From Candidatus Fervidifonticultor secundus (lineage in GTDB: Bacteria > Sysuimicrobiota > Sysuimicrobiia > Sysuimicrobiales > Humicultoraceae): 64,000 bases of DNA. Where the stretch lies: NCBI GenBank assembly GCA_031459385.1, contig JAVKIP010000008.1, forward strand, positions 64,001-128,000. The letters are read 5' to 3'. The translations under genes and the position numbers were made by a program. This document shows, piece after piece, positions 1-64,000 of this stretch (positions within the stretch are counted from its first letter, which is position 1; the number at the start of each line of letters is the position of its first letter). The notes beneath the pieces were generated by a model, which searched no databases, was not told the DNA's origin, and worked only from the letters and a program-made list of their open reading frames with translations.

Positions 1-1000
1 GGCCGACGTCTGCGCACGCTCCCTGGCCGCCTCGGGCGCGCAGCCCGGCGACGTCTTCCAGAACGCCTACGGCTACGGCCTGTTCACCGGCGGGCTGGGG
101 ATGCACTACGGGGCGGAGCTGCTGGGGCTGACGGTCATCCCCGCCTCGGGCGGCAACACCGAGCGGCAGCTGCTGCTGCTCCAGGACTTCGGCGCCAGGA
201 TCATCGCCTGCACCCCGACCTACGCCCTGGTGCTGGCCGAGGCCTGCCGTGAGCGCGGCATCGCGCCCGGCAGCCTGCCGCTGCGCTTCGGGGTGCTGGG
301 CGCCGAGCCATGGACCGAGGCGATGCGGGACGAGATCGAGCGCGGGCTGGGCATCAAGGCCGTGAACATCTACGGGCTCAGCGAGATCATCGGCCCCGGC
401 GTCTCCAACGAATGCGTCGAGGCCCAGGCGGGCGCCCACATCTTCGAGGACCACTTCCTGCCCGAGGTCGTGGACCCGCAGACCGGCGAACCCCTTCCCG
501 CGGGCCAACCCGGTGAGCTGGTGTTCACCACGTTGACCAAGGAAGCGATGCCGATGATCCGCTACCGCACCGGAGACATCGCGGCGCTGCTGCCCGAGCC
601 GTGCGTCTGCGGCCGCACCCACGTGCGCATGAGCCGGGTCATCGGGCGCACCGACGACATGCTGATCATCCGCGGCATCAACGTCTACCCGTCACAGGTC
701 GAGGCGGCGCTGGGCGGCCTGCCGGAGCTGACTCCGCACATCCAGCTGGTGGTGACGCGCGAGCGCGCGCTGGACGACCTGGAGGTCAAGGTGGAGGTGC
801 GCGAGGCGTTCGCCGCGCAGCTGGGGGGCGGCCTGCCCGACGGCGCGCCGGCGGTCGAGGAGCTCCGGGCGCGTTGCGAGCAGAAGCTGCACGGCGTCCT
901 GGGCATCCACGCCAGGGTCACGCTGGCGGCGCCCGGCGCGCTGCCGCGCAGCGAGGGCGGCAAGCTGCGGCGCGTCGACGACCGGCGGCCGCGGGCGTAG
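1..1000 (+). CDS. paaK: Phenylacetate-CoA ligase (5'-truncated by window edge)
   Basis: Frame open from base 2: ...FQNAYGYGLFTGGLGMHYGAE; motifs GAEPW, YGLSE, RYRTGD, GRTDDMLIIRGINVYP typical of PaaK. Confidence 0.9.
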   Translation, partial: ADVCARSLAASGAQPGDVFQNAYGYGLFTGGLGMHYGAELLGLTVIPASGGNTERQLLLLQDFGARIIACTPTYALVLAEACRERGIAPGSLPLRFGVLGAEPWTEAMRDEIERGLGIKAVNIYGLSEIIGPGVSNECVEAQAGAHIFEDHFLPEVVDPQTGEPLPAGQPGELVFTTLTKEAMPMIRYRTGDIAALLPEPCVCGRTHVRMSRVIGRTDDMLIIRGINVYPSQVEAALGGLPELTPHIQLVVTRERALDDLEVKVEVREAFAAQLGGGLPDGAPAVEELRARCEQKLHGVLGIHARVTLAAPGALPRSEGGKLRRVDDRRPRA

Positions 1001-1404
1001 TGCGCGAGGGCTTGGCGCCAGGCGCGGAGGCCGAAGTGACCGTGACGGTCACCGAGGCGATGCTGGCGTGGTTCGAGGAGCTCGGCCTGGTCCACCCGGT
1101 CTACTCGACGTGGACGATGGTGCGGCACATGGAGCTGGCCTCGCGGAAGGTCATCCTGCCCTTCCTCGAGCCGGACGAGGAGGCGGTGGGCTACAGCGTG
1201 AGCGCCACCCACCTGGCACCCACGCCGGCCGGGGCCCGCGTCACCGCCCGGGCCCGTCTGGTCCGGCTCGACGGCAACCAGGTGGTGTGCGCGGTCGTGG
1301 TCCGGCGGGGCGACGTGACGATTGGCGAGGGGACCACGGTGCAGGTCGTGCTGCCGGCGCAGGCCCTGCGCGCCCGGTTCGAGGCGATCGGTGCCCGGCC
1401 TCCC

Positions 1405-1413
<9 letters not shown>
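1000..1413 (+). CDS. Hotdog-fold thioesterase (FlK-like)
   Basis: GTG overlaps paaK stop; VYSTWTMVRHMELAS...VGYSVSATHLAPTPAG pattern of the fluoroacetyl-CoA thioesterase family. Confidence 0.75.
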
Positions 1414-2134
<721 letters not shown>

Positions 2135-2145
<11 letters not shown>

Positions 2146-2977
2146 GCACGACCTCCCCGGCGCCCGGCCCCATGTCGGCTGGCTCGACGTCGCCGAGATA
2201 GGCTGCGATCACCCGCGGATCGGCCTGCACTGCGGCGGGCGGGCCGTCGGCGATGAGCGCGCCCTGATCCAGGACGGCCACCTCGTCGGCCAGGCCCATG
2301 ACCAGGTCCATGTCGTGCTCGACCAGGAAGATCGTGACCCCGTCGTCGCGGACGGTGCGGATCAGCCTGCTGATCTGCGCCTTCTCCGTCGGCGTGAGTC
2401 CCGCGGCGGGCTCGTCGAGCAGCAGCAGGTGGGGCGCGGTGGCCAGCGCCCGGGCCAGCTCCACCACCCGCTGCAGTCCGAAGGGCAGGCTGTCGGCCGG
2501 CACGTGGGCCCACCGGGCGAGGGCGACGCGCTCCAGCAGCCGGTGCGCGCGCTCGCTCATGGCCGCCTCCTCCCGGCGCATGCGCCGCGACCGGATCACG
2601 GCGTCGGCCAGGCCGCTGGCCAGATGGCGGTGGCACCCGACCAGGACGTGCTCGAAGACGGTCATCCCCGGGAACAGCCGCACGTTCTGAAACGTGCGGG
2701 CGATGCCCAACGTGGCGATGCGATAGGGTGGCAGGCCGAAGAGCGGCTGGCCCAGGAAGGTGATGCGGCCGACCTGTGGGGCCAGCACCCCGGTGATGAG
2801 GTTGAACAGCGTGGTCTTGCCGGCGCCGTTGGGCCCGATCAGCGCCTTGATCTGCCCCGGCCGCACCGCCAGCGAGACGTCCCGCAGGGCATGCAGGCCA
2901 CCGAAGGTGTGGCTGACCCGGTCCACCGCCAGCAGGGGCCGGCCCTCCCCCGCTGCGGCTGCCGGAGGACCGCTCAC
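2135..2977 (-). CDS. livG: Liv-type ABC transporter ATP-binding protein
   Basis: GPNGAGKTTLFN, ARTFQN, LLDEPAAG, VEHDM; GTG start overlaps livM stop. Confidence 0.9.
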
Positions 2978-4071
2978 GTCGCCGCGCCCCCGGACTGCAC
3001 GGGCGGCCCCATCGCCGCTGCGGCGCCCGTGGGCGCCGGGCGGCGGCCGGCCAGTCCCGACGGCCAGAACAGCAGCACCGTCACCAGCAACAGGCCGAAG
3101 ACCACCGCCTCGATCTCCCCTGCCATCCCAGGAATGTACTGGCGGATGCGAGTGCGCAGTACCTCGCTCATCAGCAGCACGGCCGTCGCGCCGAGCGGCG
3201 CGCCCCAGATGCTGCTCATGCCACCCACGGCAGACATCACCACCAGTTCCAGCGACGGCACGAAGCCGAACGTGGCAGGAACCACGGCGGCCTGGAAGTG
3301 CGCGTACAGGCTTCCCGCCAGGGACGCCAGCGCGGCACTGAGGGCGAAGACCTGCGCCTTGTACCGGTGCGCGGCGATGCCCAGGCACTCTGCGGCGCCC
3401 TCGGCGCCGTGGATCGCGCGCAGCGCACGCCCGGCGCGCGAGTCGATGACGTTGAGGCCGACCGCGACGGCGCCCAGCGCGACTGCCCAGACCAGGAAGT
3501 AGTACCGCGATGCCGGCCACACCGGCCAGGGGCCGAGCCGCAGCCGCGGAATGCCGAAAACGCCGTCGAAACCACCGGTCAGGTTCAGCCGCGGCAGGCC
3601 CAGGTTCTCCCGCAGCACGATGTAGACGACGATGCCCAGGCCCAGCGTGGCCATGGCCAGGTAGTGGCCGCGCAGGCGCAGGATCACCAGGCCGATGGCG
3701 TAGGCGAAGCCGCCCACCAGCATCATGCCGGCGGCCATCAGCAGCCAGGGCCACCACCAGCTGGTGGCAATGACCGGCGCGATGCCGAGCGCCGGCGCGC
3801 GCACCGTCAGGATCGCCGAGAAGAAGGCCCCCATGCCGTAGAAGGCCGCCTGGCCCAGCGAGACCTGGCCGGCATACCCCATGAGCAGGTTCAGGCCGAC
3901 CAGGACGATGGTGAAGATCCCGGTGCGGATCAGCAGGTCGAGGTGCACCAGGCCGCCGGTCAGGCCGGGGAGCGACAGGCCCAGCGGACGCGCCGCGTCC
4001 AGCCAGCCCAACAGCGCCACCACCGCGGCGGCAGCCGCGAGCCCGGCGCCGCGGCCCGGCGGCAGCCTCAT
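2974..4071 (-). CDS. livM: Liv-type ABC transporter permease
   Basis: GLNLLMGYAGQVSLGQAAF, LRLRGHYLAMATLG; ATG overlaps livH stop. Confidence 0.9.
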   Translation of the reverse strand: MRLPPGRGAGLAAAAAVVALLGWLDAARPLGLSLPGLTGGLVHLDLLIRTGIFTIVLVGLNLLMGYAGQVSLGQAAFYGMGAFFSAILTVRAPALGIAPVIATSWWWPWLLMAAGMMLVGGFAYAIGLVILRLRGHYLAMATLGLGIVVYIVLRENLGLPRLNLTGGFDGVFGIPRLRLGPWPVWPASRYYFLVWAVALGAVAVGLNVIDSRAGRALRAIHGAEGAAECLGIAAHRYKAQVFALSAALASLAGSLYAHFQAAVVPATFGFVPSLELVVMSAVGGMSSIWGAPLGATAVLLMSEVLRTRIRQYIPGMAGEIEAVVFGLLLVTVLLFWPSGLAGRRPAPTGAAAAMGPPVQSGGAAT

Positions 4072-5114
4072 GGGCGCTCGGCCTCCACCTCGCCGCTCGC
4101 GAAGCCCGGGGGCCGCGCCAGCAGGAGCATCACCAGCACCACGAAGGCAAACAGGTCCTTGAAGCCTGCCAGCGTCACGCCCGCCCAGAGGTTTTCGAGC
4201 ACGCCCAGGATCAGGGCGCCGGCGATCACGCCCTGGAAGCTCACCAGGCCGCCCATGATGGCGGCCACGAAGCCCTTCAGCCCCACCTCCAGGCCCATGT
4301 CGAAGGTGGGCCGCGTGACCGGGCCCACCACGATCCCCGCCACGGCGCCGAGGACCGCGGCCAGCCCGAAGGCCAGCGTGGCCATGACGTCCACCCGGAT
4401 GCCCGCCAGCTGCGCGGCCAGCCGGTTGACGGCGCACGCCCGCATCGCCTTCCCGGTCAGCGTGCGCTCGAAGAACAGGGCCAGCAGGACCACGCAGGCG
4501 CCCGCGGCACCCCAGATCCACAGGCTCTGTGCGCGGATCAGGACGTCGCCGACGAGAAACGACCGGTCGCGCATCTCCAGCGTCGCGAACGCCGGCAGCA
4601 CGTACGGCCGCGGCCCCCACGCCAGCAGCGCCGCACCCTGCAGGACCAGGTACACGCCGACCGTGATCATGATCTTGGTCAGCAGCAGGGCACCGCGCGC
4701 CGGATGCAGGGCCAGCCGGTAGATGGCCACGCCGAGCCCGCCGGTGACCGCGATGGCCGCCAGCGCACTCGCCACCAGCCGGGGTGCCGTCGTGGCGGCC
4801 GAGGAGCCCAGGAACGTGATGGTCAGCATCGGCCCCAGCATGACGAAGGCGCCCTGGGCGAAGTTGATGATGCCCGTGACCCGGTGGACCACCACGAACC
4901 CCAGGGCGACCAGTGCGTAGATGGCGCCGGCCTGCAGGCCGTCTACCGCGAACTGCAGGTAGTCGGCGATCCCAAATCCATGGCGGCGGCCCGCCAGGGT
5001 CAGGGCCGCCGCCAGCAGCAGCGCGGCGCCGGCCAGTGCCCACCCGGGCCGCGGGCGCCACACCGGGCGCAGGCGGTCGCCGAGGGGGAGCACGCGGGCG
5101 GCCGCTTTCTGCAC
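4068..5114 (-). CDS. livH: Liv-type ABC transporter permease
   Basis: GAIYALVALG...INFAQG, GKAMRACA, KGFVAAIMGG; start uncertain. Confidence 0.88.
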   Translation of the reverse strand: MQKAAARVLPLGDRLRPVWRPRPGWALAGAALLLAAALTLAGRRHGFGIADYLQFAVDGLQAGAIYALVALGFVVVHRVTGIINFAQGAFVMLGPMLTITFLGSSAATTAPRLVASALAAIAVTGGLGVAIYRLALHPARGALLLTKIMITVGVYLVLQGAALLAWGPRPYVLPAFATLEMRDRSFLVGDVLIRAQSLWIWGAAGACVVLLALFFERTLTGKAMRACAVNRLAAQLAGIRVDVMATLAFGLAAVLGAVAGIVVGPVTRPTFDMGLEVGLKGFVAAIMGGLVSFQGVIAGALILGVLENLWAGVTLAGFKDLFAFVVLVMLLLARPPGFASGEVEAERP

Positions 5115-5118
5115 CGCG

Positions 5119-6339
5119 CTACTTCCACTGCTCCCTGGGCAGGATGACGAACTTCCCGCCCTTCACGGTCACGAAGACGAAGTCGCGGTAGTCGAACCCC
5201 AGGTGGTCCTCCGGGCTCAGCTTGAAGACGCCGTGCGTCCCCCGAATGCTGCCCAGCTTGGTCTCCAGCGCCTCCCGGACCAGGTCCCGCTGTCGCTCCA
5301 GCGGCTGCCGGTCGGGCAGCGTGCGCAGCGCGGCCAGCGCCCACTGCAGCGCGTCGTAGGCGTGCCCCGCGAAGGTGCTGATGGGGGCGCCGCCGGTGTA
5401 GCGCTGGTAGTCGCTGACGAACCGCAGGTTCAGGGGCCGCGTCGGGTCATTTGCCGGCAGCTGGTCGGGCACCAGGATCTTGCCGCACGGCATCACCGTG
5501 CCCTCCGCGGCCTGCCCCGCCGTCTTGATCAGGTCGGGGCTGCAGGCGCCGTGCCCGTGCACGATCCGGATGGCCGGCAGGCGCTCCCGGATCGCTACGT
5601 TGATGAGCGACGCGGCCGGGGGGATGCTGCCGATGACGACGGCCTGGCAGCCGCTGGCCCGGACCCGGGCCACCTGCGGGAACTCGGTCGCCGTCCGCTC
5701 GAACGCGTCGCCGTAGGCGATGCTGATGCCGGCCTTGCCATACACGGCCTCGGCGCTCTGGAACGTGTCCTTCCCGTAGGCTGTGTTCTCCGAGAGATGG
5801 CAGACGCGCCGCGCGCCCACCGCCTGCAGGTAGTCGGCCTGGGCCTGGGCGCTGTGCAGGTTCTCGGGCACCGGCTTGAAGATCCACGGGCGCATGCGCT
5901 TGGTGGCAGGGTCCTCGATGATGCTCCGCGCGGAGGCCATGGAGATCATGGGGGTGCGCCCCTCGGTGGCGATGGGCACCATGGCCAGGCTGGGCCCGCT
6001 GAGCGTTCCGGCCACGAGCACCGTCACCCGCTCCTCGCTGATCAGCCGCCGGGCCAGGCCGGCCGCTACGTCGGCGCTGGACTGATCGTCGAAGATCACG
6101 ATCTCCACGTCGTGGCGCGCCCGGTCGGGCCCCACGATGCCACGCTGCACCGTGAGGCGTTCCTGCAGCATGCGCGCCACGTCGCGCTCAGGCACGCCCA
6201 GGCTGGCCCCCGGGCCGGTCACCGACGCGATGAACCCGATTCGGTAGGGCATGGATGCCCAGGCCCAGGGTCCGGCGGGCGCCAGCGCCGCCGTCGCCGC
6301 CACGGCCACGGTCACGAGCGCGATCCGCATCCGCTTCAT
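5119..6339 (-). CDS. ABC transporter substrate-binding protein (LivK/periplasmic binding protein family)
   Basis: Signal peptide MKRMRIALVTVAVAA..AWA; IGFIASVTGPGASLG; GHAYDA; head gene of the liv operon. Confidence 0.88.
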   Translation of the reverse strand: MKRMRIALVTVAVAATAALAPAGPWAWASMPYRIGFIASVTGPGASLGVPERDVARMLQERLTVQRGIVGPDRARHDVEIVIFDDQSSADVAAGLARRLISEERVTVLVAGTLSGPSLAMVPIATEGRTPMISMASARSIIEDPATKRMRPWIFKPVPENLHSAQAQADYLQAVGARRVCHLSENTAYGKDTFQSAEAVYGKAGISIAYGDAFERTATEFPQVARVRASGCQAVVIGSIPPAASLINVAIRERLPAIRIVHGHGACSPDLIKTAGQAAEGTVMPCGKILVPDQLPANDPTRPLNLRFVSDYQRYTGGAPISTFAGHAYDALQWALAALRTLPDRQPLERQRDLVREALETKLGSIRGTHGVFKLSPEDHLGFDYRDFVFVTVKGGKFVILPREQWK

Positions 6340-6544
6340 CGTGCGCTCCCTCCTTCGTCGTGCGCGTCTGGGGCAGAGGACAACGCCGCCATCTGTCGAA
6401 TCCCCTCTCTTACAAAATTCTCACCGGTGCAGCAACCCACGCATATCGTGGTATTCGGGACGATGACCCCGCAGAACCTTCCAGGCCCCCGGCGGGCCTC
6501 CTGGGCCCGCCACCTGGCCGGTGCCGGGAGGCCCGGCTGACGGA

Positions 6545-7471
6545 ATGCTGCGCGGCTCGCTCGTGCCGCTCGTCACTCCCTTCCGGGCCGGAGGCCTCGA
6601 CGAGACCGCGCTCGCCGGGCTCATCGAGTGGCAGATCGCCTCGGGCAGCCACGGCATCAGCGTGACCGGCAGCACCGGGGAACCTGCCGCGTTGACGCTC
6701 GCCGAGCGCGAGCGGGTCATCGCCCTGGCGGTGGAGACTGCGCGCGGCCGCGTGCCGGTCATCGCCGGCACGGGATCGGCAAACTACGGGGAAACGCTCC
6801 ACCTGACGCGCTTTGCGCGGCGGGCCGGTGCCGACGCCGCGCTGGTGGTCACGCCGTACTATACGCGGCCGGGGCAGGAGGGGCTCTACCGCTACTTCCG
6901 CAGCCTGGCCGAGGCTGTCGATATCCCCATTATCCTGTACAACATTCCCGGCCGCACCGCCACGAACCTGGAGCCGGAGACCACCGCGCGCCTGAGCCGC
7001 GACTGTCCCACCATCGTTGGCATCAAGGAGTCCAACAAAGACCTGGAGCACGTCTGCCGCGTCATGCACCGCTGCGGGCCGACGTTCGCCGTCTACTCGG
7101 GCATCGAGCTGCTCTGCTTCCCGATCCTGGCTCTGGGCGGGGCCGGCTACGTCAGTGCCACCGGCAACGTGCTGCCGCGCGAGGTGGCCCGGCTCTACGA
7201 CCTCGTCACGGCCGGGCAGTGGGAGGAGGCGCGCCGGCTGCACTACCACCTGCTGCCCATGAACGACATCCTGTTCATCGAGACGAACCCAGTGCCCGTG
7301 AAGGCGGCGCTGGCGCTGATGGGCCGCGCAAGTGCCGAGGTGCGCCCGCCCCACGCGCCGCTGCGACCCGAGCACGAGGCCAGGCTGCGCGAGGTGATGG
7401 CCGGCTACGGCCTGCTCCCCGAGGGCCGCGCCCAGGCGCCGACCACAGTCCCGGCACCGGGCGCCTCCTGA
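6545..7471 (+). CDS. hpaI: DapA-like 2,4-dihydroxyhept-2-ene-1,7-dioate aldolase
   Basis: DHDPS fold motifs GSTGE, YNIPGRT, GIKESNKD, GIELLC; first gene of the hpa operon. Confidence 0.75.
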   Translation: MLRGSLVPLVTPFRAGGLDETALAGLIEWQIASGSHGISVTGSTGEPAALTLAERERVIALAVETARGRVPVIAGTGSANYGETLHLTRFARRAGADAALVVTPYYTRPGQEGLYRYFRSLAEAVDIPIILYNIPGRTATNLEPETTARLSRDCPTIVGIKESNKDLEHVCRVMHRCGPTFAVYSGIELLCFPILALGGAGYVSATGNVLPREVARLYDLVTAGQWEEARRLHYHLLPMNDILFIETNPVPVKAALALMGRASAEVRPPHAPLRPEHEARLREVMAGYGLLPEGRAQAPTTVPAPGAS

Positions 7472-7492
7472 GGACGCCGGAGGAAGCTGGCG

Positions 7493-8275
7493 ATGCGCCG
7501 GTGCCGCTTCATCGCCGACGGCCGCGTGCACCGCGGGTGGCTGGAGGGCGCCGCAGTCCGCGACGAGCGCGGCCGCGTGCACGCGCCTGACGCCTGCACC
7601 TGGCTGCCGCCGGTGGCGCCGTCCAAGATCGTCGGCTTCGCGCTCACCTACCGCGACCACGCCGCCGAACTCGCGGTCGCAGCGCCCGAGGAGCCCGCAG
7701 TCTTCTTCAAGCCGCCCTCGAGCCTGGTTGGCCACGGGGCGCCCGTCGTCTCCCCGCCGGGGGTGACCTACCTGCACTACGAGGCCGAGCTGGCTGTGGT
7801 CATCGGCCGGCGCTGTCGGGGCGTCCGGCCGGAGGCTGCGCCCGAGGTCGTGCGCGGCTACACCATCGCCAACGACGTCACGGCGCGAGACTTCATCCGG
7901 AACTTCTTCCGGCCGCCGGTGCGCGCCAAGGGGTGGGATACCTTCTGCCCGCTGGGCCCAACCCTGGTGGAGGGCGAGATCGCCGATCCGCACCGCCTCG
8001 GCCTACGGGCCTACGTCAACGGCGAGCTGCGCCAGCAGGGGACCACCGCGGACCTGGCGGTCTCGATCTGGGAGCAGATCGCCTTCGTCTCGGCGTTCAT
8101 GACCCTGGAGCCGGACGATGTGATCCTGACGGGCACGCCCAGGGGCATCTCGCCCGTCCGGCCGGGCGACCGCATGCGTATCGAGATCGACGGCCTCGGC
8201 GCGCTGGAGAACCCCGTGGTCGACGGCACGGCCCACGACCGCCGGGCGGCGTCGGTGGCTTCCGAGGAGGGCTAG
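7493..8275 (+). CDS. Fumarylacetoacetate hydrolase family protein (HpaG-like isomerase/decarboxylase)
   Basis: FFKPPSS, HYEAEL, ANDVTARD, KGWDTFCPLGP, ILTGTP. Confidence 0.85.
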   Translation: MRRCRFIADGRVHRGWLEGAAVRDERGRVHAPDACTWLPPVAPSKIVGFALTYRDHAAELAVAAPEEPAVFFKPPSSLVGHGAPVVSPPGVTYLHYEAELAVVIGRRCRGVRPEAAPEVVRGYTIANDVTARDFIRNFFRPPVRAKGWDTFCPLGPTLVEGEIADPHRLGLRAYVNGELRQQGTTADLAVSIWEQIAFVSAFMTLEPDDVILTGTPRGISPVRPGDRMRIEIDGLGALENPVVDGTAHDRRAASVASEEG

Positions 8276-8281
8276 CGACCC

Positions 8282-9802
8282 ATGGGCGCGAGAACCGGGC
8301 AGCAGTACCTGGACGGCCTCCGGGCCCGTCCCCCGGAGCTGTGGATCGGCGGGGCGCGGGTGGCGGACCCGACGACCCACCCGGCGTTCCGGCGCGTCAC
8401 CCGCAGCGTGGCCGCCCTGTACGACATGCAGCACGAGCCGGCGCTGCGCGAAGAGATGACGTACATCTCGCCCTCCTCCGGCGAGCGTGTGGGGCTCTCG
8501 TTCCTCACGCCGCGCAGCCCCGAGGACCTGGTGCGCGTGCGCCGCATGATGAAGCGCTGGGCCGACTACTCCGGCGGCATGATGGGGCGGTCGCCCGACT
8601 ACCTGAACCGCGCGCTCATGGCATTCGCCGCCGCCGCGGACTACTGCGCGGCCAACGACCCGCGGTTCGGCGAGAACATCCGGCGCTACTACGAGCACGT
8701 GCGCGAGCGCGACCTGTGCCTGACGCATACCCTGATCAACCCCCAGGCGAACCGCTCGGTGGGGCCGGCCCGCCAGGCCGACCCGTACCTGGCTGCAGGG
8801 ATCGTCCGGGAGACCGCCGACGGCGTGGTCATCCGCGGCGCGCGGATGCTGGCCACGCTGCCGGTGGCCGACGAGATCATGGTCTTCCCTTCGACGCTGC
8901 TGCGCAGCGGGCAGGAGGACGCCCCGTATGCCTTTGCCTTCGCGCTCCCCTGTGCCACCCCGGGCCTGCGCTTCCTCTGCCGCGAGTCGTTCGACTACGG
9001 GCGCCCGCCCGTCGATCACCCGCTGAGCAGCCGGTTCGAGGAGATGGACGCCGTCGTGATCTTCGACGACGTGCTCGTGCCCTGGGAGCGGGTCTTCCTC
9101 CTGCGCGACGTCGAGCGGTGCAATCGCGCCTTCGCCGAGACGCGGGCGGTGGTCCACATGGCCCACCAGGTGGTCACGAAGAACGTGGCCAAGACCGAGT
9201 TCGTCCTGGGCGTGATCTGCCTGATCGTGGAGACGATCGCCATCGAGCAGTTCCAGCACGTGCAGGAGAAGGTGGCCGAGGTGATCCACTCCCTGGAGGC
9301 GATGCGTGCGTTCCTGCGCGCCGCGGAGGCCGACGCGGCCGTGGACCGGTGGGGAGTCATGACGCCCGCGTGGCCGCCGCTGGACGCGGCGCGGCAGCTC
9401 TACACCCGCCTCTACCCCCGCATGATCGAGATCGTCCAGCTGCTGGGTGCCAGCGGCCTGATGGCCATTCCCACCCGCGACGACGTGGAGGGGCCCCAGG
9501 CGGCGACCATCGAGCGGTTCTACCAGGCCGCCCGCGCGGACGCACGCGCGCGCATCGGACTGTTTCGGCTGGCCTGGGATCTGGCCGTCTCGGCGTTCGG
9601 CAGCCGGCAGGTCCTCTACGAACGGTTCTTCTTCGGCGATCCCGTGCGCATGGCCGGCGTGACGTTTGCCAACTACGACAAGACCCCGTACATCGAGCGC
9701 GTGCGCCAGTTCCTGGCGCGCGCGGACGCCGAGCGGGCGGGCTCGGCCGAGGTGGCCGTGCCTGCGGGAGGAGCGTCCGCCCCGGCCGGGGAGCGGCCGT
9801 GA
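8282..9802 (+). CDS. hpaB: 4-hydroxyphenylacetate 3-monooxygenase, oxygenase component
   Basis: GMMGRSPDY, THTLINPQ, RFEEMD, RQVLYERFFFGDP. Confidence 0.93.
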   Translation: MGARTGQQYLDGLRARPPELWIGGARVADPTTHPAFRRVTRSVAALYDMQHEPALREEMTYISPSSGERVGLSFLTPRSPEDLVRVRRMMKRWADYSGGMMGRSPDYLNRALMAFAAAADYCAANDPRFGENIRRYYEHVRERDLCLTHTLINPQANRSVGPARQADPYLAAGIVRETADGVVIRGARMLATLPVADEIMVFPSTLLRSGQEDAPYAFAFALPCATPGLRFLCRESFDYGRPPVDHPLSSRFEEMDAVVIFDDVLVPWERVFLLRDVERCNRAFAETRAVVHMAHQVVTKNVAKTEFVLGVICLIVETIAIEQFQHVQEKVAEVIHSLEAMRAFLRAAEADAAVDRWGVMTPAWPPLDAARQLYTRLYPRMIEIVQLLGASGLMAIPTRDDVEGPQAATIERFYQAARADARARIGLFRLAWDLAVSAFGSRQVLYERFFFGDPVRMAGVTFANYDKTPYIERVRQFLARADAERAGSAEVAVPAGGASAPAGERP

Positions 9803-10440
9803 GCGCCGATTCCCCGCGCGCGCCCGCACCGCCGGCCGCCGGCGAGCAGCCCCTGGACGCCCGCGCCTTCCGCCGGACGATGGGGCTGTTCGCCACCGGA
9901 GTGACGGTGGTCGCGGTCGAGACCGACGGCGGCCCGCTGGGCATGACGGCCAACAGCGTCACGGCCGTCTCGCTCGACCCCCTGCTGGTGCTCTTCTGCG
10001 TGGACCACCGCGCGCGCCTGCACGCCCACATGTCGGAGGGCCGGCGCTTCGCCATCAGCATCCTGCGCGACGACCAGGAGGTCCTGTCGCGCTACTTCGG
10101 CGGCGGCTGGCGGGACCACCCGGCGCCGGAGTACCGGTTCGAGGCGTGGGACGGCGCGCCGCGGCTCGTCGGCGCGCTGGCCGCGATCCGGTGCGAGGTG
10201 GCGCGGTTGTACGAGGGGGGCGATCACACCATCGTGGTGGGGCGCGTCACCGGCCTCTACGAGGGCTGCGACCCGCACCGCCCGTTGCTCTTCTTCGCAG
10301 GGCGCTACCGGCGCCTGGCACCGCTGGTGGCGCCTGCGATGCCGCCCGAGCAGTGGGGGCCCGACGGCGTTTCGATCTACTACGAGGAGTGGAGCGCCCA
10401 GCGGCCGGCCCCGCGGCTCGATCCGGAGGCGTCGGCGTGA
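9799..10440 (+). CDS. hpaC: Flavin reductase
   Basis: FRRTMGLFATGVTVV, GMTANSVTAVSLDP, GGDHTIVVG; coupled to hpaB stop. Confidence 0.88.
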   Translation: MSADSPRAPAPPAAGEQPLDARAFRRTMGLFATGVTVVAVETDGGPLGMTANSVTAVSLDPLLVLFCVDHRARLHAHMSEGRRFAISILRDDQEVLSRYFGGGWRDHPAPEYRFEAWDGAPRLVGALAAIRCEVARLYEGGDHTIVVGRVTGLYEGCDPHRPLLFFAGRYRRLAPLVAPAMPPEQWGPDGVSIYYEEWSAQRPAPRLDPEASA

Positions 10441-11426
10441 GCGCGCCGGCGATCCTTCGCGCGGGCCACGCGGCGTTCCGCACGACCGATCTGGGCCGCG
10501 CGCGGGCGTTCTACGTCGACCTGCTGGGGTTCGTCGAGACCGCGCGCGAGCGCGAGGCGCTCTACCTGCGCGGCTACGAGGAGACCGAGCACCACAGCCT
10601 GGTCCTGCAGCGAGCCGCGACGCCGGGCGCCTCGCACCTGGCGTTCAAAGTGGCGTCCCCGGAGGATCTCGAGCGGCTGTACGTCCTGTGCCGCGACGCT
10701 GGCCTGCCGCACCGGTGGGTCGCAGACGACGAGGAACCCGGGCAGGGGCGGGCGCTGCGGGTCCAGGACCCGGGAGGCCTGCCCGTGGAGTTCTACGCGT
10801 CCATGACGCGCACCGAGCGCCTGCTGCAGCGCTTCGACCTGTACCGCGGCGCCCGTGTGATGCGCCTCGATCACTTCAACTGCCAGGTGCCCGACGTCGC
10901 GGGCCTGTCGCGCTGGTACATGGAGACCTGGGGCTTCCGCTGCTCGGAGTACACCGAGACCGACGAGACGCCCCCGCGCCTGTGGGCGGTCTGGCTCCAC
11001 CGGAAGCACAACGTCCACGATATGGCGCTGATGACCGGCGCCGGTCCACGGGTGCACCACGCCGGCTTCTGGATGGCGGAGGCGCTGGACGTGATCCGCG
11101 CGTGCGACCTGCTGGCGGGCGCCGGATGGCAGGAGGCGATCGAGCGCGGCCCCGGCCGCCACGGGATCTCCAATGCGTTCTTCCTCTACCTCCGTGACCC
11201 CGACGGCAATCGGATCGAGCTGTACACCGGCGACTACCTCACCACCGATCCGGACCGGCCTCCGCTGCGCTGGAGCCTGAACGATCCCCGGCGGGCCACG
11301 TTCTGGGGCCACGCGCCCCCGCGGTCGTGGTTCGACGAGGCGTCGCCGGTCGAGTCGGTTGCCACGGGCGCGCTGCTGCCCGTGCGGGTGCCGGCGATGC
11401 AGGACCGGCCCGAGTTCGTTACGTAG
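10437..11426 (+). CDS. hpaD: 3,4-dihydroxyphenylacetate 2,3-dioxygenase (VOC extradiol)
   Basis: RLDHFN, VHHAGF, IERGPGRHGISNAFFLYLRDPDGNRIELY. Confidence 0.92.
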   Translation: MSAPAILRAGHAAFRTTDLGRARAFYVDLLGFVETAREREALYLRGYEETEHHSLVLQRAATPGASHLAFKVASPEDLERLYVLCRDAGLPHRWVADDEEPGQGRALRVQDPGGLPVEFYASMTRTERLLQRFDLYRGARVMRLDHFNCQVPDVAGLSRWYMETWGFRCSEYTETDETPPRLWAVWLHRKHNVHDMALMTGAGPRVHHAGFWMAEALDVIRACDLLAGAGWQEAIERGPGRHGISNAFFLYLRDPDGNRIELYTGDYLTTDPDRPPLRWSLNDPRRATFWGHAPPRSWFDEASPVESVATGALLPVRVPAMQDRPEFVT

Positions 11427-11526
11427 GGTTGCCCGCGCGCTCGACCGGCGGCTCCCGGGGAAACGGGCACGGCGCAGGCGTCGACCCGGACGTGCGGGCG
11501 ATGGCGCGGTGCTGGAGGGGATGCCC

Positions 11527-13878
11527 CTACCTGGCCTCGGTCGCCCTCACTGCCCGGCGCGGTCGTTCCGCGTCCTGGAGGATCGTGCTGCGTCGGCTCA
11601 GGACCACCGCGCCGACGACGAGCGCGAGCGCGACGACGACCACGGCAAGACGCGCGAGACCGGGGAGGGGACGGATGACGACCGGCGCGATGAGGATTGC
11701 CACCAGGTTCATGACCTTGATCATCGGGTTCAGCGCCGGGCCTGCCGTGTCTTTGAGTGGATCTCCGACAGTATCCCCGATGACCCCGGCCTTGTGGGCA
11801 TCACTGCCCTTGCCCCCCAGGTAGCCATCCTCGATCTTCTTCTTGGCGTTATCCCAGGCGCCGCCGGTATTGGCCATGAAGACGGCCAGCAGCTGTGCGG
11901 TGAGGATGGCCCCGGCCAGGTAGGCCCCCAGGGCGCCGGCACCCAGGCCGAAGCCGACGAAGATGGGTACGCCGATCGCGATGATCCCGGGACCGAGTAA
12001 CTCCCGCTGGGCCGCCCGGGTCACGATGTCCACGCTGCGGGAGTAGTCCGGGCGCGCCTTCCCCTCCAGCAGCCCGGGGATCTCCCGGAACTGCCGGCGT
12101 ACCTCCTCCACGACCAGGAACGCGGACCGGCCGACGGCCCGGATGAGGAACGCGGAGACGAGGAACGGCACGGCGCCGCCGATCAGCAGGCCGATGAAGA
12201 CCAGCGGCAGGTTCACCTGGATGCCGACGTGGGACAGCAGGTCCCCGGCGCGATCGGCGCTGGCCGCTTGCAGCTCCTGCACCGTGACGAAGAGGCGCGC
12301 TTCGTCGATGAACGACCGAAACAGCGCGATCGCGGCGACCACCGCGGTGGCGATCGCGAACCCCTTGGTGAGCGCCTTGGTCGTGTTGCCGATCTGGTCC
12401 AGCCGCGCCACGATGCGGCCGGCCAGTGAGCCGCCCCGCTCGACGCCCGACATCTCGAAGATGCCGTTGGCGTTGTCCACGATCGGGCCGAAGGTGTCTT
12501 CTGCCAGGATGAACCCTGTCGTCGTGAGCAAGCCGAGGCCGGCCAGCGCGACGCCATAGGCCGCCAGCGCCACGCTGCCGCCGAAGATCGTGAACGACGC
12601 CACCAGCGTGACGGCGATGGCCAGGATGGCCCACACGGTGCTCTCCAGCCCGGCGCCCAACCCGGTGAGCAGCATCGTCGCTGGTCCGGTCTTGGTCGAG
12701 TAGGCGATCTCCGTCACCGGGCCGCGATCCGGATGGGTGAACAGCTCCGTCAACCAGCCGATGCCCAGGGCGAGGAGGATGCCGGTCAGCGTGGCGAGGA
12801 AGAAGCGGAAGTCCGGCATGCCGGTCTGGGGGTCCTTCAGGTAGAAGACGTTCACCAGCCCGAAGCCGGCCACGGAGAGGCCCGCCGCCGTCCAGAAGCC
12901 GACGTTGATGGGCCGCATCGGGTCACCGAGTTCCTCATCCCGGGCGCGCACCACCCAGGTCCCGATGAGCGAGCCGAAGACCCCGATGGCGCGCACCAGC
13001 AGCGGGTAGATGATCAGCTTCAGGGCGAAGCCGCCGGCGGCGGCGATTCCCCCATAGCGGGCGACGAAGGCCGGGTCGAGCAGCGTGGCGGCGCCGAGGA
13101 TGATCGCCGCCACCAGCGTCACCTCGTAGCTCTCGAAGACATCGGCGGCCATGCCGGCGCAGTCGCCGACGTTGTCGCCCACGTTGTCCGCGATGACGGC
13201 GGCGTTGCGCGGGTCGTCTTCGGGAATTCCGACCTCCACCTTGCCCACCAGGTCGGCGCCGACGTCCGCCGCCTTGGTGTAGATACCGCCGCCGACGCGC
13301 ATGAACGCCGCGACGAGCGAGCCGCCGAAGCCGAAACCCACCAGCACGCGCATCGCGTTCTCGCGGAACAGCATGAACATGATCGTCGCTCCCAGCAGGC
13401 CCAGCCCCACGGTGAACATCCCCGAGATCGTGCCCGCCTGGAAGGCGATCTGCAGGGCCTCGCGGTAGCTGCGCCGGGCAGCGTTCGCCACCCGAACGTT
13501 GCCGTGCACGGCCGAGGTCATCCCCACGTACCCGGCCCCGTAGCTGGCGACGCAGCCCAGCAGGAACGCCGCAGCGATACCAAGGGCCAGCTGCGGGCGG
13601 TCAGTGTAGATCGGCCGGTACAGCACGTAGAGTCCCACGGTCACGGCGATGATGAACAGCAGCATCGTCCGCAGCTGTCGGGTGAGGTAGGCCATCGCGC
13701 CTTCCTGGATCGCACTGGCGACTGCGACCATCGACGCCGGACCCGGGTCGCGGCTGAGTACCCGTCGCCGCAGGTACCAGCCGTATCCCAGCGCGAGGAT
13801 ACTGCTGGCCAGCACCAGCCAGAGCAGGAGCGTTTCCTGGGCGCCAAACTCAGGGAGTGTGATCGTCGCCTCGCTCAT
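11527..13878 (-). CDS. hppA: Membrane-bound ion-translocating pyrophosphatase, predicted K+-independent H+ pump
   Basis: GGGIYTKAADVGADLVGKVE, EDDPRN, DNVGDNVGD, GNTTKA, GDTVGDPLKDTAGP; RBS GGAGG before ATG. Confidence 0.95.
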   Translation of the reverse strand: MSEATITLPEFGAQETLLLWLVLASSILALGYGWYLRRRVLSRDPGPASMVAVASAIQEGAMAYLTRQLRTMLLFIIAVTVGLYVLYRPIYTDRPQLALGIAAAFLLGCVASYGAGYVGMTSAVHGNVRVANAARRSYREALQIAFQAGTISGMFTVGLGLLGATIMFMLFRENAMRVLVGFGFGGSLVAAFMRVGGGIYTKAADVGADLVGKVEVGIPEDDPRNAAVIADNVGDNVGDCAGMAADVFESYEVTLVAAIILGAATLLDPAFVARYGGIAAAGGFALKLIIYPLLVRAIGVFGSLIGTWVVRARDEELGDPMRPINVGFWTAAGLSVAGFGLVNVFYLKDPQTGMPDFRFFLATLTGILLALGIGWLTELFTHPDRGPVTEIAYSTKTGPATMLLTGLGAGLESTVWAILAIAVTLVASFTIFGGSVALAAYGVALAGLGLLTTTGFILAEDTFGPIVDNANGIFEMSGVERGGSLAGRIVARLDQIGNTTKALTKGFAIATAVVAAIALFRSFIDEARLFVTVQELQAASADRAGDLLSHVGIQVNLPLVFIGLLIGGAVPFLVSAFLIRAVGRSAFLVVEEVRRQFREIPGLLEGKARPDYSRSVDIVTRAAQRELLGPGIIAIGVPIFVGFGLGAGALGAYLAGAILTAQLLAVFMANTGGAWDNAKKKIEDGYLGGKGSDAHKAGVIGDTVGDPLKDTAGPALNPMIKVMNLVAILIAPVVIRPLPGLARLAVVVVALALVVGAVVLSRRSTILQDAERPRRAVRATEAR

Positions 13879-14320
13879 CGTGCCTCCACGCTGTCGCCGG
13901 GGCCGCGCGCCCGACGTGGCCTGCCAGGCATAGGTGCCCCGTGCGGCCCACGGTACCCTGAACCGGCGCACAGGACAAGGGCCAGGCGGCGCCGGGTGCG
14001 CGACATGCCGGAGACCGGGGGCTGGTCAAGACCGCCCCGGCGCTGCCGATCAGGAGCAACGCCGGGAGGGAGCGGGGTGGCCCAGCGGAACACGCGGCAT
14101 CCTGACTGGCGCTGCCGGCAGATCGCGCGCCCGCGCCGAGGTGAAAGGGTCGGGGGCGGGAACCGGATCGACGTCCTCCGGCACACCGTCGGCCCGGAGG
14201 GGACACCCCCGACCCTGACCTGACCGGCCGCATTCTTCATGGAACCCAGCCCATCCCCCTGTGGAACCCGAGGGTTTCCAGCCCTGGTGGGGCGTATTCA
14301 GTAGAAGAAGGAGACGAGAT

Positions 14321-14378
14321 TTCATGATCAATGAAGTTTTCAGAGATAAGGGGAGGAACTTCAGTGCCAGCGCAGAAG
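14321..14378 (+). promoter_or_regulatory. Candidate operator palindrome plus alternative-sigma promoter of the peptide gene
   Basis: TTCAT-N5-ATGAA at 14321-14335; AGGA(14354-57)-N17-GAAG(14375-78); AT-richer patch in a GC-rich window. Confidence 0.45.
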
Positions 14379-14486
14379 AAAGCCGCGACCCCCAGAGGTC
14401 GGACAGCCGCCGCGCCGCAGTCCTGCCGCCACGTCGCGCCATCTGGGGCCAGGGTACTAGGTCGGCAGACGAGGGAGGGGATCGTC

Positions 14487-14672
14487 GTGAGGACGCTCAT
14501 CGCACTGGTAGTGTCCGGGATCGTCCTGCTCGCGGGTGTGGCGGGTCCGGCCGTTCGGGTCGCCGGCCACGGCGACGGTGAGGTGCTGGGCGGTGCGATC
14601 GCCGGCCACGGCGACGGAGAGATCCTGGGCGGCGCGGTCGCCGGCCACGGGGACGGTGAGGTCCTGGGGTAG
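14487..14672 (+). CDS. 61-aa putative secreted propeptide with three tandem cores (candidate RRNPP-type signalling precursor)
   Basis: RBS GAGGGAGGGG at 14471-80, GTG start; MRTLIALVVSGIVLLAGVAGPAVR then VAGHGDGEVLGGA/IAGHGDGEILGGA/VAGHGDGEVLG-stop. Confidence 0.8.
   Translation: MRTLIALVVSGIVLLAGVAGPAVRVAGHGDGEVLGGAIAGHGDGEILGGAVAGHGDGEVLG
14559..14669 (+). repeat. In-frame 39-nt tandem repeat x3 (last copy truncated by stop)
   Basis: Units start at 14559, 14598 and 14637; differences are synonymous or Val/Ile. Confidence 0.95.
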
Positions 14673-14709
14673 GCTGCGTGCCCATCGTTTCCAGGAGGCA
14701 CGGCGGAAT

Positions 14710-16002
14710 GTGACGCTCGGCCAGAAGATCCGTCAGGCGCGCAAGGCGCGCGGCATCACGCAGCGCCAGCTGGCAGGCGGGGATCTGTCGGAGAGCTTCA
14801 TCAGCATGCTGGAGCACGACAAGGTCCGGCCGTCGCTGGAGACGCTGCGCATCCTGGCTGCGCGCCTGGGCACGCCCCTGGCCGAACTGCTTGAGGCCGA
14901 GCCGGCCCCGCCGGCGCGCGTCGTGGCCGCACTCGGGCGAGGCTCGGCCCTCCTGCGACAGCACCAGTTCACGCCCGCCCTCGAGGCGTTCCAGGACGCC
15001 GAGCGCGTTATCGGCCCGGACGCGCCGCTCGAGTATCACTTCCGCATCCAGATCGGCCTCGGGCAGGCCCTGGTGGGCCTGCGGCAGTTCGACCTGGCGC
15101 GTCAGGCCCTCGACCGCGCGCGCCTCCTGGCCGACTCCCTGGGCAGACCCGACCTGACCGCCCGGGTCGCCAGCGCCACCGGGTTCCTCCACTTGCGGCT
15201 GCGCGACTTCTCGGCGGCGCGCGATGCGTTCACGCGGGCGCTGTCGGCGATTCGATCCGTCGGGCCGGTCGACGCCGAGTTCGAGGGGGCGGTGCTGACC
15301 AACCTGGGGCGCACCTATTCCGAACTCGGGCTGCCGGCGCAAGCCCTCGACTGTTTCCAGGCGGCGCTGCAGCGGCTGGAGCCGCTGGGCGACGTGGGCG
15401 CGCTGGGCCTGCTGCACTTCAACCTGGGCGTGGCCCACGAGCGCCAGCGCGCGTTCGAGCAGGCCCGCGCGCACCTGGAACGCGCCGCGGTGCTCTTCGA
15501 AGCCCAGGAGAACCTCCGGCTCCTGGGCACGGTGAAGCGCAGCCTGGGCATCCTGCTCCTCAACCGCGGCCTGCCCGACCAGGGCGCGGAGGTGCTGGCC
15601 CAGAGTCTGGCCGTGGCGGAACGGCTGGCCGACGATGTGGGCCGCGCCCAGACGCTGACCGAGCTGGCGCGCGCATCGCTCATGCGCGGTGACCTGAAGA
15701 CGGCGCAGTCCCGCGCCGAGGAGGCGATCCGCCTGGCGGTGCGGCTCCAGGATCCCGCCGAGGCCGCGCGGGCTGAGGCGGTGATGGCCGTCGTGTGCTG
15801 GCGCGACGGCCGGCTGCCGGAGGCGGCCCGCCGGTTCGAGTACGCGCTCCAGCAGTTCGAGCGGCTGCACCTCGCCGGCGAGGTGGCCCGCACCAGCCGG
15901 GATTACGCGTTCCTGCTGATGGAGCGGGGAGAGGAGGCCGCCGCAGCGCGGCACTTCGCGCGAGCGTTCCGCGCGCAGGAGACGGCGGGCGTGGCGGACT
16001 GA
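14710..16002 (+). CDS. XRE-HTH + TPR transcriptional regulator (RRNPP-like peptide receptor), 430 aa
   Basis: RBS AGGAGG at 14693; LGQKIRQARKARGITQRQLA..SESFISMLE..RPSLETL HTH; TPR repeats such as VLTNLGRTYSELG and LHFNLGVAHERQ. Confidence 0.88.
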   Translation: MTLGQKIRQARKARGITQRQLAGGDLSESFISMLEHDKVRPSLETLRILAARLGTPLAELLEAEPAPPARVVAALGRGSALLRQHQFTPALEAFQDAERVIGPDAPLEYHFRIQIGLGQALVGLRQFDLARQALDRARLLADSLGRPDLTARVASATGFLHLRLRDFSAARDAFTRALSAIRSVGPVDAEFEGAVLTNLGRTYSELGLPAQALDCFQAALQRLEPLGDVGALGLLHFNLGVAHERQRAFEQARAHLERAAVLFEAQENLRLLGTVKRSLGILLLNRGLPDQGAEVLAQSLAVAERLADDVGRAQTLTELARASLMRGDLKTAQSRAEEAIRLAVRLQDPAEAARAEAVMAVVCWRDGRLPEAARRFEYALQQFERLHLAGEVARTSRDYAFLLMERGEEAAAARHFARAFRAQETAGVAD

Positions 16003-16021
16003 CGGCGTCGGACGTCGCGCG

Positions 16022-17257
16022 TTACGCGATGGAGAGCAGCGCGCGGCCGGCCTGCGCGCGGCCGGCACGCGACGCTTCCAGGGCGATCTCGAAGTAGTGG
16101 GCCGCGCGCTCCTGCTCGCTGCGAGCCTGATAGTGGCGGCCCAGCGCATCCGCCGCCTCGGCCAGTTCCAGCGCGCAGTCTTCTGTTCCCAGCCGGGCCA
16201 CCGCGTCCTCCAGCAGGGGCAGCGCGTCGTCGGGTCGGCCCAGCGCGAGCAGCGCACGGCCCACGACCGCGGCCGCCCTGGCCGCTGCCTGGGCATCCCC
16301 GGCCGCCTGGGCCAGCGCGCGGGCGTGCTGCGCCGCCTCCAGCGCCGCCGGGGCGCTCCCGGCTGCGAGCTGCACGCGCCCCAGGTGAATCAGGGCTTCC
16401 ACCTCGGTCCGCCGGTCGCCGGCCTCCTGCGCGGTCACCCGGGCGCGCTCCAGCGCCTCCAGGGCTTCCTTCGTCGCCTCCTGCCCGTACGCGAGGAGGC
16501 CGAAGCCCAGCAGCGCCCGGCCCCGCAGGGCGCCCAGGCCATAGCGCGCGGCCAGGCGCGCCGCGGTCTCCAGCCGGCGACGCGCCTGCCTGACGTCACC
16601 CCGGTGCAGCAGGGCCATCGCGTGCGCGAGCAGCAGGCGCACGACGAGATCCGGCTGGCGGGCGGGACTGCGCAGGCGTCCCAGCGCATCGCGGAACGTC
16701 GCCGCAGCAGAGGCGGCGTCGCCACGGCGCATCGCCAGCAATCCCGCCACAAGGTCGCGCCGCGCGCGGACGCGCGCGCCCAGGCCACCCGCGAACGCAT
16801 CCAGTTCCTGCAGCAACGCGCGCGCCCGCTCCAGCTGGCCGCCATCGATCTCCAGTTCGGCCAGCGCCAGCACCGCGTCGGCCCGCTGCGGCGCCCAGTC
16901 ACCGGTCGCGGCCAGCTCGGCACTCAACTCCAGCGCGCGGCGGGCCAGGGCCACGTCCTGGCGGGCGGCGAGCTCGCGCGCCCACGCCACCAGACCTTCC
17001 AGTGCGGCCAGGTGCTGGTCCCGGGCGTCTCCGGCGATGGCCGAGAGCGAGGTGTGCAGCCGCCTGGTGAGGTACCGGAGCGTATCGAGGGACGGGTCGG
17101 CGAAGCCCCCCTCGAGCTGACTGATGAAACTCTTGGTATAGTCGGGGCCGGCCAGGTCAGACTGCGTCATGCCCAGCTCGCGCCGCCGCTGCCGGATGCG
17201 ACGGCCGATGGGCGCCTCGTCGGGCCGGACGTGTCGGCGCGAAGGATGCCGTCCCAT
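16022..17257 (-). CDS. XRE-HTH + TPR-like transcriptional regulator, 411 aa
   Basis: IGRRIRQRRRELGMTQSDLA..TKSFISQLE..DPSLDTL HTH followed by Ala/Leu-rich helical repeats. Confidence 0.85.
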   Translation of the reverse strand: MGRHPSRRHVRPDEAPIGRRIRQRRRELGMTQSDLAGPDYTKSFISQLEGGFADPSLDTLRYLTRRLHTSLSAIAGDARDQHLAALEGLVAWARELAARQDVALARRALELSAELAATGDWAPQRADAVLALAELEIDGGQLERARALLQELDAFAGGLGARVRARRDLVAGLLAMRRGDAASAAATFRDALGRLRSPARQPDLVVRLLLAHAMALLHRGDVRQARRRLETAARLAARYGLGALRGRALLGFGLLAYGQEATKEALEALERARVTAQEAGDRRTEVEALIHLGRVQLAAGSAPAALEAAQHARALAQAAGDAQAAARAAAVVGRALLALGRPDDALPLLEDAVARLGTEDCALELAEAADALGRHYQARSEQERAAHYFEIALEASRAGRAQAGRALLSIA

Positions 17258-17379
17258 GGCGATCAGGGCCTCAGGTTGATTACACCACAACCGGACGCGC
17301 GGAGGAACCCGCGGTGGGGCGTGGCGCTGCGGCCTCACCGCCCGCACTGGCCACGAGGCCCCACGGGGCCCGCGTCGCC

Positions 17380-17409
17380 TTGACACTGTTGCGGCGCGCC
17401 TGCTATACG
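17380..17409 (+). promoter_or_regulatory. Sigma70-type promoter of hom-thrC-lysC
   Basis: TTGACA(17380-85)-N18-TATACG with extended -10 TGn. Confidence 0.6.
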
Positions 17410-17425
17410 GAGGGCATCATGCGCG

Positions 17426-18730
17426 GTGCGACCGACACCTGTGGCTTCGCCTGACGCCTGCCGCGTGGGCCTGCTCGGGCTTGGCACCGTCGGCAGCGCC
17501 GTGGCGCGCCTGCTGTCGGAGCGTGCCGACGAGCTGGCGCGGCAGGCCGGCGTGCCCATCGTGCTCCACCGCGTGGCGGTGGCGCACCCTGAGCGCGCCC
17601 GCGCCGTCTCGCTCCCGCCCGGGACGCTGGTCGGCGACGCGCGGGCCGTGGTGGCCGATCCCGCGGTGGCCGTGGTGGTCGAGGTGATGGGGGGCATCGA
17701 GCCCGCCCGCTCGTACCTGCTGGAGGCGCTGGCGGGCGGCAAGGCCGTGGTCACCGCCAACAAGCAGCTGATGTCCACGCGCGGCGACGAGCTGCACGCG
17801 GCCGCCGAAGCCGCCGGCGTCGACCTCTGCTTCGAGGCCAGCGTCGCGGGCGGCCTCCCCATCATCAAGACGATCCGCGAGGCGCTGGCAGGGAACCGGA
17901 TCCGCCAGCTGCTGGGAATCATCAATGGCACGACGAACTTCATCCTCACGCGGATGACGCGCGACGGCGTCTCGTTCGGCGAAGCCCTTGCCGACGCGCA
18001 GCAGCGGGGCTTCGCGGAGGCCGACCCGACGGACGACATCGACGGCCACGACGCGGCGGCGAAGCTGGCCATCCTGGCGTCTGTGGCCTTCGGCTGCCGG
18101 GTGACCAGCGCCGACGTCTACCGGGAAGGGATCGGCGAGGTCACCCCGCGCATGATCGCCTACAGCCGAGAGCTCGGCTACGTCGTGAAGCCGCTGGCCA
18201 TCGCGCGCAACGACGGCGGCGCCGTCGAAGTCCGCGTCCATCCTGCGCTCCTGCCGGCACACCACCCGCTGGCCGGCGTGGGCGACGAGGTGAACGCGGT
18301 GCTGATCGAGGCCGATCCGGTTGGCCTGCTCATGCTCGAAGGGCCGGGGGCCGGCGGCGGCCCCACGGCCAGCGCCGTGCTGGGCGACGTGGTGGATGTC
18401 GCGCGCAACCTGCGGGCCGGCGCGGCGGGGCGCCTGGGAGGCATGCCCCGGCGCAGGCTGCCGCTCCGCGAGGTCGCCGACACCGTGCTTCCGTACTGCG
18501 TCGCCATGGAGGTGGCCGACCGTCCGGGAGTCTTCGCGCGCGTCGCGGCCGCGTTCGGCGACGAGCAGGTCAGCATCGCGTCCATCGTGCAGAAGAGCCG
18601 GGGTGTGACCGCCGATGTCGTGTTGGTGACCCACGAGGCGCCGGAGGCCGCCATGCGGCGCGTGATAGGCCGCCTGCGCCAGCTGGACGTCGTGCGGTCG
18701 GTACACGCCGCGCTCCGCATCGCTGCCTAG
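17426..18730 (+). CDS. hom: Homoserine dehydrogenase with C-terminal ACT domain
   Basis: GLLGLGTVG, VVTANK, FEASVAGGLP, GIINGTTNFIL, GFAEADP, GPGAGGGPTASAV. Confidence 0.95.
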   Translation: MRPTPVASPDACRVGLLGLGTVGSAVARLLSERADELARQAGVPIVLHRVAVAHPERARAVSLPPGTLVGDARAVVADPAVAVVVEVMGGIEPARSYLLEALAGGKAVVTANKQLMSTRGDELHAAAEAAGVDLCFEASVAGGLPIIKTIREALAGNRIRQLLGIINGTTNFILTRMTRDGVSFGEALADAQQRGFAEADPTDDIDGHDAAAKLAILASVAFGCRVTSADVYREGIGEVTPRMIAYSRELGYVVKPLAIARNDGGAVEVRVHPALLPAHHPLAGVGDEVNAVLIEADPVGLLMLEGPGAGGGPTASAVLGDVVDVARNLRAGAAGRLGGMPRRRLPLREVADTVLPYCVAMEVADRPGVFARVAAAFGDEQVSIASIVQKSRGVTADVVLVTHEAPEAAMRRVIGRLRQLDVVRSVHAALRIAA

Positions 18731-18734
18731 GGCC

Positions 18735-19766
18735 ATGGCGGAGGTGGGATGGCCTGGGGTCATCGAAGCCTACCGGGCCTGGCTGCCGCCGGTGCGCGTC
18801 GTGGTCACGCTGCAGGAGGGCCGCACGCCCCTGCTGCCGTCGCCGCGCCTGAGCCAGCAGTTCGGCCGGCCGGTGTGGCTCAAGCTCGAGGGCAGCAATC
18901 CCACGGGCTCGTTCAAGGATCGTGGGATGACGCTGGCGGTGAGTGCTGCTGCCTCCGCGGGTGCCCGCGGGGTCATCTGCGCGTCCACCGGCAACACCGC
19001 GGCCGCGGCTGCGGCCTACGCCGCGCGCGCCGGCCTGCGGTGCGCGATCCTGCTTCCGGCCGGTGCCGTCGCCCGCGGCAAGCTGGTGCAGGCCGTCGCG
19101 CACGGCGCGCGTGTGCTCGCGGTCGAGGCGGGGTTTGATCAGGCCCTGGACCTGGCGCAGGCGGCCAGCCGGGCCTGGGGCGACGTGCTCGTCAACTCCC
19201 TCAACCCCCTGCGGCTCGACGGGCAGATGACCGCCGCCTTCGAGATCTGCGACGCGCTCGGGCGCGCGCCCGCCATCGTCGTCCTCCCGGTGGGCAACGG
19301 CGGGAACATCACGGCGTGCTGGCGCGGCTTCGTCCGGTACGCGGGGGCCGGCCGGGTGGCGACGTGGCCGCGGATGATCGGCGTGCAGGCCGCGGGCGCC
19401 AACCCGCTGGTGCGCGGCGCGCCCGTGGAGCATCCGCAGACGCTGGCGTCGGCGATTCGCATCGGCCGGCCGGCGAACTGGCAGGGCGCGGTGGACGCGG
19501 TGCACGCCTCCGGCGGCGCGTTCGTCCAGGTCACGGATGACGAGATCACCGCGGCCCAGCGCGCGCTGGCTGGTGAGGGGATCTTCGTCGAGCCGGCCTC
19601 CGCCGCAGCGGTGGCCGGCCTGGCGTCCCTGCCGCCGGGCGACGGCGAGGTGGTGTGCATGCTGACCGGGCACGGCCTGAAGGATCCCGACGCGGTGCCC
19701 GGCGTAGAACCCGCGCGGGTGGCTCCGACGCTGGAGGCGCTGAGCTCGGCGTTGGGGACCGCCTGA
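18735..19766 (+). CDS. thrC: Threonine synthase
   Basis: [11 protein letters not shown] (PLP Lys), [29 protein letters not shown]. Confidence 0.93.
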
Positions 19767-19806
19767 GCGCCGCGCGGATGCGCGGCAGGTGAGCGGAGGG
19801 TACCAG

Positions 19807-21027
19807 GTGGCGCTGGTCGTCCAGAAGTACGGCGGCACGTCGGTGGCGACCGCAGAGCGCGTGCGCCACGTCGCGGGGCGGGTGGTGGCCACGCGGCGGG
19901 CCGGCCACGCCGTGGTGGTGGTGGTCTCGGCGCCCGGCGACATGACCGACGAGCTCATCGCGCGCGCCCGCGAGATCAGCCCGCGCCCCCCGGCCCGCGA
20001 GCTGGACATGCTGATGGCGGTGGGCGAGCAGATCTCGATCGCGCTCCTGTCGATGGCGATCCAGGAGCTGGGGCAGGAGGCCATCTCGCTGACCGGCAGC
20101 CAGGTGCGGATCCTCACCGACGGCGTGCACACCAAAGCCCGCATCCTGGAGGTGGACCGGCGGCGGCTCGACGCCGAGCTGGCCCGCGGCCGCGTCGTGG
20201 TCGTGGCCGGCTTCCAGGGCGTGACGCCCGACCACGAGATCACCACGCTGGGGCGCGGCGGCAGCGACGTGACCGCCGTGGCGTTGGCCTCGGCGCTGGG
20301 GGCCGAGGTGTGCGAGATCTTCACCGACGTGGAAGGGGTCTTCTCGGCCGACCCGCGCGTCGTGCCCGAGGCGCGCAAGCTTGACGTCGTCTCTTACGAC
20401 GAGATGCTGGAGATGGCGTCCAGCGGTGCGGTCGTTCTCCAGACGCGGTCGGTGGAGTACGCCAAGCACTACCGGGTCCGGCTCCACGTGCGGTCGACCT
20501 GGAGCGAGGAGCCCGGCACGATCGTGGAGGAGGTTCCGACGATGGAGCGCGTGCGGCTGGTCACCGGGGTCACGCACGACCTGGACGTGGCCCGCATCAC
20601 GATCCGCGATCTCCCTGACATCCCGGGCATCGCCCACCGCATCTTCTCGGCCCTGGCCGCCCGGCACATCAACGTGGACATGATCGTGCAGACCGCGAGC
20701 CGGGGGGGGCGGGCGGACATCTCGTTCACCGTCACCAAGGCCGACGCGGCCCCGGCTGAAGAGGTGACGCGCGAGGTGGCGCGCGAGATCGGCGCGGCCG
20801 AGGTGGCAGCCTCCCAGGACGTGGCCAAGGTGTCTATCGTCGGCGCGGGCATGGCCAGCAACCCCGGGGTTGCCGCCACCATGTTCGGGGCGCTCGCAGG
20901 GGAGGGCATCAACATCCAGATGATCAGTACTTCTGAAATAAAGGTGTCATGCGTGGTGAGCGCTGGTGACGTGCACCGGGCGGTCCGCGCAGTGCACCGG
21001 GCTTTCAGCCTTGACGCGGTCAGGTAG
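19807..21027 (+). CDS. lysC: Aspartokinase (alpha subunit)
   Basis: [26 protein letters not shown], two ACT domains, [18 protein letters not shown] before GTG. Confidence 0.95.
20542..21027 (+). CDS. Probable in-frame aspartokinase beta subunit (internal start, 161 aa)
   Basis: GGAGGAGG at 20526-33 precedes in-frame ATG (codon 246) at the start of the ACT region. Confidence 0.65.
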
Positions 21028-21158
21028 CAGCCGGAGTAGTTCCCGGGTAGGAGGGGGTCGAGGCAGGAGGAGTTTTGTCAGGGCTGCCGAATACACGGTC
21101 TCTCAACACGAGAAGCACTGAGACGTCGCGGCCGGGCGACGGTGGGGGTACGTGACCC

Positions 21159-22031
21159 ATGCGTGACCGTGCCGCGACGTTTTCATCTGGCCCAGCCGCT
21201 CCTGGCAGCGGTCCCGATGGCCTGGCCGCCGCCTACGTCCAGACCCGGGACCCCGCGGCCCGCGACGCGCTCGTCCGCATGTGCGAACCGCTGGTCAGGG
21301 GCGTCGCCGCAGAGTACGCCAATCCGGGCCAGAGCGACGACCTGGTCCAGGTGGGCTATGTCGGCCTTCTGCATGCCATCGAGCACTTCGACCCCACGCG
21401 GGGGACGCCGTTCCTGATCTTCGCCCGGCACTTCATCCGGGGCGAGATCCGCCACTACCTGCGCGACCACCACACCACCATGCGCCGGCCCCGCTGGCTC
21501 GAGCGGGTCAACGACCAGATCGACCAGGCCACCTACCGGCACCTCGGGACCGAGGGCCGGTATCCGGGTTTCGCGGACCTGGCGGCCGCCCTCGGCGTCG
21601 ACGAAGAGACGCTGGCGCACCTGCTGCGGACGCGCCAGGCGGTTCGCACGCTGTCGCTGGACGTGGAGACCGACGAGGGCGAGCCAGGTATCGACCTGGG
21701 GCAGGTGGCAGGGCTGCGCGCGCAGTGGGACGCCGCGATGGAGGACCGCCTCGTCGTCTTGGACGCGCTCGGCAGGCTCAATCCCCTGCAGCGCGCGGTG
21801 ATCTTCTATATCTTCTTCACGGACCTGACGCAGGTCCAGACCGCCCGGCGCCTCGGGGTCTCCCAGAAGCACGTCTCGCGGGTGCTGGCCGCGGCGCTGG
21901 CGCGCCTGCGAGCCCTACTGCGCGCCGACGCCGGGGTCGAAGACCCGGCGGTACCCCACCCGGACCATCCGTCGGCGCCGGCCGCCGAGGCCGCCGCGAC
22001 GGCGACGAGCAGCCGCCTCGCTCGCGCCTGA
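21159..22031 (+). CDS. SigB/SigF/SigG-family RNA polymerase sigma factor
   Basis: DDLVQVGYVGLLHAIEHFDPTRG, IRGEIRHYLRD, region 4 LTQVQTARRLGVSQKHVSR. Confidence 0.88.
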   Translation: MRDRAATFSSGPAAPGSGPDGLAAAYVQTRDPAARDALVRMCEPLVRGVAAEYANPGQSDDLVQVGYVGLLHAIEHFDPTRGTPFLIFARHFIRGEIRHYLRDHHTTMRRPRWLERVNDQIDQATYRHLGTEGRYPGFADLAAALGVDEETLAHLLRTRQAVRTLSLDVETDEGEPGIDLGQVAGLRAQWDAAMEDRLVVLDALGRLNPLQRAVIFYIFFTDLTQVQTARRLGVSQKHVSRVLAAALARLRALLRADAGVEDPAVPHPDHPSAPAAEAAATATSSRLARA

Positions 22032-22103
22032 CGCGCACGCATCCCGGCCGGCGAACCACAGACGCCCTGCGCCGCCCGCGCTCCCGGGCGGCACTCGCGC
22101 CGG

Positions 22104-24056
<1,953 letters not shown>

Positions 24057-24313
24057 GACAGTCCTCCGTGTGCGGTAGGGGGTCTTTCGGTTCGCGGAAG
24101 AGTTCCAGAGGGCCCTCCCGGGCTCCTACCGCGTCGCCCGGGCGTCTGCGGCACCTCCGCTTCCCGGTGCGTCTCCCAGCGGCGCCCGAGCCGCGGCAGG
24201 AACCGGCAGCGCCGGACCGAAATGGCCGGCGTTCCATCAACTCCGCCTACCGAGCCCGTCCGCGCCGCAGGCGGTCGGGGCTGCAGGATCAGGGGGAAGA
24301 GGACGCGCGCCCA

Positions 24314-25726
24314 ATGACAGACGCTACCCGGTGGAGCGCCGCCGAGACCGCGGCCAGGATCGCGCGCGGTCAGGTGTCCGCCACCGAGGTCGTGGAGGCG
24401 TACCTGCGCCGGATCGCCGCCGTCGACGACCGCGTCGGCGCCTACGTCCGGGTCTTCGTCGACGGCGCCCGTGCCCGCGCCCGCGCCCTCGACGTCGACG
24501 CCCGGGCCGGCCGCCTGCACGGCCCGCTGCACGGCGTGCCGGTGGCCGTCAAGGACCTGCTGGCGGTGGAAGGGGTGCCCCTGGGAGCCGGCTCGCCGCT
24601 GCTGGGGCGCGAGCCGTCCCGCAAGACCGCGACCGTGGTCCGGCGCCTGGAGGCGGCGGGCGCCGTCGTGCTCGGGCTCACCACCCTGCACGAGGTGGCA
24701 CTGGGGGTCACCGGCGTGAATCCCCATGGCCGCTTCGCGCGCAACCCGTGGAATCTGGACCGCATCACCGGCGGCTCGAGCAGCGGCTCGGCCGCGGCGG
24801 TCGCTGCGGGCCTCGCCGCGGCGGCCATCGGCTCCGACACCGGCGGCTCCATCCGCCTGCCCGCGGCGTTCTGCGGGATCGTCGGCCTCAAGCCCACGTT
24901 CGGCCGCGTGAGCCGTCACGGGGTCTTCCCGCTGGCAGCGTCGTTCGACACGGTGGGCCCGATGACGCGGACAGTGACCGACGCCGCGCTCCTGCTGGAG
25001 GTGCTCGCGGGCCCAGATCCGGCCGACGGGCACGCGAGCCCGCTGCCGCCCGAGCCGTACACGCGCGCCATGACCGCGGTCCCGGCGAGCCTGCCCGTGG
25101 GCCGCCTGGCGGGCCCGTTCTTCGAGGCCGATCTCGACCCGGCCGCCGCGCGCGCGCTCGACGACGCAACCAGGCTGCTCGAGGATGCCGGGTGTCGCAC
25201 GAGGCCGGTGCACCTGGAGCACGTCGAGGCCGCGCAGGAGGCGCAGCTGGTCGTGCTGCGGTGGGAGGCCGCGCAGGTGCACCGGGCGCGGTTCCCCGGA
25301 CGCGAGGCCGAGTACGGTCCCGATGTGCGCGCGATCCTGGCTCAGGGCGCGGCGACGACGCCAGAGGCCCTGGCCCACGCGCGCCAGGCGCTGGCGCGGC
25401 TGCAGGCCGAGGTGCGGGCGCAGCTGCGCGAGACCCCGGTGCTCCTGGGGCCGATGCTGGCGATCGGCGCCCCGCGCATCGCCGACGTCGACCCGGCCGG
25501 CCCGGCGTGGCAGGTCCTGCGGCGGGTGATCGCACGGTTCTCGCGCCTGTTCAACGCCACCGGCCTGCCGGCGCTCGCACTGCCCGCCGGGCTCACCGCC
25601 GAGGGGCTGCCCGTGGCCGTCCAGCTGGCGGCCGGGCCGTTCGCCGAGAGCCTGGTGCTGGGCGTGGCGCGCCGCCTCGAGGCCGCGCTGGGCTGGACGC
25701 TCCCGGTGCTGCCGCGGGACGCGTGA
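24314..25726 (+). CDS. Amidase signature family protein
   Basis: VAVKD, GGSSSGSAAAVA, GSDTGGSIRLPA (Lys-Ser-Ser triad). Confidence 0.9.
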   Translation: MTDATRWSAAETAARIARGQVSATEVVEAYLRRIAAVDDRVGAYVRVFVDGARARARALDVDARAGRLHGPLHGVPVAVKDLLAVEGVPLGAGSPLLGREPSRKTATVVRRLEAAGAVVLGLTTLHEVALGVTGVNPHGRFARNPWNLDRITGGSSSGSAAAVAAGLAAAAIGSDTGGSIRLPAAFCGIVGLKPTFGRVSRHGVFPLAASFDTVGPMTRTVTDAALLLEVLAGPDPADGHASPLPPEPYTRAMTAVPASLPVGRLAGPFFEADLDPAAARALDDATRLLEDAGCRTRPVHLEHVEAAQEAQLVVLRWEAAQVHRARFPGREAEYGPDVRAILAQGAATTPEALAHARQALARLQAEVRAQLRETPVLLGPMLAIGAPRIADVDPAGPAWQVLRRVIARFSRLFNATGLPALALPAGLTAEGLPVAVQLAAGPFAESLVLGVARRLEAALGWTLPVLPRDA

Positions 25727-25819
25727 GCGCACCGCAGGAGTCGCGGCGCGCGGACGCGAAGTCGGCGACGTCATGACCGCCGCCCGCGGGCGCGACCCGT
25801 GGCCCGTGCTCCTGGCCGC

Positions 25820-27670
25820 ATGAGGACGCTTCGCCCGCTCTCGTTGCTCGCGCTCGCCGCCACCTGGCTGCTGCTCCTGGTCGGTGCCACCGTCAGCGCC
25901 ACCGGCGCGGGGCTCGCCTGCCCGGACTGGCCGTTGTGCCACGGGCGGCTGCTCCCGCCGCTGGAGCGGCTGGTGCTGGTCGAGTACGGCCACCGGCTGC
26001 TGGCGTCCGCGGTGGGCGTGCTGGTGCTGGCGCTGGCGGTGCTGACGTGGAAGCACGCGCGCGGGCCCGGAGGGCTCGCGCGGGGCGCGGCGGGGCTGCT
26101 GGTGCTCCTGGCGGTGCAGGTGGGGCTCGGCGGCGCCACGGTCCTGTCGTCGCTCGCGCCGGTGATCGTGGGCGTGCACCTGGGCACCGCGATGGCCTTC
26201 ATGGCCGTGCTGACCGCGTTCGCCGTGCGCGCGCACATGGCAGACGGTGGACCGGCCGCGCGCGACGCGACCGGCAGGGCGGCCGCGTGCGCCGGCGACC
26301 CCGGCCTGCCGCGCCTGGTGATGGCCGCGGCCGTGCTCGTCTACCTCCAGATCCTGCTGGGCGGGTTCACCAGCGCCTTCGGGGCGGGCCTGGCGTGTGG
26401 CGGGCTGCCGCTGTGCCACGGGGCCATCATCCCGGCCGGGCCGCCGCCGGCGGTGCTGCACGCCGTGCACCGCGCGCTGGGGGTGGGTGCGGCCGGCGTC
26501 GTGGCAGCGGTCGCGGTGCGGGCGCGGCGCAGCCACGATGCGCCCGTGCGCCGCGGCGCCGCCGCGGCCGCAGCGCTCGGTGTCGTCCAGGTGGCGCTCG
26601 GCGTCTTGAACGTGACGACCCGCCTGGCCCTGGAGGTGCGCGTGGCGCATCTGGGCGGCGCAGCCGCACTGCTGGCCGCACTGGTCGCACTCGCCGTGTG
26701 GATGCAGCACGCCCGCGCGCTGCGCGCCGAGCCGGTGGCGTCGGCTGCGCCCACCTCCGGTCCTTCCGCGCCCCATCGCCCCGCCCCGGGGCCCACGCCG
26801 GGCCGGTCGGTCGTGCGCCTGGTGGGGGACTACGTGGCCCTGACCAAACCGCGCATCGTGGCGCTGCTCCTGCTCACCACGGTGACCACGATGGTGGTGG
26901 CAGGCGGCCATCCGGGCGCCGGGCTGGTGGTGTTCACGATGCTCGGTGGCGCGCTGGCCGCCGGCAGCGCCAACGCCATCAACTGCTACTGGGACCGCGA
27001 CATCGACGCCCTCATGCGCCGGACGCGCGGCCGCCCGCTCCCGGCGGGCCGCGTCGCGCCGCGCCACGCGCTGGCCTTCGGGCTGGCGCTGGCCGTGCTG
27101 GCGGTCGTGGTGCTGGGCCTGCGGGTCAACTGGCTGTCGGCGGCCCTGGCCCTGGCCGGCATCGTGTTCTACGTGGGGGTCTACACGGTCTGGTTGAAGC
27201 GCAGCACGCCGCAGAACATCGTCATCGGTGGTGCCGCGGGTGCCGTTCCGCCGCTGGTGGGCTGGGCCGCCGTCACCGACCAGGTGGCGCTCCCGGCGTT
27301 CATGCTGTTCGCCATCATCTTCCTGTGGACGCCGCCGCACTTCTGGGCGTTGGCGCTGCACCGGCAGGACGAATACCGGGCAGCCGGTGTCCCGATGCTG
27401 CCGGTAGTGGCGGGCCCGCAGGAGACCCTGCGCCAGATGCTGGGCTACACCCTGGCCCTGGTGGCGGCCACCCTGGCCCTGGCCGGACTCGGCGTGCTGG
27501 GCCGCGTCTACCTGCTGGCCGCGGTGGTCCTGGCGGTGCCGTTCCTGGTGCTGGTGCTGCGGCTGGCGCGGCGCCCGACGCCGCAGCAGGCCTGGGCGGT
27601 CTTCGAGTACTCCGTGCTCTACCTCGGCCTGCTCTTCGCGGCCATGGCGGTGGACCGGCTGGTGGGGTAG
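25820..27670 (+). CDS. Fused heme A synthase (CtaA) - heme O synthase (CtaB)
   Basis: N-half GLACPDWPLC and EYGHR; C-half LTKPRI, NCYWDRDIDALMRRT..RP, WTPPHFWAL; start could be 25799. Confidence 0.9.
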   Translation: MRTLRPLSLLALAATWLLLLVGATVSATGAGLACPDWPLCHGRLLPPLERLVLVEYGHRLLASAVGVLVLALAVLTWKHARGPGGLARGAAGLLVLLAVQVGLGGATVLSSLAPVIVGVHLGTAMAFMAVLTAFAVRAHMADGGPAARDATGRAAACAGDPGLPRLVMAAAVLVYLQILLGGFTSAFGAGLACGGLPLCHGAIIPAGPPPAVLHAVHRALGVGAAGVVAAVAVRARRSHDAPVRRGAAAAAALGVVQVALGVLNVTTRLALEVRVAHLGGAAALLAALVALAVWMQHARALRAEPVASAAPTSGPSAPHRPAPGPTPGRSVVRLVGDYVALTKPRIVALLLLTTVTTMVVAGGHPGAGLVVFTMLGGALAAGSANAINCYWDRDIDALMRRTRGRPLPAGRVAPRHALAFGLALAVLAVVVLGLRVNWLSAALALAGIVFYVGVYTVWLKRSTPQNIVIGGAAGAVPPLVGWAAVTDQVALPAFMLFAIIFLWTPPHFWALALHRQDEYRAAGVPMLPVVAGPQETLRQMLGYTLALVAATLALAGLGVLGRVYLLAAVVLAVPFLVLVLRLARRPTPQQAWAVFEYSVLYLGLLFAAMAVDRLVG

Positions 27671-27767
27671 GCCTCCGGGCGCCGCCGGCGCATGCGCCCG
27701 CAGGAGCGCGCAGCGCGGGCTGGAGTGGCCGGCACGGGTCCGGCGCGGTCAGCGCCGGCGGGAGCGA

Positions 27768-28064
27768 TCAGCGCAGGTGGTGCACGCTCAGCGCGTCCGG
27801 GCCGATGAAGGCGAACATCACCACGGTCAGCACCACCATCGGCACCACCACGGCGTAGACCAGGGCGAGCCGCTCATAGGCCAGGTGCATGAAGTAGGCC
27901 ATGATCAGCGCGGCCTTCATCAGGGCCAGGACGACGAGCGACGGTACCAGCACCGCCCGCGGCACGCGCACCAGCACGATAGCCACTTCCAGCAGGGTGA
28001 TGACCAGCAGCCAGAACCAGGTAACAGCGTAGATCCGATATCCGCGGTGATGCCCCTCGGCCAC
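27768..28064 (-). CDS. Cytochrome c oxidase subunit IV
   Basis: Small hydrophobic protein, KAALIMAYFMHL; last gene of the cox operon. Confidence 0.85.
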   Translation of the reverse strand: MAEGHHRGYRIYAVTWFWLLVITLLEVAIVLVRVPRAVLVPSLVVLALMKAALIMAYFMHLAYERLALVYAVVVPMVVLTVVMFAFIGPDALSVHHLR

Positions 28065-28074
28065 GGCGCGCCTC

Positions 28075-28692
28075 CTAGATCAGGTACAGCAGCGTGAAGA
28101 TGAAGACCCAGACCAGGTCCACGAAGTGCCAGTACAGCCCGGCGATCTCCACGCTCTCGGGCTGGATCGTGCCCCGGAGCCAGCGCAACGCCGTGATCAA
28201 CAGGTAGATGACGCCGCCGGTGACGTGCCCGCCGTGGAAGCCGGTGATGATGAAGAACGTCGCCGAGAACTGCGGGACGCCCCAGGGGTTGGAGAAGAGG
28301 CGGGCGCCCTCGCCGATGAAGTGCGTCCACTCGTAGGCCTGGGCACCCAGGAAGAACAGCCCGCCCAGTATCGTGAGCAGCAGGTAGCGCACCACCCGCG
28401 GCCGGTCGCCCTGCCGGGCGGCGCCCACGGCCACGGCCATGGTGGCGCTGCTGCAGATCAGGATGAACGTCATGAGGCTCACGAGGCCGATGTTGAAGAT
28501 CTCGAACTGGTGCACCCAGCGCCCCAGCGTCAAGCGCATGGCGCCGTAACCGGTCAGCAGGCCGGCGAACGTCAGGGTGTCTGAGATCAGGAACAGCCAC
28601 ATCATGAACTTGGGCCAGCCGACCGCGAAGGGCGACCGCCCACCGCTCCACTCGGCCGCCAGGGTCTGCGGCTCTCCCGCGCCTGCGCTCAC
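28075..28692 (-). CDS. Cytochrome c oxidase subunit III
   Basis: MWLFLISD, FFIITGFHGGHV, GLYWHFVDLVW. Confidence 0.9.
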   Translation of the reverse strand: MSAGAGEPQTLAAEWSGGRSPFAVGWPKFMMWLFLISDTLTFAGLLTGYGAMRLTLGRWVHQFEIFNIGLVSLMTFILICSSATMAVAVGAARQGDRPRVVRYLLLTILGGLFFLGAQAYEWTHFIGEGARLFSNPWGVPQFSATFFIITGFHGGHVTGGVIYLLITALRWLRGTIQPESVEIAGLYWHFVDLVWVFIFTLLYLI

Positions 28693-28714
28693 CGTCGCCC
28701 CCTTCCCCCGCCCG

Positions 28715-29344
28715 CTACACCCAGAACAGCATCACCACGAGGTACAGCCACAGCGCGTCCACGAAGTGCCAGTAGACGGCCACCGGGCCCAGCACCGCCG
28801 CCTGCGCCCTCGCCTGCCCGGCCCGCCACCACGCGTACGCCAGCGCGCCGACGCCGCCTGCCAGGTGGAGGGCGTGGGTGCCGGTGAGCAGGTAGAAGAA
28901 GTCGCTGTGCGGGCTGGTGGCGAGGTAGACGCCGGCGGCCACCAGCGCGCGCCAGGCCGCCATCTGCCCTAGCAGGAACGCCGTGCCCAGCAGCGCCGCC
29001 GCCGCGGTCGCCCGTCGCGCGGTCCCGGCCCGGCCCCGCACGGCCGCGCGCCGCGCCACTTCCAGCGCCGCGCTGCTGGCCAGGAGCACCGCGGTGTTGA
29101 CCCACAGCACGGGCGGCATCGCCAGCGGCCGCCAGTCGGCCAGGGCCCGCCGAGCCAGGTAGGTGCTCGTGAACGATGCGAACAGGATAGTGACGACGCC
29201 GACCAGCAGCCAGGTGACGACGCCCGCCGGCTGCAACGTCCATGCGCCGTCGCCGGGGCCGCGGCCTGGCCCCTCTCCCCCGGCCGGCCCGCGCGGCGGC
29301 GGGCCGCCGGCCTGTGGCTTCTCCAGGGTGCGGAGGGCGCCCAC
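28715..29344 (-). CDS. Cytochrome c oxidase subunit III-like (second copy)
   Basis: FYLLTGTHALH, YWHFVDALW. Confidence 0.88.
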   Translation of the reverse strand: MGALRTLEKPQAGGPPPRGPAGGEGPGRGPGDGAWTLQPAGVVTWLLVGVVTILFASFTSTYLARRALADWRPLAMPPVLWVNTAVLLASSAALEVARRAAVRGRAGTARRATAAAALLGTAFLLGQMAAWRALVAAGVYLATSPHSDFFYLLTGTHALHLAGGVGALAYAWWRAGQARAQAAVLGPVAVYWHFVDALWLYLVVMLFWV

Positions 29345-29347
29345 AGC

Positions 29348-31144
29348 CTAGGCGCGCCCGCCGTGCCCGTGGGCGGGCGAGGCGACCGCCGCGGTGGGCG
29401 TGGTCTGGGGGACGAAGTCCTCGGGGGCATCGGGCAGGCTGTAGTCGTAAGCCCACCGGTGCACCTCGGGCTCGTGCGCGCCCCAGTTCCCGTGCGGGGG
29501 CGGCGAGGGCGCCTCCCACTCCAGGGTGGTGGCCCGCCAGGGGTTGCGCTCAGCGCGGGGGCCCCAGCCCAGGCTGTAGAGGAAGTTGCCGATGAAGAGC
29601 AGCTGCGCCAGCCCCAGGCCGAACGCGGCCAGGGAGATGGCCGTGTTCAGCGGGCCCGCGGCCTGCATGCGCTCGAACAACTGGTACGCGTAGTAGCGGC
29701 GGGTGACGCCCATGAACCCCAGGAAGTGCATGGGGAAGAACGTGGCGTAGATACCGATGAACGTCAGCCAGAAGTGCAGGCGCCCCAGCCGCTCGTTCAG
29801 CATCCGGCCGAACATCTTGGGGAACCAGTGGTAGAGGCCGGCGAAGACGCCGAACATGGCGGCGCTGGCCATGACGAAGTGGAAGTGCGCCACGACGAAG
29901 TAGGTGTCGTGCATCTGGAGGTCCACCGGCGGCTGGGCCAGGAAGACACCGGTGAGGCCGCCCGTGACGAACAGCGACACGAAGCCGATGGCGAAGAGCA
30001 CAGCCGGCGTGAAGCGGATGCGGGCCCGCCACAGCGTGGCCAGCCAGTTGAAGGTCTTCACCGCCGAAGGTACCGCGATGGCCAGCGTCGTGGTCATGAA
30101 GGCCATGCCGACCAGCGGGTGCATGCCGCTGGTGTACATGTGGTGGCCCCACACCAGGAACGAGAGGATGCCGATGGCCGCCATGGACCCCACCATGAAC
30201 GGGTAGCCGAAGATGGGCTTGCGGCTCCCGGCCGCCAGGATGTCCGAGACCATGCCCATCGGCGGGAGGATCAGGACGTAGACTTCGGGGTGCCCCAGGA
30301 ACCAGAACAGATGCTGCCACAGGATCGGGTTCCCGCCGGCATGGGAGAGGAGCTGCCCGCCCACGACCACCTCCGGCACGAAGAAGCTGGTGCCGGCCAG
30401 CCGGTCGAACAGGAGCATGACCACCGCCGCGGTCAGCACCGGGAACGACAGCAGCATGAGCAGCGCCGTGATGAACATGCCCCAGATGGTCAGGGGCAGG
30501 CGGAGCATGGACATGCCGCGCGTGCGCAGCTGCAGAATGGTGGTGATGTAGTTCAGTCCACCGAAGAGGAAGGCCAGGATCAACACCACCAGGCTCAGCA
30601 GCCACAGCGTCTGCCCCAGGCCCGAGCCCGGCGCGGCCTGGGGGATCGCCGAAAGCGGCGGGTAGGCCGTCCACCCGGCGTTGGGGGCGCCGCCTGTGAC
30701 GAAGAACGACGCCAGCAGCAGGACGACGGCTGGCGGGTACAGCCAGTAGGAGAGGGCGTTCAGGAACGGGAACGCCATGTCGCGGGCGCCGATCTGCAAC
30801 GGGATCAGGAAGTTCCCGAAGCCGCCGGAGAGCGCCGTGGTCAGCACGAAGAAGATCATGATGGTGCCGTGCATGGTGACCAGGGCCAGGTAGAAGTCGG
30901 GCTTCATCACCCCGCCCTGGAAGCCCCCGGGGAAGAGGGCCTGCAGCTCGGGCCAGCGCCACCCCGGATAGCCGAGCTGGAGCCGGATCAGCATCGCCAG
31001 CGTCCCGCCGATCACCGCCATCACCATCGACGTCAGCAGGTACTGGATGCCGATGATCTTGTGGTCGAGGCTGAAGATGTACTTGCGGACGAAGCCCAGC
31101 TCGTGCTCCGCGTGCGCGGGGGCCGCGGCGTGCGGGGTGCTCAT
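29348..31144 (-). CDS. ctaD: Heme-copper oxidase subunit I (A1 type)
   Basis: DHKIIG, GHPEVY, VWGHH, HDTYFVVAHFH. Confidence 0.95.
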   Translation of the reverse strand: MSTPHAAAPAHAEHELGFVRKYIFSLDHKIIGIQYLLTSMVMAVIGGTLAMLIRLQLGYPGWRWPELQALFPGGFQGGVMKPDFYLALVTMHGTIMIFFVLTTALSGGFGNFLIPLQIGARDMAFPFLNALSYWLYPPAVVLLLASFFVTGGAPNAGWTAYPPLSAIPQAAPGSGLGQTLWLLSLVVLILAFLFGGLNYITTILQLRTRGMSMLRLPLTIWGMFITALLMLLSFPVLTAAVVMLLFDRLAGTSFFVPEVVVGGQLLSHAGGNPILWQHLFWFLGHPEVYVLILPPMGMVSDILAAGSRKPIFGYPFMVGSMAAIGILSFLVWGHHMYTSGMHPLVGMAFMTTTLAIAVPSAVKTFNWLATLWRARIRFTPAVLFAIGFVSLFVTGGLTGVFLAQPPVDLQMHDTYFVVAHFHFVMASAAMFGVFAGLYHWFPKMFGRMLNERLGRLHFWLTFIGIYATFFPMHFLGFMGVTRRYYAYQLFERMQAAGPLNTAISLAAFGLGLAQLLFIGNFLYSLGWGPRAERNPWRATTLEWEAPSPPPHGNWGAHEPEVHRWAYDYSLPDAPEDFVPQTTPTAAVASPAHGHGGRA

Positions 31145-31182
31145 CGGCTCCGACTCCTCATGGACGTCATGCGCACTCTGCG

Positions 31183-32037
31183 CTACTGCGGGCGCTGCAA
31201 CGCCGGCCGCTGCTGGCCCAGCCACGCGTCGAACGCGGCCTGACGCTCGACCACGACCCGGCCCCGCATGACGTAGTGGCCGACGCCGCACAGCTCGGCG
31301 CAGGCGATCTCGTAGGTCCCGGTCCGGGTGGGCGTGAACCAGGTCTCCACTGTCATGCCGGGCACCGCGTCTTGCTTGACGCGGAACTCGGCGATGAAGA
31401 AGCTGTGGATCACGTCCCGGGCCCGCACGCGCACCCGCACGGGCCGGTCCACGACCAGGTGGAGGTCGCGGCTGACGACGTCGTCGGCCGCGGCCGGGTC
31501 GGCGGGATCGAGCCCGAAGGGGTTCCGCCGCAGGTCGATCAGCCTGGGGTCGGTGCGCCCGAACGTCCCGTCGGGCCCGGGGTAGCGGGCCATCCAAGCG
31601 AACTGCTCGCCGCGCACTTCCACCACCATGGCATCGGCAGGCGGCGCGCTGTGGATTCGCGACCACACCACGGCGCTCATCGACACCATGACCGCCAACC
31701 CCACGGCCGGCACGATGGTGTAAGTCAGCTCCAGGCGGCGGTGCTCGTGCCAGTGCGCGGCCCGTTCGTCCCCGCGCGCGCCATGGCGCCACACCAGGTA
31801 GCCCAGGAACGCGTGCACCAGGATGAAGATCGCTCCGGTGATCCACAGCGTGCTGTAGAAGAGGCGGTCGATCAGCACGCCGTGCACCGACGCCACCGGC
31901 GGCAGCCACCAGCGTCCGCGCGCGAGCAGCGTGAACGCCACGCCCGCGACCATGGTGGCGGCGATCAGCGCGGCCACCCTGGCCGCGGTGCGGCGTTCGT
32001 CCCCGTCAGCGTGCGTGGGCATCCGAGGCGTCCCCAT
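31183..32037 (-). CDS. ctaC: Cytochrome c oxidase subunit II (CuA)
   Basis: DVIHSF, CAELCGVGHYVM; start may be 32022. Confidence 0.92.
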   Translation of the reverse strand: MGTPRMPTHADGDERRTAARVAALIAATMVAGVAFTLLARGRWWLPPVASVHGVLIDRLFYSTLWITGAIFILVHAFLGYLVWRHGARGDERAAHWHEHRRLELTYTIVPAVGLAVMVSMSAVVWSRIHSAPPADAMVVEVRGEQFAWMARYPGPDGTFGRTDPRLIDLRRNPFGLDPADPAAADDVVSRDLHLVVDRPVRVRVRARDVIHSFFIAEFRVKQDAVPGMTVETWFTPTRTGTYEIACAELCGVGHYVMRGRVVVERQAAFDAWLGQQRPALQRPQ

Positions 32038-32216
32038 CAGCGGGTTCGTCGCGTTCGACGGGGGGGACAATTAGCCCCGCGCCTGCCGGACTCCTGCCGT
32101 GGCGGCGTCGGCCTCCCGCACCGGGTGTGCGCGCAGCAGGGCGGTGCCCGTGTTCCACGGAAAGAAGGCGTAGGGGAATGCGGCGCGCCGGCGCGCCGGC
32201 CGACGGGAGACGTGGT

Positions 32217-33119
32217 GTGGACGCGATCGCCCACCTGAAGACGTTCTTCGAGGGCGAGGACGAGGTGGCCGCCGTCTACGTCTACGGCCGGTACCCTCCC
32301 GGGCCGAGCTTTCCCGACACCGACATCGAGCTGGCGCTGCTCTTCCCCGACGAGGCCGACGAAGACGACGTGCGCGCGTACCTCGAGCGGCTCTCTGAGC
32401 AGAACCCCCTGGGCCCCCTGCCCGGCATCCTGATGCCCTCGGCACTCAACAGCCATATCCTCCCCGTGGTGTACGAGGTGTTGACGGCCGGGGTGCTGCT
32501 GGTGGACAACGATCCCATCGCCCGGGAGGCGTTCACCGCCCGCGTGCAGGCCCGGCTGGAGGCCGAGCGTGCCCGTCTGCTGCACGAGGCCCGCACGGCG
32601 ATCCTGCAGGCCCGGTCCCTCGGCCTGGCCCAGCCCGCCACGCCCGGGCCTGTGCTGCCGCAGCCCCCGACGTACCTCGATCCGTTGCGTGTCGGCTGGC
32701 GGCTGGGGCGGCTGCTGGGGTCCTCGGGCATGCTCGAGACGCTCACGCGCGACGCCGAGGCCGCCGCTCGCGACGCCGACCGCCTGGCGCAGGTGCTCGG
32801 CTGGTTCAGCAACGGGGCGGGCGCGGCCACCGGCATCGCCAAGGCCATGCTGAGCATCTTCGATCTCGAGCGGCCGCCTCGGCGCTGGCAAGTGTTCCTG
32901 CCGCTGGCCGACAGCGCCCTGTTGCCGATGGACCTGGCGCTGGAGCTGGCGGCGATGGTCGAGGTGCGCTGGCAGGTACTCACCTCCACCGGCCTGCTGT
33001 CGGCGGAGCGGCTGGTGGCACGCGTCCGGGGCTTCCTGCCCGCCATGGTGGCATTCGCCCGGCAGGCCGCGTGGTTCTGCGAGGTGCCCGGCGGCGCAGG
33101 CGATGCGCACGTCCACTGA
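32217..33119 (+). CDS. Minimal nucleotidyltransferase-like domain fused to a HEPN/DUF86-like domain, with degenerate motifs
   Basis: VAAVYVYGR..G....DTDIELALL resembles MNT hFGS..G...SDhD; C-half P...QVF..LA....L..DLA..L..M..VRWQVLT resembles DUF86; matched by eye only. Confidence 0.6.
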   Translation: MDAIAHLKTFFEGEDEVAAVYVYGRYPPGPSFPDTDIELALLFPDEADEDDVRAYLERLSEQNPLGPLPGILMPSALNSHILPVVYEVLTAGVLLVDNDPIAREAFTARVQARLEAERARLLHEARTAILQARSLGLAQPATPGPVLPQPPTYLDPLRVGWRLGRLLGSSGMLETLTRDAEAAARDADRLAQVLGWFSNGAGAATGIAKAMLSIFDLERPPRRWQVFLPLADSALLPMDLALELAAMVEVRWQVLTSTGLLSAERLVARVRGFLPAMVAFARQAAWFCEVPGGAGDAHVH

Positions 33120-33203
33120 GCCCGGCCCGCCCGGGGGCCAAGGAACCCGCCGGGGGCGGCGCGAAGAAACGCAGCGCAGCGCGCTAGCGATTCGGAGGCG
33201 TCA

Positions 33204-33482
33204 GTGACCGAGCCGGTGCAGATCGCGATTCAGCCCACGCCGAACGTCAACGCCATGAAGTTCGTTCTGAACCGGCGGGTGACCGACGGCCGCAGCCAGA
33301 CGTTCCGATCGGCCGACGAGGCTGCCGGACACCCGCTGGCGGCGCGGTTGCTGGCGATCCCTGGCGTCGTGCAGGTGTTTCTGTTGAACGACTTCCTGAC
33401 GGTGACGCGGGATCCCGCGGTCGCATGGGAGGAGATCGTCGACGCGGCGCAGGCCGCGATCCGTGCCCACTATGCCGGCTGA
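33204..33482 (+). CDS. NifU N-terminal domain (Nfu_N) protein
   Basis: PTPNVNAMKF, PLAARLLAIPGVVQVF...DFLTVT...W; RBS GGAGG. Confidence 0.85.
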   Translation: MTEPVQIAIQPTPNVNAMKFVLNRRVTDGRSQTFRSADEAAGHPLAARLLAIPGVVQVFLLNDFLTVTRDPAVAWEEIVDAAQAAIRAHYAG

Positions 33483-33525
33483 GGTCCGTGCGCCGGCAAC
33501 AGCACAGGAAGGCGGAGGGATCAGC

Positions 33526-34026
33526 GTGACGGACAAGCCATTCGAGGTCGTCGCTGAGATCGCCCTGCAGGGCCTGCCGACCAGCAGCGATATCGCGCGC
33601 ATCGACGACGCCGTGGAGCGCGCGCGGCGGAGCGCCCCCGCGGTGGTGCGTGCCACGCTGAGTCCGCCGGCGCGCTTCCGCGACGGCGGCTACTGCCTGG
33701 AGGCCCGGTTCGTGGCGTGGGCGGCCGACGGCCCCGCCGCCCAGGCGGCAGTGGAGGCTCTCTTGCGCGCCGCTGGCGTGACGGCCCGTACGGTGTACCT
33801 CTCCGGCCGGGCGCTCGCGGCTGCGGACGTCCCGCCTCCTGCGGCGCCCGCGGGTGCGGGCGCTGGCCGCGCGGCCGCGCGCCGGCCCGCTGCGCCGGCG
33901 CGCCGGCGGGGCGCGCGGACGGCCGCCAGGCCCCGCGACGCCACACCCCGTGGTCGCGCGGCCAGGCCGGCGCGGGGGGCGGCGAAAGGCGGAAGGGGCG
34001 CGCGCGGGGGCGGCCGGGGACGCTAG
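33526..34026 (+). CDS. Hypothetical protein with Arg/Ala/Gly-rich basic tail
   Basis: RBS GGAGGG before GTG; globular-looking first ~100 aa followed by a low-complexity tail. Confidence 0.6.
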   Translation: MTDKPFEVVAEIALQGLPTSSDIARIDDAVERARRSAPAVVRATLSPPARFRDGGYCLEARFVAWAADGPAAQAAVEALLRAAGVTARTVYLSGRALAAADVPPPAAPAGAGAGRAAARRPAAPARRRGARTAARPRDATPRGRAARPARGAAKGGRGARGGGRGR

Positions 34027-35321
34027 TCGGCCGTCTCCGCCTCCGGGACGTCGGCAGCCAGCCAGACCGGGGCTTCCAGCAGGCGCCGGATCTCTCCCAG
34101 GAACTGTGCGGCTTCGGCGCCGTCGGTCACCCGGTGGTCGGCGGAGAGCGTCGCCTGCATCACCGTGGCCACCTGCACGGTGCCATCGCGCACCACCGGC
34201 GTGGGCTTCGCGGCGCCCACGGCCAGAATCGCCGCCTGCGGCGGGTTCACGATGGCCGCAAACATGTCCACCGCGTAAGGTCCCAGGTTGCTCACCGTGA
34301 ACGTGCCACCCGTGAGGTCGTCGGGCCGCAGGTGCCCGGCGCGCGCCCGCTCGATGAGCGCCCTGCTCTCGCGGGCGATGACCCACAGGGGCTTGCGGTC
34401 CACGTCGTGGAGGACCGGCGAGATCAGCCCCTCGGCCACGGGCACGGCGATGCCGATGTTGATGGCGCCCGGATACCGGATCACCTCGCCCGCGAACGAG
34501 GCGTTCAGGTTCGGGTAGCGCCGCAGGGCCAGCGCCGCCGCCCGCACGACCAGGTCGTTGACGGTGATCTTGGCGGCGTCGGGCAGCCGCTCGTTGAGCT
34601 GCCGGCGCAGGTCCAGCGCCGCGTCCATGGCGATCGCCATCGTCACGTAGAAGTGCGGGGCCTGCTGCTTGCTCTCGGTCATCCGGCGCGCGATGGTGGC
34701 GCGCATGCGGGAGACCGGGACGTCGCGGGCGGGCGCCGGCTCCCCGGCGGCGGGTGCAGCCGCCGGCGCGCGAGCGGCCGCGCGGGCCGCCAGCGCCGCC
34801 TCCACGTCGTCCTTGGTGACGCGTCCGTCCGGCCCGCTGCCACGGATCGTCTCCAGCGCGAGACCGTGTTCTGCCGCCAGCCGGCGCGCCAGGGGGGATG
34901 CCCGGACCGGGCCGGCGGCGCCCGCAGGGCCCGGCGCCGCCGCAGGGGCCGGCCTCGCGGGGGCTGCCGATGCCGGCGGCGCGCCGGTCGCCTCTCGTGC
35001 CGCCTGCACAGGCGGGGCCGCCGCTGGCCCCCGGGCCGCCTGTGCCTCTGCCCGCGATGGCGCAGGCGCCGCAGCCGCCGCTTCACCCGGCCGCGTCAGG
35101 TCCGCAATGGGCGCGCCCACGGGCACGACGCCGCCCGCGTCCACCAGGATGCGGCTGAGCACGCCGTCCCACTCGGCCTCGATCTCCACGTTCACCTTGT
35201 CGGTCTCGATCTCGGCGATGGGCTCGCCCTTGCGCACGGCCTCCCCGGCCTGCTTGAGCCACCGCAGCACTTTGCCCTCGGTCATGGCGTCGCCCAACTT
35301 GGGCATGATGACCTCGGCCAT
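34023..35321 (-). CDS. pdhC: Pyruvate dehydrogenase E2 (dihydrolipoamide acetyltransferase)
   Basis: Lipoyl motif IETDKV, ASPLARRLA, SADHRVTDG. Confidence 0.92.
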   Translation of the reverse strand: MAEVIMPKLGDAMTEGKVLRWLKQAGEAVRKGEPIAEIETDKVNVEIEAEWDGVLSRILVDAGGVVPVGAPIADLTRPGEAAAAAPAPSRAEAQAARGPAAAPPVQAAREATGAPPASAAPARPAPAAAPGPAGAAGPVRASPLARRLAAEHGLALETIRGSGPDGRVTKDDVEAALAARAAARAPAAAPAAGEPAPARDVPVSRMRATIARRMTESKQQAPHFYVTMAIAMDAALDLRRQLNERLPDAAKITVNDLVVRAAALALRRYPNLNASFAGEVIRYPGAINIGIAVPVAEGLISPVLHDVDRKPLWVIARESRALIERARAGHLRPDDLTGGTFTVSNLGPYAVDMFAAIVNPPQAAILAVGAAKPTPVVRDGTVQVATVMQATLSADHRVTDGAEAAQFLGEIRRLLEAPVWLAADVPEAETAD

Positions 35322-36307
35322 CAACGGTCCTCGCGGTAGAGGGTTCGGCGGACCGCAGCCACGATCTCGGCCTCGTGCGGGGTCGCCAGCAGTTCCAGGT
35401 CGCGCGCATAGGGCATGGGGACGTCCGCACCTGTCACGCGCTCCACCGGCGCGTCCAGCAGGTCGAAGGCGCCCTCGTAGATCGTCGCGGCGAGCTCCGC
35501 CGCGGCGCCGAAGGGCTTCCACTGCTCCTGGACCACCACGGCGCGGTGCGTCTTCGCCACCGAACGGACGATCGTCTCGGCGTCCAGCGGCCGGAGCGAG
35601 CGCAGGTTGATCACCTCGGCGTCGATGCCGTCCTCGGCCAGCTGGCTCGCCGCCTGCAGCGCCACGAAGAGCATCCGGCTGTAGGCGACGATCGTCACGT
35701 CCCGTCCGGGCCGCACCACCTCAGCGCGGCCGAACGGCAGGGCGCCGTCGCCGTCGGGCACCGGGCCCTTCATGCCGTACAACGCCGCGTTCTCGAGGAA
35801 GATCACCGGGTCCTTGCCGCGGATTGCCGTGCGCAGCAGGCCCCGGGCATCCGCCGGGGTCGCCGGCACCGCGACCCGAAGCCCGGGCACGTGCGCGTAG
35901 AACACCTCGACGCTCTGGGAGTGCTGCGCGGAGAGCTGGACGCCCGCGCCGTTGGGGCCGCGGATCACCAGGGGCACGTCCACCTGCCCGCCCGAGAAGT
36001 AGCGCACCTTCGCGGCGTTGTTGACGATCTGGTCGAAAGCCAGCAACGAGAAGTTCCAGGTCATCACCTCGACGACCGGCCGCAGGCCCAGCATCGCCAT
36101 GCCGATCGCCGCGCCGACGAACCCTTCCTCGGAGATCGGGGTGTCGATGACGCGCCGCGGGCCGAACCGCGCCAGCAGGTCGGCGGTGACCCGGAACGTG
36201 CCCTGGTACAGCCCGATGTCCTCGCCCAGCAGCAGCACAGCAGGATCGCGCTCCATCTCCTCGATGAGCGTGGAGCGGATGGCGTCGCGGTAGGTGACCT
36301 CAGCCAT
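35321..36307 (-). CDS. pdhB: Pyruvate dehydrogenase E1 beta
   Basis: GEDIG, DTPISE, DQIVNNAAK, SAQHSQ. Confidence 0.92.
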   Translation of the reverse strand: MAEVTYRDAIRSTLIEEMERDPAVLLLGEDIGLYQGTFRVTADLLARFGPRRVIDTPISEEGFVGAAIGMAMLGLRPVVEVMTWNFSLLAFDQIVNNAAKVRYFSGGQVDVPLVIRGPNGAGVQLSAQHSQSVEVFYAHVPGLRVAVPATPADARGLLRTAIRGKDPVIFLENAALYGMKGPVPDGDGALPFGRAEVVRPGRDVTIVAYSRMLFVALQAASQLAEDGIDAEVINLRSLRPLDAETIVRSVAKTHRAVVVQEQWKPFGAAAELAATIYEGAFDLLDAPVERVTGADVPMPYARDLELLATPHEAEIVAAVRRTLYREDR

Positions 36308-37352
36308 CCGGGGCGTCGCCGTAGACGTGCCGCACCAGCTCGTCCGGCGGGGGTGGCGGGCTCTCCTCAGCGAAGCGCACGGCGTCGTCCACGATCTGCT
36401 CCGCCTCTTCCTGGATCCGCGCCACGGCCGCGTCGTCCAGGAGGCCCGCGTCGCGGAGCCGGCGCTCGAGGAGCGCGATGGGATCGCGCCGCCGCTGCGC
36501 TTCGACCTCGTCCTTGGTGCGGTAGGGCTGGAACAGGTCGGCGGCGCCGTGGCCGGCGAAGCGGTACGTCACCGCCTCGACGGCGTGCGGCCGGCCCGTG
36601 GCCCGCGCCTGGGCGATGACGCGCGCCGCCGTCTCGCGCACCGCGAAGAAGTCCATGCCGTTGACACGCTCGGCGGGGATGGCGTACTGCGCGAAGCGCG
36701 ACGCCAGGTCGGGGACGGCTGACGAGCGCGCCACCGAGGTGCCCATGGCATACTGGTTGTTCTCGACGATGAGCACCAGCGGGCACAGCCCGTCCTTTCC
36801 CCACAGCCCGGCCATGTTGAGCGCCTCATGGAAGGCACCGCTGTTCATGGCGCCGTCACCCAGGAAGCACAGGCACACGCGGTCCTCCTGCCGGTAGCGG
36901 AGCGCATAGGCCGCGCCGACAGCCAGCGGGATGTGCCCGCCGACGATGCCGTAGCCGCCGTAGAAGCCACGCGCGACGTCGAACAGGTGCATCGAGCCGC
37001 CCTTGCCGCGGGCGAGCCCGGTGACCTTGCCAAACAGCTCCGCCATGACTTCGCCGGGCGGCGCGCCGCGGAACAGGGCATGGGCGTGGTCGCGGTAGGC
37101 GGTGAAGAAGATGTCGTCCGGCCGCAGCTCGGCCAGGAAGCCGGCTGCCACCGCTTCCTGCCCGACGTAGACGTGCAGGTAGCCACCGATCTTGCCGCGC
37201 CGGAACGCCCGTTCGGTCTCCTCCTCGAAGCGACGGGCGATGACCATCTGCCGGTACCAGGCGAGGGCCGATGCGAGGTGCTCGGGCGACCGGCGGTCCG
37301 TGGTGACGGCAGAGGTGGCGCCGTCGTCGGGCCGGCCCGTCCGGTTGGGCAT
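36300..37352 (-). CDS. pdhA: Pyruvate dehydrogenase E1 alpha
   Basis: GYLHVYVGQEA, YRDH, GKGGSMH, GDGA...ENNQYAMGT. Confidence 0.92.
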   Translation of the reverse strand: MPNRTGRPDDGATSAVTTDRRSPEHLASALAWYRQMVIARRFEEETERAFRRGKIGGYLHVYVGQEAVAAGFLAELRPDDIFFTAYRDHAHALFRGAPPGEVMAELFGKVTGLARGKGGSMHLFDVARGFYGGYGIVGGHIPLAVGAAYALRYRQEDRVCLCFLGDGAMNSGAFHEALNMAGLWGKDGLCPLVLIVENNQYAMGTSVARSSAVPDLASRFAQYAIPAERVNGMDFFAVRETAARVIAQARATGRPHAVEAVTYRFAGHGAADLFQPYRTKDEVEAQRRRDPIALLERRLRDAGLLDDAAVARIQEEAEQIVDDAVRFAEESPPPPPDELVRHVYGDAPDG

Positions 37353-37533
37353 GCCGTCCTGCTCCTTCCCCGCCGCCTCGTAGGCCGAAGGATGAGCCGC
37401 GCGCGAACGCGGCGGTGCCGGCGCCGCGCGTGCACTCCATTACTATACCAGATCCGCGCAACCGGTCGGCACGCGCTATTTGCGCCCGGGCCGCCCGCCG
37501 GGTAGGCTAGAGGCGGCGCCGAAGGGAGCCCGC

Positions 37534-38577
37534 ATGCCGACCGACACACTCGACGCGTTCATCGCGATGTTGCCCAAGGTCGAGCTCCACCTGCACCTGG
37601 AGACCTCGCTGCGCCTGCGCCGTCTGGCCGAGCGCGCCGGCGAGGGACCCGCGCTGGGCGCGCCGCACCTGGTGGCCGACCCCGCGGTGTTCGTCGGCTA
37701 CGACCGCCTGCGACGGCTGCGGTATGCCGGCCGGGTCGGCCGGGTGCCCGACGCGTGGTACACGCGTGAGCGGATCGCGGCCATCACGGCGGAGTTGCTG
37801 CGGGAGGCGGCGGCGCAGGGCGTCCGCCACGTCGAGGTGCGGGTGGGCGGCCGCCGCGGCTTCACGCTCCTCGGGGTGCGCGGCATGCTCGAGGCGATGG
37901 CTGAGGGCGCGGCCAGTGTCCGCGGGCTCGGCATCGGCTACGGCGCCATCGTCACCGTGGTGCGCGAGCGCGGCCCCGACGACGCCGCGCGCCTGGTGGC
38001 AGAGGCGGTGGCCTGCCGCGACTGCGGCGTGGTCGGCATCGACCTGGCCGGCGACGAGCAGAACTTCCCGCCGGCCCTCTTCGCCGCGGCGCTGCGTCCG
38101 GCCCGTGACGCCGGGCTGGGCCTGGCGGTGCACGCCGGCGAGTTCGCCGGCCCGGCGGGGATCTGGACCGCGCTCTACCATCTGGGCGCCGACCGCGTCG
38201 GCCACGGCATCCGCGCCGTGGAGGATCCCGCGCTGGTGGACCATCTGCGCGACCGCAGCGTGACCCTTGAGGTGTGCCCCACGAGCAACGTACGGCTGGG
38301 CCTGGTGCCGTCGCTGGCCCAGCACCCGGTGGGGATGCTGCGCCGGGCGGGCGTGGCGGTCACCATCAACAGCGACGACCCGCTGCTGCTCGGGACCACG
38401 CTCACCCGCGAGCTGGCGGCCGTGGCCCGTGCGCACCGCCTGACGCCGGCCGACCTGGTCGAGCTGCAGGCGACGGCAGCCCGGGCGGCGTTTGCCCCCG
38501 ATGCGGTTCGCCGCGCGCTGGACGCCGCGGTCCGCGCGGCGCCGCTGCCCGCCGCAGGTGGCAGCCCCGCGCCTTGA
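37534..38577 (+). CDS. add: Adenosine deaminase family protein
   Basis: PKVELHLHLE, HAGE, RVGHG, CPTSN, INSDDP; substrate not determinable. Confidence 0.8.
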   Translation: MPTDTLDAFIAMLPKVELHLHLETSLRLRRLAERAGEGPALGAPHLVADPAVFVGYDRLRRLRYAGRVGRVPDAWYTRERIAAITAELLREAAAQGVRHVEVRVGGRRGFTLLGVRGMLEAMAEGAASVRGLGIGYGAIVTVVRERGPDDAARLVAEAVACRDCGVVGIDLAGDEQNFPPALFAAALRPARDAGLGLAVHAGEFAGPAGIWTALYHLGADRVGHGIRAVEDPALVDHLRDRSVTLEVCPTSNVRLGLVPSLAQHPVGMLRRAGVAVTINSDDPLLLGTTLTRELAAVARAHRLTPADLVELQATAARAAFAPDAVRRALDAAVRAAPLPAAGGSPAP

Positions 38578-38602
38578 TTTGTTGAGTGAATTACTCTAGA
38601 AT
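38574..38602 (+). promoter_or_regulatory. Sigma70 promoter of the suf operon with a palindrome in the spacer
   Basis: TTGATT(38574-79)-N17-TAGAAT(38597-602); GAGT-GAATT-ACTC at 38584-96. Confidence 0.65.
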
Positions 38603-38655
38603 TCTGCTGGCATCTCGTGGGTGCCGCAGGGCAGGGTCTACACGGGGAGGAGCCC

Positions 38656-39486
38656 ATGGCCGATCTCGTCATCCGCGACCTGCACGTCCAGGTCGAGGAC
38701 AAAGTGATTCTCAAGGGGGTCACCCTCGACGTCAGCCGGGGCGAGATTCACGCCCTCATGGGGCCCAACGGCTCCGGCAAGAGCACCCTGGCCAACGTCT
38801 TGATGGGCAACCCCTTCTACCAGGTCGTGCGCGGCGAGGTGCTCTACAAAGGCGAGGACCTGCTGGCGATGTCGCCCGACGAGCGGGCCCGCAGGGGGCT
38901 GTTCATCGCCTTCCAGTACCCGGTGAGCATCCCCGGGGTGACCATGGCCAGCTTCCTGCGCACCGCCGTCTCGGCGCGCAGGGGGCTGGAGCAGGAGCTG
39001 GTTCCGGTGGCCGAGTTCCAGCGCCTGTTGCGGGCGAAGCTCGACGCGCTGAAGATCGACCCGTCCATCCTCGGGCGGTACGTCAACGAGGGCTTCTCCG
39101 GCGGCGAGAAGAAGCGCGCCGAGATCCTCCAGATGGCCCTGCTGGAGCCCGAGATCGCCATCATGGACGAGACCGACTCGGGGCTGGACATCGACTCGGT
39201 GAAGATCGTGGCCGACGGCATCATGCGCATGTACGAGGAGCAGCGGGGTGGGATGGGGGTGCTGGTCATCACCCACTACTCGCGCATCCTCCAGTACATC
39301 ACGCCCCACCACGTCCACATCATGCACGACGGGCGCCTGGTGGTCTCCGGCGGGCCCGACCTGGCCCACGAGCTGGAAGAGCGCGGGTACGAGGAGATCC
39401 GCAAGCAGTTCGAGGTGATCGCCGCCGAGGTCCAGGAGGCCGGCGCGGTGCGCCGTGCCGGGAAGGTGTTCTGGGTGGTACACTAG
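38656..39486 (+). CDS. sufC: Fe-S cluster assembly ATPase
   Basis: MGPNGSGKSTL, NEGFSGGEKKR, DETDSGLDID, ITHY. Confidence 0.96.
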   Translation: MADLVIRDLHVQVEDKVILKGVTLDVSRGEIHALMGPNGSGKSTLANVLMGNPFYQVVRGEVLYKGEDLLAMSPDERARRGLFIAFQYPVSIPGVTMASFLRTAVSARRGLEQELVPVAEFQRLLRAKLDALKIDPSILGRYVNEGFSGGEKKRAEILQMALLEPEIAIMDETDSGLDIDSVKIVADGIMRMYEEQRGGMGVLVITHYSRILQYITPHHVHIMHDGRLVVSGGPDLAHELEERGYEEIRKQFEVIAAEVQEAGAVRRAGKVFWVVH

Positions 39487-39525
39487 CGGCGGATGCTGGC
39501 GCCTGCGCGGCGCGGGGAGAGGATC

Positions 39526-40929
<1,404 letters not shown>

Positions 40930-41025
40930 CCCGCCCCGCCCGGCGCTGCGCGGGTTCCGGCCCCGGGCCGCATGGCTTCGGGTCGCCGCCTGGCGCTGCG
41001 CGGTAGGCGGCGCGGGACGTCTCCC

Positions 41026-41058
41026 CGGAGGAGGCAGGCATCGCGCCTGCCTCCTCCG
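41026..41058. other. Perfect 14-bp stem-loop between sufB and sufD
   Basis: CGGAGGAGGCAGGC-ATCGC-GCCTGCCTCCTCCG; no U-tract. Confidence 0.7.
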
Positions 41059-41090
41059 CACGGGAGCATCGACGTGACGGAGGCAGTGGC

Positions 41091-42413
41091 GTGAGTGATC
41101 GCACCTCGTCCCTGGCGGTCCGGCCGGGGGTGCTCGACCGGGCCGCCCTCGCGGCGGCCAGCCGGCTCGCCGACGATCCCGCATGGATGCGCGAGCGGCG
41201 CGAGACCGCGTGGGCGGCCGCAGCGCGCCTGCCGCACCCGGCGGAGGTCTGGCTCGAGGAGTGGCGGCGCACCGACACCAGCGCACTGGATCTCGCCGGC
41301 ATCGCCCTGGCCACCGCGCCGGCTGGGACGCCGCCCGACCCCTCGGCGGTGGTGGCCGCCGACGAGCGCGCCGGCCTGCTGGTGTGTACCGGCGGCCGCG
41401 CCGTGGCGGTGCTGGACGCCGCCCTCGCCGCGCGAGGGGTCGTCTTCACCGACCTGGCCGGCGCCGCCGCGGCCCACCCTGACCTGGTCCGCGACTACTT
41501 CCTCAGCACCCTGCCGGAGTTCGACGGGCACCGCTACCGCGCGCTGCACGCCGCGCTGTGGACCGGCGGGGTCGTGGTCTACGTGCCGGCGGGCGTCGAG
41601 GTGGCGCTGCCGCTGGTGGCCCAGAGCTGGCTCGGTCAGCCCGACGCAGCCGTCTTCCCCCACACGCTGCTGGTCGCCGCCCCGGGGAGCCGGGTCACCC
41701 TGGTCGACCTGTACACCTCTGCCGACGGTCCGGGCCGGCAGGTGGCCACCGCGGTCGCCGAACTCATCGTGCAGCAGGGGGCGCAGGTGCGCTACATCGC
41801 CGTCCGCGACTGGGGTGCGCCCATGTGGGAGGTCGGGAGCCTGGTGCGCGCCCGCGTGGCGCGCGACGCCACTGTCCACAGCCTGATGGTCGCCCTCGGC
41901 GGCGGGTTGCTCAAGGTCGACGTCGAGTCGCACCTGCACGGCCCCGGTGCCTCGGTCGAGATGCTCGGCCTGTTCTTCGCTGCCGGGGCGCAGCACATGG
42001 ACTTCCACACCCTCCAGGAGCACGGCGCGCCCCACACTACCAGCGACCTGCTCTACAAAGGGGCGGTGCGGGATACCGCGAAGACCGTTTTTGCCGGGCT
42101 CATCCGCGTGCACCAGGGCGCGCAGAAGACTAACGCCTTCCAGTCGAACCGGAACCTGATCCTGTCTGCAGGCGCGCGCGCCGACTCGATCCCCAAGCTG
42201 GAGATCATGGCCAACGACCTGCGCTGTACCCACGGCTCGGCCACCAGCCGCCTCCACGACGAGCACATCTTCTACTTGATGAGCCGCGGCCTCACCCGGG
42301 CGCAGGCCGTGCGCATGATCGTGGAGGGGTTCTTCGCCGACGTCTTCGACCGGATTCCCCTGGAGCGGCCGCGCGCCTACCTCCAGGCGCGCATCGGCGA
42401 GAAGATGGCCTGA
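41091..42413 (+). CDS. sufD: Fe-S cluster assembly protein
   Basis: EEWRRTD, IPKLEIMANDLRCTHGSA, FYLMSRG. Confidence 0.92.
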   Translation: MSDRTSSLAVRPGVLDRAALAAASRLADDPAWMRERRETAWAAAARLPHPAEVWLEEWRRTDTSALDLAGIALATAPAGTPPDPSAVVAADERAGLLVCTGGRAVAVLDAALAARGVVFTDLAGAAAAHPDLVRDYFLSTLPEFDGHRYRALHAALWTGGVVVYVPAGVEVALPLVAQSWLGQPDAAVFPHTLLVAAPGSRVTLVDLYTSADGPGRQVATAVAELIVQQGAQVRYIAVRDWGAPMWEVGSLVRARVARDATVHSLMVALGGGLLKVDVESHLHGPGASVEMLGLFFAAGAQHMDFHTLQEHGAPHTTSDLLYKGAVRDTAKTVFAGLIRVHQGAQKTNAFQSNRNLILSAGARADSIPKLEIMANDLRCTHGSATSRLHDEHIFYLMSRGLTRAQAVRMIVEGFFADVFDRIPLERPRAYLQARIGEKMA

Positions 42414-42415
42414 CC

Positions 42416-42775
42416 ATGGACGAGATCGCCGCCGACGCCTTCGTGCAGGTCGCGACCCTGGCCGAGGTCCCGCCGGGGACCGCGAAGGCGGTGGAGGTCG
42501 CGGGCCGCAGGATCGCCCTGGTGAACGTCCGGGGCGCCATCTACGCCATCGACGACACCTGCACCCACGAGCGCGTCTCGCTGTCGTCCGGGCAGGTCAC
42601 CGGCGAGGTGATCGTCTGCCCCAAGCACGGCTCGCGATTCCACGTGGTCACCGGACGGGTGCTGTCCCTGCCGGCGGTCCGGCCGGTCAGCACGTACGCG
42701 GTGAAGGTCGAGGGCGACGCGATCCTGGTGGCGCCCTCGCCCCGGCCCGGGCAGGGGATGCCGCATCGGCGGTAG
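42416..42775 (+). CDS. Rieske [2Fe-2S] ferredoxin
   Basis: CTH...CPKHGSRF. Confidence 0.9.
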   Translation: MDEIAADAFVQVATLAEVPPGTAKAVEVAGRRIALVNVRGAIYAIDDTCTHERVSLSSGQVTGEVIVCPKHGSRFHVVTGRVLSLPAVRPVSTYAVKVEGDAILVAPSPRPGQGMPHRR

Positions 42776-42793
42776 GCGGCGGGGAGGACGGAG

Positions 42794-44035
42794 ATGGAGC
42801 TGGGCGCGCGCGTGCGAGGTGACTTCCCGCTGCTGGGCAGGACCGTGCACGGCAAACCGCTGGTCTACCTCGACAGCGCCGCCACCAGTCAGAAGCCGCG
42901 CGTGGTCCTGGACGCGCTGCAGGAGTACTACCGCGCCTACAACGCCAACGTGCACCGCGGCATCTACGCCATCGCCGAGGAGGCCACGGCGCGCTACGAG
43001 GCCGCGCGGGCCACGCTGGCGGCCCTGCTGCACGCCGCCCGCCCCGAGGAGGTCGTGTTCACCCGCGGTACCACCGAGGCGATCAACCTGGTGGCCGGCA
43101 GCTGGGGCCGCGCCAACCTGCGCGCCGGCGACGAGATCCTGCTGACGGAGATGGAGCACCACAGCAACATCGTGCCGTGGCAGCTCCTGGCGGCGGAGAA
43201 GGGGGCGCGCCTGCGGTACGTCCCCATCACCGAGGCCGGCCGTCTCGACCTGGACGCGCTGGACCGCCTGCTCACGGGACGCACGCGGCTGGTGGCGCTG
43301 GTGCACCAGTCGAACGTGCTGGGCACCATCAATCCCATCCGGCAGATCGCCGAGCGGGCGCACGCCGCCGGCGCGCTGGTGCTGGTGGATGCGGCTCAGA
43401 GCGTGCCCAACCAGCCCGTCGACGTCCAGCAGCTCGGCGTCGACTTCCTGGCGTTCTCCGGGCACAAGATGCTGGGCCCCACCGGTAGCGGCGGGCTGTG
43501 GGCGCGCTACGACCTGCTGGACGCGATGCCGCCCTACCACGGCGGCGGCGAGATGATCGTGCGGGTCGACTACGAGCGGTCGACGTTCAAGGCGCCGCCG
43601 CACCGGTTCGAGGCAGGCACGCCCAACATCGCCGACGCCATCGTGCTGGGCGTTGCCGCCGACTACCTGCGGGACATCGGGTTCGACGCCATCACCGCCT
43701 GGGAGCAGACGCTGGTGGCGTATGCACTGGAGCGCCTGCGCGAGGTGCCGGGCCTGCGGATCCTGGGGCCGGCGACCCCCGAGCAGCGCGGCGGCGCCAT
43801 TAGTTTCGTCCTGGACGTGGCGCATCCTCACGACATCGCCCAGGTCCTGGATCAGGAGGGCATCGCCATCCGCGCGGGCCACCACTGCGCCCAGCTCCTG
43901 CACCGCCGGTTCGGCGTGGAGGCCAGCGCCCGTGCCAGCCTGCACATCTACAACACCCGCGAAGACATCGACGCGCTGGTCACGGGTCTGCACATGGTGC
44001 GCCGCCTGTTCACCCGCGCGCCGCGCCCGGTGTAG
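42794..44035 (+). CDS. sufS: Cysteine desulfurase
   Basis: YLDSAATSQKP, FSGHKMLGPTG, RAGHHCA. Confidence 0.96.
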   Translation: MELGARVRGDFPLLGRTVHGKPLVYLDSAATSQKPRVVLDALQEYYRAYNANVHRGIYAIAEEATARYEAARATLAALLHAARPEEVVFTRGTTEAINLVAGSWGRANLRAGDEILLTEMEHHSNIVPWQLLAAEKGARLRYVPITEAGRLDLDALDRLLTGRTRLVALVHQSNVLGTINPIRQIAERAHAAGALVLVDAAQSVPNQPVDVQQLGVDFLAFSGHKMLGPTGSGGLWARYDLLDAMPPYHGGGEMIVRVDYERSTFKAPPHRFEAGTPNIADAIVLGVAADYLRDIGFDAITAWEQTLVAYALERLREVPGLRILGPATPEQRGGAISFVLDVAHPHDIAQVLDQEGIAIRAGHHCAQLLHRRFGVEASARASLHIYNTREDIDALVTGLHMVRRLFTRAPRPV

Positions 44036-44047
44036 GATCGAGAGGCG

Positions 44048-44512
44048 ATGGCGCTCGACGACCTCTACCGCGAGGTCATCCTCGACCATTACGCGCACCC
44101 GCGCAACCGCGGCCGGCTCGACCCCGCGGATCTCACCGTCGAGGGCACGAACCCCCTGTGCGGCGACGAGCTGGTGCTCTCGGTGCGGCTGCAGGGCGAG
44201 CGGGTGGCGGCCGCGCGGTTCGAGGGCCGCGGGTGCTCCATCAGCCAGGCGTCGGCCTCGATGCTCACCGAGGCGATCACCGGCAAGTCCCTGGACGAGG
44301 TCCGCGGGCTGATCGGCCAGTTCAAGGGCATGATGCGCGGGGCCCCGCCCGCCGACGCGCTGGGTGACCTGGCGGCGCTCCAGGGCGTCCGCAAGTTCCC
44401 CGTGCGGATCAAGTGCGCGACGCTGGCATGGGTGGCGCTCGAGCAGGGGCTCGACGAGCGCGCGGCGGGCCGCGCGCCCTCGCGCGCCACGACCGAGACC
44501 GAGCCGGCCTGA
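44048..44512 (+). CDS. sufU: SUF system sulfur-transfer/scaffold protein
   Basis: LYREVILDHY, NPLCGD, GCSISQAS, RIKCATL. Confidence 0.93.
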   Translation: MALDDLYREVILDHYAHPRNRGRLDPADLTVEGTNPLCGDELVLSVRLQGERVAAARFEGRGCSISQASASMLTEAITGKSLDEVRGLIGQFKGMMRGAPPADALGDLAALQGVRKFPVRIKCATLAWVALEQGLDERAAGRAPSRATTETEPA

Positions 44513-44605
44513 GGCGCTCGCGGGTCGGCAGGGACCTCGCGACGCCGGCAGGCGCCCTCTGCGGAGCCGGCGAATCTCCCCCCATCCGCGTGCCGGGAGG
44601 GGTCG

Positions 44606-46615
44606 CTGACGAGACGCCCTATCGCTCGCCATCTCGCCGTCGCGGTGCTCACCCTGCTGGGCGCGTCGGTGGGCATCTTCGGCCTGGTCCACCTGGCACC
44701 GTTCGACCCCGCGCGGTACTTCGTGCAGTTCCGACAGGGCTATCGGGAAGAGCAGATCCGGCAGGTCCGGCAGTGGTACGGGCTCGACGATCCCGTGCCC
44801 GTGCAGTACGCGCGCTGGCTGGGCCGCGTCGCGACCGGTGATTTTGGCCGCTCGGTGTCCAACGGGCGCGAGATCGGGCCCGAGGTCTGGCGCCGCCTGC
44901 CGTGGACGCTGCTGCTCCTCCTGGTGGGGTGGGGGCTCGCGGTGCCCGGTGCGGTGATCCTGGCGGTCGCGGGCGCGCGAGGCGGCCCCGGCGGTCGGGC
45001 GGCGCGCGCCGCGGTCACCGGGGCGCTGCTCGCACCGGTCTTCCTGCTGGCCAGCGTGCTGGTCTACGTCTTCGCCGTCCGGCTGGCGTGGATTCCTATC
45101 CTGCCGCCGTTCGAGCTGCGCCCGCACGACCCCGCGCTGTGGCGGTCGGCGCTCCTGCCTGGAGTGAGCCTGGCCGTGCCCCTGGCCGCCCTGGCCGCGC
45201 GCCGGCTGGCGGCGGGGCTGCCAGCGGCGCTGGCGGCCCCCCACGCGCTGGTCGCGCGGGCGCGCGGCGCGCCCGAGGCGCTCGTGCGGCGGCGCGCCCT
45301 GCGGGTGGCTGCGGCGGCGGCGCTCACACCGGCCCTGCCGCTCGCGGTGGCCTCGCTGAACGTACTGCTCGTCGTCGAGGAAGTGTTCGGCTGGCCCGGC
45401 CTGGGCCGGGTCTTCGTGCGGGCCGTGGCGCAGCGCGACATCACGGCCGTGCAGGCCACGCTCTTCGTGCTCGTCGCGGTGGGGCTGGCCGCAGAGGTAG
45501 TGCTGCGCCAGGTTGCGGCGTGGCTCGGGGGGCAGGACGCGGACGCCAGCGCGGCGCGCGCGGCCTTCCGGCACGCCGGCGGGAGCGCTCGGTCGCCTGC
45601 AGACCGCCCGGTGCCCCTGCCGGCGCTAGACCGTATCGCGCTTGTGGGCGCGGCGGCGCTGGGTGCCGTCGTCGTCGCCGCGCTGGCGGCGCCGGTGATC
45701 GCGCGCTTCCCCCCAGACCAGGTCCTCCTGGAGGAGATCCAGTTGCCCCCGTCGCTGCGCCACTGGATGGGCACGGACCCTTCCGGCCGTGACCTCTTCA
45801 GCCGGCTGCTGTACGCTGGCCGGGTCACGCTCGCGCTGGCGGCGCTGCCGGCGGCGGTGGCGGTGGCCGGGGCGGTGGTCCTCGCGGCCCTGGCGCAGTG
45901 GCAGGGGCCAGCGTGGGGAGATGCCCTCCTGGGCGCCACCCGCACGCTGGGCGCGTTTCCGCCAATTGCCCTGGCCATGGCCGTCGTGATCGTCGTGGGC
46001 CGTGCGCCCGCGGCCCTGGGCGCGGTGATGGTCCTCTGGGGCCTGGCCGAGTGTGCGGATCGGATCGCGGGCATGGTGGCGCGGGCCCGCGCCTGGCCGT
46101 TCGCCCAGGCCAGCATCGCGCTCGGCGCGCCGACGGGACGGGTCGTGGAGCGGCATCTGGTGCCCCACCTCCTGCGGCCGCTGGCCGCTGAGGCGCTCGG
46201 CCTGGTCCCCGGCTTCCTGCTCCTGGAGGCGACGCTCGGCTTCTTCGGCTTCAGCCTGAGCCCCACGGTGCCCACGTGGGGCACGCTGCTGTGGCGTGGC
46301 CGGGAAGCGCTGCACCGCGGCGACTGGTGGCTGCTGGCGTTTCCGGTGGCGTTTGCGCTGGCCGCGGCGTGGGGTTGCCTGCACCTCGCCGGGGCGCTCC
46401 GCACGCCCGGGGGCCCCACGTTCGTCAGGGCGGCCCGGCCGGCTCCGGGCCGCGAGTGGGCGCCGGTTCCCGCCCGCCCGGCCGCCCGCCAGGCGGCGCG
46501 CCAGGCGACCCGCGCCCGGGCAGGGCCGGCTGTCACGCCGGTACCGGCAGTCAGCGACCCTGCGGCACCGTCGCCCCTGCCCGGCAGCGGGGCTAGCGGC
46601 GGCGCTTCCGGGTGA
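44606..46615 (+). CDS. Fused DppB/DppC-type peptide ABC permease
   Basis: N-half YARWLG...GDFGRS, ARARG, EEVFGWPGLG; C-half HWMGTDPSGRDLFSRL, EATLGFFG..PTWG; probable CTG start at 44606, first standard start at 44645. Confidence 0.82.
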   Translation: MTRRPIARHLAVAVLTLLGASVGIFGLVHLAPFDPARYFVQFRQGYREEQIRQVRQWYGLDDPVPVQYARWLGRVATGDFGRSVSNGREIGPEVWRRLPWTLLLLLVGWGLAVPGAVILAVAGARGGPGGRAARAAVTGALLAPVFLLASVLVYVFAVRLAWIPILPPFELRPHDPALWRSALLPGVSLAVPLAALAARRLAAGLPAALAAPHALVARARGAPEALVRRRALRVAAAAALTPALPLAVASLNVLLVVEEVFGWPGLGRVFVRAVAQRDITAVQATLFVLVAVGLAAEVVLRQVAAWLGGQDADASAARAAFRHAGGSARSPADRPVPLPALDRIALVGAAALGAVVVAALAAPVIARFPPDQVLLEEIQLPPSLRHWMGTDPSGRDLFSRLLYAGRVTLALAALPAAVAVAGAVVLAALAQWQGPAWGDALLGATRTLGAFPPIALAMAVVIVVGRAPAALGAVMVLWGLAECADRIAGMVARARAWPFAQASIALGAPTGRVVERHLVPHLLRPLAAEALGLVPGFLLLEATLGFFGFSLSPTVPTWGTLLWRGREALHRGDWWLLAFPVAFALAAAWGCLHLAGALRTPGGPTFVRAARPAPGREWAPVPARPAARQAARQATRARAGPAVTPVPAVSDPAAPSPLPGSGASGGASG

Positions 46616-47561
46616 GCGCCCGCCGCGCGGCGCCGGCGATCTCGGCGGCAGTCAGCCCGTATTTCTCCATGAGCGCCCGCGGCGAGCCCGACTCGCCGAA
46701 GACATCGCGGATGCCCACGCGCTCGACCGGCACCGGCTCGTGGGCACTCGTGACCTCGGCCACCGCCCCGCCCAGCCCGCCGTAGATCGTGTGCTCCTCG
46801 GCGGTGACGATGGCGCCGGTCTCCCGCGCGGCCTCGAGGACGGCGGTCTCGTCCAGTGGCTTGAGCGTGGCCATGTTGAGCACGCGGGCCCCGATGCCCT
46901 CGGCGGCCAGGGTCTCGGCCGCCGCCAGCGCCTCGGCCACCATGATGCCGCAGGCGATGAGGGTCACGTCCGTGCCGTCGCGCAGCCGGGCCGCGCGGCC
47001 GATGGCGAACGTGTAGGTCTCGTCGAACAGCACCGGCACCGCGGCACGCCCCAGGCGCACGTAGGCCGGTCCCCGGTGGTCGGCGAGGGCGGCGATGACC
47101 TGCTGCGTCTCGGTGGCGTCTGCGGGCACGATCACCGTCATGTTGGCCAGCGCCCGCATCATCGCCAGCTCCTCGATGGCCTGGGCGGTCATGCCGTCCT
47201 CGCCGACCGTGAGGCCGCCATGGGTGCTGACGAGCTTCACGTTCAGGTTGGGCTGCGCCACCAGCACGCGGATCTGGTCGTAGGCCCGGCCCGGCACGAA
47301 GACGGCGAACGAGCTGACGAAGGGGACCTTGCCGCACGTGGCCAGGCCCGCGGCCACGCCCACCATGTTCTGCTCGGCGATGCCGCACTCGATGAAGCGG
47401 TCGGGGAACGCGGCCGCGAACGCCTCGAGCCGGGTTGAGTCGCGCAGGTCCCCTGTGAGGGCCACGACCCGCGGGTCGCGCCGGCCCACGGCGACCAGCG
47501 CTTCGCCATACGCGTCCCGCGTGGCCTTCTGCCCGGCGGTCTGGCTCACGAGGCCCGCCAT
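46593..47561 (-). CDS. Transketolase, C-terminal subunit
   Basis: ATRDAYG, GIAEQNM, RAYDQIR, GEDG, EEHTIYGGLG. Confidence 0.9.
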   Translation of the reverse strand: MAGLVSQTAGQKATRDAYGEALVAVGRRDPRVVALTGDLRDSTRLEAFAAAFPDRFIECGIAEQNMVGVAAGLATCGKVPFVSSFAVFVPGRAYDQIRVLVAQPNLNVKLVSTHGGLTVGEDGMTAQAIEELAMMRALANMTVIVPADATETQQVIAALADHRGPAYVRLGRAAVPVLFDETYTFAIGRAARLRDGTDVTLIACGIMVAEALAAAETLAAEGIGARVLNMATLKPLDETAVLEAARETGAIVTAEEHTIYGGLGGAVAEVTSAHEPVPVERVGIRDVFGESGSPRALMEKYGLTAAEIAGAARRALTRKRRR

Positions 47562-47565
47562 CGCG

Positions 47566-48405
47566 TCAGCTCCCGGGCGCGGCGCCATCGAGCTCAGCCA
47601 GCGCCCGCGCCAGCTCGTCGTGGGTGAGCGCCTTGCCATGGAACCCCACGACCCCCTCAAGGAACGAGACGCCCTTGCCCTTGATCGTCCGCGCGACGAT
47701 CACCTGCGGCCGCCCGCGCACGGTCCGCGCCCGGTCCAGCGCCGCCACGATCGCGCCCAGGTCGTGCCCGTCGATCTCCTGCACGTCCCACGTGCAGGCC
47801 CGCCACTTGTCGCCCAGGGGATCGAGGCGGATGCGCTCCTCGGTGGGGCCGGTCTGCTGGAGGCCGTTCCGGTCGACGATGGCGGTCAGGTTGTCCAGCC
47901 CGTAGTGCGCCGCGAACATCGCGCCCTCCCACACCGCGCCTTCCTGGCACTCGCCGTCGCCCAGCATGGCGTAGACGCGGTAGGGGCGGCCGTCGCGCTT
48001 GCCGGCCAGGGCCATCCCGATGGCGGCCGAGAACCCCATGCCGAGCGAGCCGCTGGAGATCTCCACGCCGGGTGTCCGGGTCATGTCCGGGTGGCCCTGC
48101 AGGATGCTGTCGACCCGGCGCAGCGTCCACAGGTGCTCGGGCGCGAAGTAGCCGCAGGCCGCCAGCACCACGTACCAGGCCGGACACCCGTGCCCCTTGC
48201 TCAGCACGAACCGGTCGCGGTCGGGCCAGGTGGGGTTGTGCGGGTCGTGGCGCATGGTGTGGTAGTAGAGCACCGTCAGGATGTCGATGGCAGACAGCGA
48301 GCCGCCGGGGTGCCCGGAGCCCGCCGTGGTGATGACCTGCAAGATGGTCTTGCGGAACTCGCGCGCCCGCGCCTCCAGGGCGCACAGGGCTGCTGTGGAC
48401 GTCAT
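47566..48405 (-). CDS. Transketolase, N-terminal (ThDP-binding) subunit
   Basis: SGHPGGSLS, DRFVLSKGH, GDGECQEG..WE, TIKGKG. Confidence 0.92.
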   Translation of the reverse strand: MTSTAALCALEARAREFRKTILQVITTAGSGHPGGSLSAIDILTVLYYHTMRHDPHNPTWPDRDRFVLSKGHGCPAWYVVLAACGYFAPEHLWTLRRVDSILQGHPDMTRTPGVEISSGSLGMGFSAAIGMALAGKRDGRPYRVYAMLGDGECQEGAVWEGAMFAAHYGLDNLTAIVDRNGLQQTGPTEERIRLDPLGDKWRACTWDVQEIDGHDLGAIVAALDRARTVRGRPQVIVARTIKGKGVSFLEGVVGFHGKALTHDELARALAELDGAAPGS

Positions 48406-48656
48406 GGGATGGAATGCTCCCTCGGTGTGGTCGGCGCCTGCCGCCGGGGCTGCCCGGCCGGGGCGTGCGGATCACCGCCCGCCGCGGGGCTGCCCGGCCA
48501 CGGCGTCGAGAGTGGCTTCGCCCACCGGTGCGCCCGCCCCTGCCGCGGCGGCGCGCCGGGGGCGACGCCGCGGGCACGACGTCCGGGCAGCAGGTGCAGC
48601 GCATCGGGCAGTGGTATTGGGGTGCGGGAGATCACACTGCGTGGCGAGGAGGATCG

Positions 48657-49640
48657 ATGAAGGCGATCCGCGTGCACACCACCGGCGGTCCGGACGTGCT
48701 GCGGTACGAGGACGTCCCCGACCCGCAGCCCGGCCCGGGCCAGGTGCTGGTCCGCCTGGAGGCCGCAGGCGTCAACTACATCGACATCTACTACCGCACC
48801 GGGCTGTATACGGCACCGCTGCCGTTCATCCCCGGCAACGAGGGTGCCGGGGTGGTGGTGGCTGTCGGCTCCGGCGTCACCGACGTGCAGCCCGGCGAGC
48901 GCGTGGCCTACATCGCGGGCTTGTGCGCCTACGCCGAACTGGCCGCCGTGCCCGCGTCCCGCGTCGTCCGGCTGCCCGGGGGCATCGACGCGACCACCGC
49001 CGCGGCCGCACTGCTCCAGGGAATCACGGCCCACTACCTGGTGCACGCCACCTACCCGCTCCGGGCGGGCGAGTGGGCGCTGGTGCACGCCGCCGCCGGC
49101 GGCGTGGGGCTGCTGCTCGTGCAGATGGCGAAGCGCGCGGGGGCCACGGTCATCGGCACCGTGGGCACGCACGCCAAGGCCGGGCTGGCGCGCGAGGCCG
49201 GCGCCGACCACGTCATCGTCTACACCGAGCAGGACTTCGAGGAGGACACGAAGCGCCTGACCGGTGGACGCGGCGTGGACGTGGTCTACGACGCCGTGGG
49301 GAAGACGACGTTCGAGAAGAGCCTGAACGTGCTGCGACCGCGGGGCTACCTGGTGCTCTTCGGCCAGGCCAGCGGCCCGGCACCCGCCATCGATCCGCAG
49401 ATCCTCAACCCGAAAGGGTCGCTGTTCCTGACGCGGCCGTCGGTGGGACACTACACGGCCACGCCGCAGGAACTCCGGGAGCGCGCGACCGCGGTCTTCC
49501 AGATGATCCAGGACGGCACCCTGCGGCTGCGTATCGACCGCCGCATCCCGCTGGCGGAGGCCGCTGCCGCGCATCGCGCGCTGGAGAGCCGGCAGACCGC
49601 GGGCAAGCTGCTGCTGCTCCCCGGGACCGGCGCGCGGTAG
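48657..49640 (+). CDS. qor: NADPH:quinone oxidoreductase (zeta-crystallin family)
   Basis: GVNYIDIYYRTGLY, HAAAGGVG, VVYDAVGK, KGSLFLTRP. Confidence 0.9.
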   Translation: MKAIRVHTTGGPDVLRYEDVPDPQPGPGQVLVRLEAAGVNYIDIYYRTGLYTAPLPFIPGNEGAGVVVAVGSGVTDVQPGERVAYIAGLCAYAELAAVPASRVVRLPGGIDATTAAAALLQGITAHYLVHATYPLRAGEWALVHAAAGGVGLLLVQMAKRAGATVIGTVGTHAKAGLAREAGADHVIVYTEQDFEEDTKRLTGGRGVDVVYDAVGKTTFEKSLNVLRPRGYLVLFGQASGPAPAIDPQILNPKGSLFLTRPSVGHYTATPQELRERATAVFQMIQDGTLRLRIDRRIPLAEAAAAHRALESRQTAGKLLLLPGTGAR

Positions 49641-49704
49641 CCCGCGCCGGTGCGGCGCGCAGCGGCGGCCGCGACCGCGTCTGCCGGGGCCGCGTGACCG
49701 CGGT

Positions 49705-49733
49705 TTGACGCACCCGGGGGCCGATGTTACGAT
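49705..49733 (+). promoter_or_regulatory. Sigma70 promoter of the Rieske-nuoBDIC unit
   Basis: TTGACG-N17-TACGAT with extended -10 TG. Confidence 0.6.
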
Positions 49734-49761
49734 TATGCCCGAACTTGCGCCGAGGTGAGCG

Positions 49762-50070
49762 ATGCCCCGCGTTAGAGTCGCCGCAACCGCCGAGGTACCG
49801 CAGGGATCGGCGCGCATCGTGGACGCCGGCGGGACGCGTGTCGCGCTCTTCCACCGGCCCGAGGGCTGGTTCGCCATCGAGAACACGTGCACGCACCGCG
49901 GCGGGCCGCTGGGCGAGGGCGAGGTCGACGGGGTCGTGGTCACCTGCCCCTGGCACGGCGGGCAGTTCGACCTGCGGACCGGACAGGTGGTCTCGCCGCC
50001 GCCCGCGCGGCCGGTGCGCGCGTTCCCGGTCGTCGTGGAGGGGGACGACGTCTGGCTTGACCTCTCGTAG
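49762..50070 (+). CDS. Rieske [2Fe-2S] ferredoxin
   Basis: CTHRGGPL...CPWHGGQFD. Confidence 0.9.
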   Translation: MPRVRVAATAEVPQGSARIVDAGGTRVALFHRPEGWFAIENTCTHRGGPLGEGEVDGVVVTCPWHGGQFDLRTGQVVSPPPARPVRAFPVVVEGDDVWLDLS

Positions 50071-50079
50071 GAGGTGGGC

Positions 50080-50634
50080 ATGAGCACCCAGCCGGCCGCG
50101 CCGCGGCCGTCGCGGCTCGCTCCCCTGGACGTGGCGGTGGACCTGCTCGACAGCCTGCCCGGCGGCAGCGTGATCCTCACCAGGGTCGAGTCGCTGCTCA
50201 ACTGGGGCCGCGCCGCCAGCCTGTGGCCGCTCACCTTCGGACTGGCGTGCTGCGCCATCGAGATGATGGCCGCCTTCGCCGGCCGGTTCGACCTCGACCG
50301 GATCGGCGTCATCCCCCGGGCGACGCCGCGCCAGGCTGACCTCATGATCGTGGCCGGTCGCTGCACCATCAAGATGGCGCCGATCGTGCGGCGGCTGTGG
50401 GAGCAGATGCCCGAGCCCAAGTACGTGATCTCCATGGGCTCGTGCGCCACCTGCGGCGGGCCGTTCTACTACGACAACTACTCGATCCTCAAGGGGATCG
50501 ACCAGGTGGTGCCCGTCGACGTGTACGTGCCCGGCTGCCCGCCCCGGCCCGAGGCGTTGATCGAGGGCATCCTCAAGCTGCAGGAGAAGATCAAGGTCGA
50601 GCCGTTCCTGCGCCGCGCGGTGGCGCCGGCGTAG
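50080..50634 (+). CDS. nuoB: NADH-quinone oxidoreductase subunit B
   Basis: [29 protein letters not shown]. Confidence 0.94.
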
Positions 50635-50658
50635 CGGCCCGCCGCACCGGGAGGCGCC

Positions 50659-51762
50659 GTGGCGCTCCGCACCGAAGAGCTCATGCTCAACATGGGACCG
50701 CAGCACCCCAGCACCCACGGGGTGCTGCGGCTGGTCGTGACCCTCGACGGCGAGAACATCGTGGAGGTGCAGCCCGACATCGGGTACCTCCACTCGTCGG
50801 TCGAGAAGATGATGGAGTACCGCACCTACCTCCAGAACGTGGCGCTCACCGACCGGGGCATGGACTACCTGAGCGCGCTGGCCAACGAGGAGGCCTTCCT
50901 CCTGGCGGTCGAGCGCCTGGGCGGGATCGAGGTCCCGCCCAGGGCCCGGTGGATCCGCACGATCATGCTGGAGTTCCAGCGCATCGCCAGCCACCTGGTG
51001 TGGCTGGGCACCTGGGCCATCGACCTGGGCGCCACCACCGTCTTCCTCTACTGCTTCCGCGAGCGCGAGAAAATCCTCGACCTCTTCGAGCAGGCCTCGG
51101 GCGGCCGATTGCACCATGTCTACTTCCGGCCCGGTGGCGTCTACGAGGACCTGCCGGCGGGCTGGACCGACCGGGCCCTGGCGTTCTGCGCCGAGTTCCC
51201 CGGCCACCTCCAGGAGTACCACGACCTGCTGACCGGCAACCCGATCTTCCAGGTCCGTACGCAGGGCGTCGGCGTCCTGCCCCGGGAGGTTGCCGTGGCC
51301 ATGGGCGCGTGCGGCCCGGTGGCCCGGGCCTCGGGGGTGGCCTTCGACGTGCGCCGGGCCTTCCCGTACGAAGCCTACGCGGACGTCGACTTCGACGTGC
51401 CGGTCTTCCCCGATGGCGACTGCTGGGCCCGCTACCTGGTGCGCATGGAGGAGATGCGGCAGTCGGTGCGCATCATCGAGCAGGCCATCGCCACGCTGCC
51501 CCCGGGCGAGATCCGCAGCAAGGTGCAGGTCACGGTCAAGCTGCCCCGGGGCGAGGTCTACGCCCGCACCGAGTCGCCGCGCGGCGACCTGGGCGTCTAC
51601 CTGGTGAGCAACGGCGACGATACGCCCTACCGCGTGAAGATCCGGGCGCCCTCGTTCTCGAACCTCTTTGCCCTCACGGAGATGATGCGCGGCTGGAAAG
51701 TGGCCGACGTCATTGCGATTCTCGGCAGCGTGGACATCGTGCTGTCCGACGTGGACCGGTGA
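50659..51762 (+). CDS. nuoD: NADH-quinone oxidoreductase subunit D
   Basis: NMGPQHPSTHGVLRL, GYLH, ESPRG, C-terminal DVDR; no CxxC Ni ligands. Confidence 0.93.
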   Translation: MALRTEELMLNMGPQHPSTHGVLRLVVTLDGENIVEVQPDIGYLHSSVEKMMEYRTYLQNVALTDRGMDYLSALANEEAFLLAVERLGGIEVPPRARWIRTIMLEFQRIASHLVWLGTWAIDLGATTVFLYCFREREKILDLFEQASGGRLHHVYFRPGGVYEDLPAGWTDRALAFCAEFPGHLQEYHDLLTGNPIFQVRTQGVGVLPREVAVAMGACGPVARASGVAFDVRRAFPYEAYADVDFDVPVFPDGDCWARYLVRMEEMRQSVRIIEQAIATLPPGEIRSKVQVTVKLPRGEVYARTESPRGDLGVYLVSNGDDTPYRVKIRAPSFSNLFALTEMMRGWKVADVIAILGSVDIVLSDVDR

Positions 51763-51777
51763 CCGGGGAGCGAGACG

Positions 51778-52281
51778 ATGCAGGAGTCAACGCATAGCAA
51801 CGGCGCGTCGCTGGCCGCGCGGGCCTGGCAGGCGGTGGAGGGCCTGCTCACCGGGCTCCGGGTGACGTGGCGGGCGCTGGTGGGCCCCAAGAACACCGTC
51901 ATGTACCCCGTGCAGAAGGTGGACGTCGCCCCGCGCTGGCACGGGCTGCTGGCCCTGCCGGTGGATCCCGAGATCGGGAGCGACAAGTGCATCATCTGCT
52001 TCCAGTGCGAGCGCGTCTGCCCCGACCGCTGCATCCACATCGAGGCGACCGGTCGCGGCAAGGACCGCGTGCTCACCCGCTTCGACATCGAGATGGACAA
52101 GTGCTGCTACTGCGGCCTGTGCGTGGAGGTCTGCCCCACGGAGGCCATCGTCTTCGTGCCGCACTACGAGACCAGCACCTACAACCGCGCCACCCTGCTC
52201 TACACCCTGGACGACCTGCGGCGGGCAGCGCCCAAGGAGCCGATCGCGCGGGGCGTGATCCGCCTGGGAGGGCGCGCGTGA
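51778..52281 (+). CDS. nuoI: NADH-quinone oxidoreductase subunit I
   Basis: Two CxxCxxCxxxCP motifs. Confidence 0.9.
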   Translation: MQESTHSNGASLAARAWQAVEGLLTGLRVTWRALVGPKNTVMYPVQKVDVAPRWHGLLALPVDPEIGSDKCIICFQCERVCPDRCIHIEATGRGKDRVLTRFDIEMDKCCYCGLCVEVCPTEAIVFVPHYETSTYNRATLLYTLDDLRRAAPKEPIARGVIRLGGRA

Positions 52282-52898
52282 GCTGGGCACTGGTGGAGGA
52301 ACTGCAGCGCCGCTTCCCGGAGGTGGAACCGTTCCCGCGCCCGCACGCCCCGCAGGCCGACGAGCAGCCGGCACAAACAAGACCCGGGGCGGCGCCGGGG
52401 CGCCCCGCGCCGGCGCGGGCGCACGGCGACTCCAAAGCCTTCCACCACCACACGCCGGGCGCGTGGGTGCCGGCGGAGCGGCTGCTGGAGATCGCGCGCA
52501 CGCTGCGCGATGCTGCGCCGTTCCACCTCGACTACTGCTCCTTCGTCTCCGCGGTGGACTGGCCGGCGGAAGGCATCTTCGAGGTCACCTACCACCTGTT
52601 CTCCATGGCCCGGCGCCACGAGCTGCTGCTGAAGGTAAAGGTGCCGCGGGGGACGCCCGTGGTGCCCAGCGTCACCGGCATCTGGCGTGGCGCTGACTGG
52701 CACGAGCGCGAGACCTACGACCTGTTCGGCATCGTCTTCGAAGGCCATCCGGACCTGCGCCGCATCATGATGACGGACGACTGGAGCGGGCATCCGCTGC
52801 GCAAGGACTACGTCTACGAAGATCCCCGCTGGCTGGTCGACCTGGCTACCCAGCGCCAGCGGGAGATCGAGGGGCTCGGCCTTGGCGAGCGGGCGTAG
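52278..52898 (+). CDS. nuoC: NADH-quinone oxidoreductase subunit C
   Basis: WHERETYDLFGIVFEGHPDLRRI...GHPLRKDY; GTG overlaps nuoI stop. Confidence 0.92.
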   Translation: MSWALVEELQRRFPEVEPFPRPHAPQADEQPAQTRPGAAPGRPAPARAHGDSKAFHHHTPGAWVPAERLLEIARTLRDAAPFHLDYCSFVSAVDWPAEGIFEVTYHLFSMARRHELLLKVKVPRGTPVVPSVTGIWRGADWHERETYDLFGIVFEGHPDLRRIMMTDDWSGHPLRKDYVYEDPRWLVDLATQRQREIEGLGLGERA

Positions 52899-53013
52899 CC
52901 GACCCCGCGTCACCTGGCGGCGCCCCGGCCTGCGACCGGGGCGCTCGCGCTTGGGCGCATCCCTGACGCGATCTTTACGGACGGCTGGTAGGATGCGTCT
53001 GGAGGTGGCGCGC

Positions 53014-54585
53014 ATGCGACAGCCGGGGGAAGCGAGGGGCGCGCTGGCCGGCGCCCTGGCGGGCGCGGTGCTGGTATGGGGGCTGGTGGCGGGCTGGGGC
53101 ACCGGGGGCCTGCCGGTGGTGGCCGGCGCGCTCTGGGAGCGGGCCGTGCGGCTGCTCCCCATGGAGGTCTTCGGGTTCCTCATCGTGCGGTTCAAGTTCG
53201 CGGCGAAGCCCCTGGGGTTCTGGGCGCTGATGCTGGCCGTGGTGGTCGGGGCGGCTGCGGCGGGCGGCCTGTGGGCCCGGCGGCCACGGGGTCCGGTGCC
53301 ATCGCTGGCGGTGGCGTTCGTGGTCGTGGCCGCGGCGCTCGGGCTCGCGGCCTGGCAGCCGGCGGTGACCCTGCTGAGCGCGCGGCTGGCGGCCGAGGGC
53401 GTGCTGGCGCCAGAGGCCGCGGCAGCGCGCGCGGTGGCGGCCACAGTGGTCGCCCTCGCAGCCCTGACCGCCGCGGTGTTCACAGCCCTCCTGACGGTCC
53501 TGCTGCGGCGGCCGGCGGCAGCCTCGCTGCACCTGCCTCCCGGAGCCGCAGCGGTGAGCCGGCGCCACTTCCTCGCGCGCTCGGTCGCCCTGGCGGCGGC
53601 CCTGACCGGCGCCGCGGCGGCGGCGCAGTGGGTGACCGCGCGGGCGGCGCACGCGGCGGCGGCAGTCTCGTCGCTCTTCCGGCGGCTCAAGGGGCTGCCA
53701 CCCGAGGTGACCCCCACCGACAGGTTCTACGTGGTCAGCAAGAACCCGCCGGGCCTCGATCCCCGGCTGGACGCGTCGCGCTGGCGCCTGGAGATCACCG
53801 GCCTGGTGGCGAAGCCCGTGGTGCTGACCTACGAGCAGATCAAGGCGCTGCCCGCGGTGGAGCGCTACCACACCCTGGAGTGTATCAGCAACGAGGTGGG
53901 CGGCGAACTGATCGGCAACGCCAGGTGGAAGGGCGTGCGCTTCCGCGACCTCATCGCGCTGGCCGGTGGGGTGAGCCCGAAGGCGGTGCGCTTCGCGCTG
54001 CGCTGCGCCGACGGGTACAGCGAAGGGCTGGGCGTCGCCGACGCGCTGCACCCCGATACGATGCTGGCCTACGAGATGAACGGCGAGCCGCTGCCGCCCG
54101 CCCACGGCTTCCCGGTGCGGCTGCTGGTGCCCGGGCTCTTCGGCATGAAGAACCCCAAGTGGGTGACGAAGATCGAGGCGGTCTCCACCCACTTCACGGG
54201 CTACTGGCAGGCCTCGGGCTGGAGCGACGAGGCCGTGGTGAAGACGACGTCGATGTTCCGAGTGCCTGCGGGCCGGACCGCCGCCCGCGCGCCGGACGGC
54301 GCCGTCGAGCTCGGCGGCGTGGCCTACGCTGGCGACCGCGGGATCGTCCACGTCGAGGTGAGCGCCGACGACGGCAAGACGTGGATGAGAGCGGAGGTCG
54401 CCCCGCCGCTGGGCAAGTACACCTGGGTGCTGTGGGCGGCGCTGTGGACGCCGACGGGTCCCGCCACCTACACCCTGAAGGTGCGGGCGCGCGACGGCAC
54501 TGGCGTACTGCAGACGGCACAGGAGGCGCCCACGCTGCCCGACGGCGCCAGCGGCTACCACACGATCCGGGTGCGCGTGCGGTGA
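53014..54585 (+). CDS. Membrane-anchored molybdopterin oxidoreductase (sulfite oxidase family)
   Basis: N-terminal TM helices; TLECISN, MNGEPLPPAHGFPVRLLVPGLFGMKNPKW; Ig-like C-domain; start may be 52993. Confidence 0.88.
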   Translation: MRQPGEARGALAGALAGAVLVWGLVAGWGTGGLPVVAGALWERAVRLLPMEVFGFLIVRFKFAAKPLGFWALMLAVVVGAAAAGGLWARRPRGPVPSLAVAFVVVAAALGLAAWQPAVTLLSARLAAEGVLAPEAAAARAVAATVVALAALTAAVFTALLTVLLRRPAAASLHLPPGAAAVSRRHFLARSVALAAALTGAAAAAQWVTARAAHAAAAVSSLFRRLKGLPPEVTPTDRFYVVSKNPPGLDPRLDASRWRLEITGLVAKPVVLTYEQIKALPAVERYHTLECISNEVGGELIGNARWKGVRFRDLIALAGGVSPKAVRFALRCADGYSEGLGVADALHPDTMLAYEMNGEPLPPAHGFPVRLLVPGLFGMKNPKWVTKIEAVSTHFTGYWQASGWSDEAVVKTTSMFRVPAGRTAARAPDGAVELGGVAYAGDRGIVHVEVSADDGKTWMRAEVAPPLGKYTWVLWAALWTPTGPATYTLKVRARDGTGVLQTAQEAPTLPDGASGYHTIRVRVR

Positions 54586-54684
54586 CGCCCCCGCGCCGGC
54601 AGGAATTCCCCGACGGGCCTCCGTCCCGCACCGGACTCGCCCCGGTTGCCATGTCGTCGAGCCTGTGCACGCTGGGAGGGCGGC

Positions 54685-56082
54685 GTGTCGAACGCCTATG
54701 ATCTGATCGTCATCGGTGGCGGGCCCGCCGGCTACATCGGCGCCGTGCGGGCCGCGCAGCTCGGCCTGCGCACCGCGCTCGTGGAGCGCGACAAGCTGGG
54801 CGGGATCTGCACCCACTGGGGCTGCATTCCCACCAAGGTCCTCCTGCACACGGCGGAGCTCGTCGAGCGCCTGAAGCACGCCGAGGCGCTAGGGCTGGAC
54901 GGCGGCCCGCTCACCGTTAACTACGAGCGGCTGCAGCAGCGCAAGGCGGAGGTGGTCGAGCGGATCCACCGGGGCGTGCAGTACCTGATGCGCAAGCACA
55001 AGATCGATGTCTTCTACGGCACCGGACGCTTCGAACGGGCCGGTCGCGTGACGGTGGCGCTCAACGACGGCTCGGAGACGGTGCTGGACGGCGCCCATGT
55101 GCTGGTGGCGACCGGCTCGGTGCCGCGCGGCCTCCCCGGCCTCCCGGTCGACAACCGGCGTATCCTGGACAGCAGCGGCGCGCTGCTGCTGGCCGCCCCG
55201 CCGCGCGCCATCGTGATCGTGGGTTCGGGCGCCGTAGGCGTGGAGTTCGCGAGCCTCTTCGCCGCCCTGGGTAGCCAGGTGACCCTGGTCGAACTGCTGC
55301 CGACGCTGCTGCCGCTGGAAGACGAGGAGATCGGCCGGGGGCTGGAGCGCGTCTTCACCCGCAAGGGGATCGCGGTCCACACGGGCACGACGGCCACGCG
55401 GGCGACCCCGCGCGGCGACCGCCTGGCCGTCGCCCTGGCCCGCGGCGACCAGACCCAGGAGGTCGAAGCCGACTACGTGCTGGTCGCGGTGGGCCGCGCG
55501 CCGCTGGTGGAGGGGCTGCAGCTGGAGGCTGCGGGCGTGGCGGTCGAGCAGGGGGCCATCGTCGTGGACGAGGCGTTCCGCACCTCGGTGCCGACAGTCT
55601 ACGCGGTGGGCGACTGCATCGCCCGGCCCTACCGGCTGGCCCACGTGGCCTCCGACGAGGCCATGCACGCCGTCGAGACGATCGCCGGCGTCGAGCACGC
55701 GCCCGTCAACTACCAGGCCGTACCCCGCCCGACGTTCTCGATCCCGCAGGTGGCCACCGTCGGGCTCTCCGAGCGCCAGGCCACCGAGGCCGGCTACGAC
55801 GTCAGGGTCGGGCGCTTCGTCTTCCAGGCCAACAGCAAAGCGGTCATCGAGGGCGAGCGCGACGGGTTCGTCAAGATCGTCACCGACGCGCGGACCGGGG
55901 AGGTCCTGGGCGTGCACATGCTGGGGCCCGCGGTGACGGAACTGCTGGCGGAAGGCGTTGCCGTCAAGTATCTTGAAGGTACAGCGGTGGAGCTGGGCGG
56001 GGCGGTGCACTCGCACCCGACGCTCTCGGAAGCGGTCCGGGAGGCCGCCCTGGACGCACTGGGCCGGGTGCTGAACGCCTGA
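54685..56082 (+). CDS. lpdA: Dihydrolipoamide dehydrogenase (E3)
   Basis: GGGPAG, GGICTHWGCIPTK, HSHPTLSE. Confidence 0.95.
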   Translation: MSNAYDLIVIGGGPAGYIGAVRAAQLGLRTALVERDKLGGICTHWGCIPTKVLLHTAELVERLKHAEALGLDGGPLTVNYERLQQRKAEVVERIHRGVQYLMRKHKIDVFYGTGRFERAGRVTVALNDGSETVLDGAHVLVATGSVPRGLPGLPVDNRRILDSSGALLLAAPPRAIVIVGSGAVGVEFASLFAALGSQVTLVELLPTLLPLEDEEIGRGLERVFTRKGIAVHTGTTATRATPRGDRLAVALARGDQTQEVEADYVLVAVGRAPLVEGLQLEAAGVAVEQGAIVVDEAFRTSVPTVYAVGDCIARPYRLAHVASDEAMHAVETIAGVEHAPVNYQAVPRPTFSIPQVATVGLSERQATEAGYDVRVGRFVFQANSKAVIEGERDGFVKIVTDARTGEVLGVHMLGPAVTELLAEGVAVKYLEGTAVELGGAVHSHPTLSEAVREAALDALGRVLNA

Positions 56083-56163
56083 CCCGACCACCCCCGCCGG
56101 GCGCACGACGCCCGGCCGGGTGCAGGGAACCGACTCTGCACAGGCCTCGAGGGGGGCGAGGAG

Positions 56164-57186
56164 ATGGGCGACCGAGACCTGCAAACCGCGGCCGCGCAGG
56201 CCCGGCACGTCGCGCTGGGCCTCTCCGACGACGACGTGCTCCACATGTACCACACGCTGGCGCTGGCCCGCGCCATCGACGAGCGGATGTGGGTGTTGCA
56301 GCGGGCCGGCCTGGTGCCCTTCGTGATCTCGGGCCAGGGGCACGAGGGCGCCCAGGTCGGCGTGATGTGGGCCACCGACCGCGCGCGCGACTGGCTGGTG
56401 CCGTTCTACCGCTCGCTGGCCGCGTGCCTCGCCAAGGGGATGTCACCCCGGGACCTGATGCTGGGGCTCTTCGCGCGCGCGGAGGATCCTTCCAGCGGCG
56501 GCCGGCAGATGCCCGCGCACTGGGCGCACCCGAAGCTCAAGATCCTGTCCACCAGCAGCCCCGTGGGCACCCAGTACCTGCACGCGGTGGGTATCGCCTA
56601 CGCGGCGAAGCTGCGCGCGACGGGAGAGATCTGCGTGACCTCCGTCGGGGAGGGCGGCACCAGCCAGGGTGACTGGCACGAGGCGATGAACTTCGCCGGC
56701 ATCCACCGGCTGCCGGTGGTCTTTATGGTCGAGAACAACCGCTACGCGATCTCGGTGCCGCAGCGGCTGCAGATGGCCGTGGACGACGTCGCGGTGCGCG
56801 CCGCCGGCTACGGCTTCCCGGGGGTCGTTGTGGACGGCTCGGACGTGCTGGCGTGCTACGAGGCGGGCCGCGAGGCGGTGCGGCGGGCCAGGGCCGGCGA
56901 AGGCCCCACGCTCATCGAGGCCAAGGTCGAGCGCCTCACCGCCCATTCGTCCGAGGACCGGCAGGAGAAGTACCGGCCCACGGCCGACGTCGAGGCCGCC
57001 CGGAGCCGCGACCCGCTCGTGGTCTTCAAACATTACCTGGAGCAGGTGGGCGTGCTGGACGAACGGCGCTACACCGAGATCCACGCCCGGATCCGCCGCG
57101 AGGTCGACGCGGCCACCGAGTACGCCGAGCAGGCACCGTGGCCCGATCCCGGCACGGTCACCCGGCACGTCTACTTCGAGGCGTAG
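56164..57186 (+). CDS. Branched-chain 2-oxoacid dehydrogenase E1 alpha
   Basis: ISGQGHEGAQ, SGGRQMPAH, GEGGTSQGDWHE...ENNRYAIS. Confidence 0.88.
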   Translation: MGDRDLQTAAAQARHVALGLSDDDVLHMYHTLALARAIDERMWVLQRAGLVPFVISGQGHEGAQVGVMWATDRARDWLVPFYRSLAACLAKGMSPRDLMLGLFARAEDPSSGGRQMPAHWAHPKLKILSTSSPVGTQYLHAVGIAYAAKLRATGEICVTSVGEGGTSQGDWHEAMNFAGIHRLPVVFMVENNRYAISVPQRLQMAVDDVAVRAAGYGFPGVVVDGSDVLACYEAGREAVRRARAGEGPTLIEAKVERLTAHSSEDRQEKYRPTADVEAARSRDPLVVFKHYLEQVGVLDERRYTEIHARIRREVDAATEYAEQAPWPDPGTVTRHVYFEA

Positions 57187-57201
57187 GCGGAGGAGCGCGC
57201 C

Positions 57202-58191
57202 ATGCCGGAGCTGCGGCTGCTCGACGCGATCCGCGAGGCCATGTACGAGGAGATGAAGCGCGACGCGCGCGTCGTGGTGCTCGGCGAGGACGTGGGGCCC
57301 AAGGGCGGGGTCTTCGGCGCCACCGACGGCTTCGCCGCCGAGTTCGGGGACGCGCGGGTGCTGGACACGCCGCTGGCCGAGTCCACTATCGTGGGCGCCG
57401 CCATCGGCATGGCCGTCAACGGCCTCATCCCCATCGCCGAGATCCAGTTCTCCGACTTCATCTTTCCGGCGACCAACCAGATCGTGAGCGAGGCAGCGCG
57501 CATGCGCTACCGCAGCAACGGGGCGTTCGGGTGCCCTATCGTCATCCGCGCGCCCTACGGCGGCGGAGTGGAGGTGCACGGCGGCCTGTACCACTCCCAG
57601 AGCATCGAAGCGTTCTTCAGCCACGTCCCGGGGCTCAAGGTCGTGGCGCCGTCGACACCCTACGACGCCAAGGGGTTACTGAAGGCCGCGATTCGCGACC
57701 CCGACCCGGTGCTGTACCTGGAGCACAAGCGGCTCTACCGCGCCGTCCGCGGCGAGGTGCCCGACGCCGACTACGTGGTGCCCATCGGCCTGGCCGTCGT
57801 GCGCCGGCCGGGGACTACCCTGTCGCTGTTCGCCTACGGCCAGATGCTGCACGATGCGCTGGCCGTCGCGGCGGAGGTGGCTGGCGAGGGGATCGACGTC
57901 GAGGTGGTCGACCTGCAGACGCTGCGGCCGCTGGACGTCGAGACGATCCTGGCCTCGGTTCGGAGGACGAACAAGGCCCTGATCGTCTACGAAGACAACC
58001 GGTTCATGGGCTTCGGCGCCGAGGTGGCGGCCCTCATCGCCGAGGAGGCGTTCGACGCGCTGGACGGGCCGGTGATGCGCGTGGCCGGGCTCGACGTCCC
58101 GGCGGTGCCCTACGCCGACCCCCTGGCCGCGGCGTTCATGCCCTCCCGGGCCAAGATCGCCGACGCCGTCCGGCGTCTGGCCGCGTACTGA
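57202..58191 (+). CDS. Branched-chain 2-oxoacid dehydrogenase E1 beta
   Basis: GEDVG..GGVF, DTPLAES, HGGLYHSQS, EHKRLY. Confidence 0.88.
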   Translation: MPELRLLDAIREAMYEEMKRDARVVVLGEDVGPKGGVFGATDGFAAEFGDARVLDTPLAESTIVGAAIGMAVNGLIPIAEIQFSDFIFPATNQIVSEAARMRYRSNGAFGCPIVIRAPYGGGVEVHGGLYHSQSIEAFFSHVPGLKVVAPSTPYDAKGLLKAAIRDPDPVLYLEHKRLYRAVRGEVPDADYVVPIGLAVVRRPGTTLSLFAYGQMLHDALAVAAEVAGEGIDVEVVDLQTLRPLDVETILASVRRTNKALIVYEDNRFMGFGAEVAALIAEEAFDALDGPVMRVAGLDVPAVPYADPLAAAFMPSRAKIADAVRRLAAY

Positions 58192-58203
58192 GGGCGGCGT
58201 CCG

Positions 58204-59469
58204 ATGCCGGTCGAGATCAAGCTACCGCAGCTGGGGGAGAGCATTCACGAAGGCACCATCGCCCGGTGGCTCAAGCAGCCTGGGGACCGGGTCGCGAAGT
58301 ACGAGCCGCTGGTGGAGATTACCACCGACAAGGTCAACGTGGAGATGCCCTCACCGGTGGCCGGGATGCTGGTCGCCCTCCTGGTGCCGGAAGGTGAGAC
58401 ACGGCCGGTGGGGTCGCCGATCGCGCTGGTGGAACTGGAGGGCGCGGCGGCGACGGAGGGCGCGGCGGCCGCGGACGCCAGACAGGCCCAGGGCCCCGGG
58501 CGGGAAGCCCCGGCGACGCCCGCTGCCGGGGCCGGCATGCCGGCGCCCGCGGCGGCGTCCCCGACCGCCGCGCGCGACCGCGGCGGGGCGCGTCTGTCGC
58601 CGCTGGTGCTGCGCCTGGCCCGCGAGCACGGCATCCCGCTCGGCGTGCTCGAGACCCTGCCCGGCTCGGGCGCTGGCGGCCGCGTGACGAAGGACGACGT
58701 GCTCCGCTACGTCGCGCAGCGGGCGGCGGCGCCCGCCGCCGGCATCGCCGCGCCCGCACCCGCGCCGGCGCCGGGGGCGCCATCGGGCGACCGGCTGGTG
58801 AAGCTCACGCCGATCCGGCGTGCCATCGCCCAGCGCATGGCGCAGAGCAAGCGCGAGATCCCCCACGCCTACGGCGTGATCGAAGTGGACATGAGCGCCG
58901 TGGTGGCATGGCGCGAGGCCCACAAAGAGGCCTGGCGGCGCGAGGGGGTGCCCCTGACCTACACCGCCTTTTTCATCCGGGCGGCCGTGGACGCCCTGCG
59001 CGCCTACCCGGTCGTGAATGCTGCCTGGACCGACGAGGGCATCCTGCTGCGTGGGACGATCAACATCGGCGTGGGCATCGCCATCGACGACGGGCTCGTG
59101 GTGCCGGTGCTCCGCGAGGCCGACCGGCTCAGCCTGCGCGGCGTGGCCGCGGCGCTCGACGACCTGACGCGCCGGGCGCGCGCCGGCCAGCTGACGCTGG
59201 ACGACATCCAGGGCGGCACCTTCACCATCACCAACCCCGGAGTCTTCGGGTCGATCTGGTCGATGCCGATCATCGTCCCGGGCCAGGCGGCGATCCTCGC
59301 CACCGACGCCATCGTCAAGCGCGCGGTGGTCCGCGACGACGCCATCGCCATCCGGCCGATCATGCACCTGGGGCTGTCGTTCGACCATCGCGTCTTCGAC
59401 GGTGCCGTCGGCATGCAGTTCCTCCAGCACCTGAAGGCCTGGTTCGAGGGGTTCCGCGATGCCGGGTGA
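58204..59469 (+). CDS. Branched-chain 2-oxoacid dehydrogenase E2
   Basis: PQLGES, TTDKV lipoyl site, SFDHRVFDG. Confidence 0.88.
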   Translation: MPVEIKLPQLGESIHEGTIARWLKQPGDRVAKYEPLVEITTDKVNVEMPSPVAGMLVALLVPEGETRPVGSPIALVELEGAAATEGAAAADARQAQGPGREAPATPAAGAGMPAPAAASPTAARDRGGARLSPLVLRLAREHGIPLGVLETLPGSGAGGRVTKDDVLRYVAQRAAAPAAGIAAPAPAPAPGAPSGDRLVKLTPIRRAIAQRMAQSKREIPHAYGVIEVDMSAVVAWREAHKEAWRREGVPLTYTAFFIRAAVDALRAYPVVNAAWTDEGILLRGTINIGVGIAIDDGLVVPVLREADRLSLRGVAAALDDLTRRARAGQLTLDDIQGGTFTITNPGVFGSIWSMPIIVPGQAAILATDAIVKRAVVRDDAIAIRPIMHLGLSFDHRVFDGAVGMQFLQHLKAWFEGFRDAG

Positions 59470-60364
59470 TGGCGCCCGGCGCCCCGCGTGGCTGAAGGTC
59501 CGGCTGCCGGGCGGTCCCGACTACGCCGACCTGGTGGGCATCATGCGCACGCAGCAGATGCACACGGTCTGCGAGGAGGCCCGCTGCCCCAACATCGGCG
59601 AGTGCTGGGGGCGCCGGACCGCCACCTTCCTCATCCTGGGCAACGTCTGCACGCGGAACTGCGCCTACTGCGCCGTCGCCCACGGCCTGCCCACCGAGCT
59701 GGACCGCGCCGAGCCGGCCCGGCTGGCCGCCGCCGTGGCGGCCATGGGCCTGCGCCACGCCGTGGTCACCTCGGTGAACCGCGACGACCTGGCCGACGGC
59801 GGCGCGGCGATCTACGCCGAGACGATCCGGCAGATCCACCGGCGCGTGCCTGCGTGCACCGTCGAGGTGCTCGTTCCCGACTTCAAGGGCGATCCCGAGG
59901 CGCTGCGCACGGTACTGGAGGCCAACCCCGAGATCCTGGGGCACAACATCGAGGCGCCCCGGCGCATCTTCGCCGTCGTGCGCGCCGGCGGCGATTACGA
60001 CCGGTCCCTGACCCTGCTCCGCCGCGCCAAGGAGTGGGGCTACACCTCGTTCACCAAGAGCAGCATCATCCTGGGCATGGGCGAGACGCCCGACGAGGTC
60101 CTGGAGACGATGGACGACCTGCGCGCCGTGGACGTCGACGTCCTGACGTTGGGCCAGTACCTGCGCCCTGGCCCGGGCTACCACCCCATCGACCGCTACT
60201 ACACCCCCGAGGAGTTTGCGTGGCTGAAAGACGAGGGGCTGCGGCGGGGGTTCCGCTACGTCGAAGCCGGCCCGCTGGTGCGGTCGTCGTACCGGGCCGA
60301 CGTGCAGGCCCAGGCCGTGCGGGCGTACCGCGCGCGCCTGGGGGCGGTGTCGGCGGCCGATTGA
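59459..60364 (+). CDS. lipA: Lipoyl synthase
   Basis: CEEARCPNIGEC, CTRNCAYC, PLVRSSY. Confidence 0.96.
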   Translation: MPGDGARRPAWLKVRLPGGPDYADLVGIMRTQQMHTVCEEARCPNIGECWGRRTATFLILGNVCTRNCAYCAVAHGLPTELDRAEPARLAAAVAAMGLRHAVVTSVNRDDLADGGAAIYAETIRQIHRRVPACTVEVLVPDFKGDPEALRTVLEANPEILGHNIEAPRRIFAVVRAGGDYDRSLTLLRRAKEWGYTSFTKSSIILGMGETPDEVLETMDDLRAVDVDVLTLGQYLRPGPGYHPIDRYYTPEEFAWLKDEGLRRGFRYVEAGPLVRSSYRADVQAQAVRAYRARLGAVSAAD

Positions 60365-60394
60365 CGCGGACGGGCCGCAGCAGGGCCCGCGCCG

Positions 60395-61426
60395 CTAGCG
60401 CCGCTGCCGGGCCAGTTCTTTCTCCTTCTTCTCCATGATGGCGGAGGAGTGCCCGGGGAACGCCGACGCGTGCGGGTCGAGGTAGGTCGCCGCGTTGTTC
60501 ACCGCCGTGGCCGCCTCGCCGAACCCGGTGACGATCAGCTTCAGCTTGCCCGGGAACGTGGCGATGTCGCCGGCCGCGTAGACCCCCGGCAGGTTGGTCT
60601 CCATCTTGGTGTTGACCGCGATCGCGTCGCCCTCCAGCTGCAGCCCCCACTGCGCGATGGGCCCCAGGTTGGAGACCAGGCCCAGGAACGCCAGCACGGC
60701 GTCCACCCGCAGCACTTCCTCCTGCCCGGTCCGGTTGTTGACGATGACGGCCTCCTCGACGTGCGGGTCGCCCCGCAACGCCCGCAGCTCGTAGAACACC
60801 TTGACGGTGATGGGCGACTCGAACAGCTTCTTCACGCTGTCGACGTGGGCGCGGAAGCCGTCGCGGCGGTGGATCAGCGTGATGGCCCGGGCGTAGGGCA
60901 GGAGGTTCAGCGCCCAGTCCAGCGCCGAGTCGCCGCCGCCCACCACCAGCAGGGTCTTGTCGCGGAACTCCTCCTTCCGCCGCACGGCGAAGAAGAGGCC
61001 GCGGCCCTCGTACCGGTCGAGCTCGGGCCGCTTGTAGGTCTTGGGCGTGAAGGCGCCGATGCCCGCGGTGATGATCACCACGCGGCTGTGGTGCCGGGCG
61101 TGCGCGGTGCCGAGCTCGATCACCCCGTCGGCCCGGTGCGCCAGCGTCTGGACCTCTTCGCTCAGGCAGACGGTGGGCTCGTACTGCATCGCCTGCTCCA
61201 CCAGGTTGGCGACCAGCTCCTTGCCCAGGATCTTGGGGAAGCCCGCCACGTCGTAGATGTACTTGTCCGGGTAGAGGGCAGTGATCTGCCCGCCCAGGTC
61301 GGGCTGGCTGTCGATGAGCTTGGTGCGGAATCCGCGGAACCCGGCGTAGTACGCCGCGAACAGGCCCGTCGGCCCGGCGCCGATAATGGTGACGTCGTAG
61401 AGATCCTGGGCCTGTGCCTCGTCCAT
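60395..61426 (-). CDS. Ferredoxin-NADP+ reductase (TrxB-like, YumC type)
   Basis: GAGPTG, LYPDKYIYDVAGF, GGGDSALDWA, HRRDGFRAH, PGHSS; no CxxC. Confidence 0.88.
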   Translation of the reverse strand: MDEAQAQDLYDVTIIGAGPTGLFAAYYAGFRGFRTKLIDSQPDLGGQITALYPDKYIYDVAGFPKILGKELVANLVEQAMQYEPTVCLSEEVQTLAHRADGVIELGTAHARHHSRVVIITAGIGAFTPKTYKRPELDRYEGRGLFFAVRRKEEFRDKTLLVVGGGDSALDWALNLLPYARAITLIHRRDGFRAHVDSVKKLFESPITVKVFYELRALRGDPHVEEAVIVNNRTGQEEVLRVDAVLAFLGLVSNLGPIAQWGLQLEGDAIAVNTKMETNLPGVYAAGDIATFPGKLKLIVTGFGEAATAVNNAATYLDPHASAFPGHSSAIMEKKEKELARQRR

Positions 61427-61578
61427 GAACGCCTCCGCGGTCCGCCCGGTCGGGTGGACAGCCACCCTCCAGCGTGACCGTGCCCCATTGTACCCGTTTC
61501 TTGACACGAATTCCCACCCGTGCCAGTGTTAGGAATAATCAAGGCGCACGGCATCGTCTGGAGGTGTGGGGGAGAGGG

Positions 61579-62760
61579 ATGGCGGTCCAGACACAGCGCG
61601 GCACCGCGCCGCTGTTGAGCAAGGAGCAGCTGACTCGCTACTCGCGGCAGATCATCCTCGAGGAGCTGGGGGTGGCGGGGCAGCGCAGGCTGCTGGAGAG
61701 CAGGGTGTTGGTCGTCGGGGCCGGCGGACTGGGCTCGCCGGCCTCGCTCTACCTGGCCGCGGCCGGCGTGGGGACGCTGGGTATCGTCGACGGCGACCGG
61801 GTGGACCTCTCGAACCTGCACCGGCAGATCATTCACTTCACGCACGACATCGGCCGGCCCAAGACGCAGTCGGCCCAGCGGACCCTGGAGGCCGTCAACC
61901 CCGACGTCACGGTCGTCCCCCACCAGACGACGCTGACGTCCGAGAACGCCCTGGAGATCATCCGCGACTACGACGTGGTCGTCAACGGCAGCGACAACTT
62001 CCCCACCCGCTACCTGGTCAACGATGCGTGCGTCCTGCTGCGCAAACCCCTGGTGGACGCCAGCATCCTCAAGTGGGAGGGCCAGGCCACGGTCTTCCTG
62101 CCGGGACAGGGATGCTACCGGTGCCTGTTCCCGACGCCGCCGCCGCCGGGGTCCGTGCCCTCGTGCGCCGAGGGGGGGATCGTCGGCGCCGTGGCCGGCT
62201 ACATGGGCACGCTGCAGGCCATCGAGGCCGTCAAGATCCTGCTGGGCGTTGGCGAGACCCTGGCCAACCGGCTGCTGCTCTTCGACGCCCTGCAGGGCGA
62301 GGTCCGCACGCTCCGGTGGACCCGGAACCCCGCCTGCCCGGCCTGCGGCGACCATCCCACGATCACCGCGCTCATCGACTACGAGCAGTTCTGCGGGCTG
62401 CCGGGCCGTCAGCACGCGTCGGCGGTCCAGGAGGCCGGCCCACCGGCCGTGGATCCCGACGAAGCGTCGCGCCTGCTGGCGCAGGGCGCGCAGCTCATCG
62501 ACGTGCGCGAGCCCTGGGAGTGGGCCATGGTGCGCATCCCGGGCGCCGTGCTGATCCCCATGGCCGAGGTTTCCCAGCGCACGTCCGAGATCGACCCTAA
62601 CCGGCCGGTGGTCGTGCAGTGCGCGACGGGCGCGCGCAGCGCGAAAGTGACCGAACTGCTGCGCCAGGCTGGCTACGCCCAGGCGTACAACCTGGCCGGC
62701 GGCATCGTGGAGTGGCAGAACCGGCAGCTGCCCGTGGAGGTCGGGGACGGCCGCCGGTAG
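61579..62760 (+). CDS. moeB: Sulfur-carrier adenylyltransferase with rhodanese domain (MoeB/MoeZ)
   Basis: RYSRQ, GAGGLG, SNLHRQ, CYRC, CPAC, C-terminal DVRE...CATGARS. Confidence 0.9.
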   Translation: MAVQTQRGTAPLLSKEQLTRYSRQIILEELGVAGQRRLLESRVLVVGAGGLGSPASLYLAAAGVGTLGIVDGDRVDLSNLHRQIIHFTHDIGRPKTQSAQRTLEAVNPDVTVVPHQTTLTSENALEIIRDYDVVVNGSDNFPTRYLVNDACVLLRKPLVDASILKWEGQATVFLPGQGCYRCLFPTPPPPGSVPSCAEGGIVGAVAGYMGTLQAIEAVKILLGVGETLANRLLLFDALQGEVRTLRWTRNPACPACGDHPTITALIDYEQFCGLPGRQHASAVQEAGPPAVDPDEASRLLAQGAQLIDVREPWEWAMVRIPGAVLIPMAEVSQRTSEIDPNRPVVVQCATGARSAKVTELLRQAGYAQAYNLAGGIVEWQNRQLPVEVGDGRR

Positions 62761-62815
62761 CGCGTCGGGGCCCGGCGGTGGTGCACGCCGTCGCCCCACC
62801 GGACCCGAGGCTCCC

Positions 62816-63850
62816 TTGATACGGCAGGCGATCCTGCGGGGGCCGCGAACACTGGACCTGGCGGAGGTGCCCCCGCCTGCGCCCGGGCCCGGCGAGGTCG
62901 TGGTGCGGGTGCGCGCGGCGCTTACCTGCGGGACCGACCTGAAGACTTTCCGGCGAGGCCACCCCCGCCTGCCGTTCGGGCCGTTCGGCCACGAGGCGGC
63001 CGGCGACGTGGAGACGGTGGGCGCGGGTGTGCGTCACGTGGCGCCCGGGCAGGCCGTGGTCTTCACGCCCACGGCCCCGTGCGGCGCCTGCGCCGCGTGC
63101 GGTCGCGGCCGGGAGAATCTCTGCGCGCACCTCTTCGATGCCATCGCCCTCGGCGCGTATGCCGACGCGATTCGGCTGCCGGCCCGGGTGGCCGCGCGGC
63201 ACCTGTTCCCCAAGCCCGACGGGCTGGATTACGCCGAGGCCGCCTGCCTGGAGCCGCTGGCGTGCGTCGTGCACGGCTGGCGCCGCCTCGGCGCGACCCG
63301 CGGCGCGGTGGCCGTGGTGGGGCTCGGTCCCATAGGCCTGCTGTTCGTGCAGCTGGCAGCGGGCCAGGGGCTCGAGGTCGTGGCGGTCGGCCGCCGGCCG
63401 GAGGGACTGGCGCGCGCCCGCGCCTGCGGCGCCGCGCACACGGTCGACGCGGCTGCGGTGGCCGACGTGGGGGCGGCGCTGCGCGCGCTCGGGCGCCCAG
63501 ACGGGCCGGAGGCGGTGATCGAGGCCACCGGCGCCCAGGTCGTGTGGGAAGCGGCCCCGGGCTGGGCGGCGCCTGGCGGCCGCGTGCTGCTCTTCGGCGG
63601 CCTGGCTGGCGGCAGCCGGCCGGCGTTCGACGCCGCACGCCTGCACTACAGCGAGGTGGACCTGATCAGCGCCTTCCACTACACGACCGCCGACGTGCAC
63701 GAGGCGCTGGGTCTGCTGGCTGCACGCGCGATCCGCCCTGGCCTCCTGATTGCGGGGGCGCGGCCCCTGAGCAGGGTTCGCGAGATCTTCGACGACCTGG
63801 ATCGCGGCGCGGGGGTGAAGTACGCCGTGATCCCCGACGGCGCGCCGTGA
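62816..63850 (+). CDS. Zn-dependent medium-chain dehydrogenase
   Basis: CGTD, GHE, CGACAAC...C, GLGPIG; TTG start. Confidence 0.88.
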   Translation: MIRQAILRGPRTLDLAEVPPPAPGPGEVVVRVRAALTCGTDLKTFRRGHPRLPFGPFGHEAAGDVETVGAGVRHVAPGQAVVFTPTAPCGACAACGRGRENLCAHLFDAIALGAYADAIRLPARVAARHLFPKPDGLDYAEAACLEPLACVVHGWRRLGATRGAVAVVGLGPIGLLFVQLAAGQGLEVVAVGRRPEGLARARACGAAHTVDAAAVADVGAALRALGRPDGPEAVIEATGAQVVWEAAPGWAAPGGRVLLFGGLAGGSRPAFDAARLHYSEVDLISAFHYTTADVHEALGLLAARAIRPGLLIAGARPLSRVREIFDDLDRGAGVKYAVIPDGAP

Positions 63851-64000
63851 GGGCGACGCGGCCCGGCACGACGCAGGCTGTGGTCTGGCATGCCCCGGGC
63901 GACCTGCGCCTGGAAGACCTGCCGCTGCCGGCGCTGGGTCCCGGCGACGCGTTGCTGCGGATCACGGCGTGCGGGCTGTGTCCGGGCGAGACGATGGACT
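63847..64000 (+). CDS. Second Zn-dependent dehydrogenase (3'-truncated by window edge)
   Basis: GTG overlaps upstream stop; ..GDLRLEDLPLPALGPGDALLRITACGLC. Confidence 0.75.
   Translation, partial: MRATRPGTTQAVVWHAPGDLRLEDLPLPALGPGDALLRITACGLCPGETMD

Follow-up and report, generated by a model that had tools for sequence, protein, structure and literature searches.

A conserved pair of propeptide and HTH-TPR receptor genes, probably an RRNPP-like peptide signalling cassette, in Candidatus Fervidifonticultor secundus

Does the small gene directly upstream of an HTH-TPR regulator gene in Candidatus Fervidifonticultor secundus encode a signal peptide for that regulator, as in the RRNPP systems, and does such a circuit exist outside the Bacillota? 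The window analysed here is the whole 64,000-nucleotide stretch of contig JAVKIP010000008.1 (GCA_031459385.1, positions 64,001 to 128,000), and all coordinates count from its first nucleotide. The initial annotation, made from the sequence of this DNA, had proposed an analogous quorum-sensing circuit at this locus, which comprises the following features:

14125..14237, minus strand: conserved structured RNA-like element, its core formed by a closing stem of 12 bp (about 14148-14214)
14296..14377, no strand assigned: conserved operator-like block, made up of a half-site, a palindrome and two further motifs
14296-14302, no strand assigned: half-site of the operator-like block
14321-14335 (extended to 14338), no strand assigned: palindrome TTCA-N7-TGAA of the operator-like block
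14354-14363, no strand assigned: AGGAACTTCA, motif of the operator-like block
14370-14377, no strand assigned: GCGCAGAA, motif of the operator-like block
14473..14480, plus strand: Shine-Dalgarno sequence of the propeptide gene, GGGAGGGG, 6 nt 5' of GTG 14487
14487..14672, plus strand: propeptide gene, GTG 14487 to TAG 14670-14672, 61 aa
14487-14564, plus strand: signal-peptide-like part of the propeptide, residues 1-26
14565-14588, 14604-14627 and 14643-14666, plus strand: three 8-residue units GHGDGE[VI]L of the propeptide gene
14693..14698, plus strand: Shine-Dalgarno sequence of the receptor gene, AGGAGG, 11 nt 5' of GTG 14710
14710..16002, plus strand: receptor/regulator gene, GTG 14710, 430 aa, HTH_3 and nine TPRs
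16022..17257, minus strand: second HTH-TPR paralogue, start codon uncertain (Pfam TPR_12 E 1.1e-10, HTH_3 E 2e-4)

The propeptide gene was found as first described, with a strong ribosome-binding site, a basic and then hydrophobic N-terminus and C-terminal repeats. In the DNA the repeats form a 39-nt unit present 2.8 times at 14560-14668 (88% matches, score 176; Tandem Repeats Finder), which corresponds to three copies of GHGDGE[VI]L with the spacers GGAIA and GGAVA. The ORF table gives only a longer ORF for this region (14331-14672, 113 aa), of which the propeptide is the tail, as had been pointed out. The 61-aa reading is preferable, because the ATG of the longer ORF falls within the conserved non-coding palindrome; orthologous propeptides start at the same M-[RK] position as the 61-aa reading. 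The accompanying warning that gene-calling could miss the peptide gene is partly right; public protein sets include six called relatives (61-80 aa, none functionally named).

Thirty-nine orthologous peptides of 36-82 aa, separated from their receptor genes by 15-149 nt, could be parsed. A Shine-Dalgarno-like site lies within 16 nt of the start in 38 of the 39 genes, a K or R stands among the first five residues of all 39 peptides, none lacks an uncharged stretch of 11 residues or more, and in 38 the first core has Ala at its -1 position; the Sec/SPI signal was judged by rules on the early K/R, the uncharged run and the Ala at -1. Three sequence features point to the 8-residue unit as the mature peptide: the core follows immediately after a canonical small-x-Ala site in 24/39 peptides, the ORF ends immediately 3' of an 8-residue unit in 8/39, and at two loci three such units are joined without a linker.

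The gene 37 nt downstream on the same strand encodes the 430-aa XRE-HTH and TPR protein that the initial annotation had named. Pfam assigned HTH_3 to residues 7-60 (E 1.8e-11) and detected TPRs with three models (TPR_12, E 4.4e-30; TPR_2, E 2.8e-20; TPR_1, E 4e-18), and in the AlphaFold2 model (mean pLDDT 92.8) an XRE-type HTH (residues 3-60) is followed by 18 helices (67-426) forming nine TPRs. The protein starts with MTLG in 13/13 orthologues, and the recognition region of the HTH is invariant across these 13 sequences. Asn-containing TPR helices had been noted at the outset and are indeed present (TNLG at residues 197-200, FNLG at 237-240), with N238 and N268 invariant and N198 nearly invariant in the 13 receptor orthologues.

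Where the receptor comes from is less clear. In a profile search of the PDB, generic TPR_12 proteins ranked on top (Pins/LGN, AfsR, kinesin light chain); PlcR was the sole RRNPP sequence match with E <1e-5 (E 6.2e-8, HTH and linker, residues 3-88), and Rap105 was found at E 3e-4. The RNPP_C model (PF18768), a narrow one that detects 1/14 control genomes, had no match in the receptor or in the whole genome. In structural comparisons with VIA-align, the receptor model matched RapI (Z 32.4, 354 residues, rmsd 3.5), Rap-pheromone complexes (phi3T, Z about 29) and apo NprR (5dbk_B, Z 28.9, 349 residues, model 66-424 on chain 67-418). These matches do not single out the RRNPP proteins, since eukaryotic LGN ties with them (VIA Z 32.8 vs 32.4 for RapI; Foldseek E about 1e-11). 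For NprR, one of the receptors that the initial annotation had put forward for comparison, there was a fold match across the whole TPR domain but no specific sequence relationship. LGN binds extended peptides in its concave groove via an Asn ladder, and its match indicates that the receptor has the fold of a generic peptide-binding TPR superhelix; LGN/Pins is the best profile and fold match to the receptor TPR domain, yet lacks both an HTH and an exported peptide partner and belongs to another domain of life. Because generic TPR proteins come first in the profiles and the Rap/NprR fold is tied with LGN, descent of the receptor from the RRNPPA family is not established by either sequence or model. 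A co-fold of receptor residues 62-430 with peptide residues 27-61, run without controls, returned 'no answer' (score 0.01 vs a mark of 0.32) and weighs neither for nor against binding. A search for receptor columns that follow the D/G switch of the peptide yielded little of use, namely one of 15 discriminating columns, located in the HTH.

The two genes are conserved together. Receptor homologues (E<=1e-20) were found in 79/94 genomes of the phylum. Among the 29 best receptor matches an upstream peptide ORF was present at 27/27 assessable loci, two loci cut at a contig end being left out; it was also present at 14/14 of the next-best matches, at 13/26 matches with 33-40% identity and at 7/20 with 30-36% identity, and half of the distant paralogues had no peptide ORF within 600 nt. 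As a control, the rule for signal-peptide-like ORFs fired in 530 of 3000 random 450-nt stretches of the same genome (17.7%). Applied to the 29 best matches, it found an ORF sharing the motif in 25 of the 26 cases in which 357 nt or more precede the receptor gene; inspection by eye added the 26th and an incomplete ORF on a truncated contig. Small ORFs of the exported-peptide type beside receptor homologues, to which the initial annotation had looked for confirmation, do occur, and the order it had noted here, peptide gene upstream of receptor gene, recurs at every locus where a peptide gene was found. Frame, start context, n-h-c organisation and stop are kept at receptors just 45-50% identical while the nucleotides diverge. 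The number of units ranges from 1 to 4 in the 39 parsed peptides and reaches 5 at locus L021 and at least 7 at L075, where the arrays comprise at least 7 x 18 residues; all changes are in frame.

Single genomes contain several cassettes with differing peptides; in the genome studied here a second cassette lies on contig C2. The peptides fall into classes (GHG[DG]GE.., G.GD.D.FG, GDDNG.., GQDG.GQ), each of which follows a receptor clade. On a quick receptor tree with SH-aLRT support only, the eight peptide labels required 18 changes, compared with a mean of 56.5 after shuffling; three of the labels, which were assigned by regular expression, are doubtful, those of L031, marked E but with a GDG.IE-type peptide, and of L071 and L088, marked E without a clear signal-peptide ORF. 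The flanking genes vary, with an H+-PPase here and a flavin reductase, thioredoxin-like, glyoxalase, amidase or GerE gene elsewhere. Since they are not conserved, the unit is the peptide-receptor pair itself. We rejected hppA as a cassette partner, as an H+-PPase gene adjoins the cassette in 0/42 other locus files, and in the locus files examined no modification, processing or transport genes were conserved beside the pair. The second HTH-TPR paralogue, which is convergent to the receptor gene and forms a very long branch in the quick tree, lies downstream in 10 of 42 files of related loci, of which many are short and 13 are duplicates, and has no small ORF upstream. Among mobile elements, viral contigs gave just two HTH-level matches and plasmids just two Nostoc TPR proteins, so that neither phages nor plasmids yielded a relative.

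Upstream of the propeptide gene, 14 aligned loci agree without exception in 25 columns of the operator-like block. The exact palindrome precedes the peptide gene at 7/14 loci of the f3 family vs 1/46 loci of more distant paralogues. Only six exact copies occur in the own genome, the other five inside long ORFs, and neither the exact palindrome nor clusters of half-sites revealed a second intergenic operator-like site there; with no further operator-like copy found, no regulon is visible. No sigma-70-like promoter was detected in 13900-16300 and no plus-strand terminator between the peptide and receptor genes. Reading GGAAC...CGTC as an ECF-type promoter was rejected: its spacer is about 12 nt, and the ECF consensus has 16-17 nt.

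Divergent from the propeptide gene lies the RNA-like element, a single copy in its genome. It was found in 19/94 genomes of the phylum, all in family f1 (the closest receptor clade). Wherever it shares a contig with the receptor gene (16/16 cases), it lies on the other strand and 419-817 nt ahead of the receptor start. Read on the minus strand, the 12 pairs of the closing stem hold in 12/12 sequences, with G-U pairs where the plus strand has C-A mismatches. No Rfam family matched in 13700-14800 (E<=1), and a scan of 13000-18000 revealed neither a tRNA nor a tmRNA. We regard the element as a putative non-coding RNA that forms part of the cassette.

The suspicion that the host, an uncultured bacterium of hot springs, does not belong to the Bacillota proved correct: relatives are MAGs labelled Armatimonadota or Ca. 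Fervidifonticultor, and the genome (72% G+C, 3.3 Mb) encodes Omp85 and LpxC, by which the cell is probably diderm. Ca. Fervidifonticultor is described as a genus of Sysuimicrobiota/CSP1-3 in the part of the literature that treats this phylum (PMC11604079). The same genome carries two signal peptidase I genes and 54 SBP_bac_5 (OppA/DppA-type) genes, none of the latter linked to the cassette. A Sec signal alone delivers its cargo to the periplasm only. With an Omp85/LpxC envelope, two crossings of the outer membrane would be needed for a peptide to pass between cells, which is a point against the signalling reading favoured below.

Measured against the signature of RRNPP_detector, as set out in its description (a propeptide of 10-100 aa with a Sec/SPI signal, a receptor of about 250-500 aa recognised by TPR HMMs, and direct neighbourhood of the two genes; PMC10075063), the cassette shows all five properties, the Sec signal being assigned by rules. 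NprR-NprX agrees with it in receptor size and build, with an XRE-type HTH followed by nine TPRs, and likewise pairs the receptor with a same-strand gene for a small Sec-type propeptide. No specific sequence relationship to it was detected, however; the NprX propeptide gene lies downstream of the receptor gene, whereas the cassette described here has its peptide gene upstream, encodes several peptide copies and belongs to a non-Bacillota diderm. Several units per precursor are shared with the Rap-Phr systems of phages phi3T and phi105, whose tandem pheromone copies are reported to be freed by extracellular proteolysis (PMC11343458), and the TPR domain matches RapI and the phi3T Rap complexes. 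Unlike these systems, the cassette has an HTH, reaches at least 7 copies and has no phage or plasmid relative among those found. Rap proteins lack an HTH and act on protein partners.

PlcR, a regulator of HTH-TPR type, recognises a palindromic box and responds to the C-terminal fragment of an exported propeptide, which activates it. With PlcR-PapR the cassette has the HTH-TPR receptor and the HTH-level sequence match in common, but this match is limited to HTH and linker, and the nine TPRs found here contrast with the five of PlcR, in keeping with a distinction between HTH-5TPR and HTH-9TPR folds made in a recent treatment of the family (PMC12700828). The arbitrium system of Bacillus phages, as outlined in PMC6458997, combines an HTH and TPR receptor (AimR), an exported propeptide (AimP) and, as regulated output, the neighbouring aimX. 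Here too an RNA-like element is divergent from the peptide gene with an operator-like block between them; in contrast to arbitrium, the locus is chromosomal, the gene order is different and the predicted RNA is restricted to the closest clade. The aimX product is a non-coding RNA. No paper on an RRNPP-like cassette outside the Bacillota came up in a literature search that was partly a ranking by term counts and gives a weak negative, and the sections of four sources that deal with the question (PMC10075063, PMC9765709, PMC12700828 and the 2026 review PMC13419125) treat the sensing of re-imported peptides by cytoplasmic TPR receptors as a trait of Bacillota and mobile elements.

Taken together, we consider it probable, with appreciable room for doubt, that the pair is an RRNPP-like peptide signalling cassette, either convergent with the known systems or deeply related to them, in which the peptide would be exported, imported again and bound by the receptor. 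'Analogous' was an apt word for its relation to RRNPP, and the analogous quorum-sensing circuit originally proposed is supported, none of the refuting outcomes open to computation having been observed. The architecture of the locus, the conservation of the pair, the limits of the peptide unit, the DNA block, the RNA-like element and the gene families for export, processing and import are observations; the steps themselves, through to the regulated targets, are inferred and would run as follows. The 61-aa precursor would be exported by the Sec pathway and its signal peptide cleaved after Ala. Extracytoplasmic proteases would then cut after the Ala before each repeat, giving up to three acidic peptides of about eight residues, GHGDGE[VI]L, which would accumulate in the periplasm or beyond the cell until one of the numerous ABC importers of oligopeptide type brings them back in. 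Inside the cell the peptide may dock in the concave groove of the nine-TPR domain, upon which the HTH would change its occupancy of the TTCA-N7-TGAA block and give autoregulation; control of the divergent structured RNA by the receptor HTH is a possible further output. A broader proposition, to which we give a little less than an even chance, is that encoded peptide pheromones with cytoplasmic HTH-TPR receptors are not confined to Firmicutes and that the diderm, LPS-type candidate phylum CSP1-3/Sysuimicrobiota possesses phylum-wide families of such cassettes, with up to four receptor paralogues per genome, multi-copy 8-residue pheromones and, in one clade, a divergent small RNA as output; their receptors would either have arisen independently or represent the outgroup that the RRNPPA family lacks.

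Other explanations of the pair have to be set against this one. The exported repeat peptide might itself act outside the cytoplasm, by binding cations, in the envelope or in antagonism, with the HTH-TPR protein regulating its transcription in response to something else. His, Asp, Glu and Gly abound in the units, the arrays at L075 resemble a bulk product more than a signal, and TPR regulators with other ligands are common, AfsR and NsdA being among the best profile matches. We nevertheless regard this explanation as unlikely, given the strict pairing with one receptor gene and the tracking of peptide class with receptor clade, the several orthogonal pairs per genome, the shortness of the 8-residue unit, the lack of conserved processing, modification or transport genes nearby, and the variation of the putative metal-binding residues between classes, GDDNGPG and GQDGSGQ having no His. 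A cell-autonomous loop, in which the producer re-imports its own periplasmic peptide as a report on secretion, periplasmic proteolysis or uptake capacity and not on population density, is favoured by the diderm envelope that Omp85 and LpxC indicate, by the limit of a Sec signal at the periplasm and by the very large importer repertoire; the observations fit it as well as they fit true quorum sensing, but we rate it as distinctly improbable.

Some RiPP precursors typically contain a core motif several times over, and the small ORF could on this ground be a multi-core precursor with the TPR protein as pathway regulator or recognition factor; a weak NCBIfam match to a cyclophane-RiPP TPR protein was also obtained. 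Its score of 33 bits is far under the cut-off of 1125, however, the precursors have Sec-type signal peptides instead of RiPP leaders, and beside the pair neither an enzyme for modification nor a dedicated exporter is conserved, so that a RiPP pathway appears very improbable. Least credible of all, to the point of being nearly negligible, is that the small ORF is untranslated and its repeats serve the receptor leader as a regulatory or structural DNA sequence. A genome of this G+C content readily gives open frames with Ala/Leu/Val-rich translations, and the ORF rule fires at the background rate given above; yet frame, Shine-Dalgarno site (38/39), n-h-c layout and stop are retained despite nucleotide divergence, every change in copy number is in frame and the public sets include the six relatives as proteins.

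If the RRNPP-like reading is right, this type of signalling logic has a wider known range, which includes an uncultured phylum with an outer membrane, and how peptides cross that membrane in both directions becomes a question. The receptors could also serve as a remote outgroup for rooting the RRNPPA tree, for which the need of one is stated in PMC12700828. The case is directly testable, with a synthesisable predicted 8-mer ligand, a soluble 430-aa receptor and a defined candidate operator, and the signal peptides, once known, might aid cultivation of Sysuimicrobiota, of which enrichments are reported to exist (PMC11604079). In searches of public data with 14200-16100 of the window, six DNA sets (hot-spring or subsurface metagenomes, one possibly the source) and no RNA set matched. 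In the ESM Atlas, look-alike clusters of HTH_3 and TPR_12 proteins of about 430 aa most commonly carried the labels Dormiibacterota, Actinomycetota and Sysuimicrobiota.

All parts of the peptide-receptor cassette described in the initial annotation were found in the window: a 61-aa ORF with a ribosome binding site, a basic, then hydrophobic N-terminus and a repeated C-terminus, and, 37 nt downstream on the same strand, a gene coding for a 430-aa HTH-TPR protein. The observation of the cassette, with the peptide gene upstream of the receptor gene as claimed, is thus confirmed. The locus contains the following features:

14125–14237, minus strand: structured RNA-like element, single-copy and conserved, divergent from the peptide gene
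14296–14302: half-site, invariant-column block upstream of the peptide gene
14321–14335: palindrome TTCA-N7-TGAA, then GTT, invariant-column block upstream of the peptide gene
14354–14363: AGGAACTTCA, invariant-column block upstream of the peptide gene
14372–14377: G..GAA, invariant-column block upstream of the peptide gene
14487–14672, plus strand: propeptide gene, GTG start at 14487, TAG stop at 14670–14672, 61 codons
14710–16002, plus strand: receptor gene, GTG start at 14710, 430 codons, 37 nt downstream of the peptide gene, AGGAGG ahead
16022–17257, minus strand: second, highly diverged HTH-TPR gene, convergent to the receptor gene, without a peptide gene of its own

The peptide gene has GGGAGGGG six bases before GTG 14487, and its product consists of a basic M-R start, about 20 uncharged, mostly hydrophobic residues and three GHGDGE[VI]L copies spaced by GGAIA and GGAVA, repeats that are underlain by a 39-nt unit present 2.8 times at 14560–14668 (Tandem Repeats Finder). 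The ORF table lists at this place only a 113-codon frame from ATG 14331, so that, as had been pointed out, the peptide appears just as the tail of a longer ORF; since ATG 14331 lies inside a conserved non-coding palindrome and the orthologues begin at the GTG position, the 61-codon reading is the right one. Pfam matches of the receptor comprise HTH_3 (residues 7–60, E 1.8e-11) and TPR_12, TPR_2 and TPR_1 (E 4.4e-30 to 4e-18). The peptide has no family match in Pfam or NCBIfam. The pair is flanked by genes coding for an H+-pyrophosphatase (divergent), the second HTH-TPR protein (convergent), a homoserine dehydrogenase and a PLP enzyme. The second HTH-TPR gene, a possible orphan receptor or partner, recurs downstream in 10 of 42 related locus files.

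Receptor homologues (E ≤ 1e-20) were present in 79 of the 94 genomes of the phylum set, at most four in any one genome; by family, the tallies, in which two genomes marked as unpublished (G016 and G024) are included, were f1 32/33, f2 1/1, f3 21/22, f4 23/23, f5 0/12, f6 1/1 and f7 0/1. Whether such homologues are accompanied by small signal-peptide ORFs, a question raised by the initial annotation, was answered in the affirmative by reading the DNA upstream of 89 matches. Among the best 29 matches (46–75% identity), 13 of which are apparently identical to the 13 closest loci (same peptides) and were counted once, a peptide ORF was found upstream in all 27 assessable loci, including L040 from the unpublished G016; L035 (G024) and L039 fall outside these 27, their contigs having no upstream sequence. 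Of the 26 loci for which 357 nt or more of upstream sequence exist, a simple ORF rule caught 25; the peptide ORF of the 26th (L047) was recognised by eye, and L020, whose contig ends 207 nt upstream, has at least five in-frame repeats. A peptide gene was also present in all of the next 14 matches (44–50% identity, family f3), in 13 of 26 matches at 33–40% identity (mostly f4) and in 7 of 20 at 30–36% identity. In a paralogue subgroup of the latter range (L093, L095, L096 and L105) the upstream gene, judged by sequence motifs only, appears to code for a cupredoxin-like exported protein of about 150 aa and not for a small peptide. Applied to 3000 random 450-nt stretches of the host genome, the rule fired 530 times (290 times with the ORF end required within 150 nt), so that the argument for pairing is based not on the rule but on the common motifs and the conserved organisation. 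The neighbouring genes vary among related loci without conservation, which makes the two-gene pair the conserved unit. The host genome carries a second cassette on another contig (C2, approximately 84,930–86,491, plus strand), where a 43-aa signal-peptide-like ORF with a different peptide and a Gly/Asp-rich end lies about 170 nt upstream of an HTH-TPR paralogue 30% identical to the receptor, as well as two receptor paralogues without a peptide gene.

Applied to the window and to the 40 closest loci whose upstream ORF is complete, a strict parser recovered 39 peptides; those of L021 and L056 escaped it, though visible in the upstream readings. All 39 have K/R within the first five residues, 38 have an SD-like site at most 16 nt from the start, and 38 have Ala directly before the first core. 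The core follows immediately after a small-x-Ala site in 24 of the 39 (e.g. AFA, then GHGGGELL or GRGD.DSFG), the ORF stops right behind an 8-residue unit (...ELL or ...DLL) in 8, and in L052 and L055 three units abut without linkers. Three independent features, the signal-peptidase site, the stop codon and the unit length, bracket the same segment, which gives the octapeptide G-H-G-[DG]-[GA]-E-[LV]-L as the predicted mature unit, represented in the window by GHGDGEVL (twice) and GHGDGEIL (once). One core was found in 24 and two to four cores in 15 of the 39 peptides; outside this set, L021 has five and L075, for which 600 nt upstream were read, at least seven. Other receptor clades have other cores, including G.GD.D[SF][FY]G in nine loci, GDG.IEVI, PLVPF(D)GQDGSGQ repeats, GDNGPDGNG and AGDVGPGDS pairs and, in f4, 18-residue PPLVP.GDDNG.. 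repeats. In five f4 loci (L075, L076, L077, L072 and L080) the precursor is very long, with 18-residue VYG.PPLVP.GDDNG.. units in tandem (3 to at least 7 copies), and is encoded 200–280 nt upstream of the receptor gene. Mapped onto a quick maximum-likelihood tree with 91 receptors, eight peptide labels required 18 changes versus a shuffled mean of 56.5, and the G.GD.D.FG class corresponded to one receptor clade (99% SH-aLRT); since relatives share labels, this fit represents clustering, not co-evolution. Six called-protein relatives of the peptide were found in a 5.8-billion-protein collection, one termed 'hypothetical protein' and the others without a name.

An AlphaFold2 model of the receptor, built from 13 orthologues (mean pLDDT 92.8), shows a five-helix HTH (residues 3–60) followed by 18 helices forming nine TPRs (residues 67–426). 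In a Foldseek search against the PDB, LGN/Pins TPR domains ranked top (E ~1e-11), with Rap proteins and PlcR lower. VIA-align gave Z 32.8 for LGN, 32.4 for RapI (354 residues, rmsd 3.5), ~29 for the RapJ and phage phi3T Rap-pheromone complexes, 28.9 for apo NprR (model residues 66–424 on chain residues 67–418) and 25.6 for NprR-NprX. The orthologue profile matched generic TPR proteins first among PDB sequences (engineered TPRs, Pins, LGN, AfsR); its PlcR match (E 6.2e-8) was confined to the HTH and linker (residues 3–88), and Rap105 gave E 3e-4. Taken together, these comparisons predict a receptor with the build of NprR-type receptors and a TPR domain that is a superhelix of the peptide-binding type; the receptor may or may not share its ancestry with the RRNPPA receptors. 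An ESM Atlas look-up returned clusters of HTH_3+TPR_12 look-alikes of about 430 aa, labelled mostly Dormiibacterota, Actinomycetota and Sysuimicrobiota.

The host genome (3.30 Mb, 59 contigs, 71.9% G+C) encodes Omp85/BamA (132 bits) and LpxC (281 bits), families that among control genomes were positive in diderms only, so that the host falls outside the Bacillota, most likely as an LPS-type diderm. This agrees with the suggested non-Bacillota host, as do the titles of the MAGs (species-representative genomes) with the 13 closest receptor loci (Armatimonadota bacterium, Candidatus Fervidifonticultor, Ca. Nitrosymbiomonas or 'bacterium') and the placement of Fervidifonticultor as a genus of Sysuimicrobiota (CSP1-3) in PMC11604079. 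The 94 genomes searched all belong to one order, consistent with a small candidate phylum.

The cassette shows all five features by which RRNPP_detector, as described in PMC10075063, defines an RRNPP-type system, and the signalling interpretation of the initial annotation is supported as far as computation reaches: RRNPP-like peptide signalling is the probable role of the cassette. Two signal peptidase I genes and 54 genes for SBP_bac_5 (OppA/DppA-type) solute-binding proteins, an unusually large peptide-uptake repertoire for 3.3 Mb, would make an export and import route for the peptide possible, and CSP1-3 members are described as expressing peptide and amino-acid assimilation genes (PMC11604079). 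The peptide would, in addition, have to pass the outer membrane on its way out and back in. It is rather unlikely that the exported peptide has a function of its own, with the TPR protein merely its regulator, and a cell-autonomous loop from periplasm to cytoplasm is less probable still. We consider a RiPP precursor very improbable; all copy-number changes of the cores are in frame, and that the peptide gene is a non-coding repeat is hardly credible.

RRNPP-like signalling here would differ from described RRNPP systems in its host, a diderm outside the Bacillota, in a gene order with the peptide gene first, in a receptor TPR sequence family that is generic TPR_12, and in a new peptide family. 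The multi-copy cores have a precedent in the multi-copy propeptides reported for phage Rap-Phr (PMC11343458). Our literature searches found no description of an RRNPP-like cassette outside the Bacillota, and a 2026 review still places peptide signals in Gram-positive species (PMC13419125). According to PMC12700828, rooting of the RRNPPA family would gain from an outgroup found via remote structural homologues.

A further difference from described systems is the divergent RNA-like element that accompanies the cassette in one clade and is reminiscent of aimX of arbitrium. Its 67-nt core (14148–14214) is closed by a 12-bp G+C-rich stem, and the interior is invariant. Six cells that are C-A mismatches in the plus-strand reading become G-U pairs on the minus strand, where all 12 pairs are kept in 12 of 12 sequences (covariation term −1.02, versus +0.33 for the plus strand); this asymmetry points to a candidate RNA read from the minus strand. 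No Rfam match was obtained for the element, and a covariance model built from its alignment matched 19 of the 94 genomes, all of family f1, with one strong match per genome and a second, weak one in two genomes. The element always lies beside the closest receptor clade; in all 16 cases with both on one contig, it is on the opposite strand, 419–817 nt upstream of where the receptor gene starts. When the sequences preceding the peptide gene were aligned for 14 loci (A1), 25 columns were invariant and, as AACTTCA and TGAAGTT are reverse complements, the block can be read as one 15-bp palindrome with two outlying half-sites. Of the 14 f3 loci, 7 have the exact palindrome upstream of their peptide gene, versus 1 of 46 loci of more distant paralogues, and the other five of its six exact copies in the host genome lie within long ORFs. 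The HTH recognition region SESFISMLEHD.VRPS does not vary among the 13 orthologues; beside an invariant palindrome this is what autoregulation predicts, and the receptor may bind the palindrome. In three loci of the G.GD.D.FG class (L016, L017 and L018) the Shine-Dalgarno sequence is immediately preceded by an additional conserved block, GTCTAAAAA...TCGTCGATAAC (A1 columns ~401–435).

Follow-up and report, generated by a model that had tools for sequence, protein, structure and literature searches.

The locus lies in a 64,000-nucleotide stretch of DNA from Candidatus Fervidifonticultor secundus (the window), and its features are on the + strand unless stated otherwise. Translation delineates a gene of 61 codons plus TAG (14487..14672) with a GTG start, 7 nt downstream of a Shine-Dalgarno-like element read from the sequence, GGGAGGGG (14472..14479). 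Residues 1-19 of the product (14487..14543) form a predicted Sec signal peptide, in which Arg2 is followed by a hydrophobic stretch of 17 residues with a likely cut after G-V-A, placed by the -3/-1 rule. The prediction is heuristic (a basic residue within the first 4-5 positions; 13/14 small or hydrophobic residues), and 115 of 2000 random windows of the host genome pass the same heuristic. The rest of this open reading frame (ORF) carries 2.8 copies of a 39-nt unit (14559-14669), recovered by Tandem Repeats Finder at 14560-14668 (period 39, 2.8 copies, 88% matches, score 176). Read in frame with the GTG at 14487, the units translate as VAGHGDGEVLGGA, IAGHGDGEILGGA and VAGHGDGEVLG followed by the stop, and the three units written out in the first-pass annotation agree with the sequence to the letter. 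Units 1 and 3 differ at three third positions, every one synonymous; units 1 and 2 differ at five nucleotides in four codons (two synonymous, two Val/Ile), and units 2 and 3 at five (three synonymous and two Val/Ile codons). Second-position changes are absent among the three units. The repeat is beyond chance expectation: when the 3.3-Mb genome is translated in all six frames, GHGDGE is found three times, always within this gene; the corresponding degenerate DNA pattern matches the genome three times forward and never in reverse, and a backwards control pattern never matches.

We divide the repeat region into core 1, GHGDGEVL (residues 27-34; 14565..14588), spacer 1, GGAIA (14589..14603), core 2, GHGDGEIL (residues 40-47; 14604..14627), spacer 2, GGAVA (14628..14642), and core 3, GHGDGEVL (residues 53-60), which together with a terminal Gly spans 14643..14669 and is followed by the stop at 14670-14672. 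The core boundaries are taken from spacerless arrays at two orthologous loci (L080 and L081), core 2 from the comparison of units and the degenerate-pattern match, and both spacers from their being variable or absent in orthologs. The precursor has no match in Pfam or NCBIfam; a protein collection holds a 97%-identical protein of 61 aa and five relatives of 64-80 aa, all without Pfam domains. One of these relatives is labelled "hypothetical protein" by its source. Four DNA runs from one hot-spring study contain the locus with its three copies and one T>G variant at 14560, and show no indels or joints; none of the runs listed as containing the locus is recorded as RNA.

The receptor candidate, Rec1 (430 aa; 14710..16002; AGGAGG at 14693-14698), starts 37 nt downstream of the precursor ORF, with no terminator-like site on the + strand between the two genes; the sole such site is on the minus strand (14401-14386) and within chance expectation. 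Pfam searches (HTH_3, 1.8e-11; TPR_12, 4.4e-30; TPR_2, 2.8e-20; TPR_1, 4e-18) and a structure model with a mean pLDDT of 93.1 give it an XRE-type HTH (residues 3-61) and then 18 helices forming nine TPR-like repeats (69-426), and no signal peptide was found on it. An HTH-TPR receptor next to the precursor had thus been rightly proposed. Rec2, a convergent HTH + TPR paralog recognized by Pfam, follows on the minus strand (16022..17257) and has no peptide gene of its own. A Rec2 with 40-51% identity also follows Rec1, in the opposite orientation, at ten orthologous loci (L010, L013, L015, L016, L026, L029, L030, L032, L034 and L037), and two genomes of the same genus that lack the peptide and Rec1 retain Rec2 at 77-78% identity.

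Upstream of the precursor gene, a composite element of the form TTCA-N7-TGAA, N19, GGAACTTCA (14321..14363) ends 123 nt before the start codon. It recurs at 21 of 28 distinct orthologous loci, where its spacing is unchanged (N7; N19-20) and its distance to the start of the peptide gene is 87-188 nt; the other seven either lack it or were unsuited to testing. It is a putative operator or promoter of the peptide-receptor operon. Genome-wide, this is the single occurrence of the TGAAGT...AACTTCA palindrome. A sigma-70 promoter scan of the locus returned no sites, and Rfam returned no match for 13950-14750 at E <= 1. An ECF-sigma-type promoter was considered for GGAACTT...GTCGAA and rejected, the spacing being ~4-5 nt too short for the consensus.

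Conservation was assessed in 42 distinct receptor orthologs (at least 44% identity), and a small signal-peptide ORF is upstream of the receptor in all 42, although these orthologs are mutually related and the counts are therefore not counts of independent events. The ORF passes the heuristic 15-149 nt upstream of the receptor at 27/27 complete distinct loci, with a 28th (L006) cut by a contig end and still showing at least five units; it is likewise present in 5/5 further orthologs (L079-L083) and in 9/9 new ones at 47-72% identity. The precursors are 36-94 aa long, and after the signal peptide every one has a core of the type G-x-G-(D/G/N)-x-(E/D)-x-hydrophobic, a motif that played no part in the heuristic by which the ORFs were found. 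The number of core copies ranges from one to at least five, so that the comparison of copy number across orthologous loci called for at the outset did reveal variation. Cores are unusually well conserved between genera (GHGGGELL, for instance, recurs in more than one genus of family f2, indeed in several), and variants include G(S/R/P)GD... in a clade at 50% identity, GDGNIEVI in L013 and L015, and GVGDGD in L010. Such likeness across genera contrasts with the receptor specificity described for RRNPP pheromones (PMC11343458) and suits a conserved cue no less than private quorum sensing.

The few differences among the three local copies place the statistical weight on the related loci. We searched for DNA repeats at all lags from 18 to 59, a procedure that replaced a codon table in which units had been picked by the GHGD motif and amino-acid invariance was circular. 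Thirteen genes have a detectable DNA repeat (a stricter DNA-level criterion retains four), with periods of 24, 27, 36, 39 or 42, always multiples of three. Mismatches between adjacent units of the 13 genes fall on codon positions 1/2/3 in a ratio of 4/2/47 (chi-square p = 1.3e-16), and the codon differences are 47 synonymous against 5 non-synonymous; in L007 alone, all 13 mismatches between units are synonymous. This excess of synonymous, mostly third-position change shows that each core copy is kept by purifying selection on the peptide, as had been supposed from the three local units. The same data bear on the idea of a chance open frame, with the repeat being a non-coding tandem repeat in a genome of 72% G+C. 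High-GC DNA is indeed rich in spurious ORFs, several of which overlap here, but frame, signal peptide and core are conserved at all 42 ortholog loci, frameshifts and internal stops are absent from them, periods are all multiples of three, and 47/53 mismatches are in third positions. The codon-position pattern refutes the chance reading, which we regard as wholly improbable, and the ORF is, as first called, a real gene.

The ortholog comparison also redraws the unit. In other genomes the spacer is replaced by NGGGW, DREM, GGQF or GGPL or is missing altogether, which agrees with the earlier reading of GGA(V/I)A as a spacer; where a spacer is present, Ala is always its last residue before the next core. 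Three copies of GHGGAELL stand back to back before the stop in family f2, the arrays in L080 and L081 consist of three octapeptides joined without spacers, the last of them abutting the stop codon, and in genus g28 the octapeptide begins immediately behind a site of signal-peptidase type, xFA|G. We place the end of the unit at the hydrophobic residue and not at the final Gly, since the f2 arrays are spacerless and ...ELL is the very end of the ORF in several orthologs. The mature C-terminus originally set at ...DGEVLG is thus moved back, the conserved unit being an octapeptide that ends in ...GE(V/I)L. Nor does the Val/Ile alternation make a good case for incipient divergence of specificity, as the first-pass annotation had suggested, because this site is the most variable position of the core, occupied by V, I, L, A or M in the different orthologs.

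RTX-type repeats have the consensus GGxGxDxUx, a period of 9 and Asp as residue six of each unit. Calcium-binding repeats of this type were rejected here, since the periods are 8, 9, 12, 13 or 14 residues instead of a fixed 9 and the acidic residues, at positions 4 and 6 in the G-x-G register, are off the RTX position.

The composition of the core could also speak for an exported effector (a metal-binding peptide, or an unmodified antimicrobial or surface-active one) that the HTH-TPR protein regulates while sensing another ligand. His, Asp and Glu are all present in the core, and a cut at Ala|Gly would give a Gly-His N-terminus resembling the Cu(II) site of the tripeptide GHK; a multi-copy precursor would, moreover, increase the yield of any product. 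We nevertheless consider an effector improbable, since the family keeps the gene pair and the way it is arranged but not the His, the peptides, being short, acidic and rich in Gly, are neither cationic nor amphipathic, and immunity or export genes are absent nearby. More distant receptor homologs (30-37% identity) are accompanied by small signal-peptide ORFs of other sequence, and in several of these the C-terminal core is duplicated (for example in L096, L094 and L050, as well as in L002 within the host genome itself); a distinct peptide for each distant receptor is what is expected of ligand-receptor pairs.

The neighbourhood bears on another possibility, that the ORF is a multi-core RiPP precursor and that the enzymes modifying its cores have their genes in other parts of the genome. 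Several RiPP classes typically have identical cores in tandem, set apart by spacers or recognition sequences, and the TPRs of Rec1 show a weak NCBIfam match (1.3e-8) to the RiPP-associated TPR protein HaaT, which falls far short of the 1125-bit cut-off. On the other hand, the predicted N-terminal signal peptide is of the classical Sec type and not a leader, the cores offer no Cys, Ser/Thr pairs or other usual targets of modification, and spacerless arrays that end in a stop leave no recognition sequence. Annotation of the neighbourhood bears out the earlier remark that modifying enzymes are missing: radical-SAM, YcaO, lanthipeptide, protease and ABC-exporter genes are absent within ~10 kb, as are maturase, peptidase, immunity and export genes from the window's neighbourhood. 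Genes for HpaB, FAA hydrolase, a dioxygenase, H+-PPase, Hom, ThrC and Ask are found there instead, and those recurring around orthologs, in a count that covered the window's own neighbours and no other genes of the ortholog flanks, are the dioxygenase, Rec2, Hom and ThrC. A RiPP origin therefore appears very unlikely.

The remaining evidence concerns the receptor fold. Superposed with VIA-align over 349-354 residues, the TPR domain of Rec1 matches RapI with Z 32.4 (rmsd 3.3) and NprR with Z 28.7 (349/352 residues of apo NprR), and it matches the Rap proteins of phages phi3T and phi105 with Z 26.0-28.4 over 339-352 residues. LGN-type eukaryotic TPRs reach Z 32.5, level with RapI, so the fold match is no demonstration of homology to RRNPP receptors; neither Foldseek nor VIA-align can tell these receptors from generic TPR superhelices. 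A profile search of PDB sequences with Rec1 retrieves PlcR (HTH only, 1.9e-7), Rap105 (7.5e-5) and RapF (2e-4), all far outscored by generic TPR proteins. A complex predicted without controls for the TPR domain of Rec1 (residues 64-430, alignment A1) and the pro-region of the precursor (residues 24-61) scored 0.01, the mark being 0.32, and weighs neither way.

The dimensions of the pair agree with the RRNPP signature in the available text of PMC10075063: a propeptide of 61 aa (10-100 aa in the signature), a receptor of 430 aa (250-500 aa) with TPRs, here detected by Pfam and the nine-repeat model, and a gap of 37 nt (15-149 nt in orthologs) within the range of -60 to 400 bp. Sec export was judged here by our heuristic and is judged by SignalP in that signature, as given in the same text. 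We find it somewhat more probable than the contrary that the locus encodes peptide-receptor signalling of an RRNPP-like kind, the precursor being a poly-pheromone. From these features we infer the following circuit. The precursor would be exported by Sec and relieved of its signal peptide, and extracellular or periplasmic proteases would cut behind the hydrophobic residue at position eight as well as between Ala and Gly at the conserved Ala|Gly junctions, freeing three octapeptides per precursor, two GHGDGEVL and one GHGDGEIL. These would accumulate and be re-imported through one of the many Opp/Dpp-type binding proteins (the host genome has 54 SBP_bac_5 matches), and a re-imported octapeptide would bind the concave groove of the nine-TPR domain. 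Rec1 probably acts on the palindromic element upstream of the peptide gene, which would close an autoregulatory loop. Tandem copies would yield more signal per transcript, and unequal recombination may let copy number drift even as purifying selection acts on each copy.

The host belongs to the phylum CSP1-3 (Ca. Sysuimicrobiota), and its genome carries LpxC and Omp85; a Sec-exported peptide would thus reach the periplasm and have to cross the outer membrane in order to serve as a shared signal. The pair might be real and the signal private: octapeptides freed in the periplasm and taken up again would not report population density, a version of events that we think unlikely. Equally unlikely is its corollary, that the circuit reports protease activity, the state of the envelope or peptide-transport capacity, or serves as a conserved cross-species cue. 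LpxC and Omp85 themselves, the conservation of cores across genera, the very large family of peptide-binding proteins and the same-genus relatives that keep an orphan Rec2 alone are all compatible with a private signal. Octapeptides are, however, small enough for general porins, and the sequence alone fits true quorum sensing equally well.

Under the preferred reading, a signalling cassette, the closest parallel is Rap-Phr of Bacillus and its phages (e.g. phi3T and phi105), in which pheromones are tandemly duplicated, in 1-4 copies with up to 8 reported, according to the available text of PMC11343458; the earlier statement that multi-copy Phr propeptides are known agrees with this. As in Rap-Phr, to judge from the same part of that paper, several near-identical cores sit in a Sec-type propeptide (export being predicted here), copy number varies among relatives, a cytoplasmic TPR receptor is encoded next door, and each copy is freed by extracellular proteolysis, a step that we propose for the present locus. 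That text also describes RRNPP pheromones as highly specific to their own receptor. In structure, too, the TPR domain of Rec1 can be superposed on RapI and on the phage Rap proteins (Z 26.0-32.4). Unlike Rap, which has no HTH and acts on protein targets, Rec1 has an XRE-type HTH; its peptide is an acidic, Gly-rich octapeptide, its gene order places the peptide upstream of the receptor, its host has outer-membrane genes and is not a member of the Bacillota, and the sequence similarity is marginal (Rap105, 7.5e-5).

NprR-NprX of the Bacillus cereus group resembles Rec1 in combining an HTH with nine TPR repeats in ~420-430 aa (Z 28.7). NprX is exported and re-imported as a 7-8-mer and is single-copy and encoded downstream of nprR, whereas the precursor described here is multi-copy and upstream of Rec1; in addition, the profile search of PDB sequences gave no NprR match for Rec1, and the phylum is a different one. 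PlcR-PapR, from the same group, shares the XRE-type HTH (E 1.9e-7 over Rec1 residues 3-61), but PlcR has five TPRs in ~285 aa, and PapR is single-copy and encoded downstream. PlcR is autoregulated through the palindromic PlcR box upstream of its cassette; the conserved palindrome here is locus-specific, and the two box sequences are unrelated. A more remote parallel is the yeast alpha-factor precursor MF-alpha-1, with a signal peptide, a pro-region, tandem pheromone copies that differ in number between genes, and spacers that are excised. The shared order of signal peptide, pro-region and spaced tandem copies is an analogy only, since the yeast system is eukaryotic and relies on secretory-pathway processing and a surface receptor.

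A cytoplasmic receptor for a peptide pheromone with an adjoining propeptide gene is treated in the literature consulted as a trait of Bacillota and of their mobile elements. The RRNPP_detector survey covered Firmicutes and viruses alone, as far as the available text of PMC10075063 goes. In the main texts of the literature searched we found no RRNPP system described from a phylum outside Bacillota, and the CSP1-3 genome literature that was searched does not contain the word "quorum". Matches to Rec1 at E <= 1e-40 are present in 72/94 genomes of the phylum, more than 70 peptide-receptor pairs can be reached, and the ortholog hosts (Ca. Fervidifonticultor, Ca. Geohabitans, CSP1-3 and "Armatimonadota") lie outside the Bacillota host range of RRNPP(A). 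Enrichment cultures of CSP1-3 bacteria have been reported (PMC11604079). For the phylum as a whole, uncultured and diderm by gene content, we put at slightly less than even the chance that sensing is genuinely of the RRNPP type and relies on poly-pheromone precursors, each genome having several paralogous cassettes and loss of a signal gene leaving an orphan "eavesdropper" receptor.

The RRNPPA family needs a non-Bacillota outgroup for rooting, in particular to decide between a 9-TPR and a 5-TPR ancestor (PMC12700828). Common ancestry of Rec1-type HTH-9TPR receptors with NprR, Rap and AimR would make them the outgroup called for in that work; without it, the same circuit, tandem pheromone copies included, would have been invented twice. 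The presence of this architecture in an uncultured hot-spring and soil phylum with LPS and outer-membrane genes would extend peptide signalling to diderms. The internal copies of Rap-Phr were shown by experiment to be used only recently, according to the available text of PMC11343458; purifying selection on every copy, as shown here, is direct evolutionary evidence of such use, and precursors with one to at least five copies offer a natural series. Across this series, peptide classes coincide with clades.

The three 39-nt units that the first-pass annotation had described in the window were found exactly as written. Tandem Repeats Finder places the repeat at 14560-14668 (period 39, 2.8 copies, 88% matches), within a reading frame that is open from 14331. 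Comparison with relatives favours the GTG at 14487 as the start codon, and GGGAGGGG ends 7 nt before it. The 61-aa product of this ORF (14487-14672, + strand) is built of a basic N-terminus, a 17-residue hydrophobic stretch, a short pro-region and three GHGDGE(V/I)L cores. Ala precedes each core, the spacers read GGAIA and GGAVA, and a single Gly and TAG come after the last core. The units differ from one another at 3, 5 and 5 nucleotides, none of them at second codon positions, and the only amino-acid changes are between Val and Ile. Six-frame translation of the 3.3-Mb genome (72% G+C) confined GHGDGE to this gene, in agreement with a DNA pattern search in which the control pattern gave zero matches. 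The window DNA is present in four runs of one hot-spring study. No copy-number variants of the repeat were seen in these four DNA runs; one of the four has T>G at position 14560, giving Val25Gly just ahead of the first core, the same variant as in P0004, a protein of the collection.

The start of Rec1, the candidate receptor gene (14710-16002, + strand), lies 37 nt downstream of the peptide gene, and no terminator-like site was found on the + strand between the two. The 430-aa Rec1 matches Pfam HTH_3 (1.8e-11) and TPR_12 (4.4e-30). Its orthologs show 67-74% identity in other genera of the same family and 44-51% in further genera and a second family. Matches at E <= 1e-40 occur in 72 of the 94 genomes of the phylum, distributed as 29/33, 18/22, 22/23 and 0/12 over families f1, f2, f4 and f5; these tallies take in the unpublished genomes G010 and G019. 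Carriers of related loci are recorded as Ca. Fervidifonticultor, Ca. Geohabitans, "Armatimonadetes bacterium CSP1-3" and "Armatimonadota bacterium", and their phylum is CSP1-3, alias Ca. Sysuimicrobiota (PMC11604079).

We compared 28 distinct loci after removal of identical upstream regions, including the window's own (L004). Locus L017 from G019 was left out because its contig ends within the receptor; L019 comes from G010, but its upstream region is identical to that of the public record of L045, so that nothing depends on L019 alone. Small ORFs were recognized by position and a signal-peptide-like N-terminus only, with the core motif not serving as a criterion; the background rate of this heuristic was 115 in 2000 random windows of the same genome. 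Such an ORF lies upstream of the receptor in 27/27 complete loci; the 28th (L006) is truncated where its contig ends, yet at least five units are visible. Five further orthologs (L079-L083, slightly looser heuristic) and nine new ones (L103, L106-L112 and L115, heuristic as in the control) all have the ORF, which brings the total to 42 of 42 ortholog loci.

Every one of these ORFs bears a related core downstream of the signal peptide. The core is GHGDGE(L/V/I)L in the window genome and in L008, L009, L012, L027, L028, L035 and L103, GHGDGPVL in L007, GHGDGGVS in L006, GHGDIEAL in L016, GDGNIEVI in L013 and L015, G(S/R/P/H)(G/P)D-x-D-x-(F/Y)G in the 50% clade and GHGG(G/A)ELL in family f2. An exported effector or a metal-binding peptide would be another reading of such a gene, against which it counts that the core His is not conserved across the family. 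Single-copy genes include those of L010, L011, the 50% clade and genus g28; there are two copies in L013, L015, L016, L028, L042 and L047, three in the window, L009, L012, L014, L035, L080 and L081, four in L008, L027 and L103, and five in L007. Copy number differs even among close relatives that share the NGG(G)W spacer (two in L028, three in L012, four in L008). The protein collection holds six relatives with 3-4 copies of A(R/G)HG(D/E)GE(V/I/L)LGG-type units.

Within family f2 (L079, L082, L106-L112, L115, L042, L044 and L047), GHGGGELL is identical in several genera, and signal peptides and tails differ. A related precursor with four ARHGDGEVLGGP(L/M) units, P0005 (76 aa), comes from a recorded contig of 11,050 nt. 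An 11,050-nt contig matching its repeat is present in X1, a hot-spring run that is possibly the window genome's own source; therefore two organisms with the HGDGEVL core may share one habitat, which, if true, would permit cross-talk.

Spacers vary by lineage: GGA(I/V), NGGGW, NGGW, DREM, GGQF and GGP(L/M). Loci L006 and L013 lack a spacer and have a period of nine residues, and in L080 and L081 three octapeptides abut, with the stop codon immediately after the last; a stop right after ...ELL is also found in several other f2 genes. In genus g28 and the 50% clade an A-x-A or x-F-A site of signal-peptidase type immediately precedes the core, and multi-copy genes have Ala ahead of every core. Taken together, these boundaries define the unit as an octapeptide, from Gly to the hydrophobic eighth residue. 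For the window, the conserved octapeptides are thus GHGDGEVL, present twice, and GHGDGEIL, present once. A basic tail follows the octapeptide in genus g28, so the core is not always C-terminal.

Selection on the copies was assessed from the self-similarity of each gene at every lag from 18 to 59, with units not picked by motif. Thirteen genes have a DNA-level repeat, and the best lag is always a multiple of three (24, 27, 36, 39 or 42). Mismatches between adjacent units number 4, 2 and 47 at codon positions 1, 2 and 3 (chi-square p = 1.3e-16, a value that overstates independence given that the loci are related); judged from these alignments, the direction of the bias is unambiguous despite this kinship. 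The proposal of the first-pass annotation that selection acts on the peptide is borne out by 47 synonymous against 5 non-synonymous codon differences between adjacent units of the 13 genes. All mismatches are synonymous in L007 (13/13) and L081 (7/7), and the frameshifts and non-synonymous drift that had been named as evidence to the contrary were seen in the repeats of no ortholog. The dominance of silent-site mismatches indicates that the copies are old enough to have diverged silently, each held constant as a peptide. Such constancy of each copy is what would be expected if every copy is released and used.

The wider neighbourhood of the cassette is ordinary metabolism, with HpaB, FAA hydrolase, extradiol dioxygenase and H+-pyrophosphatase upstream, and homoserine dehydrogenase, threonine synthase, aspartate kinase and a sigma factor downstream. 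No peptide-modifying enzyme, dedicated exporter or protease was found among the genes of the window neighbourhood. The peptide gene could also be read as a RiPP precursor; its predicted Sec-type N-terminus and the absence of maturases from the window argue against this.

An AlphaFold model of Rec1, with an alignment of 13 orthologs as input, has a mean pLDDT of 93.1 and consists of a five-helix HTH followed by 18 helices, which form nine TPR-like repeats. Foldseek ranked LGN/Pins TPR domains on top, with PlcR and Rap proteins further down. When the Foldseek list was aligned with VIA-align, RapI (Z 32.4, 354 residues aligned, rmsd 3.3) was level with LGN (Z 32.5), followed by apo NprR (Z 28.7, 349/352 residues aligned) and the RapJ-type, phage phi3T and phi105 Rap proteins (Z 26-28.6). 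Profile searches with Rec1 gave PlcR at 1.9e-7 (HTH part only) and, weakly, Rap105 at 7.5e-5 and RapF at 2e-4; many generic TPR proteins outscored all three. As modelled, the architecture and fold of Rec1 match the HTH-9TPR class of RRNPPA receptors, a likeness that does not establish common descent. PMC12700828 treats the root of RRNPPA, and the question of nine or five TPRs in its ancestor, as open and names remote structural homologs as a possible outgroup. Four of the five features of the RRNPP signature published in PMC10075063 are found, and the fifth, Sec export of the propeptide, is predicted by the N-terminus heuristic in place of SignalP. In a protein atlas, Rec1 falls among unnamed HTH_3 + TPR_12 clusters of ~430 aa. 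A phylum is recorded for few of their members; those belong to Dormibacterota, Actinomycetota and Sysuimicrobiota and are leads only.

Upstream of the peptide gene we found a composite element, TTCA-N7-TGAA, N19-20, GGAACTTCA (14321-14363 in the window, with N19), mostly with GTCGAA 8-11 nt further on. It occurs with fixed spacing in 21 of the 28 loci, 87-188 nt upstream of the peptide start; among the other seven, the upstream sequence of two is too short, four come from the f2 branch and L035 has a partial element. The TGAAGT...AACTTCA palindrome occurs once in the genome, at the window element. The arms are conserved in sequence and the loops are variable, which fits a protein-binding site. 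The element probably serves the cassette as operator or promoter, and the neighbouring HTH protein is the obvious candidate for its binder. Its three short, mutually complementary segments could instead form alternative RNA hairpins; an Rfam search of the region gave no match.

LpxC (9.4e-84) and Omp85 (2.6e-38) each have a single match in the genome, both on the same contig. Among control genomes, the Omp85 search was positive in seven only and the LpxC search in four of those seven; all seven are diderm. Gene content therefore indicates an outer membrane with LPS in this host. SBP_bac_5, the family of Opp/Dpp-type peptide-binding proteins, is unusually expanded for a genome of 3.3 Mb, with 54 matches; PMC11962464 mentions that peptide/nickel and oligopeptide transporters were gained in phylum CSP1-3.

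The cassette is most likely an RRNPP-like peptide-receptor pair with a poly-pheromone precursor. The precursor would be exported and cleaved, the released peptide would be taken up, for which the 54 binding-protein matches offer candidates, and the peptide would bind Rec1, which would act at the upstream element. Simple quorum sensing, of which a private periplasmic circuit is a rival reading, has several points against it: the cell has an outer membrane, different genera share conserved cores, unlike RRNPP pheromones, which are described as highly receptor-specific, and Rec1 resembles known receptors in fold only. Tandem duplication of pheromones in Phr propeptides is an established finding (copy numbers of 1-4, with reports of up to 8), and work on two phage systems demonstrated that both pheromone copies are made and have activity (PMC11343458); the multi-copy signal precursor is thus not new as an idea. 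The literature searched has nothing on the peptide family or the DNA element, nor on such a cassette in this phylum or in an outer-membrane setting. Our search of article texts found no RRNPP-type systems outside Bacillota, and the word "quorum" was absent from two papers on CSP1-3 genomes.

The comparison also took in 15 receptor homologs at a greater distance (30-39% identity). In nine of them a slightly looser form of the heuristic picked up an ORF no more than 300 nt upstream, small (43-58 aa) in eight of the nine; no upstream peptide ORF was found for the other six, nor for three 39-40% homologs of family f4. The cores encoded beside these homologs are unlike those beside Rec1 orthologs, and several are duplicated at the C-terminus (VAGDIGPGS twice in L096, GQDGPGQ twice in L094), as is GDNGPDGNG in L050, which came from a separate search. 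The window's genome itself has a second cassette on contig C2 (L002, ~84934-86491), in which a 43-aa signal-peptide ORF ending ...ADGDMGGGL lies 130 nt ahead of a 28% identical HTH-TPR receptor. No peptide gene was found beside the HTH-TPR receptor on contig C12 (L003) or beside Rec2, the HTH + TPR paralog convergent with Rec1 (16022-17257, - strand). Distinct receptors with distinct neighbouring peptides form, at the level of sequence, a pattern consistent with cognate pairs.

Other genera have these genes in the order dioxygenase, peptide, Rec1, Rec2, Hom. The H+-pyrophosphatase gene (11527-13971, - strand) between dioxygenase and cassette is seen in this genome only; elsewhere the dioxygenase directly precedes the peptide gene. 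Two genomes of the same genus (94% and 97% complete) have the order dioxygenase, Rec2, Hom, with ~100 nt in place of pyrophosphatase, peptide gene and Rec1; neither genome contains the GHGDGE coding pattern anywhere. The signal-plus-receptor module is therefore dispensable. Rec2 is intact in both at 77-78% identity (L099, 5152-6378; L100, 4546-5427) and thus outlives loss of the module as an orphan receptor, in the manner of a LuxR solo.
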